Of a DNA stretch of 64,000 nt, positions 1 through 64,000 are shown in pieces. Source of the DNA: Patellaria atrata CBS 101060 (taxonomy: Eukaryota). The stretch covers positions 2,033,561-2,097,560 of the forward strand of contig MU006089.1 of the NCBI GenBank assembly GCA_010093705.1. The letters run 5' to 3'. The notes beneath the pieces were generated by a model that saw only the letters and a program-made list of their open reading frames with translations, made no database searches and was not told the DNA's origin. The first letter of the stretch is position 1, and the number at the start of each line of letters is the position of its first letter. The translations under genes and the position numbers were made by a program.

Positions 1-290
1 ACACCGCTACTAAAGAGGACATATTCTCGGATTACTCCGACGAGGGAGACGATGATAGTGTACTATCTTCGCGCACTCCGTGCGATTTTCCAGAGTATGA
101 CGACGAATTTTCGGACGCTGAAAGCGAATCTTAAAGAGCATAGCGATGAGCTTTCAGATGATGATACCGAGTATGAAGAAATACAGAGCTAGGATTGTGA
201 ATAAGACAGCTTCTGAAGAATAAAGAGACACAATATGACTGTGACTGATTCAGTGAACTGGAGTGGCTGGAGCACTTCAGTCTGAAAACC
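1..290 (+). pseudogene. Acidic C-terminal remnant of a decayed gene running in from the left edge
   Basis: Reads TATKEDIFSDYSDEGDDDSVLSSRTPCDFPEYDDEFSDAESES* to 134. In a shifted frame it continues EHSDELSDDDTEYEEIQS*DCE*DS. The D/E/S-rich tail resembles that of the neighbouring F-box pseudogene. Confidence 0.35.
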
Positions 291-666
291 CTGTTCGAAG
301 ATGTAGCCGCCATTTTCGAATACTCCCTCTTATGTTATGGCATCTTTCTCAGTTGCTGTACATTCGCTCTCAAAATAGCTTCCGGCTCTTTGTACAAGAA
401 AAGCTTGAATGAACAAAAGATGCCCAGCATTTCGTAGGACTTGGCCATATGGACGCTGAAAACGTCTCTCAATAATTATCCCAACTGGGATAATGAATAT
501 GATCAACGGTGAAAGAAATATGCACAGTAATAAGGCCTACGATACCAACCACGTGAGTGATACAACCTAGAAAACGCGTACCGTTTCGAAAATTCGCAAC
601 TCCGACGGGACTCATAATCGAAAAAACAATTCGGCTCCGTGACCGAAACGACCAACGAATGCGACA

Positions 667-2294
667 ATGGATCACATCAACACGCTCCCGAATGAGCTGC
701 TTCAAAAATCGCGTTCGCTGTCGTTGATGGATCCAAATCAATACCAGATCTACTGTCCATGTCACTCGTATCCCGCAGATTCCACGTTATCACAAAATGA
801 GCTTTGTATAGAGATATTACTGTGGAGGACTCTTGCGATAAGATCGTCTGCCTTGCCCGTGCTATACTGGATTATGAAGAGGTAATAGAGGTGGCTCGGA
901 GTATCAAGTCGATAAGAAGCAATTGTTTTGCTTTGGTAAATCGCAACCACAAGAAATCGTACACTAGAGTCGATCCAGACGAGATAAGCTGCAATATACG
1001 CCGTATATGGGGGTTCAAGGATGAGGATTCTATTCTACCTAGACTTAAGCTACTCTTACGGGAAGAGATTCCCAATGTTGAGTGGAAATCTGACCACGAT
1101 AGCAGAGATGCCCACACAGCCTTTATCTTAATCCTTCTTCAACTAAGCAAGCTAGAATCGGTTGAGATGCCTTTACCTACGTTCGGAGACGTCTCTTTGA
1201 AGTCGTTATGCTAAGAAACCAACAGTCGGGGGTGGGATTAGGTCGCCAGACATTGCGTCAGCTGCTCATCAGGGGTAATAAGCCAGCAAGTAAGAGCATA
1301 TGCACTGGCCGGTATCCGCTATACCTGGAACAAAATTAATACCACAACGACACGATGCGATTACCAGACCGTAACTCGCCTTTGGCTACCCTTCAGACCC
1401 TTCACATAGCCCGCTGCAGCACCAACGTTGACTTAGTCTGCAACCTTCTTGAGGATTGTGTAAAACTCCAATACCTCACACTATACAAGGTTCATCGTAC
1501 GCATTCAATGGACAAGTCTCGTAACCTTGACATGTCTATAAGCTCATTGGGAGATAATTTGAGGTCGTTAGCATGCGTATTGAGTACAGTCAGTATACTC
1601 CGGTCTTCCTTAAAGGGATTCAAAATGCTATTCTCAGTTACTATTGACGAATGGTAAGTATCCAAACTCGCACGCAATCACGGGGACCCGTTCGCGTCAC
1701 TACCTCTTAGTACCAGAGAAATAAATATGAAGGCCGTGAGCCAAGAGGACCTGTATTTCCTTTTCGGTCACGTATCCATGTTGCCGACGCTCAAAGTTAC
1801 CGAACTTTTGCCACAGCTTCAAATCGTGCGTCTCTACATCAAGGGTAGCATTACAGAGACTAAGTACGCACACACCGTCTGGACACTGGTTGAGGATATC
1901 AAAGAAATCTCTCAAGTCTTCCTCGATGCTGGTATAAAACTTTTGATCTGTGCTTACGAATGGAAAAAGAGCCTCAACTAGATCTTGGAGCGTAATAGCC
2001 CGCCAGAAAATGATTTCTCTAGCTACAAGTCAAGTAATGCGGGCGACTTGGACGATTTATATCGTTTCAACTCCGATCATTATCCTAGTGTACTTGGGTG
2101 CCCTGACGACTCGAGTGACTCAGAAGATATGGATGATTCAGACGGTTCAAACAGTTCGGACGGATCAGAGGACTCAGAAGATTCAGACGATTCAGAGACC
2201 GGAAGGTTTAGCGTACTTGGACGACTTAGATGACTCTTCATCAGACTACTCACAAGACTCTAATGACTTTGATGACTCCTCATCAGACGACTGA
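667..2294 (+). pseudogene. F-box (LRR-like) protein pseudogene with acidic tail
   Basis: Adding one A to the A-run near 704-708 restores a typical fungal F-box: MDHINTLPNELLQKIAFAVVDGSKSIPDLLSMSLVSRRFHVITK*ALYRDI. In-frame stops lie at 798 (TGA), 1337, 1655 (TAA) and 1979 (TAG). ORFs 1355-1657, 1727-1981 and 1985-2233 share one frame, and the gene ends in SDD-rich repeats. Confidence 0.75.
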
Positions 2295-3071
2295 AAGGAC
2301 TTGGACACCTCGAACGCCTCGAACGTAGTATGGAGGGAAATTTTAATCATGCCGCCCAAAGGAATGGAAGTAACAAAATTAGGACGTCTAAGTATAACAC
2401 AACCGGCCTAGAATATAGCAAGTTTCTTTATGTGTAGTAGAGCATGGCGAAGAAGTATCGGATGATCACATTACAGCTACCAACTGGCTTTACCTTTTGC
2501 CGGGGACGGTCTTCCAATCAAATACGCAGGCTGGATGCTGTTACTGCAAGATTACTCTGGACAATAATATTGTCTAACGATATCAGGTTCATGGTTGAGG
2601 ATTTCTTCCATCTTCCCTCTTTCAAAACGCTGACGGTCCTTCCTCCAGTGTCCGTTCTAGATAGTCATTATGTGTTGAGATTCTTTGTAAATTAATTTTA
2701 GGGGAACATGGAATACACTGAGAGCAAGTAATATAACTTTCAAATACAAAAATCCACTTTATTCCCATCACAATGCTATTTCACTCAGTGGTCAGAAGTC
2801 GGCTCGTTTAACGCGATTAGAATAGGAGTAATGACTAGTATATCGAACAATAGAAGTTTGTTCTATTTCTTTCGTCTTTACTATATTTAGGTAGACAAAC
2901 AAAGAATCCCTTTCTTGTCTATAAAAGCTCCTTTAGACTGGAGTCTTTTGTATCATTTCTTTCTCCCCTCGAAGATATTTGCGTCTAGCAATCTCACTAG
3001 TTTATATTCCCACAACAAAGTCATATAATGAGTAATTCAAATAAGATCCCAATATGGAGCAGCTCCCCAAA

Positions 3072-3458
3072 ATGCACTACATCACCATCCTCCTCTCCCT
3101 CTCGCTCCCCCTGACCTTCGCCTTACCACCACACGCGAGACGTGTCACCAGAAAAGCCGACTTCAGTACTCCCTGGAACGACCCCCAGCTCCTCTTTATG
3201 TGCCGCAACGAGCACTAGGACGACTGCATACCCTTCCGGTTCCAGAACGAAGTGTGCTTCGATTTAGGAGCTAACGAGGTGCAATACAGAAATATAAACG
3301 TGCTCCTCAACACCACAGGTACGTTTTACATTCAGGAACCGACGGCCTGCTCTGTTGGAATAGCTGTGCAGCAATTTACTGCGCCTTCCGATGGGGGGTT
3401 ATTGGTGGTACCGGATATCCCGCCGATTACAAGCTTTTGGTGTTCTGGGAATGTATAG
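3072..3458 (+). pseudogene. Small secreted Cys-containing protein with a single internal TAG
   Basis: ATG at 3072 gives a signal peptide (MHYITILLSLSLPLTFA) and a basic pro-region (RRVTRK). It continues LFMCRNEH*DDCIPF... in frame with ORF 3252-3458. The only lesion is TAG at 3216-3218. Confidence 0.65.
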
Positions 3459-3687
3459 GGGGTGATACGGCTATGTGAATGTGTTTGGATATGTAAATAG
3501 TGATGGAACGACTTAGAGCTCAGTGGGACGGATTTGTGGCCCGTAAATATGAAGGTATGACCGTCATAGAGATCTAAAATTCTTTTCATTTGCTCTACAA
3601 CGAGCGCAAGGAGAAGAAACACTCAACTTTCCAACTCTATCAATAAGGCCTATTCTCCAAAACTCCGTGTTATTTATCCATATCTTC

Positions 3688-4689
3688 TTAAGCGGCCGCT
3701 ACCGGAGCCATCATAATCATGATCTGAATCGCTCGTCTACGATCAACTTCCTTCTTCAGCATGAGCAAACAGCTCGCAACTACAATCGCGGGATCAATAA
3801 TCTCCTCTGCCCCTTTCGCAAGGACCAACTCTCCACCATTTCCAGCACTACTTTTACCAGATCCTCTGGGTCTCGTGACTTTTGTCCTGACCAATTGAGC
3901 AACTTTCTTCCCTTCTGATCCATCGGCTGGTTTTGTGCGGAGGATAACTAGCGACTTTTTCTTGGGCCTTTTCTTCTTCGTTTCGGACTCTTTGTCGCTA
4001 GCTTTAGACTTCCCGTCATTAGATGCTTCGTCGCCGTCTTCGTCTTCCACATTTTCAGAAGACGAGTTTAGCACTTCATTATCGTAGCTCCACTCGAAAG
4101 CCTCCCCCGTAAGCATCACAAAGCAATGCGACCTCGACGTCCACTTTGTAGTCGTTTTGATCTCCTCTCCTATCCTCGCACCAACTAAGTCCGACCCGAT
4201 CACGTCCAGGCGCGGGTTTCGGCTAGGACCGAAAAAGTACGTCGTTCTCAGCACCTGCTTATACCTCGAATCCAGAAGAACGCTATTTCCGGACCATCTC
4301 TTCGATCGTTTCGAGATATACGCCAGGTTTCCTTCGGGATCGGAAATCGCTATCTCTAGTTCACCTGAAGGGACTGGAAGCCGGAGCCATCCTATACCGA
4401 CGGCGTTGATGATTAATCTCTTCCCGGGGGTGAAGTTGAGGTCGCCGATTTTGGGGAGTGATTCTATTGATGATATGGAATCTACTGATTGGGCTGAAAT
4501 TACGAGGTCAGCTTTATCCTGCTCGGTTAGGCTTTCGATGAGTTCATATGGTGGGGGTGATTCTTCGGCAAGGGTAGAGTCGAAGGAACTTCGATATGAA
4601 GCATTGGTGAACATTGGAGGGACATCATGATTTTCTTCAGCTCTTGAAAAGAGCTCGGGATTTTTCTCGTTCATTATTGAAGTTGTCAT
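3688..4689 (-). CDS. Hypothetical fungal protein (PPPY motif; beta-rich domain with terminal helix, possibly tubby C/LOR-like)
   Basis: Long intact ORF with first ATG at 4689 (MTTSIMNEK). Motifs TTYFFGP, GNGGEL and VVASCLLMLKKEVDRRR resemble a conserved fungal hypothetical family. Confidence 0.7.
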   Translation of the reverse strand: MTTSIMNEKNPELFSRAEENHDVPPMFTNASYRSSFDSTLAEESPPPYELIESLTEQDKADLVISAQSVDSISSIESLPKIGDLNFTPGKRLIINAVGIGWLRLPVPSGELEIAISDPEGNLAYISKRSKRWSGNSVLLDSRYKQVLRTTYFFGPSRNPRLDVIGSDLVGARIGEEIKTTTKWTSRSHCFVMLTGEAFEWSYDNEVLNSSSENVEDEDGDEASNDGKSKASDKESETKKKRPKKKSLVILRTKPADGSEGKKVAQLVRTKVTRPRGSGKSSAGNGGELVLAKGAEEIIDPAIVVASCLLMLKKEVDRRRAIQIMIMMAPVAAA

Positions 4690-5682
4690 CTTTAATGAGA
4701 CAATGCTTTTAATGTTGAGGAATGACTTGGACAAATAGGAAATCTACAGCTGTCTAAAGGGTTCTCAGGAGAAATGCTAAGAGATATATGTTTTTGCGTA
4801 GACTGCTAGTAATACAGAGCATACGTACGTAACCTGCCGCAAGCTGGTGGCCATGATAGCGGTCAGATTGGTGAAGTGCCGGCCAGGAGTAGGGAGTTAC
4901 AGCTAAGGCGTTCTTTTCGAGGCTGTGTCGTCTCGAACTAGAAATACTTGCGAAAGAGCCAATGAAGTAGCGAGATTTTCCTTAAGTCACTCGGCTAAGA
5001 CCCGTTTAATATTCCCTGTACTAAATGTTCCCTTGCTCTCAGGAGTTAGGGATCAGGAGAATCTTCGCATTGCTTATACAGTATTGAGTATCCACTGCTT
5101 CATACTGTACGTACTCAGTATAAGTACAGAGGTATACCTCGTGTACTCCCATCTTGCTTTAATAAGTAAGAAATTTGAGAAGATACGATTCATATCATGA
5201 TGATTGCTCGAGGGAGACCAGTTGATGATCTAAACTTGTCAAATGTGGATCTTCGGGTGCACAGAGTACCACAAAAAGAACTGCGAACTGGATGAGAACT
5301 CCAATCTCCAATATCGTAACTTACATACGGAAGTTCATCTCGAAAGGCCCATAGCTATAATCATATTCTATACTGTATTTATCATGATTGAACTTAACTT
5401 GCAGACCTCCAGGAGTTATGAACGAAATATGGGGATTAATCCGGTTGTCCACTCTTGTCTGCCTTGTCCCACGAGTTTTGGCTAACAAAATGTTCTACGT
5501 TCGATGAAGTTTGTCCTGCATGTCGTCTGATTAAGCTTAGTTGGATCATCATCGCTGGGTTCGGCGGGTGGTATTCCCGATTCCCAGCTCGTGCCAGGGC
5601 ATCTCAATCTTATCAGATCGTATCTTTCCTGTACATCTAACTTGACATCTACTTCACGTTCCACAGCCGGATTTAAGGTGAT

Positions 5683-7620
5683 ATGGATGGTAACACAGAT
5701 TGGTTCTGGAAAGTCGTTCGAATATCTCTGACCGTAAACCTCCCTGACCATCCTTCCGATGTACAACTCGAATCCACCTCCAACCCCGAGCGCGGAGGGC
5801 AGTTGAAGAACATCCGACAGATTATCGCAGCCGTTCTGTTCTCTAGAAGATTCGTTCTCACGTATAATGCGGTGCTCATATTCATATTATTGCTAGCAGC
5901 TGTTTTGCACCATGGAAGAATAATACTTCATACCAGAAAGCGGGGTATCCAAAATGCAAGAGCAAGGGAATATCTGAAGGATGACAATGGAAAAGAAAGC
6001 GCTAGTGTGCAGATCTTGGAAGGGAATGATGAATATGAGACGCCGTCATCATCTTCAAGTAGCACATTACAAGGAACCAATACTCCGCTAGATATCGCCA
6101 AGTCTACCGTGGACGACGAGCGAAAGCCATTACTTACTAGGCAAATGCCCGAGCAGAAGCCGCAACGAACTATATCTAGTGTAATAAAGGGATGGCTCAT
6201 GTATCAGCCCCAAAATATGCCTCTCTTCAACAAAGTTTACCCTTCAAACGCTACATCACTGGGCATCCTAGCTTTTCTCGGCCTGAATATGTTCTATTTG
6301 TTCTACCGGCATGAGTTGGCAATCTCAGTCTTTATACTCGCGGACAGAGCTGGTCTCATGTTCGTAGCTAATCTACCAGTATTATATTTCTTAGCCGCAA
6401 AGAATCAACCTCTCAAACTCTGTACCGGATACTCCTATGAAGCACTCAATATCTTCCATCGACGATTGGGAGAGCTTATGTGCATGTTAGCACTAGTCCA
6501 CGCTGGCGGCATGCTGGGCGTATGGTACACCATCCTTCGGCCCCTGGGATGGACATTGATCCGTTATACCAGCTCGAAGATCATCGTCTTAGGCATAATT
6601 GCTTTATTCTCCTACGAGATACTCTACCTCACCTCCCTCAGCAGTTTCCGTCAGCGCTGCTACGAGCTCTTCCTCTCCCTGCACATCATCCTCCAAACCG
6701 TTGCCCTTATCTGCCTCTTCTTCCACCACCACGATGCCCGACCATATGTCTTCATCGCCTTCCTCATCTTTCTCACCGATCGTCTCGTCTTCCGCCTCTA
6801 CCTCAAGAGGACCACCATCCCCGCTTCCCTCCGCGTCCTCCCAGATGGTGAAACCGTCCTCATCTCCGCAAACTGGGACACCCAACGCCAAAGTCTCTGG
6901 CACCGCCTCATCTCCGCGTCCATCAAGCACGGCTGGAATCCAACCGACCATACCTTCCTCACCATCCCCTCCCTCGGACCCCGCCACACCCTCCAAGCCC
7001 ACCCCTTCACCATCGCATCCGCAGCGCCACTCTCACACGCCTGGCTCAACCTCCTCGTCCGCGCCCAATCCGGCTTCTCCCACGCCCTCCTAACCCACGC
7101 TCACCGCCATCCCACCGCGCACATCCGCCTCGACGGCCCCTACGGCTCCTCGCAGGCACTGCGCATGCTGCGAGCCGCGGACCTCGCCGTCGTCGTGGCC
7201 GGGGGCTCTGGAATCGCTGTCGCGTTCCCGCTCGTCTGGGCACTGTTGAACGCAGACGCCGATCCCGAGGCTCGTCCGCTGAGAAACCGCGGGCCGAGGA
7301 AGGTGTGTCTGCTCTGGGTCATTCACGCGCCGTTGCACCGCGAGTGGATTCCTGAGGAGCGGCTTGAGGAGTTCAGAGAGCTGGGGGCTGAGGTATTAGT
7401 TCCGGCGCCCACCGTGCAGGTCGGAAGGCCGGATGCGAGGGCTATTGTTAGGGCATGGGTTGAAGAGTATTGCGGAACTGCGGAAAGTGAGGGGGGAGGG
7501 AAAGTGAGGGTGGTTGTTAGTGGGCCTGGTGGTATGAATAGAGTTATTAGGAATGGGTGTGCGGAGTTGGCTGGGGAGGGGTGGGATGTCGGGGTTGCGG
7601 TTGAGAAGTTTGGGTGGTAG
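5683..7620 (+). CDS. Ferric/cupric reductase-like transmembrane oxidoreductase (FRE family)
   Basis: 645-aa ORF with heme-ligand helices (NIFHRRLG, VHAGG, LSLHII, FFHH), FAD motif HPFTIAS, NADPH motifs DGPYG and VAGGSGI, and C-terminal SGPGGM...EKFGW. Confidence 0.92.
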   Translation: MDGNTDWFWKVVRISLTVNLPDHPSDVQLESTSNPERGGQLKNIRQIIAAVLFSRRFVLTYNAVLIFILLLAAVLHHGRIILHTRKRGIQNARAREYLKDDNGKESASVQILEGNDEYETPSSSSSSTLQGTNTPLDIAKSTVDDERKPLLTRQMPEQKPQRTISSVIKGWLMYQPQNMPLFNKVYPSNATSLGILAFLGLNMFYLFYRHELAISVFILADRAGLMFVANLPVLYFLAAKNQPLKLCTGYSYEALNIFHRRLGELMCMLALVHAGGMLGVWYTILRPLGWTLIRYTSSKIIVLGIIALFSYEILYLTSLSSFRQRCYELFLSLHIILQTVALICLFFHHHDARPYVFIAFLIFLTDRLVFRLYLKRTTIPASLRVLPDGETVLISANWDTQRQSLWHRLISASIKHGWNPTDHTFLTIPSLGPRHTLQAHPFTIASAAPLSHAWLNLLVRAQSGFSHALLTHAHRHPTAHIRLDGPYGSSQALRMLRAADLAVVVAGGSGIAVAFPLVWALLNADADPEARPLRNRGPRKVCLLWVIHAPLHREWIPEERLEEFRELGAEVLVPAPTVQVGRPDARAIVRAWVEEYCGTAESEGGGKVRVVVSGPGGMNRVIRNGCAELAGEGWDVGVAVEKFGW

Positions 7621-7966
7621 GTGTGCTTGTAGATGATAGACATGTGGGTAGCAGGTGTACATATGGGTGGTAAGTGCATATAGGGGGTAAGTGTGCGTTT
7701 AATGAAGGATGAACTTATTAAGACGTAGGTTGGTGGGATTGAATGAAGTGATGATCATATGAAGAAGTGTTAATAGCATGCTCTGAGTTCGTAGCTGCGT
7801 TATGTTTGCTTCTTGGTTATACACATCATAAGTTGGATACCGTACATACGCGTTAGATGAGGTGGTCCTGCATAGCGCATTGATATATCATCTTCTCATA
7901 TAGCTAGTCATATCGTTCAATCTTTTATTCATCTATGTCTATTCGCCCATGTGCATTCCACATGAA

Positions 7967-9496
7967 CTACGCATAAAGACTAATGATCTCCTTCTTCTTG
8001 CTCTGCACCTCCGCAATCGCATCGACATAATTCTCGTGATTGATCTTCGACTGCCCGCTCCTCAACGCAATCATACCCGCTTCCACACACACAGCCTTAA
8101 GCTGGGCACCACCGAACTCATCCGTACTCCGTGCCAACTCATTCCAGTTAACTGCCTCATCCACCGTCATCTTCCGACTATGGATCCTGAGAATCTGAGC
8201 ACGTGCCTCTTCGTTGGGAAGCGGGAACTCGATCTTCCTGTCCAGACGGCCTGAACGGAGCAGGGCTGGATCGAGCACATCTACACGGTTGGTGGCGGCG
8301 AGCACTTTGACTCTGTCGTCAGAGGCGAAACCGTCGAGCTGATTGAGTAGCTCCAACATGGTACGTTGGACCTCACGATCACCGGACTTCTCGGAGTCGA
8401 AACGTTTTGTACCAACAGCGTCCAGTTCGTCAATGAAGATGATGGAGGGTGCTTTTTCTTTCGCCAGAGCGAAGCAGTCTCGTACGAGCTTCGCACCGTC
8501 ACCGATGAACATCTGTACGAGTTGAGGTCCGGCGAGCTTGAGGAAAGTAGCATCTGTTTGAGCGGCGCAGGCACGGGCGAGGAGGGTTTTGCCCGTACCG
8601 GGAGGACCATACATCAACGCACCTGTAGATTAAGATTAATAAACTACACTAAGAATATGAGAAGGAACTGGCATTACCCTTAGGTGCCTTGATACCGATC
8701 TTCTTGAAGCGTTCTGCTTCCTTCATCGGCCATACAACAGCCTCTACAAGCTCTTCGATCTGCTTGTCCAGCCCTCCTACATCGGTATACTTCTCTGTTG
8801 GCTTTTCATCAACCTCCATTGCCTTCACTCTGCTGTCGTACTCAGCGGGAAGTGTGTCTAGTACGAGGTAGGAGTCCTTATTAACACCAATGAGATCACC
8901 AGGTTTGAGCTTCTCGTGGTCGACAAGGCCGATGAGGGGAAGGAAGATGGTTTGTCGGGTAGATGTTTTGATAACGGCGGATTTACCAACTCGGGTGGCG
9001 TCAAGGTCGATGTTAGCGCCCTCTTCTACCGCTTCTGCTTCGACGTCTAGATTAAGGATTTCAACGACATTACCCACTAGGTATGGTAGTTGCCTGTAGA
9101 AATTGAATCAGACATCTTTCCGTATTGAATATCGGGCACAGATCACGCCCGTAAAGCATAACCAGCGAGTTCGAACGCATACCTGTTATTTTCTATCTTC
9201 TCCAGATTATCCTTTATCTTCTCTAACATCGTCGCTTTCTCGTGCATTAACCGCTGAAATTCGCTCCTCATGATTCTAGTATCATTCTCTAGTAACCGCC
9301 TCCGAGCAACGATATCTCTTGTGCTTGAGTTAAGGATCTCCTCATCTATGCCATCTTCCTCCTTCTCTTCGGCAGCATCCTTCATGTCTGTATCACCATT
9401 CTGTTCCGACTTCTTTCCATCTTTGTCATCGCCACCTTGCTTCTTCTTGTCCTCGCCTTCGCGCTCGAGATCATCAAGGTCTTCCAGTGTGGACAT
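7967..9496 (-). CDS. RPT5: 26S proteasome regulatory subunit 6A (AAA ATPase), 3 exons
   Basis: N-terminal [26 protein letters not shown], Walker A GPPGTGKT, Walker B IIFIDE, and C-terminal HbYX motif (LYA). Introns at about 9182-9094 and 8677-8623. Confidence 0.96.
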
Positions 9497-9899
9497 TGCG
9501 GCGGTGTGAGGATAAGTAGGCGGGTTTGGAGGAGGGGTGTCACAAAAAGTCTCGGAAAGCTGGACTGAGGTCCAACAAGGATTGCGGTGGCAGGTAGAAG
9601 GGGAAGAGGATGAGATTTGTGGTGTTTTGGAGCTTCAAGGTTGCTTTAGGTTGACGAGGTTACGACTGCACATTGAGGTGGCCCCAGCGGAGCTCCCCCA
9701 TGACTAAGCAATTTCTACCTTAATAACCACCAAGCGTTTTAACTATGTAAACACACAGTACGGTACCTCTCGAACGTAGAGTACATTCTGATATATACTC
9801 AATCGTTATACAATAGCCCGGTCAATACCCAGCGTGTCCGATGTAATTGTTTAATTCAATCATGCATAGACATGATAACATCTTTCAATTCCCACTGAC

Positions 9900-11559
9900 T
9901 TATTCCACGGCAAGGTATTGTAATGTCTTCTCAGGGCCCCAGTTAAGCATCTTATAACGGGATATAAAATCATCACGGTTGACTAGATAGATGATGAACA
10001 TTCATTACAGTTACGTAGATCGAGGACTTACTGTATCCGCCGCATAACCTACGCTTTCCGGAAAACGCTGCTCGCCCATGCAGGACTCTCCAGTTGTCAA
10101 AAACTAAGCATCGTTAGTTGACAGACAGAGTCTATCGAATTAGGGCATTCTTACTTAAGGGTCTCCCTGGTCGTAACTGCTCCCAATATTGGTTCTTAGG
10201 AGAATTGATAATACGCACCCATTTCCTAACAGGATAATAGCATTTCTACCACGACTAATTAAGGAATTATACATACCTTGCAGCTGCATACCAATCTTCA
10301 ACATCACCTAGAGGTAAATCAATAGCCGCTCTGTCTGAATTATTCCACCTAACTTGCAAAAGGTTTTCAAATTCCGGGTCATGATTCAGTACAGGGAATG
10401 ATCGATAAGGCTGAATACTGATACCATCGTTTCCACTAGCGTGTGAGTATACATTCACTTCGCTCAAGGTATCATATGCATATCCGTCTTCCTTTTTCAA
10501 GGTATCGGCTGCGGCGAACCCGTCGACTAATAATGATTCACCGCCCGAACCGTCAGTATGCGACAGCAAATGGAAAAGCTGGAGACCTGCTGGATCCGAA
10601 AAATATGTTGTGTCCGTATGTGCACCTAAAGCTATGTCTGTGTATGCCGTATCTTTAGAAGACAGATCGGATGTGAAGTCCCAGAATCCCCCGTAGTGAG
10701 TGTTTCTTATAAAAGCTATTCGTTCCAAGAGCTTCTCAGTGGCTTCTGGAGTAGGTGGACAACCATCAACGTAACAGAATCCGTATTGACGCTGTCAGTT
10801 ATTAGCGTGGACCGAGCCATAGCTACGGATTGCAACTCACGATTCGGTCTAACCATTGAGCAACCCCTTTTTCTGAATTCATGACTTCCTCATAAGGAAC
10901 CTCTGGTGGATTTTGTCCCACCGACGAGGTCCAGAAAGTTAGCCTAGTTAGGTCAATACTGCTTACACTATTATAGTGTTGAAGTTGTATACTCTCTCAG
11001 TCCCTGTCGAGAAACTGCGCTCTTCGAATGGGCACTTGCTGCAAGCCAACCAAGGTCATATATGCTATCATGTCCATCACTCCCTATAATAATCAATGGG
11101 TCAATCTAGAATTGAGCTGTGTCCGAGGTCATACATTTTACTTTTACATTCCGACCTTCTCTCACGCAAGAGGTGATATGAATCTCTTCGGGAATCTTGT
11201 TCACGGTCATGAATAGTACTCAAAAACGAGGACCTTGTCTTACATCAAATGTCTCTACTAGCCGCTGCTTTGTAGCTGTATGGACACATTTATTACATTG
11301 GCAGTTGTCCCTAATTTAGTGAATACAAAGGAATTGCCCTCGGTCAACGACGGTACTAACCTCAGCCACATGTCAGGCCTATAGGTGGGTAAGCGGTGAG
11401 TATTCAGATCAGGATTTCGTTAACGTACACTTCATCATACCACTTCCGACTATCATCACGTACTTTGATTGATCGGTCATTGATTCGAACCAACTCGATT
11501 TGGGGATTGGTGTTGTATTGCTCTTGACGAATGTTTGCTGTTGCGAAGCATCTCCGCAT
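9900..11559 (-). CDS. Trimethyllysine dioxygenase (TauD/GBBH family, carnitine biosynthesis), multi-exon; start uncertain
   Basis: ERIAFIRNTHYGGFWDFT, HTDTTYFSDPAGLQLFHLL, GGESLLVDGF, RWNNSDR, FDNWRVLHGR and final exon NRDDFISRY. The N-terminal exon fragments include DNCQCNKCVH (DUF971-like). Confidence 0.88.
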
Positions 11560-12147
11560 GGTACTCTGGTGGAGGATATGTCTAAATCCGTGTCTGGGAT
11601 ACAAAGCGCTTAAGGGGGTGGATTAGCTTATACGGAGGATAATGTTCATTTGCTCTGGTTTTTAAGCGTACCCCCATTGTCGCAGAGTATATTGTCCAGT
11701 TCTTAGAAGTAACATCTGTACCTGAGATTAACTGTTATAGTTTTTCCTAATCCGGTGCACTTTTCTCTCACTTTAGCTCACTTCAACTCATTCAATTTCT
11801 TGACTTCAAGGCGGAGTAATCATATGGTGTGGAATAACTAGTGGTAACTTTGATTGCAGGATAAAGTACAGAAATAGCTAATGAATCTCAATGTCGAATA
11901 TAAACTGATAAGCACCGCCTCCGAAAATAAAATACTCGTACAAGAGAGTGTAGGGCCTTTATCATATCAAAAGCTGTCCAACAAGTGGAGAAAGGATATA
12001 GTGGGGATAAGTAGGCCAAATCGGAATCTGGAACCGAAATACTCGGCTGTACTGTCCAATGTTTTTTTCCTAATCGGGATAGAAGTATTTTGTTTTATAA
12101 GAGATGAGCCGGAAATTGCCGCATGACAGTTTGTCAATTCCTCCTGA

Positions 12148-12230
12148 GGTGCCGTAGCGTAATGGCAACGCGTTGCTTTCCGGTTATAGCTGTCTGGCAA
12201 AGATTGTGGGTTCGAGTCCCATCGGCATCG
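12148..12230 (+). tRNA. tRNA-Arg(CCG) with 11-nt intron
   Basis: Acceptor stem GGTGCCG/CGGCATC, D-stem GCGT/ACGC, anticodon stem TTGCT/GGCAA with loop TT-CCG-G[TTATAGCTGTC]T, T-arm GTGGG-TTCGAGT-CCCAT. T-runs follow downstream (Pol III terminator). Confidence 0.9.
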
Positions 12231-12817
12231 ATTATTTTGCATTTTTGGATTCCTGATGTCTTTCTTACTATTCTTTTGCGGGTTGTGATGGTATGTATGT
12301 ATTGAAGCATTGGGAAGATTGCGAAGGACGGAGCGGGAATTTCGCACTTAAATAGGGGAATTGATTTGAAACATCAATCTTTACCCCAAGAAATTGATAT
12401 TACTACTCAGAATATTCATTGCAACAACTATTTATCTTTATAAATTATCATGTCTCACAATTCTATCTTTGAGACCTTGCTGTGGCGTAGGGCGGAATAT
12501 CAGATCTTGGTACCGGGAGATCCGCACTTGACCTAATCGGGTTGTAAGAAAGTCTGGAAAGTGAGACGGGATGATGCCGCCAACTTATCATGACCTCTGA
12601 AATTCGATCATCTTCGATTGAGTTTCATCAAGTTATGAGTTCCTAAGACGTGACCGCTGCACTCTTATCAACTACAGCAACCCTTCGCGTGTGGTGGACT
12701 TCAATACCAGAAATTTTCTCCTATATATTCTTGAAATATGTCATGAAATCGTTACAGACATCATCAACATTATTCCTCAACATCTAACTAGTGTCAACGA
12801 AATATCCACCTCTTTCA

Positions 12818-15800
12818 TCAAGTCATAAACCACCTACCTAATAAGGACCGGTAAATACTTTGTGCACTACTTTCAAGTACACTTTGTCCACTCTTTCCGA
12901 TGATCGCCCACTCAGCAACAGTAGCACCCACTCCGTTCGTATCAGTATGTGCCTGGTTCCCTCTGATATGTAATGTTGCGTATTTCCCAGTCCAAACCGG
13001 AGTCTCGAGAGTAATATTTGTGCCGTTACTCTGATACGCAACGATCAGATCTGCCTCAGCAGCGACATAGGGTTTAGAAATCTCAACATCATTGAGGGAG
13101 AACACCTCCAAAGCATCAAATGCCGTACTTTCATTCGAAAAAGTTATGAAAAAAGATTCCGGTGGACTCTCCGCCCAGTCGAAAGAGAACCCAATGACAG
13201 GTTGGAAAGGCACGGAGCTCAGGTCCACAGTCATTGACGAGGTTATATTAGCCGATACCGGTTGCCACTTTGTGCTGATAGCACCATCTATTGCGGCAAG
13301 CGGGAATTGGCCTGGTAAAGTGTCCTGTCGAGAGCTTGCAGGAAGACACTGAGCGATATTCCCTGAGACACTAGTCTTGCTGCCAACCTGACGATTCGGA
13401 ATTGTCAACGTCTCACCCGCTCGTAGCTGATACCGTGTATTTTCGCGTCCAACTGTCACAGGAATCGGAAAATTGGCGTACTCTGAATTGGCGGTTTCGA
13501 GAGACATGTCTAGGCGAACCAAAGTGGTGTGCGTATAATTGGAAACTGCATCGATGGCATGGCCCTGCCAATAAATTGTCCTATAATTGATGCGGGGAAT
13601 CTGTGGCGGTAATGATGGATTGATATGGAAGCTATCAATCATTAACTTGAGGCCGAGATATCCAAAGACAGCAACCCGATTAGCCCCTCCCATTCCAGTT
13701 AAGAAAGGGAAAGCAGTGAGTGTACCACCATTGGTTTCAAAGTCGTCAAGAAGCTGCTCAGAGTACTGAAACCAAGGAGCACGAATATATGGCTTCGATG
13801 CATATAGATCGTATGTATAAGAGGCGCATCCAGCTGGTGCAATAGCATTCTCGACAACACTGAAAACTCCGAAAGTCATACCCGGTCCATACTCTGATTG
13901 CTTGCCAGCATAATATTTCAAGTTTGACAATGTGTAAGAATTAGGCCAGTCCAAAAAGTCATCGATAAGCACAACATCTGCTTGTTTTACGGAAATCGAG
14001 CCATCCATGGTAGCATATTCCAGGATGATATCAGCAGGTTCATGTACTGGAATGTTGATTTTTTCGCTGATTTCAAGCCATTCAGTAACGCGAGGTTTAC
14101 CAAACTTGGCTCGTAGGTCGTTAGCTGTCGTTAGATGGGATTGTATCAAGGGCATGGTAAAGCCCGGATTGTCTATGTGATTTGCGTATTCGTCCTATCG
14201 AAATAAGCAGGACTATCTTGTGAATTAGAGTCACATACTAACAGGATCAGTAGCATTTGCGAGGTCATATTTCCCGCTTGTCTCGTTGTAATCGAGAGTC
14301 TCTACGAAGAAGGAAGCAATTGAGTCAAAGATAGGGAATAGTTCATCCCTGAAAAAGTCAACATCTCCAGTCACGTAATAATAGTTGAGGAATTCAAGGC
14401 CAATATCGCCATTCAGATGATATTCATAATCGAAGCATGGCCCAGTACCGGTACAGTTACCGAATCGTCCGCTAGTCCATGGAAACGCCGCACTGTTTTC
14501 GCTGTACCGCCCAGTATTATTCTTAGATGATTGGTAGGCGGTTTTGATGTTCTCTTTTGCCTGTGGATACCTCTGTACTCGATAGTTCGCAATTTGTTTT
14601 CCGGCCTGCGGATACGCTACTACTAATCCAGGAGCCATCCATACTTCGGTATCCCAGAAGATGTACCCAGCGTAGCAGTCGGAGCCAAGGCCACAAACGG
14701 TAATGCTATTGGTGTCCAGTAATGTATTCCCATTAGCCTTCTCAATCGCATTGACTCCGATGATTTGCTGGAGAAGACTGAAGGGGTTTGTCACAGCTGT
14801 GATCTGGAGTTCCACGATATTTTCATCCTCTGGCAGAAGTCCAGTCTCCGAAATAGAGTAGTCGTCAACTGTATTTCCTGTCATGATACTCGCCCACTCC
14901 TGACTATGTTCACGCAGTTCTGCATCAAAACCAGCACTAGCGCCTTCCGCTGCAGCTTTGGAGGCAACGTTTTGAGGATCTTGGAATGCATCTGTCGAAG
15001 CTCCTCCAATGAACTTTTCGATAACGGAACTTCGACCTTCCTTTAGCCCCACTACGATCGACTGAGCGACGGTTGACGGATCTCTGCTGAGATATGGAGC
15101 ATCGATGAGCTCGGATCTTGTCGAGATATTCACGTCTGGACCTAGAACAAGAGTTGAATAGATGTATGCTTTCACGTCGCTCAATCCATTTGGAGATACC
15201 GCTGACCATATTGTCGGCGTCTCGGATTCATATCCTGTGCCAACCGGATCGCTGCGAACCGCGCAGTTGCCGTCGAGAACATCAATAACCGTAACATCTA
15301 CATCCCGAGACGCTCTCAATTTAAGTTGCAGGGCCGCTCGATTGATGTAAAGTTTGTTGACGAACATTGAGTATTCAATCTCTATTGCAGTTTGATCTTC
15401 AGGAATCCATATATAGCTCCAGCTCAGCAGACCGGCTGCTATATCCAAAGTTGAGGAGAAGTCTGTGATTTGCGAAGCATGGACGTTGGCGTCTAGTATC
15501 TTATTACCAACTTTAACAACTAGACCAGCCCAATGAGGAACTCCGCTAATAACGCTCTCACCACCATACTGGTCAAGCCATTCAAAATTAGTCATTTTTA
15601 CTTTAGGTTGAAGATTCCAAAATCCACTGATCGTTGCGAAGCTCTGTCTCTGGTTGAACAGTGGCCAACCAGCTGTGCCATCGAAAGTGCCGATTTCGTC
15701 GACGTCGAAAAAGGGTCCTACCGCAGCAACATTGATACCTAGATATCCATTGGCTAAAGACATCCGCGATTGGAAACGTCCTTGGTCAAACTTTGTGGTT

Positions 15801-15922
15801 TTGATACGCCACTTATCATCATCCCAGGTCACCCCCTCAAATCTCGTCTCATATGTTTTTCCATCGGCAAAGCAAGCATTGAAAAGTAAGGTAGCAAATG
15901 ACAAGGCTAACGATGTACGCAT
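12818..15922 (-). CDS. ATH1: Secreted/vacuolar acid trehalase (GH65), 2 exons
   Basis: Signal peptide, SLANGYLG, YAGYIFWDTEVWM, DYEYHLNGDI, NATDP|DEYANHIDN across an intron (~14241-14195), VKQADVVL, FPFLTGMGG, and C-terminal AAIDGAISTKWQP. Confidence 0.93.
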
Positions 15923-17454
15923 TTTACGGGATAGTAGCACCGCAAGGCACTGGTATCAACCAATCTATCACATTTCATTAGACATACAATAACGAATACA
16001 ATAATGAAGTGACGCCAGACTTGCAATTCCATAGTGATGGACAATCATTGAAAAGAATTGTATTCGAACCAGAGGGATTCAAACTATTTGAATTGTTACG
16101 AGAAGAAAAAAGGATTTCGCTCACTTTGCGACTACTTTTGCAGAATAAAATATGCTCCACCTACCTTACTAGCCCCGCCTAACACCCACAGGTCTCCGCC
16201 GATATCCTCAGCAACGACGATAAGGGATGAAAAGATAACAAACGCTAAACGATACGACGGTTTAGGAATGATCCAGAACAAACTGAACTCTTAAAAGTAA
16301 AACTACAGAAGAACCTATCCAGAAAGCAGGAAGGGTGGACGTTTAAAAAGAGTTCAACTGTGCGAGAACCTGAGACAACCCCCTTGACTCGATTCATATC
16401 TCTTGACGAGTAAGAGGACTGTTCTGAGCCCTCTTACAGGGTGGCGTCATGTTGGGTACAGCCTAGTTTCTGATCGCTCTGTACTCGTACAGTACAAGCC
16501 CTAACTGGGAAGATGGCAAGTTCTCGAGGGGCGGTGCAGATGTGATGCCCATCTTGCCTTGTTGCTTTGTTGTCCGTAACCCGCACTGCAGCTTACAAGG
16601 GCACTAGAACTGGAGCTTTTTCTAGCTGAAAGATAGCCGCAGATCCCGAATATTAGCCTGTTGTTGCCTTTAGACTTAGAATTATTTCCTTCAATATCAA
16701 AAGTATCAGGTTACAGTCAATATAATTTACTGACTCCACTACGGTGGAAACAGTGAACAGTATTCAAACGAAGTCCAGTCATATATTGTATGAACTATGG
16801 TTTGTCATTCCGTAAAAATGACCCCTCTGGCACTCCAGTAACAGCTTTCCGGATCGAGTTCACGCAGAGAATTGACCATAGCCTCACCGGATACAGGGAT
16901 ACCATTCTTCTATTGCAGACCGTGATGGTCCAAACTCCAAATCGTATATACCCAGCAGGCAGCAACTTTTTACACCGTTATTACCGAGAAGAATTCTGAT
17001 AGGCGTTTTGTTGGGCGATTAGCGTACAGCCCAAATGACCTCTAAAAATCATATCAAGAATAATATGCGGTCTGCAAACTTGTTGTTAGTGATCTCTACG
17101 AGTCCACGGCGGCGGTAAGTCGAGTGTCGATCGAATGTACCATAACTACAACACAGAGAGTACAGAGTGGTACAATGGTTTGACTTGCGTTTCGACCTGT
17201 GAAGTGCAATGTACGACTGATAGCATTCAATATGTCATTGCTTCAATTGACCAACAACGGTCTGGACAACTTTTGGAAAGTTGGATTGATAAAAACTGAT
17301 GAGAGATTTGCGATTAATGGTATCTATAGAGGATTAGTCTTCGGAATGCATACGCTCGTACCTCTCTATGGCTTTCCAATGACTCCGTGCTTCGCCCTCA
17401 CGCTCAAATGATCTACCCTCCGTATACTCTTACACATCCACGAAGATCTCTACT

Positions 17455-18462
17455 CTAAGATAACCAGTGACCAACCACTGGTATCCGTCTATACATGGCA
17501 TCATATTCTCTACCCATCCATCCACCAACCTCACCTCCTCTCCCCACAACCCCCAAACCCCCAGCCATCCAAAGTACCGTAACCAAAGCACTAATCCCAT
17601 TGATTGTGTACCATCTCTGTTTCTTCCTCAACTGCCCCTGACCACCTCCCTCCGTAACCTGATCCGGATTCCACCTTAACCACTTCGCCCACCCCCACAC
17701 CGCATGCCACGCAGCGACCCCAACAAGCGTCGAGAACCCCAGTGTCGAAACAACGGGGTGTTTCGCAAACCCGTGACTCACATATTCGAGCCCGATGTTC
17801 GAACTACTGCCCTCCAACCACAACGGCAGCACCCGGTTTATGAACGCGTGTCCGCCGACCAGGAACGTCAGCGCAAATCCGAGCGCTGAGGTGCCGCTGA
17901 CTTTCGGCCACGCGACGAGTCGTCTGTCTGAGCGAGACTCTGCGCCATAGCGTTTTGCAGACTGGTTCCGGCGGTAGAGACGGAGGGCTAGGCCTGAGCC
18001 GACGTGTGCGACGAGAGGGAGGGCGACGATGAGGGGCTCGAGGGGGAAGGATTGGTAGTACGGTCGTGTGAGGAGGAGGTAGGAATCCGAGGCTTGGACG
18101 GACTGGGTGAGGAGTGGGATTAGGGAGGTATTGGTTATGTGGAAGGCGGCGAAGATCGTGAAGGCGTAGGAGGAGTATTTCTGTATGCGGAGGACTGGGG
18201 GTTTGGGTTAACTAGGGGGATCATGCTGGTTGGATTTGCGGTACTTACGATAGTATGCTGGGCCATGATCACCGAGGCCGAATGTTGTTGCGCGGGAGAG
18301 TAGAGTTGGTTGTTTCGGGGATGGAGATGGCGATGGTGGAGATGGAAAATAGCTGTCCTTCTCCGCTTCTAGAGGTGTATCTTCAACAGGCGAGGGCTCC
18401 AGCTCTTGGAGACCCATATAACGTCCTTCCGATTCGGGGGTGTCGGGAGTTTTTGTGTCCAT
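17455..18462 (-). CDS. DUF1691 / Mcp1-type transmembrane protein, 2 exons
   Basis: Spliced ORF with IQKYSSYAFTIFAAFHITNT, SYLLLTRPYYQS, AHVGSGLALR, VSHGFAKHP and WHAVWGWAKWL. Confidence 0.8.
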
Positions 18463-18651
18463 GACTGTGGTTGTCGCATAGAATCAGAGCCTTGAAGATG
18501 ACGATATGGCTATAAGTGCCAATATCTGAGCTATCATTGGCTTATGAAGCTAGAGCACGGGCCACTGAAATAGATATTAATATATCCATCCATCTACAAA
18601 AGTATATCTACAATTGTACTTTAATAAAAGAATCTGGTCAAAAATCTTACG

Positions 18652-19375
18652 ATGCCTCCAGTAAGTAATTTGAGGCCAAACTATAAACTTTAAACTAACT
18701 CTTCTCAGCGTTCATTTACCAATCCAGCTCCGAAGGTTTGCGAAACTATACGCCACATCTTATGAGGAACGAGAAAAGAGTACTAATATTGGAATAATGT
18801 AGACGGAAAGCGCAAGAGAGGCGCGTAAGACGTTCTTCTGTATGTGCTAATAGCTCGTCAGGCGAGGGTACTGGTTCTAATATGGGAATCCAGGTGACCT
18901 ATGCAACAAAGGCTATAGTCGGATGAACGAGTTCGAATCTCATGAACAATCGTACGATCACCAACATAGGAAGGTTAGAAAAGTTATGATAACGATGCGG
19001 TAAAACCCATACGCTGAACCTATGAAGCGCTTGAAAGACATGAAGCAGATGCAGCGTGATCCCAATGCGGCAGACAAAGCTCGAAGAGCAGAGCGCAGAG
19101 CAGATGAAGCATCAGGACTTATCGCAATGAAGATTGAAGACGATAAACCTATCACGACGGGAAAGTTTAAAAAAGCTGGATTCGTTAGTGCTTTCAGAGA
19201 TGAGGAAGTCAAACCCGGATTCAAAAAGGCATTTGCAGAAGACGAGATAAAGCCTACACCACAACCTAAGGAAGACGAAGAGGATGAGAGTGATTTTGAG
19301 ACCTCGGATCCAAATTACTACAATCCGACGAAACCTACAGGCTGCGCCACGCACAGTTGCACTGCTGTCTATTGA
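18652..19375 (+). CDS. Small C2H2-type zinc-finger protein, multi-exon
   Basis: Exon 1 is ATGCCTCCA followed by GTAAGT. Later exons give TESAREARKTFFC|DLCNKGYSRMNEFESHEQSYDHQHRK|RLKDMKQMQRDP. Confidence 0.75.
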
Positions 19376-19880
19376 CATGGCAGTGCTTTGCGGCGTCATA
19401 TGAAACAAGAGAGAGTGGACAACAAAAATGGTGAGGTCCATTTTGTAACTAGAATATCATAGACTGCATTATTTCTGTGAAGCGCTACTCAGATAATGTA
19501 AACCGTTGGCTAATTTGAGGCTACGTATGGTCATGTCTTCTGAACAACTTTAGGATAATATATAAGAAGGCCTTATTGTAACAAACAGTACCACTTGAGA
19601 TTCTTTTCTTTGACGGACGTTCAGCTCCTCATTTATTCTTATTGACAACGCTACATGCTATGTGCTTTTAGAGCACGCCTGGCATGTGCACCCAATTAGA
19701 ACATTGAACTTCCTGCGTGAGTACTTATCATATACGGTCAACATGACCGTACTAAAATCTCAAGAAACGCCTTACAACTGAATCAATCTCCATTGTACAA
19801 ACTTTGAATTGAACCCCGAACCAACTAGAGCATCCAAAAACCGTTAATAGTTCGTTAGTCCGGGAGCTAGCTACTATCAT

Positions 19881-20963
19881 TTAGTATTCATGATAGTAGT
19901 ACCAAAAACATTCTTCACCACAAAATTCGCAATTGCACCCATCCTGAGCCAACTCTACGGGAGTGAATAACTCCGAGATAATGCTACTTGGTACCAGACT
20001 CATCTCGTACGGCCTGGGGAGTGGACAGTTCTCGCGTGGTGTCCAGAAAGGAAATGCCTGTCTCGAACGTGCATGGACGTCTTTCTGTTCGGGTGGGGTC
20101 TTGGGATCGTCCCCGGGGCGTAGGTGTACTGGGGTTGAATCTTTACCCCCAGATTTCAGATCAGCGGAGACTAATGGGTTAGATATTGATGGCTGTTGTG
20201 GCGAATGATACGGAAGATGGGGTAACTCACCCTCAGTAGCTGTTTTTAGCGGTTCCTTGAATCCACTCTTTGGTGGAATTAGTAACGTCAGACCCATATT
20301 CCTTGCTTTTACTGCCACAGGATTACAGCGTCGAGCGACGCGCTGTAATTTCGCCATCAACGCGTTACCCTTTTTTGATAGATGGATCGCCTTTGCAATG
20401 TCCTGACTGATCCAACATAGTGGAAGGCCGATGGTGAAGTTCGGGTTGTGGATATTTGCTTCGTATAGTCGTAGGGCGACGATAATACGTCCATGTGTTG
20501 TCATGAATGAGTTGCGCGTGGAAAACCATTTTAGTTCGATCGTATATGCTGTTTGTTCGATTGTATATTTGGTACGGTAAGGAGTTGACGCTGATTCAAT
20601 CGACCTATTGGGGGGTTGGAAGCTACACGAGGTATTAATATACCGCATAGCTTGATCTATTTGATCCATCTGCCGGGATAATCTAGTCACCAGCGTGTTG
20701 GAGATTATTCTCAGGACATCAACCGTGTAATTAGGGATAGTAGATCCTACGGCGCAGAGCTTGCAGATGTCACCGTTTAGCTGGTAAAAGATGATTGATG
20801 GCTGGTTAACAATCTCCTCGGGATATGTCAGTGGAACACATTGCGATGGAATGATGCGTCTTAAGCCTCGTGCAGTGGCTTTTTCACAAGGACGTGATCT
20901 GATATGCGTGGAATTGGGGGTGTGGTGACCACACGCGTAGATATCGAGTGCAAACTGACACAT
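19881..20963 (-). CDS. Hypothetical (likely lineage-specific) protein with N-terminal Cys/His motif
   Basis: Long open frame. The probable start MCQFALDIYACGH matches a common fungal MC-x-CGH motif, with further CxxC motifs (CKLC, CNCEFC). Confidence 0.55.
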   Translation of the reverse strand: MCQFALDIYACGHHTPNSTHIRSRPCEKATARGLRRIIPSQCVPLTYPEEIVNQPSIIFYQLNGDICKLCAVGSTIPNYTVDVLRIISNTLVTRLSRQMDQIDQAMRYINTSCSFQPPNRSIESASTPYRTKYTIEQTAYTIELKWFSTRNSFMTTHGRIIVALRLYEANIHNPNFTIGLPLCWISQDIAKAIHLSKKGNALMAKLQRVARRCNPVAVKARNMGLTLLIPPKSGFKEPLKTATEGELPHLPYHSPQQPSISNPLVSADLKSGGKDSTPVHLRPGDDPKTPPEQKDVHARSRQAFPFWTPRENCPLPRPYEMSLVPSSIISELFTPVELAQDGCNCEFCGEECFWYYYHEY

Positions 20964-22909
20964 TCTAAAAGGACGAGGTGTATTTATTTGCGGTGCGATA
21001 TAACAAAACGACGTGGGAGTACAAATTTGTGGCTCGGCTTGTAAGGCGACAGAAGCCGTCGTAAGAGAAAAATTTGTGTTTAGTGACACGGTGGTTGTGA
21101 GAATAGGAATCTTGTAAAAGATATAATCGTGTTGTGGCATATCTGAAAAGATTCGCAGAATAGGGACGCAGTGAAGTAAAAGAAACACTTGAGAGTGAAA
21201 GTCAAACGACTTCTAATAGTGAAAGTAAGACAGACACTGATAGTCTATCCGGGTCAGGTCCAACAACACACAGATAATAAATCAATAAATTTTGTTTTTT
21301 GAAAGCTTAGGACAATATTGAACATAAGTAAATTCATTCACTCCCTCGGTTTGGTTAAGGTCATCTGTGAATTGTGATACAGAACAAGCCCTCGTTTTGT
21401 CGCCGCTGAAAGTCTGTAAGTAAGTGCGAGGTAGCCCTCATCCCCTTCCCTAGGGAGTAGTAATACGAGTGAGCGTGGATACTATCTAGAGAGTCCTTAC
21501 CGAACTTAATGTAGCCCGATACAGCACTTCGTAGTTGCTATGACAAGTAGGAGGAGAATCTGTATTTTCATACCTTTTGCCCTTTGTTAAGGCTTCTTGA
21601 ATCAGGCTGCAGACAGAAATAGTTCCCTTAGCACTGTCTTCATTCTAGACCCAATACCCGGTATCACGAGCGAAACACTTGTTCTTCTTCTTATTTTTTC
21701 TAACCATACAGCAGCTTCCTCATACACTTGAAGGTCATAAAGTCTTATCTCTATCAGAAGTCGGGGCAGTGGCCGGTACGTATCTCCCTTCATTAACCCC
21801 TAAGCTAAGCAACATGTTGGCGCGAGGACTGTTTTACACTTTCCAACTCTTTCGAATTTTATCTTTTTAATTATATTTATAGGCCTAAAATTTTCTCTTA
21901 CTTTTGAAATGAAGTAACTTTGGTTTGAATAGTAGCTTGGCTGGCTGTAAGGGTTTGTTTTCTTGGTTGTGGTTAAGGATAACCGTTACAAAAGATAAGC
22001 GCGAAGTATTCGCTCGTAGTTCATAGTGATAGCAAAATCATTCAATGCTCACGCCAAGACGAAGGTGAAGTATCCATTTGATTCAGTGTTTGACATAGAA
22101 GCCCAACGTCTAGAAGTTCGTCCATCAGATAGAAACAGCAATCCCAGAATATGATTGAACAACTCATGTTCATGGTCGAAAGTCATCATATGAACTTACG
22201 GATAAGCCGAATCATGCATAGATATACAAACGAGACACGGTTACTACTCGTAGCATTTCAGTGAATTGCGGGAAGTGTTATGATGCAATACGCTTGTGCG
22301 GTATTGACTAGCAAGTAATAATTTGAATAGTTTTTTCCTCGCGGAGGTCCTGAACCCCCATGTATCTTGGAAGGTGGACTCCGCATTCAGACTTAGTCTT
22401 GCGGGGCGAAATTCCCTTTACGACGGCCTGGTCATGCCATTGGGATCGGATAATGTGGAAAGATGGTCAAGGAGCTCAATTAGCAATATCAAAGCGCCTT
22501 AGTGCTGATAGTCCCCTTAGATCTGGGATATAAACACGTGATCGACTTTAATTGTCCTGGACTTGTCTTGAGCGACGACTACACATCCAAGGTATAGGAT
22601 CCACATAAGTCCGGCCATTTCCGTAAGTTCACTTTGCTAATTAGATTAGAAAGCAATTGCGTTATGATCTTGAGGTAGTGATATCCATACAGAAGGGCTC
22701 AAAACTTCCCTCGGTTCAAGGAACTAGGATATACGAGATGATTCCCACTCAGGATTTTCAAGACATCTTTCGCTGCCTGAAAAGGTTTCTCTCGTTCCAA
22801 GCGACCAACCAATTTCCGATCTCGCAAAGAATACACCTCTAATCCTCGCTAACTTCGTAGTACTCCTTTGGAGTATTAGAAAGTGTATATTTGAAAGCTT
22901 CTTCCTAGA

Positions 22910-23755
22910 ATGGGTCTATGGAAGGAGTTACACGAGCGTTAACGAAAGGCAACGCGTAACCTTCGTTAATCACTATGTCTCCATCACTCAAGATATCATC
23001 CGGTTTTGCCTTTGTATTAAGCCCGCTAGACTATTCTTATTCACCAGCTCAGGAACATTCGATACCAGATACTCGGAATCCCCGGGACTAACATACGGCG
23101 ACATATCCATTTTTGGAACGGAACTATGCGTGGCATTTCGAATCCACGATATCTCTTTCGAAGCAGTATCTTGTATCTCGTGGGCATACATCATATGGGG
23201 TGCATGGTGTTTGGACATAGAACGATCACTCTGACTGTGGACGCTCATAGAAACGCTGCTATGCAGTTCTTCTTGGTTATCACACTTGGTATAACTTCCA
23301 CGGGTTTGACTTCATATAGTTTCTGATTAGGTTGAAGCATGGTTCAACACCTTTCTGGAATTCGCGAATTCGGTTGTTGTCATCCTTTACTACCGCGATC
23401 AGAAAGGACTCGAATATCGGGCGAGATTGTGTCTATTTTGCGCGGCTTTGGTAGCGCTGATTGCTATCATCGAAACAGTGGTAGTATTCTGGTTATTCTG
23501 TTCTCCACCAACATGGCATCGCCGGGAACTCCACTTCAAGATCAGCGCGCCAATAATCTTCCTCTTTTTTGCCGCAACCCAATGGCATAGTGTTTTTATT
23601 CTCGTAAAAACATCCAACAAACAGCGGAGACTCCAAAGCGCGGCAAAGACTGCCACCGATCACTCGGAGTACACAATATCTGAGGTGCGAATTGTTTCGA
23701 CGAAATTCATTACATCTCTATAGATCGAGATACCCACGGAACAACTAAGCGGGTG
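22910..23755 (+). pseudogene. Decayed multi-pass membrane protein gene (fungal TLC-domain-like)
   Basis: Fragments in shifting frames: GTFDTRYSESPGLTYGDI..., FRSSILYLVGIHHMGCMVFG, IETVVVFWLF...FKISAPIIFLFFAATQWHS. They match my recollection of a fungal TLC-like family. There is a frameshift near 23150 and stops upstream. Confidence 0.5.
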
Positions 23756-25565
23756 ATATGGTGTGGATGTGTATAGATGGATCGAAAGATGCCAATTGGA
23801 GGCCTTACTAATCTATTCCTTGGTTCCTGGTGCTTCGAATTAGGTAGTGAGCAGTTTAGGGAGCACGGCGAAGTAGTTCTTAATCTGAAGGGAGGTGGTT
23901 ACTGAAGATATTGTATGTAGTTCCATCGTACTTTTGTAATCCTAGGCGCTAACCTAATTTTACCAGCTCAAGGTAGTGCGATCACGTGGCTTACCTATTT
24001 AGGCTATCCATCCTAATGTAGATTAGACGTCCTCTCAATCTTGAGCCTCAACAAATCTCCCATCACGACAAATGATAACATCTCCTTGTCTTGACATATG
24101 ATGTTAGGCATACCCACAAGTCGTGCGCTGGAGTCTAGCCCTTACAATTAACTCTAGTCTCTTCTTTCCAACCGTGTTTTAGTTGGTAATTATGGATAGC
24201 ATAATAATCGATAGCAGTTGAAGGTCAAGTCATCTTGATACAAGTGCACGACGTAAAACCATTGAGTGGCTCATATTGAGGGACGGAGAGTTCCTATCGC
24301 TACAATGTGGGGAAGCTCGAATTTCAACCTCCATTCCATCAAAGAAAGCTAATGGCCTACAGAATTCTTTGGGTCTATATAAACAACAGGGAGTAAGAGT
24401 TCCCGAGATGTTGCTTCTGGATCGCTTTAAGCTGTGCAAAAAAGACCTGAAAAAGGAAAGAGACTCCGCAATCGATCTCACCTTAAGAGCCTTGCGTCAT
24501 CTCACCCGATTCCTCATAACTTTGATGGAGAAGGTGCAGAATTCAACATATTCCGATTTCTTCTCCATAGACAGTAGATAAAGAGAGGAAACACAACCTC
24601 TGCATCAATCACGACAATGGTGAAGCTCAAAACGAACAATCCAAAACGTATTCAAAGAAAATTAATCCCAAGCGATTCCACGACCAACTATTGTTTCGAT
24701 TGTCCCTCGCAGCGTTTGTACAGTCAATCAGTCATTCATTACAAAGCGTGTGCGTGTACTCTGTGAATATACCATTTCGGCTCTCAAAGCTCTGGTCTAC
24801 AGTGATTGAAGTGCGATTGTGCTGGATTTCTGCATGCATAAAGCTCTTTTTCTTCCAGCTATCATATTCCTTTCACGCCATAATCCCAATATCGATGAAG
24901 GATATTACAAACTGGTACTAGAGTCCTTTCACCCCTATCCTAAAGTCATCATTTCAAATTGAACTACAGAGTACGTTCGCCTCAATCAACGTCATATCCC
25001 CGCCATCGCACACCGACACATCTAACAGTCAAAATTCTAAGGCCACTCAAGCCATAACTACATCAACCTCATCACCCTCATCTTCTTCCAATCTTCGCAT
25101 CCACCTCGAGGGATCGGCGGGCAGGCCTAAAACATACTGTAGCTCTGACACACCATCAGCAGTTGGAATTTCTGCTCAAAGTTTCAACGACGACCCATGA
25201 TGATGATACTATTGTCCTTCCCTGTATTCTACGCCTAGTGGAATAACGTGTCGCTTCGCGAGGAAGAGAGTAGGGGATGTCGCAGTTTTGAGGTCGAAAC
25301 GCTGTTTTTTTTTCTTTTTTTCTTGCTCTCTGATGGGTGTACGGTTCATGTAGAAGTACTAGAGGAATGCATACTGGTGAATTTAGATGTCGAAGAAAGA
25401 GTGAGCCTCCTTCATGAGCAAATACCATTAAAGAATACTAATGTTAAAATCTTAGATCATAACTCATAACTAACTCATCTCCTCTCTGACATCAATTAAG
25501 ACAAACCGTACACGGAAATATCTAAGTCATCCTGAATAATTCCATCATGTGCTATCATTGAATTA

Positions 25566-27762
25566 TTATGGTTGAGCGTAGGGATCCGCAAACTGAAAGT
25601 CTATAGCATGGCCTATCAGGTTTGGAGCAAAAGGTGTACCGGCTACGCCAAAGGCGTCCATATCAGTATCACCTGTCATCCAGACGTCTTGCGATGTAAT
25701 TTCGCCTTTCGCTTGGTCTAATTTCGAAGGGGAAGTTTCCATATTTCTTTGATCATCAGCATGGGCCTCATCCCCACTTTCCCCCGTGGTTTGCGAGTCG
25801 TATTCCCGGCTGTCGGCTGTCTCGGGGGAGAGAACGTTAGAGACAGGTTTCTCTGGGATCGCTCTTATCAAGACGCCTGTTGAGGTGGCCAGAGTGCTAA
25901 TCGCGCGTTCAAGGAAAGGAGCGCTTTTACTTGAAAGCCTGAGTATCCATCGATATTCCTCCAGCTTGTTCTTGTAGAAGTCTGCTTCCTCCTTGTTGGT
26001 TGAAGTTACCCATAAGAGGCTGACAAAGGTACCGATCAGTGCAAAGCAATATCTCGATGCTGAGTACCAGAAAGACTGCAAGTGTTCCGCTCGCAAACCT
26101 TGGACAAAGTCCATTGCGGATATTAAGCGAGCTTTTGCTGCCGCTCTGCAGATGGACACTAGCGACGGATCGCTTTCGTGTGCTAACAGTCGGACAATAC
26201 GTCGATGGAGTGTAATTTCTGCCGTGTAGTATGCCAGGTGGAGATAGCCTGGAAAGAAGTTAGCTAGGTGAAAAGAAGGAAAGTGTCTTTCTCGAGAGCA
26301 TCGGACCTGTTGATGAAAGCTTTCTCATCTTCAAATTTTCCATCTTGAGGCAGTCTGGTAATTGAGCGAACCACTCCTTTAGACGTATCTGTATGGGTTT
26401 AGCTTTCTCTAGGATCCACCTCACACCCTGATGGGCGTTATTGCGGGTCTCTTCTTCTGCTCGTATCGTATAGAATGATGAGAGAATGTCGGACAGTATC
26501 TCTGTCAAGCCAATCATCTGTGAGAAGAGTATGCGTCCCTTTTCGACTTCAGTACTTCCGTCCTCATCGTCTTCATCTGCAGCGTTCTCTGGAAAGTCAC
26601 TCTCAGTCACATGTTTTACTGCCCAGTCGTCCGCAAGTATATGGGAAGGCCGTCCATGTACAAGTGCGGACCATTTATCCTGCATGAATAAAGCCCATGC
26701 TAATCTTTTCCTCAGTCCTCGTTCCCAAGATGGTATTCTCCAACGGGTACAGTCCAGCTGCAAGCCAAGGTCTTGACCCAGACCGACAAGTTTAGTGACA
26801 AGTGCCCAAGAGTCTCCCTCAAAACGCTGAAGTAACAGCAAACCAGCCTGGATTGTGGACAGCTTTGGGCGACAAGTGACATCAGATATCGTCTTTAGAC
26901 CTAATTTTTCCAGACGAGGGACATCGGGCTTTGGTAATAGAGCAAGATCGGAGAAACTCCACCACTGCAACGCAAGAATATATACTGCAGCTAGTAATGG
27001 CGGAGAAAATTCCCTATGAGTTCGCTGGTATTTCTCTAAGTAGACCTTCTTGTGAAGAATGGGAAAGCTGGGGTGAACTATCCGAAAGTACAGAGTGATG
27101 AGTGCATGCCCATGAGGTGCTACGAGGGTTTCAATAGCGTCCAATTCTGTGATCTCGTCTCCATGATTCTGAGTCCCAGCATCTGGAGCGAGAATGAATG
27201 TATCATGCAAGCTTACTTTGCGTAACGATGCAACCCCAGCTGGTATTTCATCCCTGTCGTTGAAAGCATCCAATTCCAGGAGACTATGCTCATATTCGGA
27301 ACTTGAACCGACATACCTACTATGACGATGATTTTGTAGGCCTAATGTCTTCTTCAAGAGGGATGGTCCTTTGAGATCTGCGTAGTTCTCTACTGGAGGA
27401 GCTTGACGAATGACCGATCGGGATGATATTTCAGATATTGCCGTTGCGTCATGGCGTGGAAATGCGGCTCCTGGTGATATCTGAGACACACGGGATGCTT
27501 CGGTTGAAGTATCCTTACGCACATCTTCATCCTCACTGACAATTGGGATCTTCCTCTTACGCGGCCTAGGATTCTCAACGAATGTACAAGGTTGGTAGTG
27601 GAACTGGCAAAGGACACAAGAGCTGGCTCCTTCCGCTATCTCACATCTTGACTTCCTTTTGCGGCAGCTATCGCATGGACGACGAGGACGGGTTTTTGAG
27701 CGGGTGAATTCGGAATGGCTGGAGATCTCGTGCGGTGAAGTAGCCGTATTTAGCTGATCCAT
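25566..27762 (-). CDS. Zn(II)2Cys6 transcription factor, Dal81/TamA-like, 2 exons
   Basis: CDSCRKRKSRC...CVLCQFHYQPCTF, then a fungal-specific TF domain (LYFRIVHPSFPILHK, RPKLSTIQAGLLLLQR, LRKRLAWALFMQDKW). An intron at ~26306-26249 leads to GYLHLAYY. Confidence 0.92.
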
Positions 27763-28054
27763 ATGGCTTGCGTGCAAAAGGGATAAACAGGTGAGGCCAC
27801 CATAGACCTAGACAAAGCTTGTATCCAGCACGGTGGAGACGAATTAGGATGATCTACGTTATGCAGTGATCATCCTTTTGAGCAGGGACGGAACTTTTCA
27901 TGAGCCTCGATTAGAGTTGCTCCTCGTGCTCTTATTATACACAAGACCAACTATTCGTCTTTCCCCAAAGAACCAAATCAACATTGAATGCCACGTGAAG
28001 TAGACGTCATCTGAGGCGTATCCGCACCATTTGAAAGTAGATTTGTTGGTATAA

Positions 28055-28340
28055 AGATGATTTCGACGGTAAGGGATTGACACGATTAAGGAGTAAGGAG
28101 CTGAAGCGAAAATACATCGGGCCTAAACCGCGCCTAAGGAAGGCCGACGGGCGAGGATATTTGATTTTCTATATCTTAACATTATATAAGGAAATAAAAT
28201 TAAATCAATTTTAGAGTAAAATATTATATAATCGACTCAATAAAATAATAGGAATCAGAGTAATATATTTAGAACTATTAATAAATATTTGCCATTCCTA
28301 TCGTAACGCTCTATAATATCTCTCTAGTGCCAGTTATAAG
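28055..28340. repeat. Left arm of degenerate inverted repeat (partner 30960-31275)
   Basis: 28129-28151 is the exact reverse complement of 31179-31201 (23 bp). 28083-28109 matches 31214-31240 at 26/27. Weaker blocks extend both ways. Confidence 0.85.
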
Positions 28341-28537
28341 CATTCAGTAATTGATTAATGATCACAGTACTCGTTGAATAGATAGTCATCGGTTTCATTA
28401 AGGGATTCTAATTTCATACTATTCTACAGCGATGGTAGAGCCAGAGCTTACCTTACAGTGAACAGGAGGGGAACAGAAGTGTACAAAGTGTTCAATTATC
28501 CTTTCAACAAGTAAAACAGCGAGACTCATGTCATATT

Positions 28538-30392
28538 CTAATAAGCTGATTTGACTTCCTTCTCCTTCGCTACCATACCCTTTTCCACGTCAAGGCCTTC
28601 TATCTCCTCCGGAGTGGACGACGCTACATCTCCCTTTTGGGGCGGAAGTACAGCTTCTTCAATGATAGCTTCGCCTAGGGGAGAGATGTATGTGGCGATG
28701 ACGTAGTAAGTTAGAAATGCAAGGGTAAATCCAAAAATCCACGCAAAGGTATAGATGGTCCATGCATCTCCAACATTTAGATCATTGTCGATACTCTTAG
28801 AGAAGCCTGGCATCAGGGGAGCAAATCCGATGATGAATGACGCATATGCACGCCAATTGAAACCATAAGAGTACCAGTATATGCCGTGATCACGGTACAG
28901 CTCGTGGATATTGAGTTTCCTCCTCTTAATGATATAATAGTCACAAATCATTGTGCCGGCAAGGGGACCCATGAGACAAGAATATCCAGAAAGGAATGCC
29001 AGGAGACCAGCAGCATTCTTAATGATGTTCCATGGGGTGGATACTACACAGAATATGGAGATGAACATCGTGGCTCGGAAGATGTTAATGTATTTCGGGT
29101 AGATACCGGTGATATCGTTCGAGAAAGGATAAGTTCCTAGCTAGACTTAGATGTATGTCAAAACTTAGAGCGATATAAGTTCAAGTACCTGCAGCAACCT
29201 GATTACCGATGGTCGCGAGTATAAAAGAGAAACCAGTAAAGAACTTTGCAGCTCGTGAATCAAACATTGCGATCGTAGCTGGCATGTACCATTGAAATTC
29301 TCCCCAAAGATATTGATGTGCAGAGCAAACGAAGATCGGCGTTAATGAACCTAAGGTTCCGATAACGGGTAGAGCAAAAAATTGGTTATAACCAGCCAGA
29401 CGGTTCTTAGAAAATCGTCCAAAATCTGGCATATTGACAGCCATCGAGGAGAAAAGTCCGATGATGACATTGAGTCCAGTAAGAGTAGAAAAGGCAGTGT
29501 TCATGTAAGATGATTGTATCTTCATCTCGCCTTTGACAAGAGGTCCACCACCATGCGTAACTATCACGGCCCACAGGAAGAGTGCTAAGAATGTGGGCGG
29601 GACAATTACACTCTTGACGAGGAACAAAATACGGAGTTTTTCAATAGGCATAAGGGCGAGACCTGTCTGAATTATCCAGTAGAGCATGAAACAGAGAAGA
29701 CCTGCAGATGTCATGCCTGCGTCGAGTGGAAGATGATTCGGAAAGTCTATGAAGCTAGGCCAGATCGCTTCAATACATCGCTGTAGAAATTCGCCGGCTT
29801 GGACTGTCAGAATAGCAGTCCACATGAGAGCGACAAAAGCTGTATAAAACTTAAGTAATGACGATTATGGAGATAGTACGCTAGTTACCAACCTCGAATG
29901 CAGATTGCAATGTAACTACCATACATGCCAAAAACGGAGCGAACAATAACAGGGAAAGGAACAGCGTAGGTAGCACCCATCTTAAAGCACCATGTTAGCG
30001 TAGTCATTTGTAAGTTATCAGATATTATTACCTTTCCAGTGAGTGTTATGACTACACTACATATCATGAAGCCGAAGAAAACAATAGGTATAGTCTCGCG
30101 AGCAGTGAATCCGAGGGACATAACCGTGGCCACAGTACTAGCAAGCGGGGGTGCTAACATATCACTACACCAGTATGCCCAGTAATCAATAGCACCCCAT
30201 GTTCGTTTCTCTGGTGGAATAGGATCAAGATCTTTGCATAAGTAAGTATTTGAGTCGTAGTATCATTATACTCAGGAACATACCCCTATTTGACCATCTC
30301 GGATTCCCGTAAATCCCCCCAACCATAGGAACTTGCCATGTTAGATGAGGAGCAATCTTAGTCTTGATGCGATTAGGTGAGAGAATAGACAT
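28538..30392 (-). CDS. NCS1-family nucleobase/allantoin permease, multi-exon
   Basis: RWSNR|DLDPIPPEKRTWGAIDYWAYW, PFPVIVRSVFGMYG, AVNMPDFGRF, STPWNII, MICDYYIIKR, GFNWRAY. Confidence 0.93.
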
Positions 30393-30959
30393 GCCGCGAA
30401 GTTGGTAGATTGTTGATGATGGTATGGATAACACAAAGTCTTAACTGAATCTTGGAGGCTTTTGAACAATTTCTTGAAACCCAGATCAAAAGAAAGAAGA
30501 GGAGCTGGGGCCCCTTGTTATACACGCTTCCGCCTCCTTGGTTCTGGATATCTCGAGATGATATCAAGTAGATAGATAGATACTCATGTGCAACCAGCTT
30601 CGAGGGAATGCAGCCTGCGGCCTTGAACAATCCAGAGATTTGGAAATCCGGAAGTAGTAGTGTCGTCTAGAATGGAAGATCGTCAGCATATCGCATCCAG
30701 CGTGGGATCTAGATAATCATAATTCAAGGGCCTAGATGTGTATGCTGTACCCTCTCTGGGATGTGACGGATGGAAGCAGCAAATCGAACGAAAACCTTTC
30801 ATGCTGAGGATCTTAAAAGGTTAGCATCTAAGCAAAATGGCTGCAGCTACGGTAGCCCTTGGTTCCCTCTACTGAATGATAAGATGTTTCAAGGGCTACT
30901 GGTGGTTGAAAGTGGAATCTGTGAGATAACTGAGAGCCGCAGGTGCATGGAGTATATCG

Positions 30960-31275
30960 CTTGATTTGCAATGACGGAGAGAGATACAAAACGTCGCCGA
31001 CGATACTGAGTCAGAGATAACAGATATTAACGTTTCGTTCTACCACCCCATTTATTCGTTAGCGAGCCTTATATCTATTCATAGATCCCTTATGTAATAT
31101 GTTATCCTGAGCCTAGTTTTATATTATTTGTTTATATAATATTAAGGTATGGAAAATCTAATCTCTTCGCCCGTCCGCCCCGTCGGCCTTCCTTAGGCGC
31201 GCTCGAGGCCGGCTCGCTTCAGCTCCTTTCTCCTTAATCGGTCTACATTTGCAACCCTTTACCGTCAAAATCATG
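30960..31275. repeat. Right arm of degenerate inverted repeat (partner 28055-28340)
   Basis: Core CCCGTCGGCCTTCCTTAGGCGCG (31179-31201) and TCGCTTCAGCTCCTTTCTCCTTAATCG (31214-31240) are reverse complements of the left arm. Confidence 0.85.
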
Positions 31276-31439
31276 AACAAAATAAACAATAGTCGGCCCA
31301 AATTTCAAACTGTAGAATTCAATTGTCCATTGAGGGTGCTAACTTCATCGTTGGGTTCTCAACACTCAATCTCGTATCCTAGACTTCCAAAGTTGTCCAT
31401 ACTTCCATCTTTTATTCAAGACCTTCAATCTTGCAAACT

Positions 31440-33706
31440 ATGGCTATCAAAGGACAATGTACCATTGATGCAAAGCCGTATCCATTTACCTTTCCTTTGA
31501 AACACACAGCCCTACTTGTCATCGACATGCAAAGAGACTTCCTGCTGAAGTCCGGTTTTGGCGAGATACAGGGCGGGAATCTTGAAGCAGTTCAAGCATC
31601 AATTGTTCCCACGAGAAAGTTGCTTGACGCTTGCAGAAATGCTGGTCTGGCAATCTTTCATACACGAGAAGGCCATGTACCTGATCTCGCGGATTGTCCG
31701 TCCTCAAAACTTATCAGACAAGGTGCTGCACCTAACAACTCCCAACACAGTCTTGTCATTGGAGACAAAGGGGAAATGGGTCGCTTACTAGTCCGAGGAG
31801 AATATGGACATGACTTGGTAGATGAGCTTACCCCGTATCCTAGCGAAGTGGTGATCGACAAGCCCGGTAAAGGGTCCTTCTGGAATACAGATATAATGCA
31901 TAAACTGAAAGCTCGGGGAATAACACACCTGATTGTGAGTGGTGTAACAACTGAGTGTTGCTTCGCCACTTCCATCCGAGAAGCAAACGATCGGGGATTC
32001 GAATGCTGTAAGAGATCTCAGGCCCTATAGTAAACAATTACTGATCCGAGAAATAAGGCGGAATTGAGGATGCTACAGCCGGTTACAATTCAGACTTCAA
32101 GTCTCAATCTCTTGACATGATACACTGGTCTCAGGGACTATTTGGTTTCGTTGCTCCTTTACAACCACTTTTAGATGCTCTTTTGCCTTTGACCGGTACT
32201 AAACCGTCTGGTTTGACACCTCCACAAACACCTCCAGAATGGGATGGGGATTTACGAATCACTAGTCTTCAAGCAGCTTACAAGTCAGGTCTGTCTCCAG
32301 TGACAGTTGCGGAGGCTGTTTACACGAAGATCGAAGCCTATCGAGAATCCGACCCTGCTGTCTGGATCCACCTAGAGAGTAAGGATGATGTAATAGCATC
32401 AGCGAGATTACTGAGCAGTAGATTTCCAGACCGCGAGAAGCTCCCTGCACTATTTGGCATACCATTCAGTATCAAAGATTCAATCGATATTTCCGGGCTT
32501 CCGACCACGACCGCATGTCCGCCATTAGCGCATATACCAACAGCCTCAGCCCCTGTCTATACAAAACTGATAGAAGGAGGTGGATTGTTTATCGGGAAAA
32601 CCAATCTGGACCAACTAGCGACGGGCTTGACTGGCTGTAGAAGCCCATATGGCATTACTCATTCAGTCTTTCATAAGGATTACATATCAGGGGGTTCTTC
32701 TAGTGGCAATGCGGTGAGCGTGGGCGCTAATCTGGTATCTTTTTCTATCGCCACAGATACTGCGGGTTCCGGGAGAGTACCTTCTGGACTAAACGGAGTA
32801 GTGGGATATAAGCCCACACGAGGTCTTATCTCATTTGTCGGTACTACTCCAGCTTGCTTATCGCTCGATTGTATCGCAATCATCGCAAAAAATGTCGAAG
32901 ATGCTCGGTTGGTATGGCAAATGGTCGAAGGGTACGATGGCAATGATCCATATGCGAAGCCGGCCATTGCATTTGAGCGGCATATAAACTCAATCGGGCC
33001 GCAAGCAACCGCCTTTAAGTTTGGTATCCCGCCGCAAGATGTATTGGAAGTGTGTTCACCAATCTACCGAAAACGTTTCAATGAGATTGTTCAAAGACTT
33101 CAAAAGATGGGAGGTAAGTTGACTCGAATTGACTGGACACCTTTCCAGAAGGCGGGTGATCTTCTTTACAATGGAACATTTGTTTCGGAGCGTCTTGCGA
33201 GTCTCCCTGATGGCTGGCTTGAGAAAAATAGAAACTATCTGCATCCCGTCATCTTGCGGATATTTGAGGATGTTATCAAACGTCGGAGTACCGCAGTAGA
33301 TGCTTATCGAGACTTGCAGGCCAAGGCGTTATACACTCGTCAAGCAGAAGTGGTATTTGCTCCCACAGCAGCTGGCGTAGACGTCCTTGTAGTACCGACA
33401 ACTCCAACACACTGGAAAATTGATGAGGTACTTAAAGACCCTATTCGGTTAAATAGCATTAATGGTACATTTACTCACTTTGGTAATGTACTGGATCTTT
33501 GCGCCGTTGCAGTACCAGCTGGTAGATATGATGTATCCGAACTCTCAGGCGTGGAAACTGATAAAGGCTCACTTCCTTTCAGTATCACATTCCTTGGAGG
33601 TAGTAGAATGGACGCAGAGGTGCTTCGAATTGCTTTACAATTTCAAGACAGTTTGCATGAGGGAGATGGAAAGGGCAATAGAGGGTATGAATCCCATCCC
33701 TTTTAA
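31440..33706 (+). CDS. Fusion protein: isochorismatase-like (triuret/biuret hydrolase-type) cysteine hydrolase + allophanate-hydrolase-type amidase, ~738 aa, 2 exons
   Basis: Exon 1 has IDMQRDF, HTREGH, DKPGKGSF and GVTTECC...REANDRG (D-K-C triad). A 50-nt intron at 32008-32057 (GTAAGA...CTGAT...AAG) joins it in frame to the amidase signature: IKDSID, GKTNLDQLATG, GGSSSG, TDTAGSGRVP, LLYNGTFVSER. Confidence 0.9.
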
Positions 33707-34368
33707 TGCATTGGCGAACCAAATATAGATATACTGGGAGAGTTTACATTAATAAGAATGATCATATGCCACTAGACAAAACTTTCAGCGTGAATATGTT
33801 GTAATTTGTTGGAAATGAGAGAATAGTAACAGTAGGGAGTACAGTACTGTACCTGAATAGTAGGCTAATGTTCTTAGAGACATCAGAACTGATCTACTCA
33901 AATACTGCCCGCAAGATAGGCTTCCTAGCATCTAGACATCCCAGACTTAGCAGGAGTCATAAGTGTCCACTGTTCTTTTGATGAATCCTAGTAGTGGAGA
34001 AAGGGTTCAAGGGGTTCCTGATATAATGCCCGGGTTGCGGCCGGTAAAACCACGGCGTATTCTTGGAGACGCCATTTCATCGTGGAACTTTTGATTCTTA
34101 TTCAAGAATAATCAGCTCTTATTTTCTCCCTTTCACATTTCAACCGTTAATCTTCCCAGAAAATCAATTTTACAAAAGAGACACCTATCATTCCCATTCT
34201 CCAGCTCTATACCACCTCCACAGACCTCGAAGCTACCGTCGAATAAACGCTACGATCTGATCTTTTCGCGCCACCTCACAAGTCCACAGCTATACATACA
34301 GTTGAATCTCGTGATCTAAGTGGACTTTCCCGGGAGTAGGGCGTTAGGGGCTTTGGTATATACACATA

Positions 34369-35162
34369 ATGGGGGTCTTCCAGTCCATGCTGTCGAAACT
34401 GTGGTCTAAAAAGGAGATAAGGATATTGATATTAGGTCTTGTATGTCTAGTGACCGGTTTTGGTTTACATACAGATAAAGGCCGTAACAGAATGCTAATG
34501 CTTGCATATAGGATAATGCTGGCAAAACAACTCTGCTCTACCGTCTGAAGGTAGAACTTTACCCTTGAGATTCGACCTATCAGCTCCAGGTGCTAATCCG
34601 CTTTGCTCTATACAGATTGGTGAGGTTGTTTCGACAATACCTACTATAGGCTTCAACGTCGAATCGGTGACATACAAGAACTTAAATTTCAACGTGTGGG
34701 TACGTCTTATATCACGGCTATAGCTTTGAAACCTCCAATGGCCTGGCTAACACCAAACTCAAATAGGACCTAGGTGGTCAAACATCTATTAGACCATACT
34801 GGCGTTGCTATTATGCAAACACTGCTGCTGTTATATTCGTGATTGACTCTACCGATATCGACCGGCTGGAAACAGCATCTGAAGAGCTCTCTGCCATGCT
34901 GAATGAGGAAGAACTTCGAGATGCGGCATTATTAGTATTCGCGAACAAACAAGACCAGCCTGGTGCAAAGGGCGCAGGCGAAATCTCTGAGGCGCTGAAG
35001 CTCGCAGATTTGAAAGATCGGAACTGGAGTATAGTGGCTTGTTCAGCAATAGATGGGAGTGGCGTTCAAGAAGGAATGGACTGGATGGTGGTAAGTTCAA
35101 TTAACCATTTTGCATGGATTCCACTAATTCGTCTTGAGTCTACGGTGTCCGAGAATACATAG
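34369..35162 (+). CDS. ARL1: ADP-ribosylation factor-like GTPase 1, multi-exon
   Basis: MG...[41 protein letters not shown]...[22 protein letters not shown], and FANKQD. These are Arl1-diagnostic motifs. Confidence 0.95.
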
Positions 35163-35465
35163 TGCATCTACTATAACCTTACAAATGCCACGTATAGATG
35201 CATCTGAGGAGAATGCAAATGTCGCAATACTTTCTCCTGAAACCATAATATTGAACAAATTCCCATTTTCGAGAAAATCACTGAATGCTGGTTCCTTTCT
35301 TCGTATTCTCCACCATTTAAGATACCCTATCCAAGTTCAAAGTTTATCATGCGGGTAGTGTGTCAAATGCGGCTAATAATATCCGATTCGATATGTACAT
35401 ATATAGAGGTGGTTCACTGCCCGCAAACTGCACCAAAGTTCGACTAGTAAATATTTCTTCTCAAT

Positions 35466-36299
35466 ATGCACAGTACTAGTTCTGAAATCGAGCGAAACGC
35501 CAGTAATCTCATAGAGAATCTTGCCACTGAAGCAGTGGGCACAGCAGCAGCCGACAGTTGGTATTGCATTGTCGTAAGTTACTATGTTTCGAATTTATAT
35601 GGAGTACTAAGTCCCATTAGGCGTGCGCATTTGCAGCTTGTAATCAGGGAACCCTTGTAGCAAGAGTTTATCAACGAGCCATTTCCAGCTATATGGATGA
35701 TGCCGATGACCGAAAACGAATTCTCCACCGTATCAAAGAATCTATCATAAAGGTTACTGTAATATTTGGGATTCCTAGAGGCATCAATGCTATACGTTCC
35801 ATAATCAAAGTCATTCCACCCGGTGACGAATATGACAATACGAAATCCCGAAAGGAGATGATTGATCCCGTAGTGGAGTATGACAGAGGGCTTAGGTAGA
35901 GTCCTCTATAATCATGGTAGAATTTTACAATTAACTAGTCTTAGATACATGAGAAATATATTTCGCGAGGATCTAGATCCATTCCTGGATACCATGGAAC
36001 TACACAGTCGTGATTTAAAGGAGATGGTAGTCGATTACATCTATGGTCACCTCCAGTCCAATTTAGATGTAATAGACGCCATAACTACATCACAGTTGAA
36101 TATTGTCAGTTTAATCCCCATGGATGTTATGACAGAAGTAGCTTGGCACATGAGAGGTCTGATAAGAAATGGCGGGAGTGTGAACCAGATCCAGTACGTT
36201 CTTGATACAGTCGACCGTATCTGTAAAGTCACGGAGGTACAATTACGAAATGAACTCCCAACTGTGGACTTAGTAATAGATGCAGAAAGACTCTTTTAG
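35466..36299 (+). CDS. AhpD/carboxymuconolactone-decarboxylase-like protein, 3 exons
   Basis: Spliced product WYCIV|ACAFAACNQG...RIKESIIK...FGIPRGINA...AWHMRGLIRNGGS, typical of fungal AhpD-like helical proteins. Confidence 0.7.
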
Positions 36300-36395
36300 T
36301 GAATTGGGATAGGGGTTCTTCAAGCCTGTGCAGGGTCGCTCATCTTGTAAGTGTACATCAACAGAAGTAATTGTTAGAGAAACCTCGAGTACAAC

Positions 36396-37273
36396 CTAAC
36401 AATTCCAGCCCCCATCAATGCTACATGACTGGCCAGTGATAAAATTAGATTCGTTCGAGAGCAGAAATATAATCAGATGTGCAACTTCTTGTGGCTGTCC
36501 CTGGCGGGCCAGTGCCACACTTTTTATCCACGTATCCCTTTTGGAGCCACTCCCCGCAGCATTCGCTGTAGCTTGAGCACCAGCATTCATTGGCGTTTCA
36601 ATGACGCCCCTATATATGTAAGTGATTATTCGCAGGAACAGGTGTTTGGAATACCTACGGGCTGACGCAGTTCACCCTGACATTTCGTTTCCCAACCTCC
36701 TTTGCCGCCGACTTCGTAAGACCTATCACACCCTAGGTTCTTATTAGCTAGGAGTACACCCGACGGCCCATCTCAACTCACATGTTTACTCGCTGAATAC
36801 GCAGCACTATTCGGCCTCCCTATCAACCCAGCTATACTCGCCGCATTCACTACACTCCCCCCATCCTCAATAACCTTCAACTGCGCCCTCATACAATGCA
36901 TCAGCCCCGTAAGGTTGACCCCAATGATCAGCTCCCACTCATCTTCCGGCAAATCTGTCAGTGGGCACACCCCAATAAGCTTCCCGACAACTCCAGCTAG
37001 ATTTGCACAGCCGTCAAGCCGTCCGAATTTGTCGATTGTAGACTTAATCCAGCGGTCCACGTCTTCTGTTGAGCGTACCTCGACAACGCAACCTATGACC
37101 TCAGCGGAGAATTCGGTTTGGATGGCTTTAACGGCTTCATCCAGGGACTCTTTACGGTTATCGGCGAGGGAGAGTTTTGCGCCGCGACTGGCCAGGAGCT
37201 TTGCTGTTGAGAAGCCGATCCCTGAGGCTCCACCGGTGAGTGCGATGACTTTTCCTTTGATTGAATCAGTCAT
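36396..37273 (-). CDS. Classical short-chain dehydrogenase/reductase, 3 exons
   Basis: TGGASGIG, NLAG, VNAAS, YSASKH (YxxxK), RVNCVSP, ITGQSCSIDGGW. Confidence 0.93.
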
Positions 37274-37730
37274 GGTAGTATATGGGCGTATTGCAGCAGT
37301 TGTATATATTATATTCGAGGCGTATTGTAGCTGTTGTTGTAACGGGCGGGGTATATCAGGTATGTAGGGAAGAAAGGAGAGTACAGTTAAATTAGGGAGC
37401 CACAGGCTGATATAACTTCAGCAGGTCTCCACAAAGATCCACAAGTCCATAGTCTTAGACGGATATTGAACTCCGCTAGGGCCATAATACCGAAAGAGCG
37501 TAATTCGACGGTTGTCATCTGCTTTACGAGTATCGAGAGATCAGGGAGACAGGAGCACCAAGTTTCAATAAAAGCTCGAAAAGATTACGGGCATCAATAT
37601 GGCTCTGTTAAGGTATCCCCTTATTATGATACGGACACCAATGGAACATTAATATGGCTACATTCTAATATAGAAGCATCTAGTTCGAGATCTTGCAACA
37701 TTGCTAATATTACTTTGGTGTAAAGCACAC

Positions 37731-39827
37731 TTAAACTCTACCACGCTCTAGGAACTTCTTTGGGATGGGTACTAGTTTCGCCCTGCGAGTTATTAGCAAA
37801 CTGCACCCTAACCACTAGCGAGCGGTTTCCTACCTGAGATATTCACAAAGATTTTTAGCCAGAGTATCCAACTTTGACCCCGAATTATAACCCCTATCTA
37901 AGTGATTCTTCAGTAAGAAGTGGACCGCCCGGATATTGAACATCTCAAATCTATCGATCTTACCCCCCGAATAGTCTGCAGGTCCCAATAGCTCTTTGAT
38001 CTTCTCTATCGTTAGGAACGTCTTCAACCAATCGTACTCATCGTCTCGCCGCACGAAGAATCCGACGTTCGCATCAGAGGCTTTGTCACCGGAACGACCC
38101 AGGACAACGTAACCAAGAGGAGCGAGTTCGGCGTCCCCAAATGACTCCAGGGGGACCGGGGTCTTTGTGTTGGACGAGTTTTGCTCTGGATACTGTTTGG
38201 TGGTCTTAGGAGGAGAGATGTTAGTGATCTTTCTGTCTCCGAAGAGACAGTGCACGCGATGGTTGCAAGCTGACTGAGGCATTAGCGTTACGAAATACTC
38301 AAAGTATGACTTCGCCGTTGACTGCCGCAAGTCATTACTCCTAGACACCCCCTATCTTCGTTAGAAATTGACCATTCAACTCTCAGGGGAAGAACCCACT
38401 GGACAAGACTGTAAAACTATTTCGTACAACTTTCTACTAAAGCCATCTGGTAAACTCGGGTTGAACATCTCTGGATCTGGCGACTGAGCAAATATTCGGA
38501 AATCTACAGTAGCCGCTTCTTGGGTTGGTGCGTTGATCGGTGAAGTGCCATGCAGATGGAACTTGAGTAAAGAGAACTTCTTCATTAGGTCCTCTCCTAT
38601 AGCTGCCCGAGCCTGCTCCTCCATCCATTGACACTTCTCCTCCATGTCTAGTCCAACCAGGTAGAAATGCCACTCCGCTTGATACCCACCATGAGCGGTT
38701 ATGCCGGTCCTTGTTGTTGCAGGTGGTGCAGAGCCGATTATTCCTGTAACTTTAACTCGGTCTTCGCCAACGGTTTCCAGTTTCACATTTTCGAGATGCG
38801 CAACAACGTCCGAATTGAAGTACCACGGGCCAGAAATCTCATAGACTAGCTGTGATATTACTGTTTCTGTGTTGACCACGCCGCCTGTGTTCTTCTCTTT
38901 AGCAATTACACATACCCCAGTATGGTCGACCTCTGCGATGGGGAATCCGATGTTTATATGCTTCTTAGCTTTCATCAGGTCTTTGAAACCGCTATAATAG
39001 CCACCTAGTTGAAATCAGCAGATGTTCTTTCCATACATATCTCAAGGGATATACCAGTTATGAACACGCTGCACTCAATCAGATGGCCTGCTATGAGCGC
39101 ACCCGCAAGCTCTTCGAATTGATCATTTTCCCAGCCATGCCACCAGCTTGATCCCGCAATAGTCAGTTACTAGGTCATTTTATTTGCAAAGGGAGCGTGC
39201 TCACGTAGATAACCCTATAGTAGGAGCAGCATCAGAGACTCTTCCGGCAATTACTATATCAGCCCCTTGTCTGAAAGCTTCTGCAATTCCTAAACTCCCT
39301 AGATATGCTTGGGCGCAAATCGGATCGAATCCCCACTCTTTCAATGTTCGGCCATCCGTCAAACTCGTAAAGGTGTTACCATCTGCGACCATTTGTTTGA
39401 ACGCGTCCGTAACATCGTCCCCTTCCACCCACACAACTTTCAAATCATGCCCTGCATCTTTAATCATCTTTTGGCATACCTCCGCGAGGAGTTCCGTGTC
39501 GCTAGCGCCTGCGTTCACAGCTAATTTCGTGCCGTTCTTCGCAATTTCATCTATCGCTGGCTCGAAGCATTGCAGAAAGGTGCTGGCATAATTCGCGGTT
39601 TTCATTCGCTCTTCAAGTGTTTTGCTGCCCTCAGTGCTTTGGTTCTTCCTGGCTCGTTGCTTCCCTGCGCCATATCCTGTCATGACATTTTCGGAAAGCC
39701 AATCGCCAACGACAGCATCAACTTCAGGGTCACTTGCTAATCGTCGTATACCTGCAACACGATCTGTGAAGCCACCAGATGCACCACCAATCCTAATAGG
39801 ACGTTTAGGCTCTGTGTTTGGTGGCAT
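37731..39827 (-). CDS. DUF1446 / acyclic terpene utilization AtuA-family protein, multi-exon
   Basis: RPIRIGGASGGFTDR, GDWLSE, AVNAG, AYLG, GRVSDAA, GHLIECS, SQLVYEISGPWYFNSDV, and C-terminal GRSGDKASDANVGFF...LDTLAKNLCEYLR. Confidence 0.92.
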
Positions 39828-40566
39828 TATGGATCTCAGGGGAACCGTTTATGGTCTTACAACACAGGTGAAAACTGATAACAGTTTTATGTCTAGGTAG
39901 CGGATGCAGGCGTCTATAACAGCATTAATTGGCCTGAAGAGGTATTTACTCAAATCAGTGAAATCATAAATCTGAGCGACATGACTCCCACTGTTAAAGC
40001 CATGTGAGAGAACATTTTCTCGACTTTTGATTTAGATCTAGAGGTTTGAAAAACAGTAAATTCCGAAAGTTCCTGAAGCCGGATGAAGTCTGCAGTGAGC
40101 TTACGGCAATGCGCACCCGGATGACTCCAGCTTCAAATACTCATAATTTTGTTGAAGACCAAACCTAGTGACGTTCAAGAACGGTTGTCAATCCAGAGTT
40201 TTAGTCGGAACGCTAATGATTCACTAGAGACAAGAGTATTTTTCCACATCAAGCTTCCCCTCAAACAACGGGCGTCCGTTAAGCTTTCCCGAAGAAATTG
40301 GGGCTCTAAGGCGAGAATAAGCAAGACTACTAATCATTTGGGGCTAGTCGTGGCTCAATTCTCGTCCTCTGCAATGTCGTGTTAGGAGATGTTTGACTGA
40401 CCGATATGCGAGTATGGGATAACGGGGATAAGAGAAATATCAACAGGAGCTATAAAGCATGATCCAGATATAACCCTAGTGCTCTCCCAAGACTGTGGAG
40501 CTCCTGCAAAGTCTACAAAAGGCCCTCAGATACTACTAGATCTCCACGGATTCCTGGGTCGTCATC

Positions 40567-42512
40567 ATGTTGTCGACAGAAGAGAAAGAGCAACATACTA
40601 CACAGGTAGAGCAAGTCACTACCAATGATGCTTCAACCCAAGATGCGGACGAGCCTGACGCAGAGATCACATTCAAGACCAAGATGGCTATTCTAGTAAG
40701 ATTGATAAGTTTTTGGTCTCGATTGGGTATTGTGCTGACGTGAATATAGTCTCTGATCCTAATGTACGAATCCTACCTGTTTACTTTGATTATGCCGGCT
40801 GCGGTGTTAGCATATATCAATGCGGACCTGGGACCAGATCCCAACTACGCTTGGATTTCTATCACATGGGTAAGATTTTAGCCCGCTAATACGCCTGTAA
40901 TGCTCCAAGCTTACAGAGAACAGAACCTTGGAGCTGCTATCATTGTTACAGTAGGGGGCCGTCTTGCCGACATCTTTGGGAGAAGATGGTTCCTACTTTT
41001 CGGATCCATATCGGCCGCAATAGGAGCACTGGTCGGGGTAACCGGGCAGAGTATTCCGCAAATGATAGTTAGCGGCGTAATCTTCGGTATCGGAGGCGGT
41101 TTTCAGGAGATGTGTTTCGCTTGTGCCCAAGAGTTAGTACCGAACAAATGGCGGTTTGCAACTTTAGGTGAGTATATCAGTACATCCAAATGCAGGTGTA
41201 TCTAATTTTGAGAATAGGTGTCATGATCATGGCAAATCACTTCTCCTCAATATCTCCCATCCTCGGTTATGTCTTCATCACTTATACAGGGATCGGTTGG
41301 AGAGCTTGTTACTGGTGGTGCTTCTCCTTCGAGGTGCTCACAACTATCCTGCTCTTTTTCTTCTATGATCCTCCAAGCTTCCGTACTAAGCATGAAGATG
41401 ACCACAAGACAAAGATTCAGCTACTCCTTGAGCTGGACCACGTCGGACTCTTCCTTTTCGTGGCTTCATGCTTATTGCTTCTGCTCGGACTGAGCTGGGG
41501 CGGTGGTCTTCGTCCATGGAAAAGCCCGGCGGTAATAGCACCAATCGTCATTGCTGTTGTGGGTTTCGTCGCACTTGGATTCTGGGAGGTGTGCGCGAAT
41601 CTGAAGTACCCCATCTTACCGCCGAAGCTTTTCCGCAAATGGCGCGAGTTCACTGCTCTACTAGTAGTCTGTTTCGTAGCCGGGATGTTATATTACAGCA
41701 TGAATGTGCTGTGGCCTCGCCAGTCTAGCCTCCTTTTCATTCCTGCAGGCGATACCATCATCCGTGGCGTCTATGCTAATATGGTGTCCTTTGGAACTGT
41801 TATCGCAGGTTGGTATTGTATTGGTGTTATGCCTTGGGTTGGTCATGAGCGAATACAGCTTATCTGCTTCATGATTGGACAGACAGCCCTTATTGGATCT
41901 CTCTCGAGCGTAGGAATCGAAGACAAAGCTCAGGCCATTGCAACGGTCATCATTGTCTCTGCTCTTAACTTGCCACCGTCGCCGTTATCCTTTGGTATGG
42001 TGAGCTTAGGACTCGACGATCAGGCAGATATGTATGCTTAAACCCTTAACTCCTACATTCAAGCCTAACTTTATTTCAGTGGGGTGGCAGTTGGCCTAAT
42101 CAGCACATTCCGTTTGATTGGCGGTGCAGTGGCGACGGCTATCTATACCTCGATATATACCAGTCGATTCTCAAAATTGATGCCCGGCAAGGTTACAGAT
42201 GCAGTGGAGGAAATTGGATACGATGGACCGATCCCAGACCTTTTGCGCGCTGCCTCTCTCAATACTGCAGCAGCTTACGCTACCCTCGAAGGCGTGAGTT
42301 CGGAAGTACTAGCTACGGTCCAATTAGCAGTAAAGCAAGCATATGTGGAATCTTTCAGACTCGTATATCTTGTAGCAATTGCGTTCGGTGTCTGCGCGAT
42401 CTCCGCAGCAATTTCAACAAGGAGTGTTGATGTCAAGAAGAAGTCTAATGAACGTGCGGTTCAACTCGAAACTGAGATGAAATCTCATCGCCATCATAAA
42501 GAGGAGGCATAA
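40567..42512 (+). CDS. MFS transporter, TRI12-like fungal efflux pump family, multi-exon
   Basis: INADLGPD, VGGRLADIFGRRWF, ELVPNKWR, GWRACYW, FYDPPSF, LDHVGLFLF, AYVESFRLVYLVAIAFG. Confidence 0.92.
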
Positions 42513-42719
42513 ATTCAGTTTCACTGGTTGTTTTTCAAAATATGTATGTAAAGCACAGCTAGTGAGGCTCGTGACTTCTAGAGAGAGTCGAAGTATGGAA
42601 TATACGCATGGAAACATATTCAAAGCCAGCTTATTCTTGAATCAATGACTATGCGAGTTTGCAAAGGTGTTCAACCACCGGTTGTTACCTATGACCAACG
42701 GAAACGCCTTATATCACTG

Positions 42720-43949
42720 TCATTGAGATGGCGATGCCACTTTTTCCGTATATGGAGGCGGTACATCCTCGTTCGGTTCTCCTTTGATATTGTCTTTTGC
42801 TGCTTCCTCTTCTTTGCTCTTCGCCGCTGAAGTTTCCTTCACACGGACACTTCTGTGTTTCTGTTTTCTGGAAAATATTTCACCTAGCATGGTAAGACTT
42901 AACCTTCGAGACGCATTGTTCAAGTCCTTTGCTTGCTCAGTGTTCTCCGTGACTGGCTTCTTCTCCGGATTTCCGTCTTCTAGTAAGCTTTTTCTTCTTT
43001 TCTCCATGTGGTCAAATGCAAATTTCCGTGTGAACCACTCTTCTTCTTTCATATATTCAGCTTGCATCAACTTTCCTGCGGTAAATGCTTTTTCAAGAAT
43101 CTTCCTATCCATATCGATGGTTTCGTTCATCTTATTCCATTCTTTCCCATCGATGTAATCCTGAAGAGTACTTTTCCAATTAAAATTGGGGTTAGGTGAG
43201 TTGCAACAATCTACAAAAGTCCTATTTAACAGTAGTGCCCTCTCATATTGTGTTCCCTCGATTTCCATCTCTGCCAAAATATCTTTATTAACACCTGGAA
43301 AGATTGGTAAACCGGGATTGTCGCCCTCCAATAGTGCTTCCGGCGTTGACAACATCCACACGACAGGTTTACTGTTCCTAGGCTTGGGACTTGTGCTAAT
43401 CTTCCGACTCGCTCCTGATTTACTGTTGTTATTGATTTTTGCGTTATCGCTAGATCCAGCCCTTCTTGCGATAATGTTCGACCGCATATCGTCAAAATAC
43501 TCGAATATTATAGCGGCTTTCACCAATTGTGAAATATTGACCGCGGCGATTCTTGTTGAAGCACTTTTCTCCAGCGAGCCAAAAATCCGGTTCCAATGCT
43601 CATCTAACTCATTCGAAAGAGTCTCGAGCTTGACAGAGAGTCGCTGAATATCAGCAATATCAAGTGCCTTGTATGAATCATGATATGTCGTAACCGTTTT
43701 GGTGAGTCGTGTCTTAAGAGCTGGTGTCAGATACGGCGACTGGAGTAAGATTGTGTAACGGTTCAAGCGGATAGTTATGAGCAACTTAAGTGAGTCAATC
43801 GTAGGAGCCTCTTCGGTGCATTTCCTGACAGATTCCTTTTTGCCTTCTTCAGCAGAGTCAGATGCAGATTGTCTTTCTGTGTCTATAGTAGATGCATTGT
43901 TATTTTTATCGCTTGTGGCATCAGGACTGCTGGTTTGATCTTCTTGCAT
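42720..43949 (-). CDS. Hypothetical protein (helical, low-complexity ends, C-terminal PPPY); start uncertain
   Basis: Open frame of >400 codons with no recognisable domain. Confidence 0.55.
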   Translation of the reverse strand: MQEDQTSSPDATSDKNNNASTIDTERQSASDSAEEGKKESVRKCTEEAPTIDSLKLLITIRLNRYTILLQSPYLTPALKTRLTKTVTTYHDSYKALDIADIQRLSVKLETLSNELDEHWNRIFGSLEKSASTRIAAVNISQLVKAAIIFEYFDDMRSNIIARRAGSSDNAKINNNSKSGASRKISTSPKPRNSKPVVWMLSTPEALLEGDNPGLPIFPGVNKDILAEMEIEGTQYERALLLNRTFVDCCNSPNPNFNWKSTLQDYIDGKEWNKMNETIDMDRKILEKAFTAGKLMQAEYMKEEEWFTRKFAFDHMEKRRKSLLEDGNPEKKPVTENTEQAKDLNNASRRLSLTMLGEIFSRKQKHRSVRVKETSAAKSKEEEAAKDNIKGEPNEDVPPPYTEKVASPSQ

Positions 43950-44540
43950 AATTCCTTCTAAATATTTAGGCACCTTCCATATACTCGACCGTGATAAGGG
44001 TTAGATTGATCGTTGCGCCTTGTATATAACTTCGAAACCGGAAAATGTGGCCACGTAATTGTGCTTGTAGGCGAACACTGGGTTTGTAGGGGTATGACAT
44101 CGTAACCCTCAGCCGGTTTCCGCCCCCATTCCTGCCGTGCGATGATTTGGTGCTCCTGCAATGCAGTCAGTCGATCAGCTATAACGTACGATACAGTTAC
44201 ATTGTTGTTGATTTGTATTTCAGGAAAAGTTGGAGCCTCCTGCGAAGACTACTCAGCCTCGCTGCGTTGTCAGGCAGCTACATAAAGCTACATAAAGTCA
44301 AGAAGAGTACTGGGGTGTTCGTTTCACTTGGGAAGATGGCAAAATCTACAGTATTTATTATGTAGTGAGCGAGCCAAAGCTCATGATATGATACTTGTAT
44401 AATCTTCCTAACACCCACCAGAGCTTTAGTTCTACAGTAAGTTAACCGTTGTCGAGTGTCGATCTTTAGCTAGAACTAGTTCTATAACGAGTATAATCTA
44501 ACCCTGGCTTGGGCTGCCCTTAGCTCTCTCTCTCTCCTCC

Positions 44541-46283
44541 ATGGCAGGTCCTCGATCTTTCGGAAACCCGTTATTGTATCGAAATTGGAACAACATCCTG
44601 CAATGCATCGAGGTCAAGGGAACAAAACAACTGAAAATAAGAGGAAACTATACAATACCATCTAGAACTATATCCTCCAACCAACGACGTCCGTACCAGA
44701 CGGATACTCTAGACTCGAAGAATACAGCTCGAACGAGTCGACTATGGGCTCTTGCAGTATCATTACCTCTATTTGCTGGCGTATGGTTCTATACAAATTT
44801 AGATAACCACAGCGACAAGTATAATTCACTACAATTGCTGTCTTCCTCGGATATCGTTCGCTCGCTCAACGAGCAACTACAGGAAAAGGAAAAAGAGGCG
44901 TTGAGTATCAAGGCAAAGCTTATTAGCTTAGAAAATGAGCGGAAAAGTTTGCAAGACCAAGTCAAGACTGGGGAGGAGAAGCTGAAGGAACTCGGTGCTG
45001 AATTTGCACTCAAAACTGAGGAGATCAAACAATCTGCAGCAACTATAAGCTCAAGTCAACAACGAGTACATGAACTTTCAAATCAGACAAACCAAGACGC
45101 TCAAAGAATCCAAAGTCTCAGCAACGACCTCGAGGCGAAATCAGTAGCCAATAAAGATCAAGAGGAGCAGCTGCAAAACGAGAAATATCAAAAAGCTCAA
45201 CTCGAAAAGGATATAGAAAGCAAGACCGCGTCGATTAACAGCTTACAAGCGTCGAACAGTACCTTATTTGATCGGACCCGGGTCCTTCATACGCTGGCTC
45301 TAAACCTCCTTACAACCCCCAACTTGCACGACTTAGTAAGCCTAGAGAAGGAATATATAGAAGCTCATCCTATTGAGCTTCCCAACAACCGCAGTCTGAC
45401 GGCCGAGGCCGTAAATCTCTTCCGGTTGGTTGACGCCGAGGGTAAAACACGTGCTCTCATTCTTGAGCGCGTAGGGGACGACAATAAGGACCTCGAGGAA
45501 GCTAATGCACTAATGGCATGGGTCTCCGAACGTACGCGTTCCCTTCTCGCCGCGAACCAGCTCAGCAAAAATGGGTTCGCCGGGCTCATATACTCCGAAA
45601 ATTGGTTCGGTATGGGCGACATGATCTCACCACTGCGGGTATGGGACCGCAGTATCCTGCCCTCGATCAAAGAGCGTATCAAAGCACATACTTCTAAGAG
45701 TGGGAAAACTAAGACTCTGGCCGACATCTTACCGGGCAGTGTCCCACGTCCGGGTTATCATCGCGCACTGGTGAGAGCGAAATTGTACCCTCACCAAAAG
45801 CTAGATACAGAAGGTACAGATGTCATGGTTGACACGGGAGCGTCGGTGACGTTGATAGACCGCAGTTTGATCCCACCGGACAATGCCACTGTCCTACGAT
45901 TGAGCGTACCGGTGACACTTGCTGGGTTTAACGGATCTATGTCGACGGTCAGTGAAGTGGTACAGTTGACCCTCACCATCGAAGGCGAACGGGGTGAGAG
46001 TGGTAGGGCTTCTACTGAGATCAACACCTTAGCGTATGTGATGGATGGTCTGGGGACCAAGCTAATCCTAGGGTTAGACACGCTGGGGAGAGCGGAGGCG
46101 ACAGTCGATGTAGGGAAACGAACTCTAAGGATCAAAGACACAGTAGCTCCCTTGGACTTCGAAGCAGTTGCTCAAAAGCCCGAGGTGCCGGTCCCGATAG
46201 GCCCAGAAGCTACACCTGGTGCCGGTGAAGGAGACGGAAGAGTAACAAGTGAAGAGGGAAATATTCCTACCAAGCAAGGATAG
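44541..46283 (+). CDS. Chimeric protein: basic presequence-like N-terminus, TM helix, coiled coil, C-terminal retropepsin-like aspartic protease
   Basis: Intact 580-aa ORF with TM segment LWALAVSLPLFAGVWFY and a heptad-rich Q/E/K region. Protease motifs VMVDTGASVTLID (D at 45831), VTLAGFNG and LILGLDTL. Confidence 0.8.
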   Translation: MAGPRSFGNPLLYRNWNNILQCIEVKGTKQLKIRGNYTIPSRTISSNQRRPYQTDTLDSKNTARTSRLWALAVSLPLFAGVWFYTNLDNHSDKYNSLQLLSSSDIVRSLNEQLQEKEKEALSIKAKLISLENERKSLQDQVKTGEEKLKELGAEFALKTEEIKQSAATISSSQQRVHELSNQTNQDAQRIQSLSNDLEAKSVANKDQEEQLQNEKYQKAQLEKDIESKTASINSLQASNSTLFDRTRVLHTLALNLLTTPNLHDLVSLEKEYIEAHPIELPNNRSLTAEAVNLFRLVDAEGKTRALILERVGDDNKDLEEANALMAWVSERTRSLLAANQLSKNGFAGLIYSENWFGMGDMISPLRVWDRSILPSIKERIKAHTSKSGKTKTLADILPGSVPRPGYHRALVRAKLYPHQKLDTEGTDVMVDTGASVTLIDRSLIPPDNATVLRLSVPVTLAGFNGSMSTVSEVVQLTLTIEGERGESGRASTEINTLAYVMDGLGTKLILGLDTLGRAEATVDVGKRTLRIKDTVAPLDFEAVAQKPEVPVPIGPEATPGAGEGDGRVTSEEGNIPTKQG

Positions 46284-47286
46284 CGCGTCGGGGAGCGGTC
46301 CGTACTATGTATTGGCATATTGCTAATTAGACTCCACCCTCGAGCTCTTTGGCGTGCGGCGATATATTAAATGAGCTACACCGCCAAATCGACGAGCACT
46401 TCTCCACTGCTCCATGCATTCCATTCTAATACACGTGTCACTCCTACTCTCGATCCTTCAACAGCAGAAATATGACGCTGTAGTGCATAACATAGAGTAT
46501 ACCGCAGACAGCCCCTAGAGAGGTCCTCTGGAGTAGTTCCCGAGAGGAGCCCACCGGAGCAACCCCATATCTTCCCTTGCCACGTTCCGCACTCCTCGAC
46601 TGCTCTACGCTTGCTGTGCACCTTTCGGTGGACACTCGAATCAGATCTCCACAATGGTTCTGAGTTATGTGCGAAAGGGCATTATACAGCTTATAGTCAG
46701 ATGTACCAGCGGAGCCGAAGACCGCGGGCAGGGCAAGCATACAGTGACCCTAGAAGTGCCACTGGCAAGGGAAAGGGAGAGAGCAGCCTCATGGAGCACC
46801 TATCCGAGACCTTAAAACATTTCACGGATTCTTGTGGGGCATCCCGCAGCATCTCACGCGACATTCTCTACAGCGCCCCGCAGAATATGCGTTGCCGTTT
46901 GCATATGAGTAGTTGCAGTGCAGATATGGGATTTGGTGAATAGACAAGGGTGTTTCGCAAAACGTGCCGTAGAGGGGTTCGTAGAATATGGCATGGAGAC
47001 TATCAGGATCACCCGTAGATCAAATCTAGCCAGTGGATTATTGCTGCGCCATAGTTCAATGCTGTTTGTGCAGACGGTGCCCATACTAGAAATGGGGATC
47101 GCCGATAGCATGTTTACGAATCTCAAAGGTGAAGGCGGTCTGATAGCTAGAAGCTATTGATTGGGAATCCTTTATTTTTCATTAAGAGCATCTACGTTGC
47201 TTGTGCATTTCCTGACATACGAGGCACATAGCTAGTCCCTTCAATTAGGAATATTGAGACTTGAAGAACCCCCCTCACGTGATTGC

Positions 47287-48634
47287 TCACTCATAGACAT
47301 AGCAAAATGGCCCATCAACCACACTAGTCAAGTCCCTAATCTTATACGTCTTCCTATTGACCCCGACGACTTCTAAATCAACAATGTCATCCAGACTCTG
47401 TTGCCTACCACCGCCAAACATGCTAGTGCCACCCGCAATCTGGTTCATCCTGGTCTTCAAGTCTTGAATCTGCCAGATATACCAGACGCGGTCGATCATG
47501 GAGTGGAGCAGCCAGAAAGCAGGGTCGCCAGGAGAGACGTAGAAGTCGGAGCCAGGGTCGCCGGAAATCGTAAAGTGAGCGGCACCGTGAACGCCATCGC
47601 CAGCTTGCATGCGGTCCTGGAAAGGTCCGACGCTAGCTGCATTTTGAATCAGCTTCACGATGTCGGACGTCTTGGTATAGCGCTGGGTGAGCTGGTTGGA
47701 GAGGTCGCGACGAAGGCAGCGCGGGTTGTAACCGAATCCATCCGAACGTGGGTTTGGCGGTGGTGCGGGTTGAGCCTGAGTTGCGCCGGGTACGGGGCCG
47801 AGATTGACAGTGAAGCTAAGAGGTGTTAGTGTTATTGCAAACGGTGAGTTGAAATATAAGCCTACTTCTTGAATGGTCCTGACAAGACACAACCTCCGCC
47901 GTTTCCTGCAGGCGCGGTGAAGGTCCCTTGGTGAGCAATCTTCTCTCCGTTTCCACTCATACTGGTGTCCGAGCCATCAAAGATAGGAGACGTCTCAGGG
48001 TCCGCTGCCCACATTCCCCAATCCCAGTACTAGATGGAATTAGACCCTAGGAAAACGGTGATGGGAAGGCAATAACCTTACTGGTTGAGTTCCTTGGTAT
48101 CCGCACTCGGTCCGTAAGGCCTGTTCATATGCCCATGTGAAATACCGGTGCCATGTAAGGAAGCTACCCTTCATAGACAGTCAGCAAGAGTACTTTCGAG
48201 TATGAGACGTTGAGGGGTAATGGACTTACAGTGCCGTGAATAGACATCGTCTGTTTCATGTGGACAACGACAAAGTCGTCATACCTAGTTTTGGCGCCAG
48301 GATACTGTGTTGCGTCGAGCTTCGACGGGCTAGCGATCAAGCAGTGAACAGCGGAGATGTATGCTTTTCGCTCAGTAGCAGAAAGTGCACTCCTAGAAGG
48401 TCTTGGGTTAACAAGACTGTTTTGATAGGCACATGCTCAACGATATTTGGATCTAGCTTACCATTCCTTTCGGACTTGAAGATTTGCCTTATTACACGTC
48501 GTCGAGCTAGCGAGCTGTGCGTCAAGGTTTGGCCTGCCCTTAGTTGCAAGATCCGCCACAGCATCAGCTAGGCAGAAATCCAACAAAGAGACGAACAAAA
48601 GCGCCAGACGAGGGAGCGAGGTGGACCACAACAT
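47287..48634 (-). CDS. Secreted short tyrosinase / polyphenol oxidase (di-copper), multi-exon
   Basis: Signal peptide and VRKEW. CuA site HMKQTMSIHGT|GSFLTWHRYF, then QYWDW and RCLRRD. CuB site GVHGAAHFTISG...SPGDPAFWLLHSMIDRVW, ending CYVYE. Confidence 0.92.
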
Positions 48635-49846
48635 CTTGACGGAGGAGAAACTGAACAAGAACGACACCTTCAACACTGTAAAAAGAACTTAGGACGAAGA
48701 TAGGGAACTCATTATATACTATCCCCTGTATACTAGCACTGCAATGACTGCTGTATAATGAGATTTGCCATGCGGTAAATCTTGCAGTGCCACATGGTTT
48801 GGAGCCTCAGACGCAGATTGTGACACTTCACAGATATTGCTCTTTGATGGCATTGAATGAAGCGTAAGGGATGAGTAACATTGAAAGAGGGCAAAGTCTC
48901 ATGCTGTATCCTTGATGGGGATCATGTGAAGAAAGAATGCTTAGAGTAAGAAGGGTGCTTGATAGGCTATGAGTATGAGATATTTGCTTTCCAAACCAGT
49001 GGTGGCTAACGGAACCTGAAAACAGCATGGGTATGTATGAGATATGCTCTATGAACGAAACGGAAAGCCCTATGGTGCTATTAAGGCTGGGTAATGTACC
49101 AATCAAACCTTTGGCGAATATAATCTACGATGGGTAAGCCGCTCAAGCCGAAAGATTTCGCTGTTAACCAGTTGACGTGGAAGAGTATATGCCGCCAAGA
49201 CTGATTCGGAGGATACGCAAGATCCCAAAACAAGGATACAAGTCAAGAAATAGTATATTCACGGTTGCGGGGTAAGAGACTTGATACTACCAGTGCAGGG
49301 TAAAAACGTGGAGTTTAGATGAGGCCGCAGCCAGGTAGTGGGCGCGTGCATAATCTGGAATGAGATCCAATTACAATTGTATGAGTGGCTCCTCAAGCGA
49401 AAACCCGCTGTGAACTCAAAACATTCAAGAGCTTGTAGGACGTAAACAGATGAAAAATTACAAGGTGTGTATGTCGATCCAACGTGAGATATATGGAAGA
49501 GCGCACTGGCCACATCCTCCCACCGGCTGAATATATAGGGTAATATTTTAACAACACATACCTTCTTTCTATCCACGCTGTTTTCTTTCAACACGGCATA
49601 CGAAACGGCAACCCGTCATGTCCCTACGGTATGTAGATAATATATCTCGCCAAACTTTGTGATGGTGTGGACTTAGTGAGAGGATGATCAGTTCTGAATT
49701 CGAATTTGTCTGCTGTTTGCAACAGAGAGGGACAATCTAAGCTTTATCAATATTTTATTATATTAGCTATCAGCTATTCATGCAATGAAACTTTATTCAA
49801 AAGGTATTTCATTGCTTACCGCTGTTCAAGAACACGAGATTAACTT

Positions 49847-51077
49847 CTACAAGTGTCGAAAACTCTCATCCTGTACCGTACTGTACCCTGGGATGAAAGG
49901 AGATGACTGGAGGTCAATATCTTCCACCGCATCTGCAAAATCTCGTAGAAACCTCCATCTCGCAATTTCTTTGTATTTTTTCTCCTTCCAAGCATTTAAC
50001 GTCTGGGGAAAGAAACCCAGTATGCCCAGTAAACTTTGGTCGTGCGCCATTGCTACCAGCACATCATCATTCGCGTCAAATTCTTCACAACCTCGCACAG
50101 TCCAAGTAGCTTGCTCTATATCCTTGGGGAAATCTGGTGCAATTTCGTAGAACGGCTCGTCAGCTTTCCTTTTTGGATGCACCCTTTGCAGCAACGAGCC
50201 AGGACAGACACTATGCCGTTCTGGCATCGGATTGGGTTCAATCGTCGTAGGGAGGGGCAAATATTCTGTAGGTCTAAACTCGCCACCATGGTGACAGCAA
50301 TCCCCGCCCATGAAAACGAACGTGTCTGGGTTGTTCGTAACCCGCGCTAAGCCAGCCATGTGGCCAGGAGCATGGCCTGGGGTATCAAGAAGGTAGAAGC
50401 TCCCGTCGCCGAAATAGTCAAAGGCGTTGAAACGACCAATCTTTAATTCTCCCTTTTGCTCCGAGAAAGAGATTTCCCGGAAGTTGCGGTCCTTCCAATA
50501 GGCTTCACTGATAGGCGAGTCTGGATTGGTAGGGTAGGCAGGAAGCAATGCTTCTTTAAAGCCAGGACCTACCACCAAGTCGGTGGAAGAAGGAAAAGTG
50601 CTTACATCGCCGATATGGTCCCAATGATGATGGCTGAGTATAATCGCGTTGATTGAGTCTAGGGATACCCCATTATCCTCGAGAATCTCAGCCACATTCT
50701 TGTCGACGTGTACTTTCCAGCTGTTTTTGGTAATACGATTGACGATGGATGGAGTAAGGTTATTCCAGTCCTTGCGTACACCAAGGTCAAAGAGTAGCTT
50801 CTGGCCTGAATGATGTTGAATTAAGAACGAGATCGCTGGCCCTACGAGCCGTGTTTTGCCTTTAATTTCTGGAAGCAGGAATACATTAATAGGCAAGTCT
50901 ACATGAGCTGTACTGGATGAAAGTTAGCATTCAGTTGCACTATTGCGAGTGGGTGACGTGACTAGGCGTGATCCCTACATACCTATCAATGATCGAAACA
51001 GTGATAGTGACCGAAGACTTCGGGATGTTGAGCCTAGGGGTTTCTCTTGGTGGGACGAGGAAATGATTTGAGGTCAT
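49847..51077 (-). CDS. Metallo-beta-lactamase-fold hydrolase (AHL-lactonase-like fungal family), 2 exons
   Basis: LLFDLGVRKD, SHHHWDHIGD (HxHxDH), DYFGDGSFYLLDTPGHAPGH, GGDCCHH, AMAHD. Confidence 0.92.
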
Positions 51078-51618
51078 AGCTGAGTTTCGTGTCGATTTCA
51101 ATCTTTTATGACGAAGTTTTGCATCTAGGATTGGTTGTCGAAACTATCCCCGTTAATGCGTAAACAGCTCTCCAGTCTTCTGGATGATCAGATTCCGAGG
51201 TGCAGAGACGGGAAACAGAAGGGTTAGAATATTAGTAAGACACACTCTACTATCGTATCTCTTATATCACCACTCCAGTTACTACCTGCCATATCTGAAT
51301 GATCAGAGATATCATACTTGATATAGACATTTACAAGGCGGACCTTGAAACGTTGAAAAAGATACCATTAAAATTGCTGTTTCATTATAAACAGTGTCTT
51401 CAACACCTAATAAAGAGTTATATGGTATCGTAAAAATCATAACATAAACATCAGAAACTCCTGTACCATGGTCGTGATCCGGCAAGTTCAACTCTAGTCA
51501 TATCCACGAAATCAGGATCACTCGTAGCGTGCTTCTAGGCGCCTTGAGTATACCAAGTGATTTTGCTGTTTCGAACTAGGCCACTATAGACTTATTCCAG
51601 TTTTTCGTCCCTGGATTC

Positions 51619-53371
51619 TTAGTGCGGAGGCCCTGAATTACTCTGAACGTTTCCGGTTTCCTCGGGTATATCATTAGATTTTTGAGCTTTGGATATTGCG
51701 CCAGCTGCACGATCGACCCAGCCGTCACCCCTAAGCATCCCAAGACTCTTCCTGACCACGCCACTATTCACTGCTTTGGGATCGATTTCATAGACCGAAT
51801 TCATCACTGCTAGACTCAAAACGAATAATATGACATCACCATTCTTTAGTCCTTTCCACCACCCACGTTTTACGCCAACTTTCCACATGCTGTCGATTGA
51901 CATCCGTGCTGCGTAAAGGAAGTTAGCGCGTCCAGATTTACGTTCCAGGAAAGCCCAAAGACCAGCAATGAATCCACCAAAGAACCATCTTTGGGTGGGA
52001 AGAACATTGCGAGGTAATAAATTGTGGAACAAACAGACCGAACCCCATGTGGAGCCGATAGCTCCGGTTAAGAACACACTCATCTTGAGAATGTTCTTTG
52101 CAAGCCTGTTCAGAGAGCTCATAGGAGCCGTAAGAAAGCTCTTATATTTTGGAATGCTGAGCGCAGCGAACACAAGGGTGAAAAACTGGGTAACCGGAGG
52201 AAACGCCTGGATCCAATATGTTATATATGTCCGAATACATGAGGGGTCGTTTGGGTGAAGAAGAGCACAAGACAATGATTTAATGGCGGGATGCGTTGAA
52301 TCCGTCACAGGTGAAATAGAGGTAAGGGTGGCAGGCAGGGTCTGCTTCGAAGGAAATAGGATGGGGGAAACGAAGACGCTACTTCCAATTAGTGTCATTA
52401 TTACCACTCAAACGTTGAGGATACGAACGGCCAGTGAAGTTTTGACATCTCGGCAAGACCATCAACTATCTCAAAGCTCTCAGGCCACCTTATATGTGAT
52501 GGATAATCTTGTGGTCTTGTTTGTATGTACGTTGGTGATCGGTTTAGGATGAAGCCTCCATATGCCTCGGGGAAACAGTCCCGGTCAAATATAAAGGCGT
52601 GGAGAAGTTGACCACATGCTATTGGCATGATCATCCAGCTCCCAAACCACCACGGCCTCTCTTGAAACCATCCCTTATTTTCTAACCTGTTATAGAGGTG
52701 CTCCAATGCTTTGGTGAAGACATAAATGGCTATGGTAACCCTCAATTGATCACTCGGGGAGACAGCAAGAAGAAAGCCGGAAATACTAGCGCCGATAGCT
52801 GGAGCTAGTCTAGACGTGAGCGTGCGGGCGACACGAGGGTTACGTCTGCGGAAGGCTTTTGCCTCGTCCGTAAGTAACGAGTCACGCAGCCTGAGGAAAA
52901 ATCTGTGAAGAAGCCGATGGAAGAGAAGAATGAGCCCCAATGAACCTGATAGGCGTATTATTGGAGAACTTGAGGGGTTTGCTCTTGGTTTTGTCCTATA
53001 TGGGGTTGGTCAACTTTAGTCGACGATTGACAACTTGTACAGTACACTCACTTGTTGGTGTTGGTCCTCTTTACGAGCTTTCCTATGAGGTATTCCCATC
53101 CTCTGAGAGCCCCATATACACTCACAAAGAGCCTAAAGCTAACCCGTATGGCTGCTGCATTATAGTCATCCTTGCTCTTCACAATGGCTTCATAACGCGG
53201 AGGAGGTGGTGTTTTCTTCCTAACCGCAGGTGCGCGCGAGATTAGATATCGGTGTAGCAATTTATATTCCTTCGCGCTCACGGTATAGCGCAGCGCATTT
53301 CGAATGACCGGGTCAATGTTCTCTGATTTAGGATTTGAGGACGATGAAGAGCCCGAACTAACGGACGACAT
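51619..53371 (-). CDS. TMEM135-like (peroxisomal) integral membrane protein, 3 exons
   Basis: DPVIRNALRYTVSAKEY, RPWWFGSW...GQLLHAFIFDRDCFP, CALLHP, GAIGSTWGSVCLF, ARMSIDSMWKVG. Confidence 0.8.
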
Positions 53372-53835
53372 CTTCACGACATTAACGATTGCACCGTCCC
53401 CAGTATAGATTCAGAATATATGCGACACAGGTATGAATGTTGCAAGGAGGACATTAGATCACGGGACAACGTCTGCTCGAAAGGTCTCGTCAAAGACTGC
53501 TTTCATATCCTCAATGTTTGCTTATCTGGATGTTTGGCGATGGAGTCCAAGAAACTAGGAACCTCGGCTTTGGAGTAACGCCATGTGCATTTAACAATAC
53601 CCCTGGACCATCGGCAGCATCCAACCCCTGGATCGCGTCGGTGCGTCATATGTTTTCTAAACACTATCTTCACTAGTTTATACCAAATCTCATGCAAATA
53701 GAGATATAAGAGCTATGTTCTGAGTTGTACACAAGTATATACAGTACTGCATACAGTGGACCTGCTTCATAAACCAATCTTAACCAATTCAAATTATCCG
53801 CAAATACTTCATTCAGTTGCGTATAATTCCTTGCT

Positions 53836-55483
53836 TTATAATTTAGCTTTCGGGTCAACTTTTATAGATTTCTCTTTCGGTCCGATTAGGGGATCATATA
53901 CACTTAGACCTAACGTATCCGAGGGAACAATGGTGCTATGTAAGCTTAATCCGCGGGTATCCACTAGGGTTGGATTCAGATCTCCTACACTCGAGCATCC
54001 AATTAAGCGCATATTCATTTCCATCTCGTCTTTTAGTAGTTGCATAGCACGGTCAACTCCAGGTAGACCGTATGTCGACATGGCATAGAGGAACGGCCTT
54101 CCGATGCCCACCCCCTTCGCACCTAAGCAAAGAGCCTTGATGATATCGGTTGCCCGTCTGACACCACCGTCGATGTAGATTTCAATGCGGTCTTGCCAAC
54201 CCCTTTCCCGTAGAACTGGCATTACTTCTGCGAGTACTTCGATACCGGATCGGGCGAAATCGAGCTGTCTCCCTCCGTGATTCGAGAGAACGACACCATG
54301 AACGCCCACTTCTATTGCCCGAATAACATCCTCCACGCGCTGTACCCCCTTCAATAGGATCGGCATCTTAGTTATGGACAAAAACCACGGAATATCTTTC
54401 CAACTAAGGCTAGGGTCGATGAATGAAGATATGGCACGAGCGGCTCCTTGGGATCTATCGACATTGTCACCACCGGTGGATTGGACGTTTGACCCTACGT
54501 CCGAGAACTTGCTACGCATGTCTTTCTCGCGACGACCCAGCTGTGGAGCGTCAACGGTAATGAAAAGACCTTTGCAACCACGCTTTTCAGCATGCTGTAC
54601 TATCCGCTTGGTTATGTCGCGATTCTTATTGACCTGATTGGTATGTAAGCATCGTTGAGAACCTCGTAAAGTGACTCCATTCACTCACGTATAGCTGTAA
54701 CCATTGTACTTGGTCTCCTTCAGCGGCATCCATGATTTCGTCAAAAGAACATGATGCTAAAGTTGGAATCATCTGGATGACATTGTGCTTCTTTGCTCCA
54801 CGAGTAAGAATTACTTCTCCCTCCGGATTTCCCAGCTTTCCTAAAGCTGTTGCAGTCACATAGAAGGGGATGTCTACTTTTGTACCTAACATAGTAGTGG
54901 AGAAATCCACCTTTTCCACATCCTCTAAGATTCGGGGTCTAAACCATATCTTATGGAATGCTGAATGGTTCTCTCGCATCGTCTAAGTGAATTAGACACG
55001 ACAATTCACAGTTCGCCATATAGACCATAGGCTACTTACAATTTCGTCATCGGCCCCGCTAGAGTAATACGCCCACGCGGTCTTCTTCATGACCTTTCTC
55101 GCGACGGCTTCGAAATCCATCAGGTTATAGCATTGTTCTAGGATCGGCATCCTCTTGATCCGTTCTTGTCTTGCTTCCTCATCAGGATCCTCTTCTTTCT
55201 GCTCCTTTTTGACAGTATCCATAGCCACTTCTCCCAGATGCTTTGACTTGTCGAGGTATTTCTCCAGCGTATCCGGAGGGTGGATGGGCTCATATTCTTC
55301 GGTAGCATCTTTGCCAGCATAATTGAGTATGATCTTTGGACCTCCTGGATGTTCTGGGAGGAATTCGGTTACATCATAAGCGCGACCGTGAATTATGACC
55401 CAACAAGATTCTCGAGAATTGTGTTTAGCGACCTCTTTTCCCGTGAGCTTCTTGCTCTGAGCGTCATTGCTTGGGTGATTCAT
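53836..55483 (-). CDS. CYB2: Flavocytochrome b2 (L-lactate dehydrogenase, cytochrome), 3 exons
   Basis: Cytochrome b5 domain (HNSRESCW, HPGG), then the FMN alpha-hydroxyacid dehydrogenase motifs AYYSSGADDE, TVDAPQLGRRE, SNHGGRQLD and DGGVRR. It ends in -AKL. Confidence 0.93.
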
Positions 55484-56172
55484 GGTCGAGACAGATGGAA
55501 TAGGATAATAGGGTGGTAATTGGGACCCAGGGAAGACAATGACGCTTTGTAGGATACAGTAAGTGAATCGTGCTCATGGAAGTCTATATAAATAATTGGA
55601 AAAGATGTAATTCGCGATTAGACGAAACCACTATTGGAGGAATACATCTCAAGCAGACCAATTGTCCAGACACCGGGAATGATATGATAAACGGTTTTGC
55701 GCCGACTTTGAAGACTAATAAGGTAAGGTAAAGACGCCGGTTACAGGCTTACAGTACAGTCCGAAATACACGCTACAGCCTCGGCTTAAGGGGATGACGA
55801 TTGCACGGATTATCATAAAATAAATCTGGAGAAGTTCGCGGAGAGATCGCGGGGCAGGAGCCAGTAAGCTATTGCAGAATTATCAGAATGGTGATTGGAT
55901 GAGAAGCGAGATACAGGACGAAGCGTTTCTAGACGGATATCGGGGCTCACTGACAAAAAATTACCATTTCATGTAAGTGCTAGCGTACACAGTTACCGAT
56001 GTAAAAGATCGAAGTTCGGTTCCGAGTCCGATTACGATTCAGCTTTTCGCGATTCATGGCTGCTACGCGCTCTTTTGCTGTCATACTCATACTTCTAGTT
56101 TCCGTCTTCACTTTCCTCCAGTTGTCCAGCTTTCGACTATCAACAAAGACCATCTTACAACAAACCGCAAGA

Positions 56173-56620
56173 ATGGGCATCACTCATATTGTACTTTTCC
56201 AATTCAAGCCATCCGCGAGCTCCGAAGCTATCCAAGACGTGAGTGAACATTTACTACTGCGACCCATGCTGTAGGATTCACTCTTAGCCTATAGGTTTCT
56301 GCCCGTATGCTCGCCTTGAAGGACGGTTGCGTGCATCCAGTGTCTAGAAGACCGTATATCAGGTCCGCGTCTGGCGGTACCGACAATTCTATCGAAAATA
56401 TTCAGGTACGTGAAACGTCTCGTTTCACCCCTCAGCATCCTTTACCCAGCTCATCTCATAGAACGGAATTACGCATGCGTTCATAATGGATTTTGAAAGC
56501 GTTGAAGATCGAGACTACTACGTTAATCAGGATCCCGTTCATCAGGAGTTCAAAGACATTGCTGGCAAAATTCTTGAGAAGGCGCAGGTTGTGGATTTCG
56601 CGAATGGGGTGTTCAAATGA
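56173..56620 (+). CDS. Stress-responsive A/B barrel (Dabb) protein, 3 exons
   Basis: MGITHIVLFQFK..|..LALKDGCVHP...PYIRSASGGTDNS|NGITHAFIMDFESVEDRDYYVNQDPVHQEF. Confidence 0.9.
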
Positions 56621-58867
56621 TATTCTTCTCATTCAAGCGGTATGTGAAATTCATATTTGGATCTAGAAAAGAAGAGGGCATATTGAAGATATTAAACACA
56701 TATCGTATGAGTTAAAATGATAACAAAGTTAGGAAATACGATATTAGAACTTCCTTATTGTCAACACAAAGTAAAACTCGGCTACCAAGATTGATTCACC
56801 GGAACAGCTTTCATGCCTCATAGTTTGAAGAACATAGTCGATGCCAGTAGTCCCAGCCTGATTGTATCCAACAGATTAGCATGCAGTAACCATATGGAGT
56901 GCAGATCCCCTTTCTCCAGCACTAGACCTCCTAGACTTTGTGCTTGGTGAAAAAGGCTCAAGATGCCCATTTATCGGCCTGGATCCAGTTATATTGGGAC
57001 CGTTTCTACCCTGGCAGGTTGCCACCGGTCTGGCAGACCATTCCCTCACGTCCAGCAATCAGAATATCATTTTTACTACTATTCTTGCCATCAAATAGCA
57101 TAAGTCTCAGGTCGTGTGGTGCCAAATATATGGCGCGATACGATGCTCGAAAGTCTTCACTCTAAACTCCTCCCCCGGCAACGTATTCCTTGCCTACTGT
57201 GTTTCCGCTCTCAGTGTGACTCTAACTCTCTGTATAGAAGTCAAAAACGTGCGAACGGTGCCCGAACCGTACGTACGACATGATTGTACAGACAGTGAAG
57301 GTTGTTTTACAATGCGGAATTGGCAAGTCACCAACCGATTGTTACGCAAACGTACAGGGATCGAGGGAAGCCAATCGTAACGGCGGAGGTGATATGTCAG
57401 TGGAAAGAGGATGTTACCCCTATGATGAGGAAAGAGAACGAGTGTGAAATAATAAGTTGAGGCCTATCGAACGAAACTGTCAAAGAGATAAGTTGACCGA
57501 TTGTCAGTATCAGATCGAAGATCTATACAATAAAAAGTGGTAGGGACTACTGCTATAACAATTGTCATCATATAATTTTCACTACTTCCCGTAGTACGGT
57601 GGACCGATTGTACAGTAAGCGATCTACTCTGTACTGTATGCAGACTATGTTTGTCGTCCAGATCATGAGTCACAGTCGAGCAAATTGCTTCATGATAACG
57701 ATGGGTATAGGACTCGTTGTCGGCGACATTTGAAGTATGATGAAACATCGGGGACTTTGAGTTCTTATTCAATGCGGGGAGAGTCGATTTTCGATGTATT
57801 CTGTAGAAGGTCATGGGGTACCTTAGCTGTTCTCCCACGACGTTAAATCCTACGAAGCATAGAGACTTAGAGAGCAGGTGTAAGCGCACGGTGCGAGCGG
57901 CACATGCCTAGCATTGGAGATCATTGTCTTTAGCGACACACTGTACACACATATCTTGTGGGGTACTGTACTTGTAGTACGAAGGTAGGACTATCATATC
58001 ATGACGGGTTTTGTGTAAGGCATCTATAGAGTGGGACCACAGTGGAACATATCTCCAACGATACTCCTCACCGCCAGTGTCTTCACCTCTAGAACCTTTT
58101 CATACGACCGGGAATCCCCTTTACGTCTTTTTCGAGACAAAATTCTCACTTACCTAATTTTAGGCAACGCGGGGGTGACAGGTTCATGTACAACAAAGAC
58201 GATGTACAAAATATGCCTGGAACGATCAGCCGCACGCTGAAGCTACTGCAAGTCTCCTGATAACAAATTATCTAGAACAAAAGATCAACAAAAGGTAACC
58301 CCTCATTTTTTTTCCTACCCACCTCCTTCACGATGAACGATCTCGGAAGCTATGCCTAAGAACAGACGATACTCGTCTTGGTTTCCTATTACTCCACCAC
58401 TCACCTTCTGCTTTTCCTAAAGTCTTCACGGCTAATATTCTGAATCACGAGTTGATATCCCAAAGATGATCTAGATTGCATGTGAACTCGTCGTCTCAGA
58501 CAATGCAGACATCCTACAGTATGCAGATAGAATTAGAGATGGAAGATGAACAGATAACATTGCAGACTCGGAATTACCAGCCGACATATCCGACATCGGG
58601 GTATCCTATCAGAAGCCAAACATCGTGTTATTGTAGGGATGGTAACGGTCGCGCTAACGCGTGTTGCATCTGCATCTGCATCTGTACATTTACATCAGTG
58701 TAATCCATGCATCTGCAGCGCTGCCGTGAGATATTGTATATTCATCTCGTGGGCCGGTAACCAACGGGATAGGAGTATTTTCGTAGTTTGGATGCTCTTT
58801 TAGCGTTGGGAGGGCAGCATACTAGGATACGCGCCCTAATTGCTGCTTATTGTTTCTCAAAGTGGAC

Positions 58868-58894
58868 AGGATGGTGTGGATGGTGTGGATGGTG
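58868..58894. repeat. 9-bp tandem repeat (GGATGGTGT)x3
   Basis: Direct reading of the sequence. Confidence 0.7.
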
Positions 58895-59231
58895 TTCTTA
58901 AAGTCGTTATCGACGATCTCGGGAATCGATAAAAGGTTTGCAAAAGGCATGGAAGTTGGTAGAAAAGTTGGTCAAAGAGTGGAGGTGGGGTTAGAGGTTA
59001 GAGAGCCCTTGAGCCTCAGTAGTAGTGCCTTCCCGGTTCACAGGAATGCCTGCAATAGCCGAGGAATTAGCCAATGATACGCTGCAAAACGGTGGGATCG
59101 CTGCAAACTACAGCCTAATGGGGTAACGTCCCACATCAGGCGACCCAAAGCCTGGACCATCTTTCGATTGGCTTCGGTTGCTCGTTCACCTCATGATTTT
59201 TTTTTTATCTCCCACTACTTTACAGTACTCC

Positions 59232-59264
59232 CCTACCTTACCTACCTTACCTACCTTACCTTAC
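59232..59264. repeat. 9-bp tandem repeat (CCTACCTTA)x3+
   Basis: Direct reading; it lies upstream of the MFS gene. Confidence 0.7.
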
Positions 59265-59698
59265 TATTCCACTTACTACTACTGCCGTCAAATTTTTGGG
59301 GAAGCCACCGACAATTTGTGCGTGGAACGGTGGCACTTGCTTGAATAAGAATAATAGCGGGGCGATCTTTCCCGTTCATCAGACCAGACCGGCCCTGTCA
59401 GTTCTAAAAGAGATAACAATTGCTTCCTCCCACCTTTTCTACTTCCTCTCCTCTTTTTTTTCCTCCACCTCCCTAAATCTCAACTCACCATCCTTAGTTA
59501 CACCTGGTGGCCTTCATTGTGCTTCCATACAGTATCTGAAATTCAGCCGTCATTTCTCTTAGACTCTTTTTCAAATACATTGGGCTACAAGGCCAAACGT
59601 CTCTGAATTTGCTCGGTTCGTACTCTGTCAAAGAACAGAAAGCAGCTTGCTCTCGACGTGTTGGTACAACCGTAAGATCAAAACCAGGTTGAAGAGAC

Positions 59699-61511
59699 AT
59701 GTTTCTTACACGGCAGCGAAGAACTCCTCGAGATCCAGCAAAATTTCCCACAACCCAACTCTTTCTACTAGGTAAGCTTTCTATAATCCGTTCGGCATTG
59801 GTTCCCATTTTCTCCAAGCACGAAATACTTACCATATTGCCGAATTCTCTTGATTATTTGAATTGGGTTGTTTAATTTCTTCTTCCGTTCAATTTCATGG
59901 ACAGCAGCTGATTAGCAACCAGCAATAGTCAGAGTTGCAGAGCCTATTGCTCTCACATCAATCTTCCCCTATGCCTGGAAATTAGTCCTCAATTACAATG
60001 TTACGGACGAGCATAATGCAGCCTTCTACGCGGGGATTCTCATCTCAGCTTTCTCTCTCGCTGAAGCATGTACGGGCATGTACTGGGGCGGTCTATCAGA
60101 CCGTGTAGGCCGTAAACCCGTTCTTTTGTTTGGCTGTTTTGGCACTCTCCTATCCCTCCTCGTCGTTGGCCTTGCCCCTAACTTCTGGATTGCCCTTCTT
60201 GGTCGTATCTTGGGTGGTCTCCTCAATGGAAATATTGGCGTGATACAGACCATGGTTGGTGAGCTTGTCGGCGACCGAAAGGAACACGAACCGAAAGCTT
60301 ATGCTGTTATGCCTTTCGTATGGTCTATCGGAACCATCATTGGGCCTTCCATTGGTGGCTATTTCGCAGAGCCTCGGGATAATTTCCCCAGCGTCATCTC
60401 ATCTAAGAATATTTTTGCTATCTTCCCTTACCTACTTCCCAATCTCATCTGCGCTCTCATGCTTTTCGTTTCGATCATCGCAGGATACCTGTTCCTCGAC
60501 GAAACTCACCCGGATATGCAACCATGGAGCACAGCTGCAGACCTAGACAACACAGCAGCCGAGACTCCACTGCTACCGGCTGCTGGCTCAACTGCACACG
60601 CTCCGGCTAACCTTACTGCTGAGTCTTACGGAACATTTGATTCAGTTGCTGTCGAGGAGCATCACACATGGCATGTCAGGTCAGATGGAAGGCCACTCTC
60701 GGTCAAGTCGGACGCTTCATCTGCCAAGGAGAAAGTCTTTACCAGGCAAGTCGTTATGCTAGTCATTGCTCTAGGTATCTTCACATACCATAGTATGACT
60801 TACGACCATCTTCTGCCCATTTTTTTCCAGGACGAATGGAAGGAAGATATTTCCGCTATGATCGTTTCTGGTAAATTTGCCGGTGGCCTCGGTATGAGTG
60901 TCCAACAGGTCGGCGTCATCATGAGCCTCAATGGTATTATCGCTATGTTCATACAAGCCGTCGTCTTTCCTATAATGGCTTCTTGGCTTGGTGTTTGGAG
61001 ACTATTTGTACTCGTTACTGTTGGCCATCCCATCGCTTATTTCGTTGTTCCATACCTCGTGGTGGTTCCGTACGAGTGGTTGTACACTGCCGTCTATACC
61101 TGCCTTACTATCCGAAACTTCTTCTCTATCATCGCATATCCCCTACTTTTGATACTTCTGAAGGAAGCCTCCCCGGGACCCTCTTACTTAGGAAAGATCA
61201 ATGGTCTGGCTGCTAGCACTGGCGCTGCTTGCCGCACCATAGCTTGTCCAATTGCTGGAATCATCTATGGTATCGGTAGCAGAATTGATTTCACAGCACT
61301 TGCCTGGTGGGTCAGTGCTATCGTTGCCATCGTCGGAGCTGGTCAGGTTGCATTCATCCAACAGCAACAGAACAAGACGACCCACGTCCGCTCTGCTGTC
61401 CCCTGCATAGTAAACCCTCAGGAGATTGTCAAGCATGAGGTTATTCATATCGCTGTAGATGATGTTGAGCGTCCTGGGCATACTGATCATGTCCGTGTTG
61501 AGGAGGTGTAG
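59699..61511 (+). CDS. MFS transporter (Ycr023c/ZIFL-like), 2 exons
   Basis: FPTTQLFLL|AIVRVAEPIALTSIFPY, WGGLSDRVGRKPVLL, GGLLNGNIGV, PYLLPNL, LGKINGLA. Confidence 0.92.
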
Positions 61512-62052
61512 ATGGTTATCTTAACTGGGATATGGTTCCAATCGGGATCCCGGGTGGTGAAGAGGGGAATAAAATAGGTTATTGGGAGAGCGGATCGGAT
61601 AATGATTTTACGGCTCAATCACGATATCACGTCCTTTACGGCCGCGCGCGATAGGCATTATCGTTTGTTTTTTGAGCAAGGCGTTCTTAGGTCTTGTCTG
61701 CGGCGTTCAAGCGATCGGTGCAAGCATTGAAGCGCTCTGGTTATTATTATCATATTTTTATCATGCATTGGGGGCGTTTTGATTTTGCGATTCAGTTTTG
61801 ACAGTTTAGGTTTGATGCGTTCAGTATTAAGATAGCATCTTAAATAAGAATTATAATTGCAAAATTTCTCTTAGCAAAACATTCGGTCCTTGTCTCTAGA
61901 AGTTGTGTAGGACCTAAATAATTGATACGGTACTGTAGCTATCTCTAATTCTCGAGCATCCGAGTGCTGTTTGGAAAAGAGTTGATGTACTCATACATGT
62001 CCAAAATCTTCGCATGATGTTAATATATACCTCATCGATACTTGCTTAAACG

Positions 62053-62520
62053 CAAGATTTATTTTTGGTCATGTGCTTAACGGTTAGTAGAAGGAGAGAT
62101 TGCTATAAGTATCTAAAATCTCAGTGAAAAATCTCGAAGATCCAGACTATAAGGTTCTTTTTTGGGTGAAGTTGTGGAAGTTCAGTTTCTCTGGAGACGT
62201 GGTTAGAGGTAACGTGACTCTATTTTCCATCACGCTTCCAGAAAACTGAACTTTATACTACCTCACCTAAAAATTTCATATTGCATACCAATCTTCGAGA
62301 TTTCTCGAGGAGATTATAGATAACTATTTAAGCAAATGACCAAAAAAAAAAAAGAAAAATCACGCTCTTTCTAAGAACGTCTCAAGGACTATTTCATACC
62401 AAGATCGATACGAAAGATGTCCGTGCACGTAACCTAAGCATATCCTAGATCTTAGCATAAAAAGAATTTTAGTCCTTTGAAAACGTCAAGATTTTTTTTG
62501 GTCATTGGCTTAGAAAGAAG
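62053..62520. repeat. Compound degenerate foldback (MITE-like) element
   Basis: Nested inverted blocks centred near 62213, plus a second hairpin at 62328-62515 that shares the TAAGCAAATGACCAAAAA module. Confidence 0.7.
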
Positions 62521-62860
62521 TAAAAGGGGAATCGGCGCAGTTATCTAAAGCCGCGATGAAAAGTCTTAAAGATCGATATGCGATGGAGACGTTATTGATA
62601 TTTCACTTTTGCGCAGTGGTGAAGCAGAAATACTGCTAATCGGCCGAACTTCAACCGATCTCGAATCCCCGTGCATTCCCAAAAGATTCCCCATCCGACA
62701 GACACAGAACAGAACAGAATAAGCTACCCATTCATCGCCCACACAATCCCGTGCTCCTACCATCACCGCTCCCATCGCATCCTCCGCAACTCCACAACCT
62801 CACACGCCCACCTCACCGGGTCCCCATTCGAAAAACCAACTCGACCGATCAGCACACACG

Positions 62861-63223
62861 ATGCCCCCCAAAGGTATCGCCAGCATCCAACGCCGCGGCC
62901 ACGGCAGAGAGCAACCCGGCTACGCGCGCACGGCGCTGAGCGCGCTCGTCGCGCAGGAGAACCGCAGCGTCGTAATTGCTGTGGGGGTTTTTGCTGTGAG
63001 TTTTGCTTTCTCCTTATTATCTAATATGATTTGGAACACGTTTGGGTTCAGGGATGAGACGGGATGAAGTTGGGTTTTAGTCGTTAGGTGTTAGATAAAG
63101 GGAGAGGAAGGAGGATGATACCGTGTTGATGCTTCTGGAGTGTGAGTGAGAGCTAATTTTTGAGGACAGGCGGCGGTTACCTTCTTCCATAGCAATTGGA
63201 GCGAGATTTTGATCCCCGCGTGA
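62861..63223 (+). CDS. TOM6: Mitochondrial import receptor subunit Tom6, 2 exons
   Basis: MPPK...ALVAQENRSVVIAVGVFA|AAVTFFHSNWSEILIPA*, with the characteristic EN-x-SVV...FA...F-x-x-S-x-W pattern. Intron at ~62996-63169. Confidence 0.82.
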
Positions 63224-63778
63224 GGAGTATTGGGTCGAGAGTCAGGGGCTAGAAGATGAGGGTATTACTCTATGCTCGATGTTGGGGCGGATAGACAGAG
63301 GAGGAGATGGCAAGGGGAAGAGTAACAAAGGCCATCGAACATCTTGTGGGAATGAGAGGTTGCGAAAACCGTGTACTGTACAATACTAGCATATCCGGGG
63401 CGTTCTGGGTGAATCTCTTATCGCAACTCTGTTCGATCTTCACTGCATTCACTGCATTCACTTCGTATCGAATTTATTGAATAAAAGCCGTAGAGGGAGA
63501 TATTTTGTATTGGTTACAAAGAATCAGACACTACATCTAAACAAATCTAACCTCCGGAAAACGCCCGCGCTATTCATGCCCCGGCGACTACAAGCAATCG
63601 GAAGAGGGGTGTACGTCGTAGCAAAACTATATTGCTTAGGGGGGAATAAAATGACATGGGGATATCAAATGACAAATGGTGCAGAACAATCTCCCTGAGA
63701 TGGATAGAGTATATGCTCGCGAGGTATCGTAAGATGAAAACAAAATATAGCAGAAAATAAAATGCGGGAAGAGGATTT

Positions 63779-64000
63779 TTACAATTCTTGTACCCAGATC
63801 TATTAAATATGAGTTAGTATTAATGATATATGGGATGTATGAGTAGTGGAAGGGATATCTTCTCACCTCCATCTTGCCCATATCACTCTTCTCCCTCCTC
63901 GCATTCGACTTACTGGACTGGATCGCCATATCCAAGTCGTCCTGATCAGCCATGGTGATCATATCTTCATCATCACGGATCTTAATCTTGAAGTCGCGCC
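63779..64000 (-). CDS. CDC24: 3' end of Cdc24/Scd1 Rho-GEF (PB1 domain); gene continues beyond the window
   Basis: DFKIKIRDDEDMITMADQDDLDMAI...MGKME|IWVQEL*, an acidic OPCA-type PB1 C-terminus typical of fungal Cdc24. Confidence 0.8.

Follow-up and report, generated by a model that had tools for sequence, protein, structure and literature searches.

Which nitrogen source is served by a cluster of three genes in the fungus Patellaria atrata CBS 101060 was examined in a 64,000-nucleotide stretch of its DNA (the window). The first-pass annotation had proposed a module for a triuret- or biuret-like ureide. Judged from the sequence, the cluster probably gives fungi access to a small, urea-like compound as a source of nitrogen; with about even confidence, we take it for an inducible module of import, hydrolysis and regulation that serves an open-chain acyl-urea (R-CO-NH-CO-NH2), with triuret and biuret as minor substrates at most. 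The genes and domains are as follows:

27762-25566, minus strand: Zn2Cys6 transcription factor gene; exons 27762-26307 and 26248-25566, one intron (26306-26249), 712 aa, start codon inferred
30392-28538, minus strand: NCS1 permease gene; exons 30392-30284, 30231-30032, 29980-29893, 29839-29189 and 29136-28538, 548 aa
30393-31439, no strand: divergent intergenic region between permease and hydrolase, 1047 bp
31440-33706, plus strand: fusion hydrolase gene; one 50-nt intron (32008-32057), 738 aa
Hydrolase residues ~8-232: TrtA-type cysteine hydrolase domain; catalytic Asp29, Lys141 and Cys174
Hydrolase residues ~255-725: allophanate-hydrolase amidase domain; Lys329, Ser403/404 and Ser427, Tyr560 and Arg568; the C-terminal domain that full-length AtzF has is missing

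The gene models of hydrolase and permease agree letter for letter with database proteins P0001 and P0241, and the partial database sequence of the factor (P0121, 591 aa) is contained in the 712-aa model. According to these models and to Pfam, all three genes are intact at the positions listed; their adjacency and identities, the divergence of permease and hydrolase from a shared region of about 1 kb, and the fusion of two hydrolases (Isochorismatase and Amidase in one protein) had been proposed earlier and were borne out. Positions 24500-35200 are spanned by two public sequencing runs with zero listed differences; these runs, which show no splice joints and look like DNA, may be the source of the window.

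Linkage was scored as the same scaffold length for both genes among the species present in both homologue lists, and was found for factor and hydrolase in 25/27 species, for hydrolase and permease in 17/18, and for factor and permease in 18/22. Consecutive cluster accessions occur in Dothideo-, Eurotio-, Sordario- and Geoglossomycetes. All three genes are consecutive in Zopfia and Aulographum, factor and hydrolase are two accessions apart in Lindgomyces, and the factor adjoins the permease in Ilyonectria, Dactylonectria and Parathielavia. Linkage is not universal: one locus (L003) lacks a partner gene within 13 kb, in Coniochaeta factor and hydrolase are 11 accessions apart, and in Lineolata factor and permease lie on scaffolds differing in length. 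The arrangement is nevertheless conserved in many filamentous fungi and, because it recurs in them, is not due to chance; the synteny comparison suggested by the first-pass annotation thus found the orthologues linked. Factor and hydrolase have remained together despite a rearrangement (L001) and also in a paralogous cluster (L010), which carries an additional 2OG-Fe(II) dioxygenase, a hint of an oxidative upstream step.

Among PDB sequences, the N-terminal domain of the hydrolase matched 6XIX with 220 bits, BiuH with 175 and RutB with 89; TrtA is the closest solved relative, and assignment to RutB was rejected on these scores. The TrtA triad Asp24-Lys129-Cys162 is kept as Asp29, Lys141 and Cys174, and Phe29, Glu72 and Lys132 are kept as Phe34, Glu77 and Lys144 (each in 113/113 aligned sequences), as are the consensus residues Phe35 (Phe40, 113/113), Glu160 (Glu172, 113/113) and Tyr187 (Tyr199, 112/113). 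The TrtA-type pocket is nonetheless altered, and the changes are fixed: Gln202 is replaced by Ser214 (113/113, in an ungapped stretch of the alignment), Asn41 by Gly46 (112/113), Ile205 by Leu217, Ala201 by Trp and Leu39 by Gln44 (113/113 each), the last being a gained invariant Gln; another Gln follows one position after Ser214 in 109/113. Gln at TrtA position 202 is retained by some type-2 relatives (L010, P0383 and P0391). BiuH has Tyr, Tyr, Asp, Thr and Val at TrtA positions 35, 41, 160, 187 and 205, as well as Gln215; none of these is present in the fungal domain, Ser at A134 being the only BiuH signature residue found among those tested, and the BiuH model NF050097 scored 216 bits, below its cut-off of 370. 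In a quick tree the fungal domains grouped with the TrtA side as a single clade (SH-aLRT 99), outside the BiuH clade; no bacterial member of it was found among the 80 genome loci listed. Algal double-domain TrtA/BiuH proteins, considered as the origin of the fungal domain, branched elsewhere in this quick tree.

Because TrtA Gln202 and Asn41 and the tested BiuH residues other than Ser at A134 are gone, the triuret/biuret substrate proposed earlier is weakened. Both TrtA residues are needed for activity on triuret: the TrtA exchanges Q202E and N41Y left <10% activity, and BiuH Q215A was not wholly inactive (PMC7948467). A fungal triuret/biuret pathway, in which Gln44 of the lid helix would replace Gln202, the N-terminal domain would deaminate triuret and/or biuret, and the amidase would take allophanate and perhaps, like AtzE, carboxybiuret (one protein thus equalling TrtA, BiuH and AtzF), seems unlikely to us. 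Gln44 could indeed stand in for Gln202, the kept Phe35, Glu160 and Tyr187 fit triuret and so count against the acyl-urea reading, biuret would yield allophanate directly, which suits the fusion, and some fungi are said to have triuret metabolism (PMC7948467); among the matches listed, bacterial relatives have a second such hydrolase in 46/156 loci and an amidase in 38. Against this stand the full TrtA pattern in 145, and the full BiuH pattern in 44, of the 207 hydrolase matches listed, and the absence of a BiuH or TrtB partner from the cluster. The bacterial trtA-biuH-atzF operon (Herbaspirillum BH-1; PMC7948467) is alike in its two enzyme families, catalytic triads, the three kept consensus residues and a linked transporter; in contrast to it, the fungal cluster has one cysteine hydrolase, not two, fused to the amidase and with Gln202, Asn41, Leu39, Ala201 and Ile205 replaced, and has an NCS1 permease and a Zn2Cys6 factor, with no trtB seen in the cluster.

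The amidase domain matched 4GYR/4CP8 among PDB sequences (331 bits), and the structure model (pLDDT 87) confirmed both folds of the hydrolase, the best Foldseek matches being allophanate hydrolases (TM 0.92 on 4GYS); an ESM Atlas search returned generic names only. Lys329, Ser403, Ser404 and Ser427 of the Ser-cisSer-Lys triad are kept in 86/86 sequences, and Tyr560 and Arg568 (86/86) align with Tyr299 and Arg307 of Granulibacter allophanate hydrolase, which we take to be its substrate-binding residues. Both curated allophanate hydrolase models scored below cut-off (445 vs 487 and 414 vs 511), and the profile was matched at positions 6-452 of 600 only; Ser331, Cys383 and His663 are fixed changes near the pocket. 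Assignments to GatA and AtzE were rejected on scores. AtzF and the amidase domain of Dur1,2 share the amidase-signature fold, the triad and the conserved Tyr and Arg, and give the best sequence and fold matches; unlike them, the fungal amidase is fused to an N-terminal cysteine hydrolase instead of urea carboxylase and lacks the C-terminal domain. AtzF, the substrates of which are allophanate, malonamate and biuret, is still active when trimmed to its amidase domain (PMC3944691).

On the acyl-urea reading, the NCS1 variant would import the substrate, and Cys174, with Asp29 and Lys141, would by homology to TrtA take the terminal NH2 off as ammonia and leave an N-carboxy-amide. Directly or after loss of CO2, this would be an allophanate-like amide-carboxylate, which Ser427 of the C-terminal domain would hydrolyse with release of a second ammonia, by homology to AtzF, one substrate of which is malonamate. 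On chemical reasoning, the leading candidates are oxalurate, ureidomalonate and similar carboxylate-ended products that arise when the ring of an oxidised nucleobase opens.

The hydrolase is very likely what Strope et al. 2011 (PMC3073912) described as a 'stand-alone fungal amidase' (Dothideomycetes genes PTRG_11638 and SNOT_08324), a match made by locus number and not by sequence; the main text of that paper does not mention an isochorismatase domain, and neither permease nor factor was met with in the passages covered. The paper reports urea amidolyase as absent in Dothideomycetes, in support of the proposed independence from that enzyme, and many of these species as having urea carboxylase and a stand-alone amidase instead. 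A housekeeping or repair role, with the intact amidase supplying the missing allophanate hydrolase for an unlinked urea carboxylase and the N-terminal domain clearing internal carbamoyl by-products, is accordingly conceivable; it is improbable in view of the dedicated conserved permease, which implies an external substrate, and of the carboxylase and amidase genes, which in the same paper lie on different scaffolds, some species having one only, either way.

The permease belongs to Pfam Transp_cyt_pur (PF02133), matches Mhp1, and reaches E 1e-84 with TIGR00800, albeit under its cut-off; it also scores under the allantoin-permease cut-offs, the models for which are bacterial. PF02133 and Mhp1 Trp117 (65/70 permeases) are shared with the fungal NCS1 proteins (Fur4/Dal4/Fui1, FurA-E) and Mhp1; the cluster permease differs from these in Asn318 (Gly350 in 67/70), Gln121 (Leu143 in 66/70) and Gly219-Trp220 (Leu-Phe). 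Asn318 is described as completely conserved and required for uptake, and Leu at position 121 also occurs in Fui1 (PMC4195764). In the same alignment, Asn at 318 is retained in the L010 permease and in P0325-P0327, which are rows of distant NCS1 proteins. NCS1 membership thus stands, and the allantoin- or uracil-type import earlier deduced from it is weakened, since Asn318 and Gln121, which bind the ring, are lost. Hydrolase and permease deviate from the characterised proteins in each of the three binding pockets looked at, and relatives in the hydrolase family at 45-65% identity differ in substrate (PMC9800807), so that a substrate other than an acyl-urea (for example an amidine, an N-carbamoyl amino acid or a plant or microbial amide) and a detoxifying cluster could be envisaged; the distance of RutB, the clearly allophanate-hydrolase type of the amidase and a factor from a nitrogen-regulator family make this doubtful.

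In the literature searched, with its incomplete coverage, no description of such a fungal cluster was found. For triuret/biuret-type hydrolases, natural source and purpose are an open question. Here one eukaryotic branch of them, its pocket rebuilt, is kept together with transporter and regulator over four or more classes of ascomycetes, among them fungi of soil, of lichens and in association with plants. If the acyl-urea reading is true, the cluster would reveal a new source of nitrogen for fungi, assign a function to the orphan 'stand-alone amidase' that Dothideomycetes have, define an NCS1 subfamily without the otherwise conserved Asn and cast light on how Dal81/TamA turned into general co-activators.

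The factor has a six-Cys zinc cluster from residue 30 and a Fungal_trans domain (Pfam, E 3e-29), and 4/120 listed homologues are named 'nitrogen regulatory protein OTam'. For Pyrenophora tritici-repentis, the supplement of PMC3998117 lists PTRG_11636, two loci from amidase PTRG_11638 by locus number, as orthologous to TamA. Seven Dothideomycete columns of the orthogroup table in this supplement have two TamA-group members each. In Stagonospora the listed member SNOT_04741 lies far from amidase SNOT_08324, and another factor, SNOT_08327, lies near. By way of these locus numbers, the cluster factor is probably a second paralogue of the TamA/Dal81 group, to which AN2944 and YIR023W belong; that it is the global co-activator TamA itself, a neighbour by inherited synteny without specific control of permease and hydrolase, fits the PTRG_11636 listing and is highly improbable given the paired members, the Stagonospora loci and its retention beside the hydrolase at L001 and L010. 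The factor shares Zn2Cys6, Fungal_trans and, judging by locus numbers, probably the published orthogroup with TamA (Aspergillus nidulans) and Dal81 (Saccharomyces cerevisiae). It differs in appearing tied to catabolic genes; known members are broad co-activators, with no such cluster in the parts of the literature examined. The orthogroup table and the OTam names indirectly support the call of a Dal81-like factor. The regulatory argument drawn from Dal81 is weakened by a function that varies even among yeasts, the allophanate-induction role not being conserved even in Candida (PMC5853489).

Upstream of factor and hydrolase, a block of ~270 bp is duplicated:

28057-28324, minus strand: promoter block copy 1, upstream of the factor gene; core GCCGACGG at 28143-28150
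30977-31274, plus strand: promoter block copy 2, upstream of the hydrolase gene; core at 31180-31187

The copies are identical at 200/257 aligned bases, with an alignment score of 182 (200 shuffles reached 46 at most, and 289 random window pairs reached 55); copy 2 is inverted in the genome, yet its orientation relative to the downstream gene is that of copy 1. The core GCCGNCGG recurs in the cluster promoters of relatives, with 9 sites per 6.8 kb as against 4 per 90 kb of other fungal DNA, the motif having been chosen from the same promoters in which the sites were then counted; an 8-mer common to 5/6 loci arose by chance in 8/300 shuffles and 17/300 control draws. The factor would activate the cluster genes via GCCGNCGG sites and, in the Patellaria atrata genome, its own gene via the duplicated block. 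More broadly, and tentatively, the cluster may represent an old fungal catabolic pathway (with relatives in basidiomycetes and one early-branching yeast) for a ureide that abounds in nature, probably derived from an oxidised nucleobase, in which enzyme, transporter and regulator would have changed specificity together and the TamA/Dal81 paralogue would preserve an ancestral pathway-specific allophanate-sensing role, with GCCGNCGG as its site. With one enzyme, one permease, one factor and one short motif, the module is small and easy to test.

An origin of the block as a RIP-mutated transposon was not favoured, as transitions make up only 25/57 differences, the RIP indices lie close to 1, and neither the window nor 160 loci yielded a third copy. 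Six HGATAR (GATA) sites were counted in the 1047-bp intergenic region, a raw count on which no argument rests. The duplicated block with its GCCGNCGG core and the dioxygenase-bearing paralogous cluster are new here.

All three neighbouring genes proposed in the first-pass annotation were found intact by six-frame translation and Pfam searches. The minus strand encodes the Fungal_trans factor and the NCS1 permease, and the plus strand a gene with both an Isochorismatase and an Amidase domain. The divergent permease and hydrolase are separated by 1047 bp, in agreement with the claimed gap of about 1 kb. Splice models of 712 aa (factor), 548 aa (permease) and 738 aa (hydrolase) contained no internal stops; the database proteins P0001 and P0241 were identical to the hydrolase and permease models, and the partial protein P0121 was contained in the factor model; all three carry the species label Patellaria atrata. 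Features of the window are as follows:

25566–27762, minus strand: Zn2Cys6 factor
28057–28324 and 30977–31274: duplicated promoter block (~270 bp), inverted, flanking the permease, 78% identical over 257 bases
28538–30392, minus strand: NCS1 permease
31440–33706, plus strand: fusion hydrolase
34370–35162: gene for an Arf-family GTPase, the first beyond the cluster and so marking its right edge
36773–42041: adjoining short-chain dehydrogenase, AtuA-family (37830–39848) and TRI12-like MFS transporter genes, a possible small catabolic cluster
44502–46283: open frame of 593 aa that weakly resembles a retroviral-like aspartyl protease, under the Pfam cut-off
62105–62517: two short inverted repeat pairs (arms 37 and 26 nt, separated by ~145 nt) that may be remnants of small transposons
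within 5677–61511: ordinary Pfam genes (ferric reductase, AAA ATPase, GH65, Mcp1, tyrosinase, metallo-beta-lactamase fold, FMN dehydrogenase, MFS transporter)

The proposed clustering recurs in other fungi, and the cluster is real and widely conserved. Linkage was approximated by equal scaffold length in three lists of homologues, which comprised the best 120 of 695, the best 120 of 2049 and a full set of 90; rows with a fungal name were compared, with the own species excluded. Scaffold lengths were equal for all three genes in 12 of 13 species, and pairwise in 25/27 (factor and hydrolase), 17/18 (hydrolase and permease) and 18/22 (factor and permease) of the species common to both lists; a shared scaffold does not mean adjacency, yet nine matches lie on scaffolds shorter than 500 kb. 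Mismatches were mostly clusters of several isolates, and that of Lineolata looks like a true split. Accessions are consecutive for all three genes in Zopfia (KAF2191318–20) and Aulographum (KAF1987179–81), and those of factor and hydrolase lie two apart in Lindgomyces and 11 apart in Coniochaeta. The permease is adjoined by the factor in Ilyonectria, Dactylonectria, Parathielavia and Trichoglossum, and by the hydrolase in Rhinocladiella, Elasticomyces and one Pleosporales isolate. Among five close metagenome loci, one (L005) had the gene order of the window, two (L002 and L004) the permease in divergent orientation and one (L001) the factor downstream of the hydrolase; beside the hydrolase of L003 no partner genes were found. 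Distant fusion hydrolases occur in Geopyxis, Clonostachys, Aspergillus californicus and the basidiomycete Meredithblackwellia, with a related permease on a scaffold of the same length in Geopyxis and Meredithblackwellia; the yeast Dipodascopsis has a domain relative. The 853-aa database model P0305 (Pyrenula), with joined NCS1 and Fungal_trans domains, is probably a merged annotation of two adjacent cluster genes.

The module most likely serves acyl-urea uptake and hydrolysis at Cys174 and then Ser427 under a dedicated factor: an open-chain acyl-urea would be taken up, Cys174 would take off the terminal NH2, Ser427 would hydrolyse the resulting allophanate-like product, and the factor would control uptake and both hydrolyses. 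The N-terminal domain is nearest to the bacterial triuret hydrolase TrtA (220 bits), followed by the biuret hydrolase BiuH (175) and RutB (89). Residues (TrtA numbering) were counted in 113 fungal homologues, these being the 120 listed minus 7 double-domain non-fusions. The triad, Phe29, Glu72, Lys132, Phe35 and Glu160 were invariant, whereas Gln202 was replaced by Ser, Leu39 by Gln (Gln44 of the hydrolase) and Ala201 by Trp in all 113, and Asn41 by Gly in 112. In TrtA, Gln202 is substrate-binding, and the mutants Q202E, N41Y, F35Y and Y187T each show <10% activity (PMC7948467). Among 207 domain matches on 160 loci, the TrtA pattern was complete in 145 and the BiuH pattern in 44; the new Gln occurred in 9, every one of them in a fungal-type locus. 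A quick tree built from 88 domains placed all 24 from fungal fusions in one clade (SH-aLRT 99) with two subgroups, separate from BiuH and algal TrtA. Given the retained triad, the replaced Gln202 and Asn41 and this separate clade, the domain is predicted to work like TrtA/BiuH, yet it fails one defining feature of each. The main rival is that triuret or biuret is the substrate after all, with Gln44 compensating; the original triuret/biuret-like assignment fits the nearest relative and the triad, but is weakened by the substituted residues.

Double cysteine-hydrolase proteins of algae and bacteria (BiuH+TrtA or TrtA+TrtA; P0012, P0081, P0086, P0090, P0091, P0043 and P0066) were separate from the fungal clade. 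Another divergent fusion type, with introns and Ser-Asp around Gln202, was observed at the loci L006 (4128–6476) and L007, within whose contigs no permease or factor matches were found.

For the C-terminal amidase domain, allophanate hydrolases were the best matches both in sequence (331 bits) and in the fold of a structure model; Lys329, Ser403, Ser427, Tyr560 and Arg568 were present in 86/86 full-length homologues. It scores below the NCBIfam cut-offs, with the amidase part alone covered. The allophanate hydrolase AtzF is active when shortened in a similar way, and its substrates include allophanate, malonamate and biuret (PMC3944691). What is very likely the same gene was handled as a stand-alone amidase in PMC3073912. 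Because the amide-binding Gln is lost, the Tyr/Arg pair is kept and malonamate is accepted, carboxylate-ended compounds (oxalurate, ureidomalonate) are, by reasoning, reasonable candidates for the acyl-urea.

Alignment of the permease to Mhp1 showed that Trp117 is retained, whereas Gln121 is replaced by Leu in 66/70 and Asn318 by Gly in 67/70 close homologues; this changed motif is common to basidiomycete relatives. Asn318 has been described as completely conserved, and its mutation abolishes uptake (PMC4195764). The gene belongs to the NCS1 family as proposed, but the case for import of allantoin/uracil-type compounds is weakened: because Asn318 and Gln121 are replaced, a ring-shaped nucleobase or allantoin would be an unlikely cargo.

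The factor contains a complete zinc cluster, as do 104 of 119 homologues. Its description as Dal81-like gains indirect support from the grouping of PTRG_11636 with the co-activators AN2944 (TamA) and YIR023W (Dal81) in the supplement of PMC3998117; the stand-alone amidase of the same species is PTRG_11638 (supplement of PMC3073912). Since several Dothideomycetes have two TamA/Dal81-group members in the table rows covered, and the amidase of Stagonospora (SNOT_08324) lies close to a factor, SNOT_08327, that is distinct from the listed group member SNOT_04741, the factor is likelier a cluster-bound paralogue in this group, as placed by locus numbers. The argument for allophanate as inducer is weakened: Dal81 roles vary among yeasts (PMC5853489), so that the inducer is hardly predictable from family membership.

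The two promoter block copies aligned with a score of 182 (controls ≤55), each in the same orientation relative to its own downstream gene (factor or hydrolase). The block consists of a GC-rich core with GCCGACGG and an AT-rich part, and within the window GCCGACGG is confined to the two copies. It was present in the promoters of 5/6 loci; equal sharing arose in 8/300 shuffles and 17/300 control draws. Every one of the six loci carries the looser GCCGNCGG, a motif chosen post hoc, which has 9 sites over 6.8 kb versus 4 in 90 kb elsewhere. As a candidate binding site of the CCG-N-CGG type, it would also let the factor regulate its own gene.

The cluster is apparently uncharacterised to date: no description was found in the literature listings covered on triuret/biuret in fungi, isochorismatase-amidase fusions, NCS1-amidase-isochorismatase clusters, TamA/Dal81 or oxalurate, and Robinson 2018, reportedly a survey of the triuret/biuret hydrolase-type family, may mention fungal fusions. 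From sequence, the cluster is predicted to be a variant form of the ureide hydrolase systems already described, with specificity shifted in both enzyme and transporter. Triuret metabolism in some fungi is noted in PMC7948467, where no mention of fusions was found. A paralogous cluster was found in two loci:

L010, 2700–12181, and likewise L011: factor, NCS1 permease, 2OG-Fe(II) dioxygenase (L010 8121–9233) and second-type fusion hydrolase

Its factor is 47–55% identical and its fusion hydrolase 47% identical; the permease is a different NCS1 protein (34–37%) in which the Asn is retained.

Follow-up and report, generated by a model that had tools for sequence, protein, structure and literature searches.

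The window considered here, a 64,000-nucleotide stretch of contig MU006089.1 from Patellaria atrata CBS 101060, carries on its forward strand an open reading frame that the sequence-only reading had described as intact and intronless with a product of 580 amino acids (hereafter P0001), a description that our analysis upholds. An in-frame stop lies 13 codons upstream of its first ATG, and, given the frequency of stop triplets in the window (0.0465), the chance of 580 codons staying open is about 1e-12. A CT-rich tract, as is often seen a short way 5' of fungal genes, immediately precedes this frame. The features of the locus are as follows:

44524..44540, + strand: 17-nt pyrimidine (CT) tract, read from the sequence, directly abutting the start codon
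44541..46283, + strand: intact, intronless open reading frame of 580 aa (P0001), stop codon included
44541..44744, + strand: N-region (aa 1-68), presequence-like, basic, Ser/Thr-rich and acid-poor, by composition and amphipathicity
44745..44801, + strand: single moderately hydrophobic helix, putative membrane anchor (aa 69-87), by the top 19-residue Kyte-Doolittle mean (KD19)
44826..45275, + strand: coiled-coil stalk (aa 96-245), by heptad contrast, lack of proline and modelled helices
45288..45737, + strand: alpha/beta middle domain (aa 250-399) with an invariant F346, by family profile
45753..46163, + strand: retropepsin-like domain (aa 405-541), by family profile (137.4 bits), weak Pfam matches and fold
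45831..45839, + strand: catalytic D431-T432-G433, invariant in 8/8 aligned family members
46173..46280, + strand: C-terminal tail (aa 545-580), Pro/Glu/Gly-rich and disordered, with pLDDT below 50

The composition of the frame is host-like, with a GC content of 48.7% that betrays no AT enrichment and a GC3 of 0.496, the nine other long open reading frames ranging from 0.377 to 0.622. Its neighbors code for an SDR protein, an AtuA protein, a TRI12-type MFS transporter, a tyrosinase, a protein with the metallo-beta-lactamase fold, an FMN_dh + Cyt-b5 protein and an amidase. As had been noted from the letters alone, there is no CCHC knuckle, RT, RNase H, integrase or LTR nearby: no family of direct repeats of at least 40 bp occurs in positions 34000-56000, and neither the 12 open reading frames of 106-529 aa near P0001 nor 40 stop-to-stop frames of at least 70 aa (of 57 listed) between 40.1 and 53.0 kb contain RT, RNase H, integrase, Gag or CCHC domains, for which P0001 itself likewise has no match at E <= 1. 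P0001 is a host-type gene among ordinary fungal genes and not a transposon; a Ty3/gypsy retrotransposon copy at this locus was considered and rejected on the lack of LTRs and of other retroelement parts in the vicinity. Positions 41000-49000 were also recovered in two runs (one sample of one study), as one contig each with zero differences; these runs probably consist of DNA, and the window may itself have been derived from them.

We searched exhaustively for relatives using phmmer with residues 241-580 as the query against 1.84 billion representatives, and obtained 27 matches at E <= 1e-3, the parent protein of the query counted. A family protease profile divides these into nine members including P0001, which score at least 137 bits (with the exception of the truncated P0005, at 16), and 18 others scoring at most 63 bits. 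The family, in nine clusters, is made up of P0001 and eight very divergent relatives (19-31% identity), all of them single sequences from assemblies. The full-length relatives P0002 (589 aa), P0003 (561 aa) and P0004 (553 aa) retain the whole layout, namely a basic N-region, one hydrophobic helix, a helical or acidic linker, the middle domain, the retropepsin domain and a disordered tail, while P0005 (342 aa), truncated within the protease, retains the N-region, helix and middle domain. Word-index searches returned, among the matches listed, only the query itself, to which their profile version adds P0004, although two of them reached a ceiling of 8000 candidates and these results therefore carry little weight; among the matches listed for predicted proteins there was no second copy, and a search of metagenome contigs with the closer sub-alignment A3 yielded 204 pattern matches with no confirmed relative. 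Where the sequence-only reading had seen a new gene of this genome, we instead find that it belongs to a family that is small, old and very divergent and has three further full-length members. Since the layout is kept among relatives at only 19-31% identity, it has evidently been maintained by selection for long, and we consider it highly probable that P0001 is a real, selected, membrane-anchored gene of the retropepsin family. Our literature search found no description of a fungal membrane or mitochondrial retropepsin and no already described family with the architecture of P0001; PMC13414439, in its available text, covers pepsin-type PF00026 proteases only. The family is tiny, fast-diverging and so far undescribed.

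The complete retropepsin module reported earlier is present as written, with VDTGAS at residues 430-435, the flap LAGFNG at 460-465 and LILGLD at 507-512. The frame had been said to stop about 45 aa past the protease; it does stop soon after, at a measured distance of 39 aa from a domain spanning approximately 405-541. Across the family the D-T-G triad is found in 8/8 aligned members and is followed by A in seven of the eight, and all seven members that cover these parts keep both G-[FL]-[GN]-[GA] in the flap and the G-x-D of the hydrophobic-hydrophobic-Gly motif; the flap of the family profile aligns with GIGGG of the RSV protease. In Pfam, the two families named beforehand as the ones to search do match P0001, albeit below their curated cut-offs: gag-asp_proteas (PF13975) at 23.2-23.9 bits against 28.2, and Asp_protease_2 (PF13650) at 20.9-21.8 against 24.3. 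The same holds for RVP (PF00077), at 15.2-16.5 bits against 20.7. This last profile is above its cut-off in 7/9 family members (22.5-33.5 bits), the exceptions being P0001 and the truncated P0005, and retropepsin membership consequently holds at the level of the family. For this domain a PDB profile search recovered the RSV protease (9.3e-5), Ddi1 (1.4e-4) and ASPRV1 (2.3e-4).

The models of P0001 are of moderate confidence, with mean pLDDT of 68.6 and 63.3 from 8-row alignments, and the retropepsin domain reaches about 75-88. A Foldseek search with a predicted model gave 38 matches at E <= 0.001, those listed all being retropepsin-like domains, with the RVP domain of Ddi1 at the head (E 5.2e-6, TMt 0.67) and Ddi1 RVP domains occupying ranks 1-12, 14 and 17. 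VIA-align likewise placed the Ddi1 RVP domain first (Z 12.4, rmsd 2.7, 110 residues aligned), with FIV (Z 9.9), XMRV (9.8), HTLV (9.1) and HIV (8.7) following among viral proteases. On the strength of the predicted model, the retropepsin fold of the C-terminal domain is confirmed. A search of BFVD merely recovered this fold once more, in proteins of caulimovirids, retroviruses, giant viruses and phages; it does not tell the origins apart. Atlas feature matches reached 0.84 with clusters of TE-type aspartyl proteases, which is below the 0.9 bar and furnishes leads only.

The segment preceding the protease, previously taken for an unknown helical region, is modelled instead as a conserved, family-specific alpha/beta domain (pLDDT about 70-84). 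Its family profile scores 165.6 bits on P0001 and matches 8/9 family proteins including P0001, the exception being the fragment P0015, whereas 0/19 other stored proteins match below E 0.01, the TE polyproteins among the matches included. Searches of Pfam, PDB profiles and the Atlas provided no usable match for it, and VIA-align over model residues 7-146 gave best rows with Z <= 5.7, within the stated noise; those rows were sex-pheromone precursor domains, Cdc45 and Exo5. We rejected a Gag origin for the N-terminal half of P0001, given that neither Retrotrans_gag nor zf-CCHC is matched and that the middle domain, modelled as alpha/beta rather than all-helical, does not occur in the TE polyproteins recovered. 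Found in this family alone, the modelled middle domain is a candidate for a new fold or function.

Composition and hydropathy bear out the layout suggested earlier for the N-terminus, that of a basic, R/S/T-rich region followed by one TM helix. The 68 residues of the N-region contain 12 K+R, 3 D+E and 13 S+T; its most amphipathic 18-mer has a muH of 0.48, a value reached by 1% of windows past residue 100, and the region is disordered in the predicted model. Residues 69-87 have the highest hydrophobicity of any 19-residue segment in P0001 (Kyte-Doolittle mean 1.29), within a helix that begins at residue 65 in the model, and equivalent segments are seen in P0002-P0005, the putative anchor helices of the five proteins lying at about residues 49-90 with KD19 of 1.29-1.87. 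The coiled coil proposed for the following segment also stands: residues 96-245 have no proline at all and a heptad contrast of 0.437, which none of 500 shuffles reached (0.271 +/- 0.039), and the AlphaFold model places helices at 65-167 and 173-258. Pfam coiled-coil families match this region weakly, and its sequence is not conserved, P0003 and P0004 having an acidic, partly non-helical linker in its stead. The C-terminal tails of the relatives are also unconserved and of low complexity.

We then considered the membrane in which these proteins might reside. By our own heuristics, the first 40 residues contain 5-8 K+R as opposed to 0-2 D+E in 5/5 members having an N-terminus, and an N-terminal 18-mer is strongly amphipathic in four of these five (muH 0.48-0.51), with P0004 at 0.28. 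A single moderately hydrophobic helix does follow soon after the presequence-like region. On this basis, one of compositional heuristics, a mitochondrial location is plausible for P0001, and we put it forward tentatively, as somewhat short of an even chance. The main rival places P0001 in the secretory pathway (ER, Golgi, vacuole or cell surface) as a type II signal-anchor protein, with its basic N-tail in the cytosol and its coiled coil, middle domain and protease luminal or outside. A basic N-tail ahead of a single TM helix is a type II layout too, and aspartic proteases usually prefer acidic pH and compartments (Golgi, vacuole, outside), which fits a secretory or vacuolar setting better than the intermembrane space. 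Furthermore, the N-terminus of P0001, with acidic residues at E24 (within the first 40), D55 and D58, makes a less clean presequence than those of P0002, P0003 and P0005. The seven N-x-S/T sequons of P0001 might be cited in the same sense, but their number is within chance (5.1 +/- 2.0 expected), no site is conserved, and P0004 lacks sequons altogether. Also against a type II protein are the single cysteine of P0001 and the lack of any conserved cysteine in the family, unusual for luminal or extracellular domains, the amphipathic, Arg/Ser/Thr-rich character of four of the five N-termini, and the weak hydrophobicity of the anchor helices, which contain Gly/Pro. We regard the secretory placement as the less likely of the two, although one to be taken seriously.

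The ancestry of the protease module can be approached through the 18 non-family matches of the phmmer search. Six of these are linked to Ty3/gypsy elements through RT, RNase H, integrase or chromo domains, through the Ty3 peptidase family or through a shared cluster, whereas none of the 18, drawn from the 1.84 billion representatives, has UBL/UBA; P0001 itself has no match to a ubiquitin or UBA family at E <= 1. The contrast drawn by the sequence-only reading with Ddi1, which has UBL/UBA domains, is thereby sustained. The DTGA form of the active-site motif is typical of Ty3/gypsy elements, and Ddi1 has DSGA. Based on these observations we propose that the protease module probably derives from a retroelement. 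As to the capture inferred earlier, Ty3/gypsy polyproteins do figure among the closest non-family sequences, but the event is not private to this genome: it most likely took place when the family arose, with a Ty3/gypsy-type retroelement as the source. Against capture from a TE, the top structural match is the RVP domain of cellular Ddi1 and not a retroelement protease, and, TE proteases being so numerous, a best-of-many effect favors TE matches.

The converse proposal, that the protease descends from a cellular gene, as a duplicate of the Ddi1 RVP domain that gained a new N-terminal half, draws on the same structural comparison (Z 12.4 versus 9.9 for the best retroviral protease) and on the family profile, which scores Ddi1 (24.2 bits) about equally with the RSV protease (24.8). 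However, these Z-scores may reflect an extra helix and domain size rather than ancestry, and the Ddi1-type profile PF09668 matches 0/8 members at E <= 1, a null in which HMMER filters may hide very weak matches, as against 7/8 each for RVP and gag-asp_proteas. Taken with the DTGA rather than DSGA motif and with the Ty3/gypsy links and missing UBL/UBA of the non-family matches, this makes a Ddi1 descent unlikely in our estimate.

It might also be supposed that the domain is a pseudo-protease, its retropepsin fold kept as a dimerization or binding module without catalysis. P0001 does read GFNG in the flap where its relatives read GFGG, and its Pfam scores are weaker than theirs; but retention of D-T-G in 8/8 members, of the succeeding A in 7/8 and of G-x-D in 7/7, at 19-31% overall identity, is what would be expected of an active site, and we deem loss of catalysis improbable. 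Least probable of all, and very much so, is that the frame is a decaying relic or a chance-conserved orphan, an old retroelement remnant or fast-evolving sequence without present function: the lack of a close relative in the word-index searches, the Pfam scores of P0001 below every cut-off and the RIP-type indices (TpA/ApT 0.99 and (CpA+TpG)/(ApC+GpT) 0.97, extreme at 2.4% and 0.4%, respectively, among 250 windows) might suggest as much, but both RIP thresholds are passed by 23/250 windows, ordinary genes among them, the frame is not AT-enriched, its openness by chance is exceedingly improbable, LTRs and pol or gag remnants are lacking, and the same multi-domain layout with an invariant DTG recurs in the divergent relatives.

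Bringing these strands together, the explanation that we favor overall, by a little better than an even chance, is that P0001 is a retropepsin-type aspartic protease, host-encoded and tethered to a membrane, most likely the mitochondrial inner membrane. Retropepsins act as homodimers, and as P0001 has a single DTG per chain, two of its chains would, as in all retropepsins, have to come together for an active site to form. We posit that the presequence-like N-region would be imported into mitochondria and that the moderately hydrophobic helix would be arrested in the inner membrane, which would leave the coiled coil, the middle domain and the protease exposed to the intermembrane space. Just past the membrane anchor, a parallel coiled-coil stalk might then hold two chains together and favor their pairing, with each contributing its DTG to the one active site, while the middle domain could act in substrate recognition or as a regulatory (pro-)domain. 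In its most specific and rather speculative form, to which we would give a minor chance, this amounts to a first mitochondrial retropepsin: a Ty3/gypsy-type module domesticated in a few fungi, anchored in the inner membrane on the side of the intermembrane space, dimerized by a coiled coil and coupled to an alpha/beta domain, not seen before, that would select or gate its substrates. Were the mitochondrial location true, it would add a new protease class to the quality-control and processing machinery of the intermembrane space.

Among known systems, Ddi1/Ddi2 resemble P0001 as cellular, non-TE proteins with a single retropepsin domain, and provide its best structural match. P0001 differs from them in lacking UBL and UBA domains, a difference echoed in the PF09668 result for its family, and in having a membrane anchor, a coiled coil and a family-specific middle domain; furthermore, Ddi1 is soluble and widespread according to the available text of PMC2642776, in contrast to the mere nine clusters of the P0001 family. 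The Ty3/gypsy elements (chromovirus, Tf2-like) are represented by P0016, P0017, P0021, P0022 and P0028, which have RT, RNase H, integrase or chromo domains and count among the closest sequences that are not family members. Their proteases have the DTGA and ILG-type motifs in common with the P0001 family, but P0001 has no Gag, CCHC, RT, RNase H, integrase or LTR, and the polyproteins lack the middle domain and score at most 63 bits where the family scores at least 137. Bacterial retropepsins such as APRc of Rickettsia (5c9b, Z 7.8) and RloA of Pseudomonas (9g59, Z 8.2) offer a parallel for a retropepsin fold at a membrane or envelope, and the presence of Asp_protease_2 (PF13650) among the Pfam matches of P0001 is a further point of likeness. 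However, these structural matches are weaker than the eukaryotic or viral ones, their N-terminal parts are different, they are without the coiled coil and middle domain, and no bacterial signature is identifiable among the sequence matches of P0001, which come without names or taxa.

A further parallel is ASPRV1 (SASPase), a host gene that has kept nothing of a retroelement but its protease, as the P0001 gene probably has, that places this domain close to the C-terminus, as P0001 does, and that was recovered in the profile search noted above. It is mammalian, skin-expressed and about 280 residues long in the account given in the available part of PMC2642776, and is without a coiled coil or a middle domain of the P0001 kind; nothing points to orthology, and the two look like independent domestications. 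The full-length ASPRV1 protein undergoes self-proteolysis, as stated in the accessible portion of PMC11402058, which provides a possible analogy for P0001. In light of the sequence features assembled here, P0001 is likely to be a domesticated retropepsin with a membrane anchor, a putative dimerizing stalk and an unfamiliar partner domain, and its family would provide a compact model of how a dimer-dependent viral protease may be brought under cellular control. Cellular proteins that retain only a retroelement-type protease are few, those given in the available text of PMC2642776 being Ddi1/Ddi2, NIX-1/NRIP and ASPRV1; each of these has informed the understanding of regulated proteolysis, and an independent fungal family would widen the list.

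Two features of the gene under study were read directly from the sequence of the window:

44541..46283, forward strand: open reading frame (ORF) of 580 amino acids
immediately before the first ATG of this ORF, forward strand: CT tract of 17 nucleotides

The frame lies exactly where an earlier sequence-only reading had placed it and, as stop triplets account for 4.65% of the whole window, the chance of 580 open codons is about 1e-12; the in-frame opening to the first ATG is only 13 codons long. Its GC3 is 0.496, and that of nine other long ORFs spans 0.377-0.622. The parts which that reading had recognized in the protein were likewise recovered, namely a basic N-terminal region (residues 1-68, with 12 K+R, 3 D+E and 13 S+T), a putative transmembrane helix (residues 69-87, the 19-mer of highest hydrophobicity in the protein, Kyte-Doolittle mean 1.29), a coiled coil (residues 96-245, proline-free, with a heptad contrast reached by 0 of 500 shuffles) and the protease motifs VDTGAS (430-435), LAGFNG (460-465) and LILGLD (507-512). 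The AlphaFold model of the protein has long helices at 65-167 and 173-258.

Judged from its sequence and surroundings, the ORF is a host gene and not a transposon. No direct repeats of at least 40 bp occur within 34000-56000, the protein matches no Gag, CCHC, RT, RNase H or integrase family of Pfam at E <= 1, and transposable-element (TE) domains are absent both from the 12 neighboring ORFs scanned and from 40 stop-to-stop frames of at least 70 aa, selected out of 57 and spanning 40.1-53.0 kb, which bears out the earlier claim that CCHC, RT, RNase H, integrase and LTR are missing nearby. The neighbors are ordinary fungal genes, coding for SDR, AtuA, TRI12-type MFS transporter, tyrosinase, metallo-beta-lactamase fold, FMN-dehydrogenase with cytochrome b5, and amidase proteins. 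The TRI12-type efflux transporter extends over at least three frames, taken as exons, at 40882-42512 (+); a divergent, Ser/Lys/Glu-rich 409-aa ORF at 42720-43949 (-), which matches no Pfam family at E <= 1, lies about 590 bp upstream of the protease gene and shares its intergenic region. Downstream, the nearest gene lies on the opposite strand, is apparently intron-split and encodes a tyrosinase (exon-like frame at 47287-47976 (-), central domain, E 4.5e-22), and a metallo-beta-lactamase-fold ORF occupies 49847-50923 (-). With its TRI12-type MFS, tyrosinase, SDR, AtuA and metallo-beta-lactamase-fold genes the neighborhood resembles one of secondary or catabolic metabolism. RIP-like dinucleotide indices are the strongest of the whole window at 44001-46993, the ORF region, where, among 250 windows, TpA/ApT falls in the top 2.4% (0.99-1.05) and (CpA+TpG)/(ApC+GpT) in the lowest 0.4% (0.96-1.02); GC is nonetheless 48.7% and the frame intact, and both classical RIP thresholds are also reached by 23 of the 250 windows, ordinary genes among them. 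These indices could reflect an old, mild RIP trace or mere amino-acid composition.

An exhaustive phmmer search with residues 241-580 against 1.84 billion representatives recovered 27 matches at E <= 1e-3, the query's parent protein counted. A profile of the protease columns divides them cleanly: nine proteins, the query included, score at least 137 bits (except P0005, a truncated relative with only 16 bits on its protease stub), and the other 18 score at most 63. The relatives are single sequences taken from Logan/ENA assemblies, where their contigs measure 3-39 kb; they are only 19-31% identical to the query, and within the reach of the word index nothing closer turns up in 5.8 billion clusters. 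Three of them, P0002 (589 aa), P0003 (561) and P0004 (553), share its entire order of parts, that is, basic N-region, hydrophobic helix, variable linker, conserved middle domain, protease and low-complexity tail, and P0005 (342 aa) retains the N-region, helix and middle domain. DTG is invariant in the eight aligned members, and the flap and G-x-D motif are retained in all seven that cover these positions. Relatives so divergent, with the same layout and preserved motifs, mean that this is no private novelty of the P. atrata genome, and the earlier notion of a new gene falls; it is one member of an old and rapidly diverging family whose catalytic motifs are very probably under selection. One member, P0010 (403 aa), has no N-terminal anchor, and in its protease domain the flap strand is separated from the ILG motif by an acidic, low-complexity insert of some 60-90 residues; this could reflect an intron mis-called in the gene model, or the protein could be a genuine soluble variant. 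Outside the family, P0008 and P0020 have a C2H2-like zinc-finger stretch at the N-terminus in addition to an Asp_protease_2-type domain, and may be host or TE-derived retropepsins of a further kind.

The Pfam families anticipated for the protease domain, gag-asp_proteas and Asp_protease_2, were indeed matched, but below their curated cut-offs (23.2 versus 28.2 bits and 20.9 versus 24.3), as was RVP (15.2 versus 20.7). This evidence is weak for the query itself, and it is the family and the structure that carry the retropepsin assignment. RVP (PF00077) exceeds its cut-off in seven of the nine members, and the family profile matches solved structures of RSV protease (9.3e-5), yeast Ddi1 (1.4e-4), ASPRV1 (2.3e-4) and HTLV-1 protease (4.8e-3), aligning the family's GFGG flap with the retroviral GIGGG. 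With the predicted model of residues 241-580 (mean pLDDT 68.6; protease part about 75-88), Foldseek ranks Ddi1 RVP domains first (E 5.2e-6, TMt 0.67) and retroviral proteases next; VIA-align, run against 48,161 chains, gives Ddi1 RVP a Z of 12.4 (rmsd 2.7, 110 residues), FIV 9.9, XMRV 9.8, HTLV-1 9.1, RloA2 8.2 and Rickettsia APRc 7.8.

The sequence-only reading is confirmed in what it observed and upheld in part in its interpretation: the host gene with a retropepsin module stands, the idea of a new gene does not, and its "unknown helical region" is modeled as an alpha/beta domain at residues about 250-399 (pLDDT about 70-84), which includes F346, the sole invariant residue outside DTG. The middle-domain profile matches eight of the nine members, the exception being the fragment P0015, and none of 19 other proteins compared, TE polyproteins included, below E 0.01. 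Neither Pfam nor the PDB sequences nor the Atlas yielded a match for the domain, and its best VIA-align rows (Z <= 5.7) lie within noise, a result from a domain modeled only as part of longer chains and not a claim of a new fold.

A retropepsin active site is built from two chains, and each chain here has one DTG. In the mechanism proposed here, the heptad stalk just past the anchor would hold two chains parallel and favor pairing of the protease domains. As the coiled-coil sequence is not conserved (in P0003 and P0004 the linker is acidic and its helix shorter), the stalk may serve as much for spacing as for dimerisation. Together with the middle domain, the flexible linker at 398-406 (pLDDT below 50) could act as a gate or guide for the enzyme, and autoprocessing would be possible by analogy with ASPRV1, for which it is described in the abstract of PMC11402058.

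In all five members with an N-terminus the first 40 residues are Ser/Thr-rich, with 5-8 K+R versus 0-2 D+E, and in four of them an 18-mer attains a hydrophobic moment of 0.48-0.51, a value reached by 0-5% of windows in the remainder of each protein (P0004, at 0.28, is the exception). The following helix is moderately hydrophobic (KD19 1.29-1.87), with Gly/Pro. The protein has one cysteine; its seven N-glycosylation sequons are at chance level (5.1 +/- 2.0 expected) and not conserved, and P0004 has none. Proteins sorted to the mitochondrial inner membrane by a presequence and a stop-transfer helix show this pattern, and we tentatively favor a mitochondrial location, at somewhat less than even odds; with such sorting, the intermembrane space would hold the coiled coil, middle domain and protease. 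A type II signal-anchor in the secretory pathway likewise has a basic tail and one helix, and aspartic proteases usually favor acidic compartments; we regard this location as somewhat less likely.

The protease is probably of retroelement origin. Six of the 18 non-family matches are tied to Ty3/gypsy elements: P0016, P0017, P0021 and P0022 through RT, RNase H, integrase or chromo domains, P0011 through a cluster shared with P0028, a polyprotein of 2087 aa, and P0027 through a match to the Ty3 peptidase family. UBL and UBA are absent from all 18, and the Ddi1-type PF09668 matches 0 of 8 members, versus 7 of 8 each for RVP and gag-asp_proteas. Against this origin, Ddi1 RVP is the top structural neighbor by both methods; moreover, TE proteases are so numerous that a best-of-many effect favors them.

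The protein is already present in public protein databases. Our full-text search, its scope being literature without most subscription journals, found no description of a fungal membrane or mitochondrial retropepsin, and we therefore regard the family only provisionally as not described so far; PMC13414439, in its accessible part, deals with pepsin-type proteases only. The accessible text of PMC2642776 counts three eukaryotic single-domain, non-viral clan AA families, DDI, NIX-1 and SASPase; in it the word "transmembrane" is absent and fungi are mentioned only for DDI. The gene described here is, on the evidence of its sequence, real and conserved, a host gene encoding a predicted membrane-anchored retropepsin-like protease with a new combination of domains.
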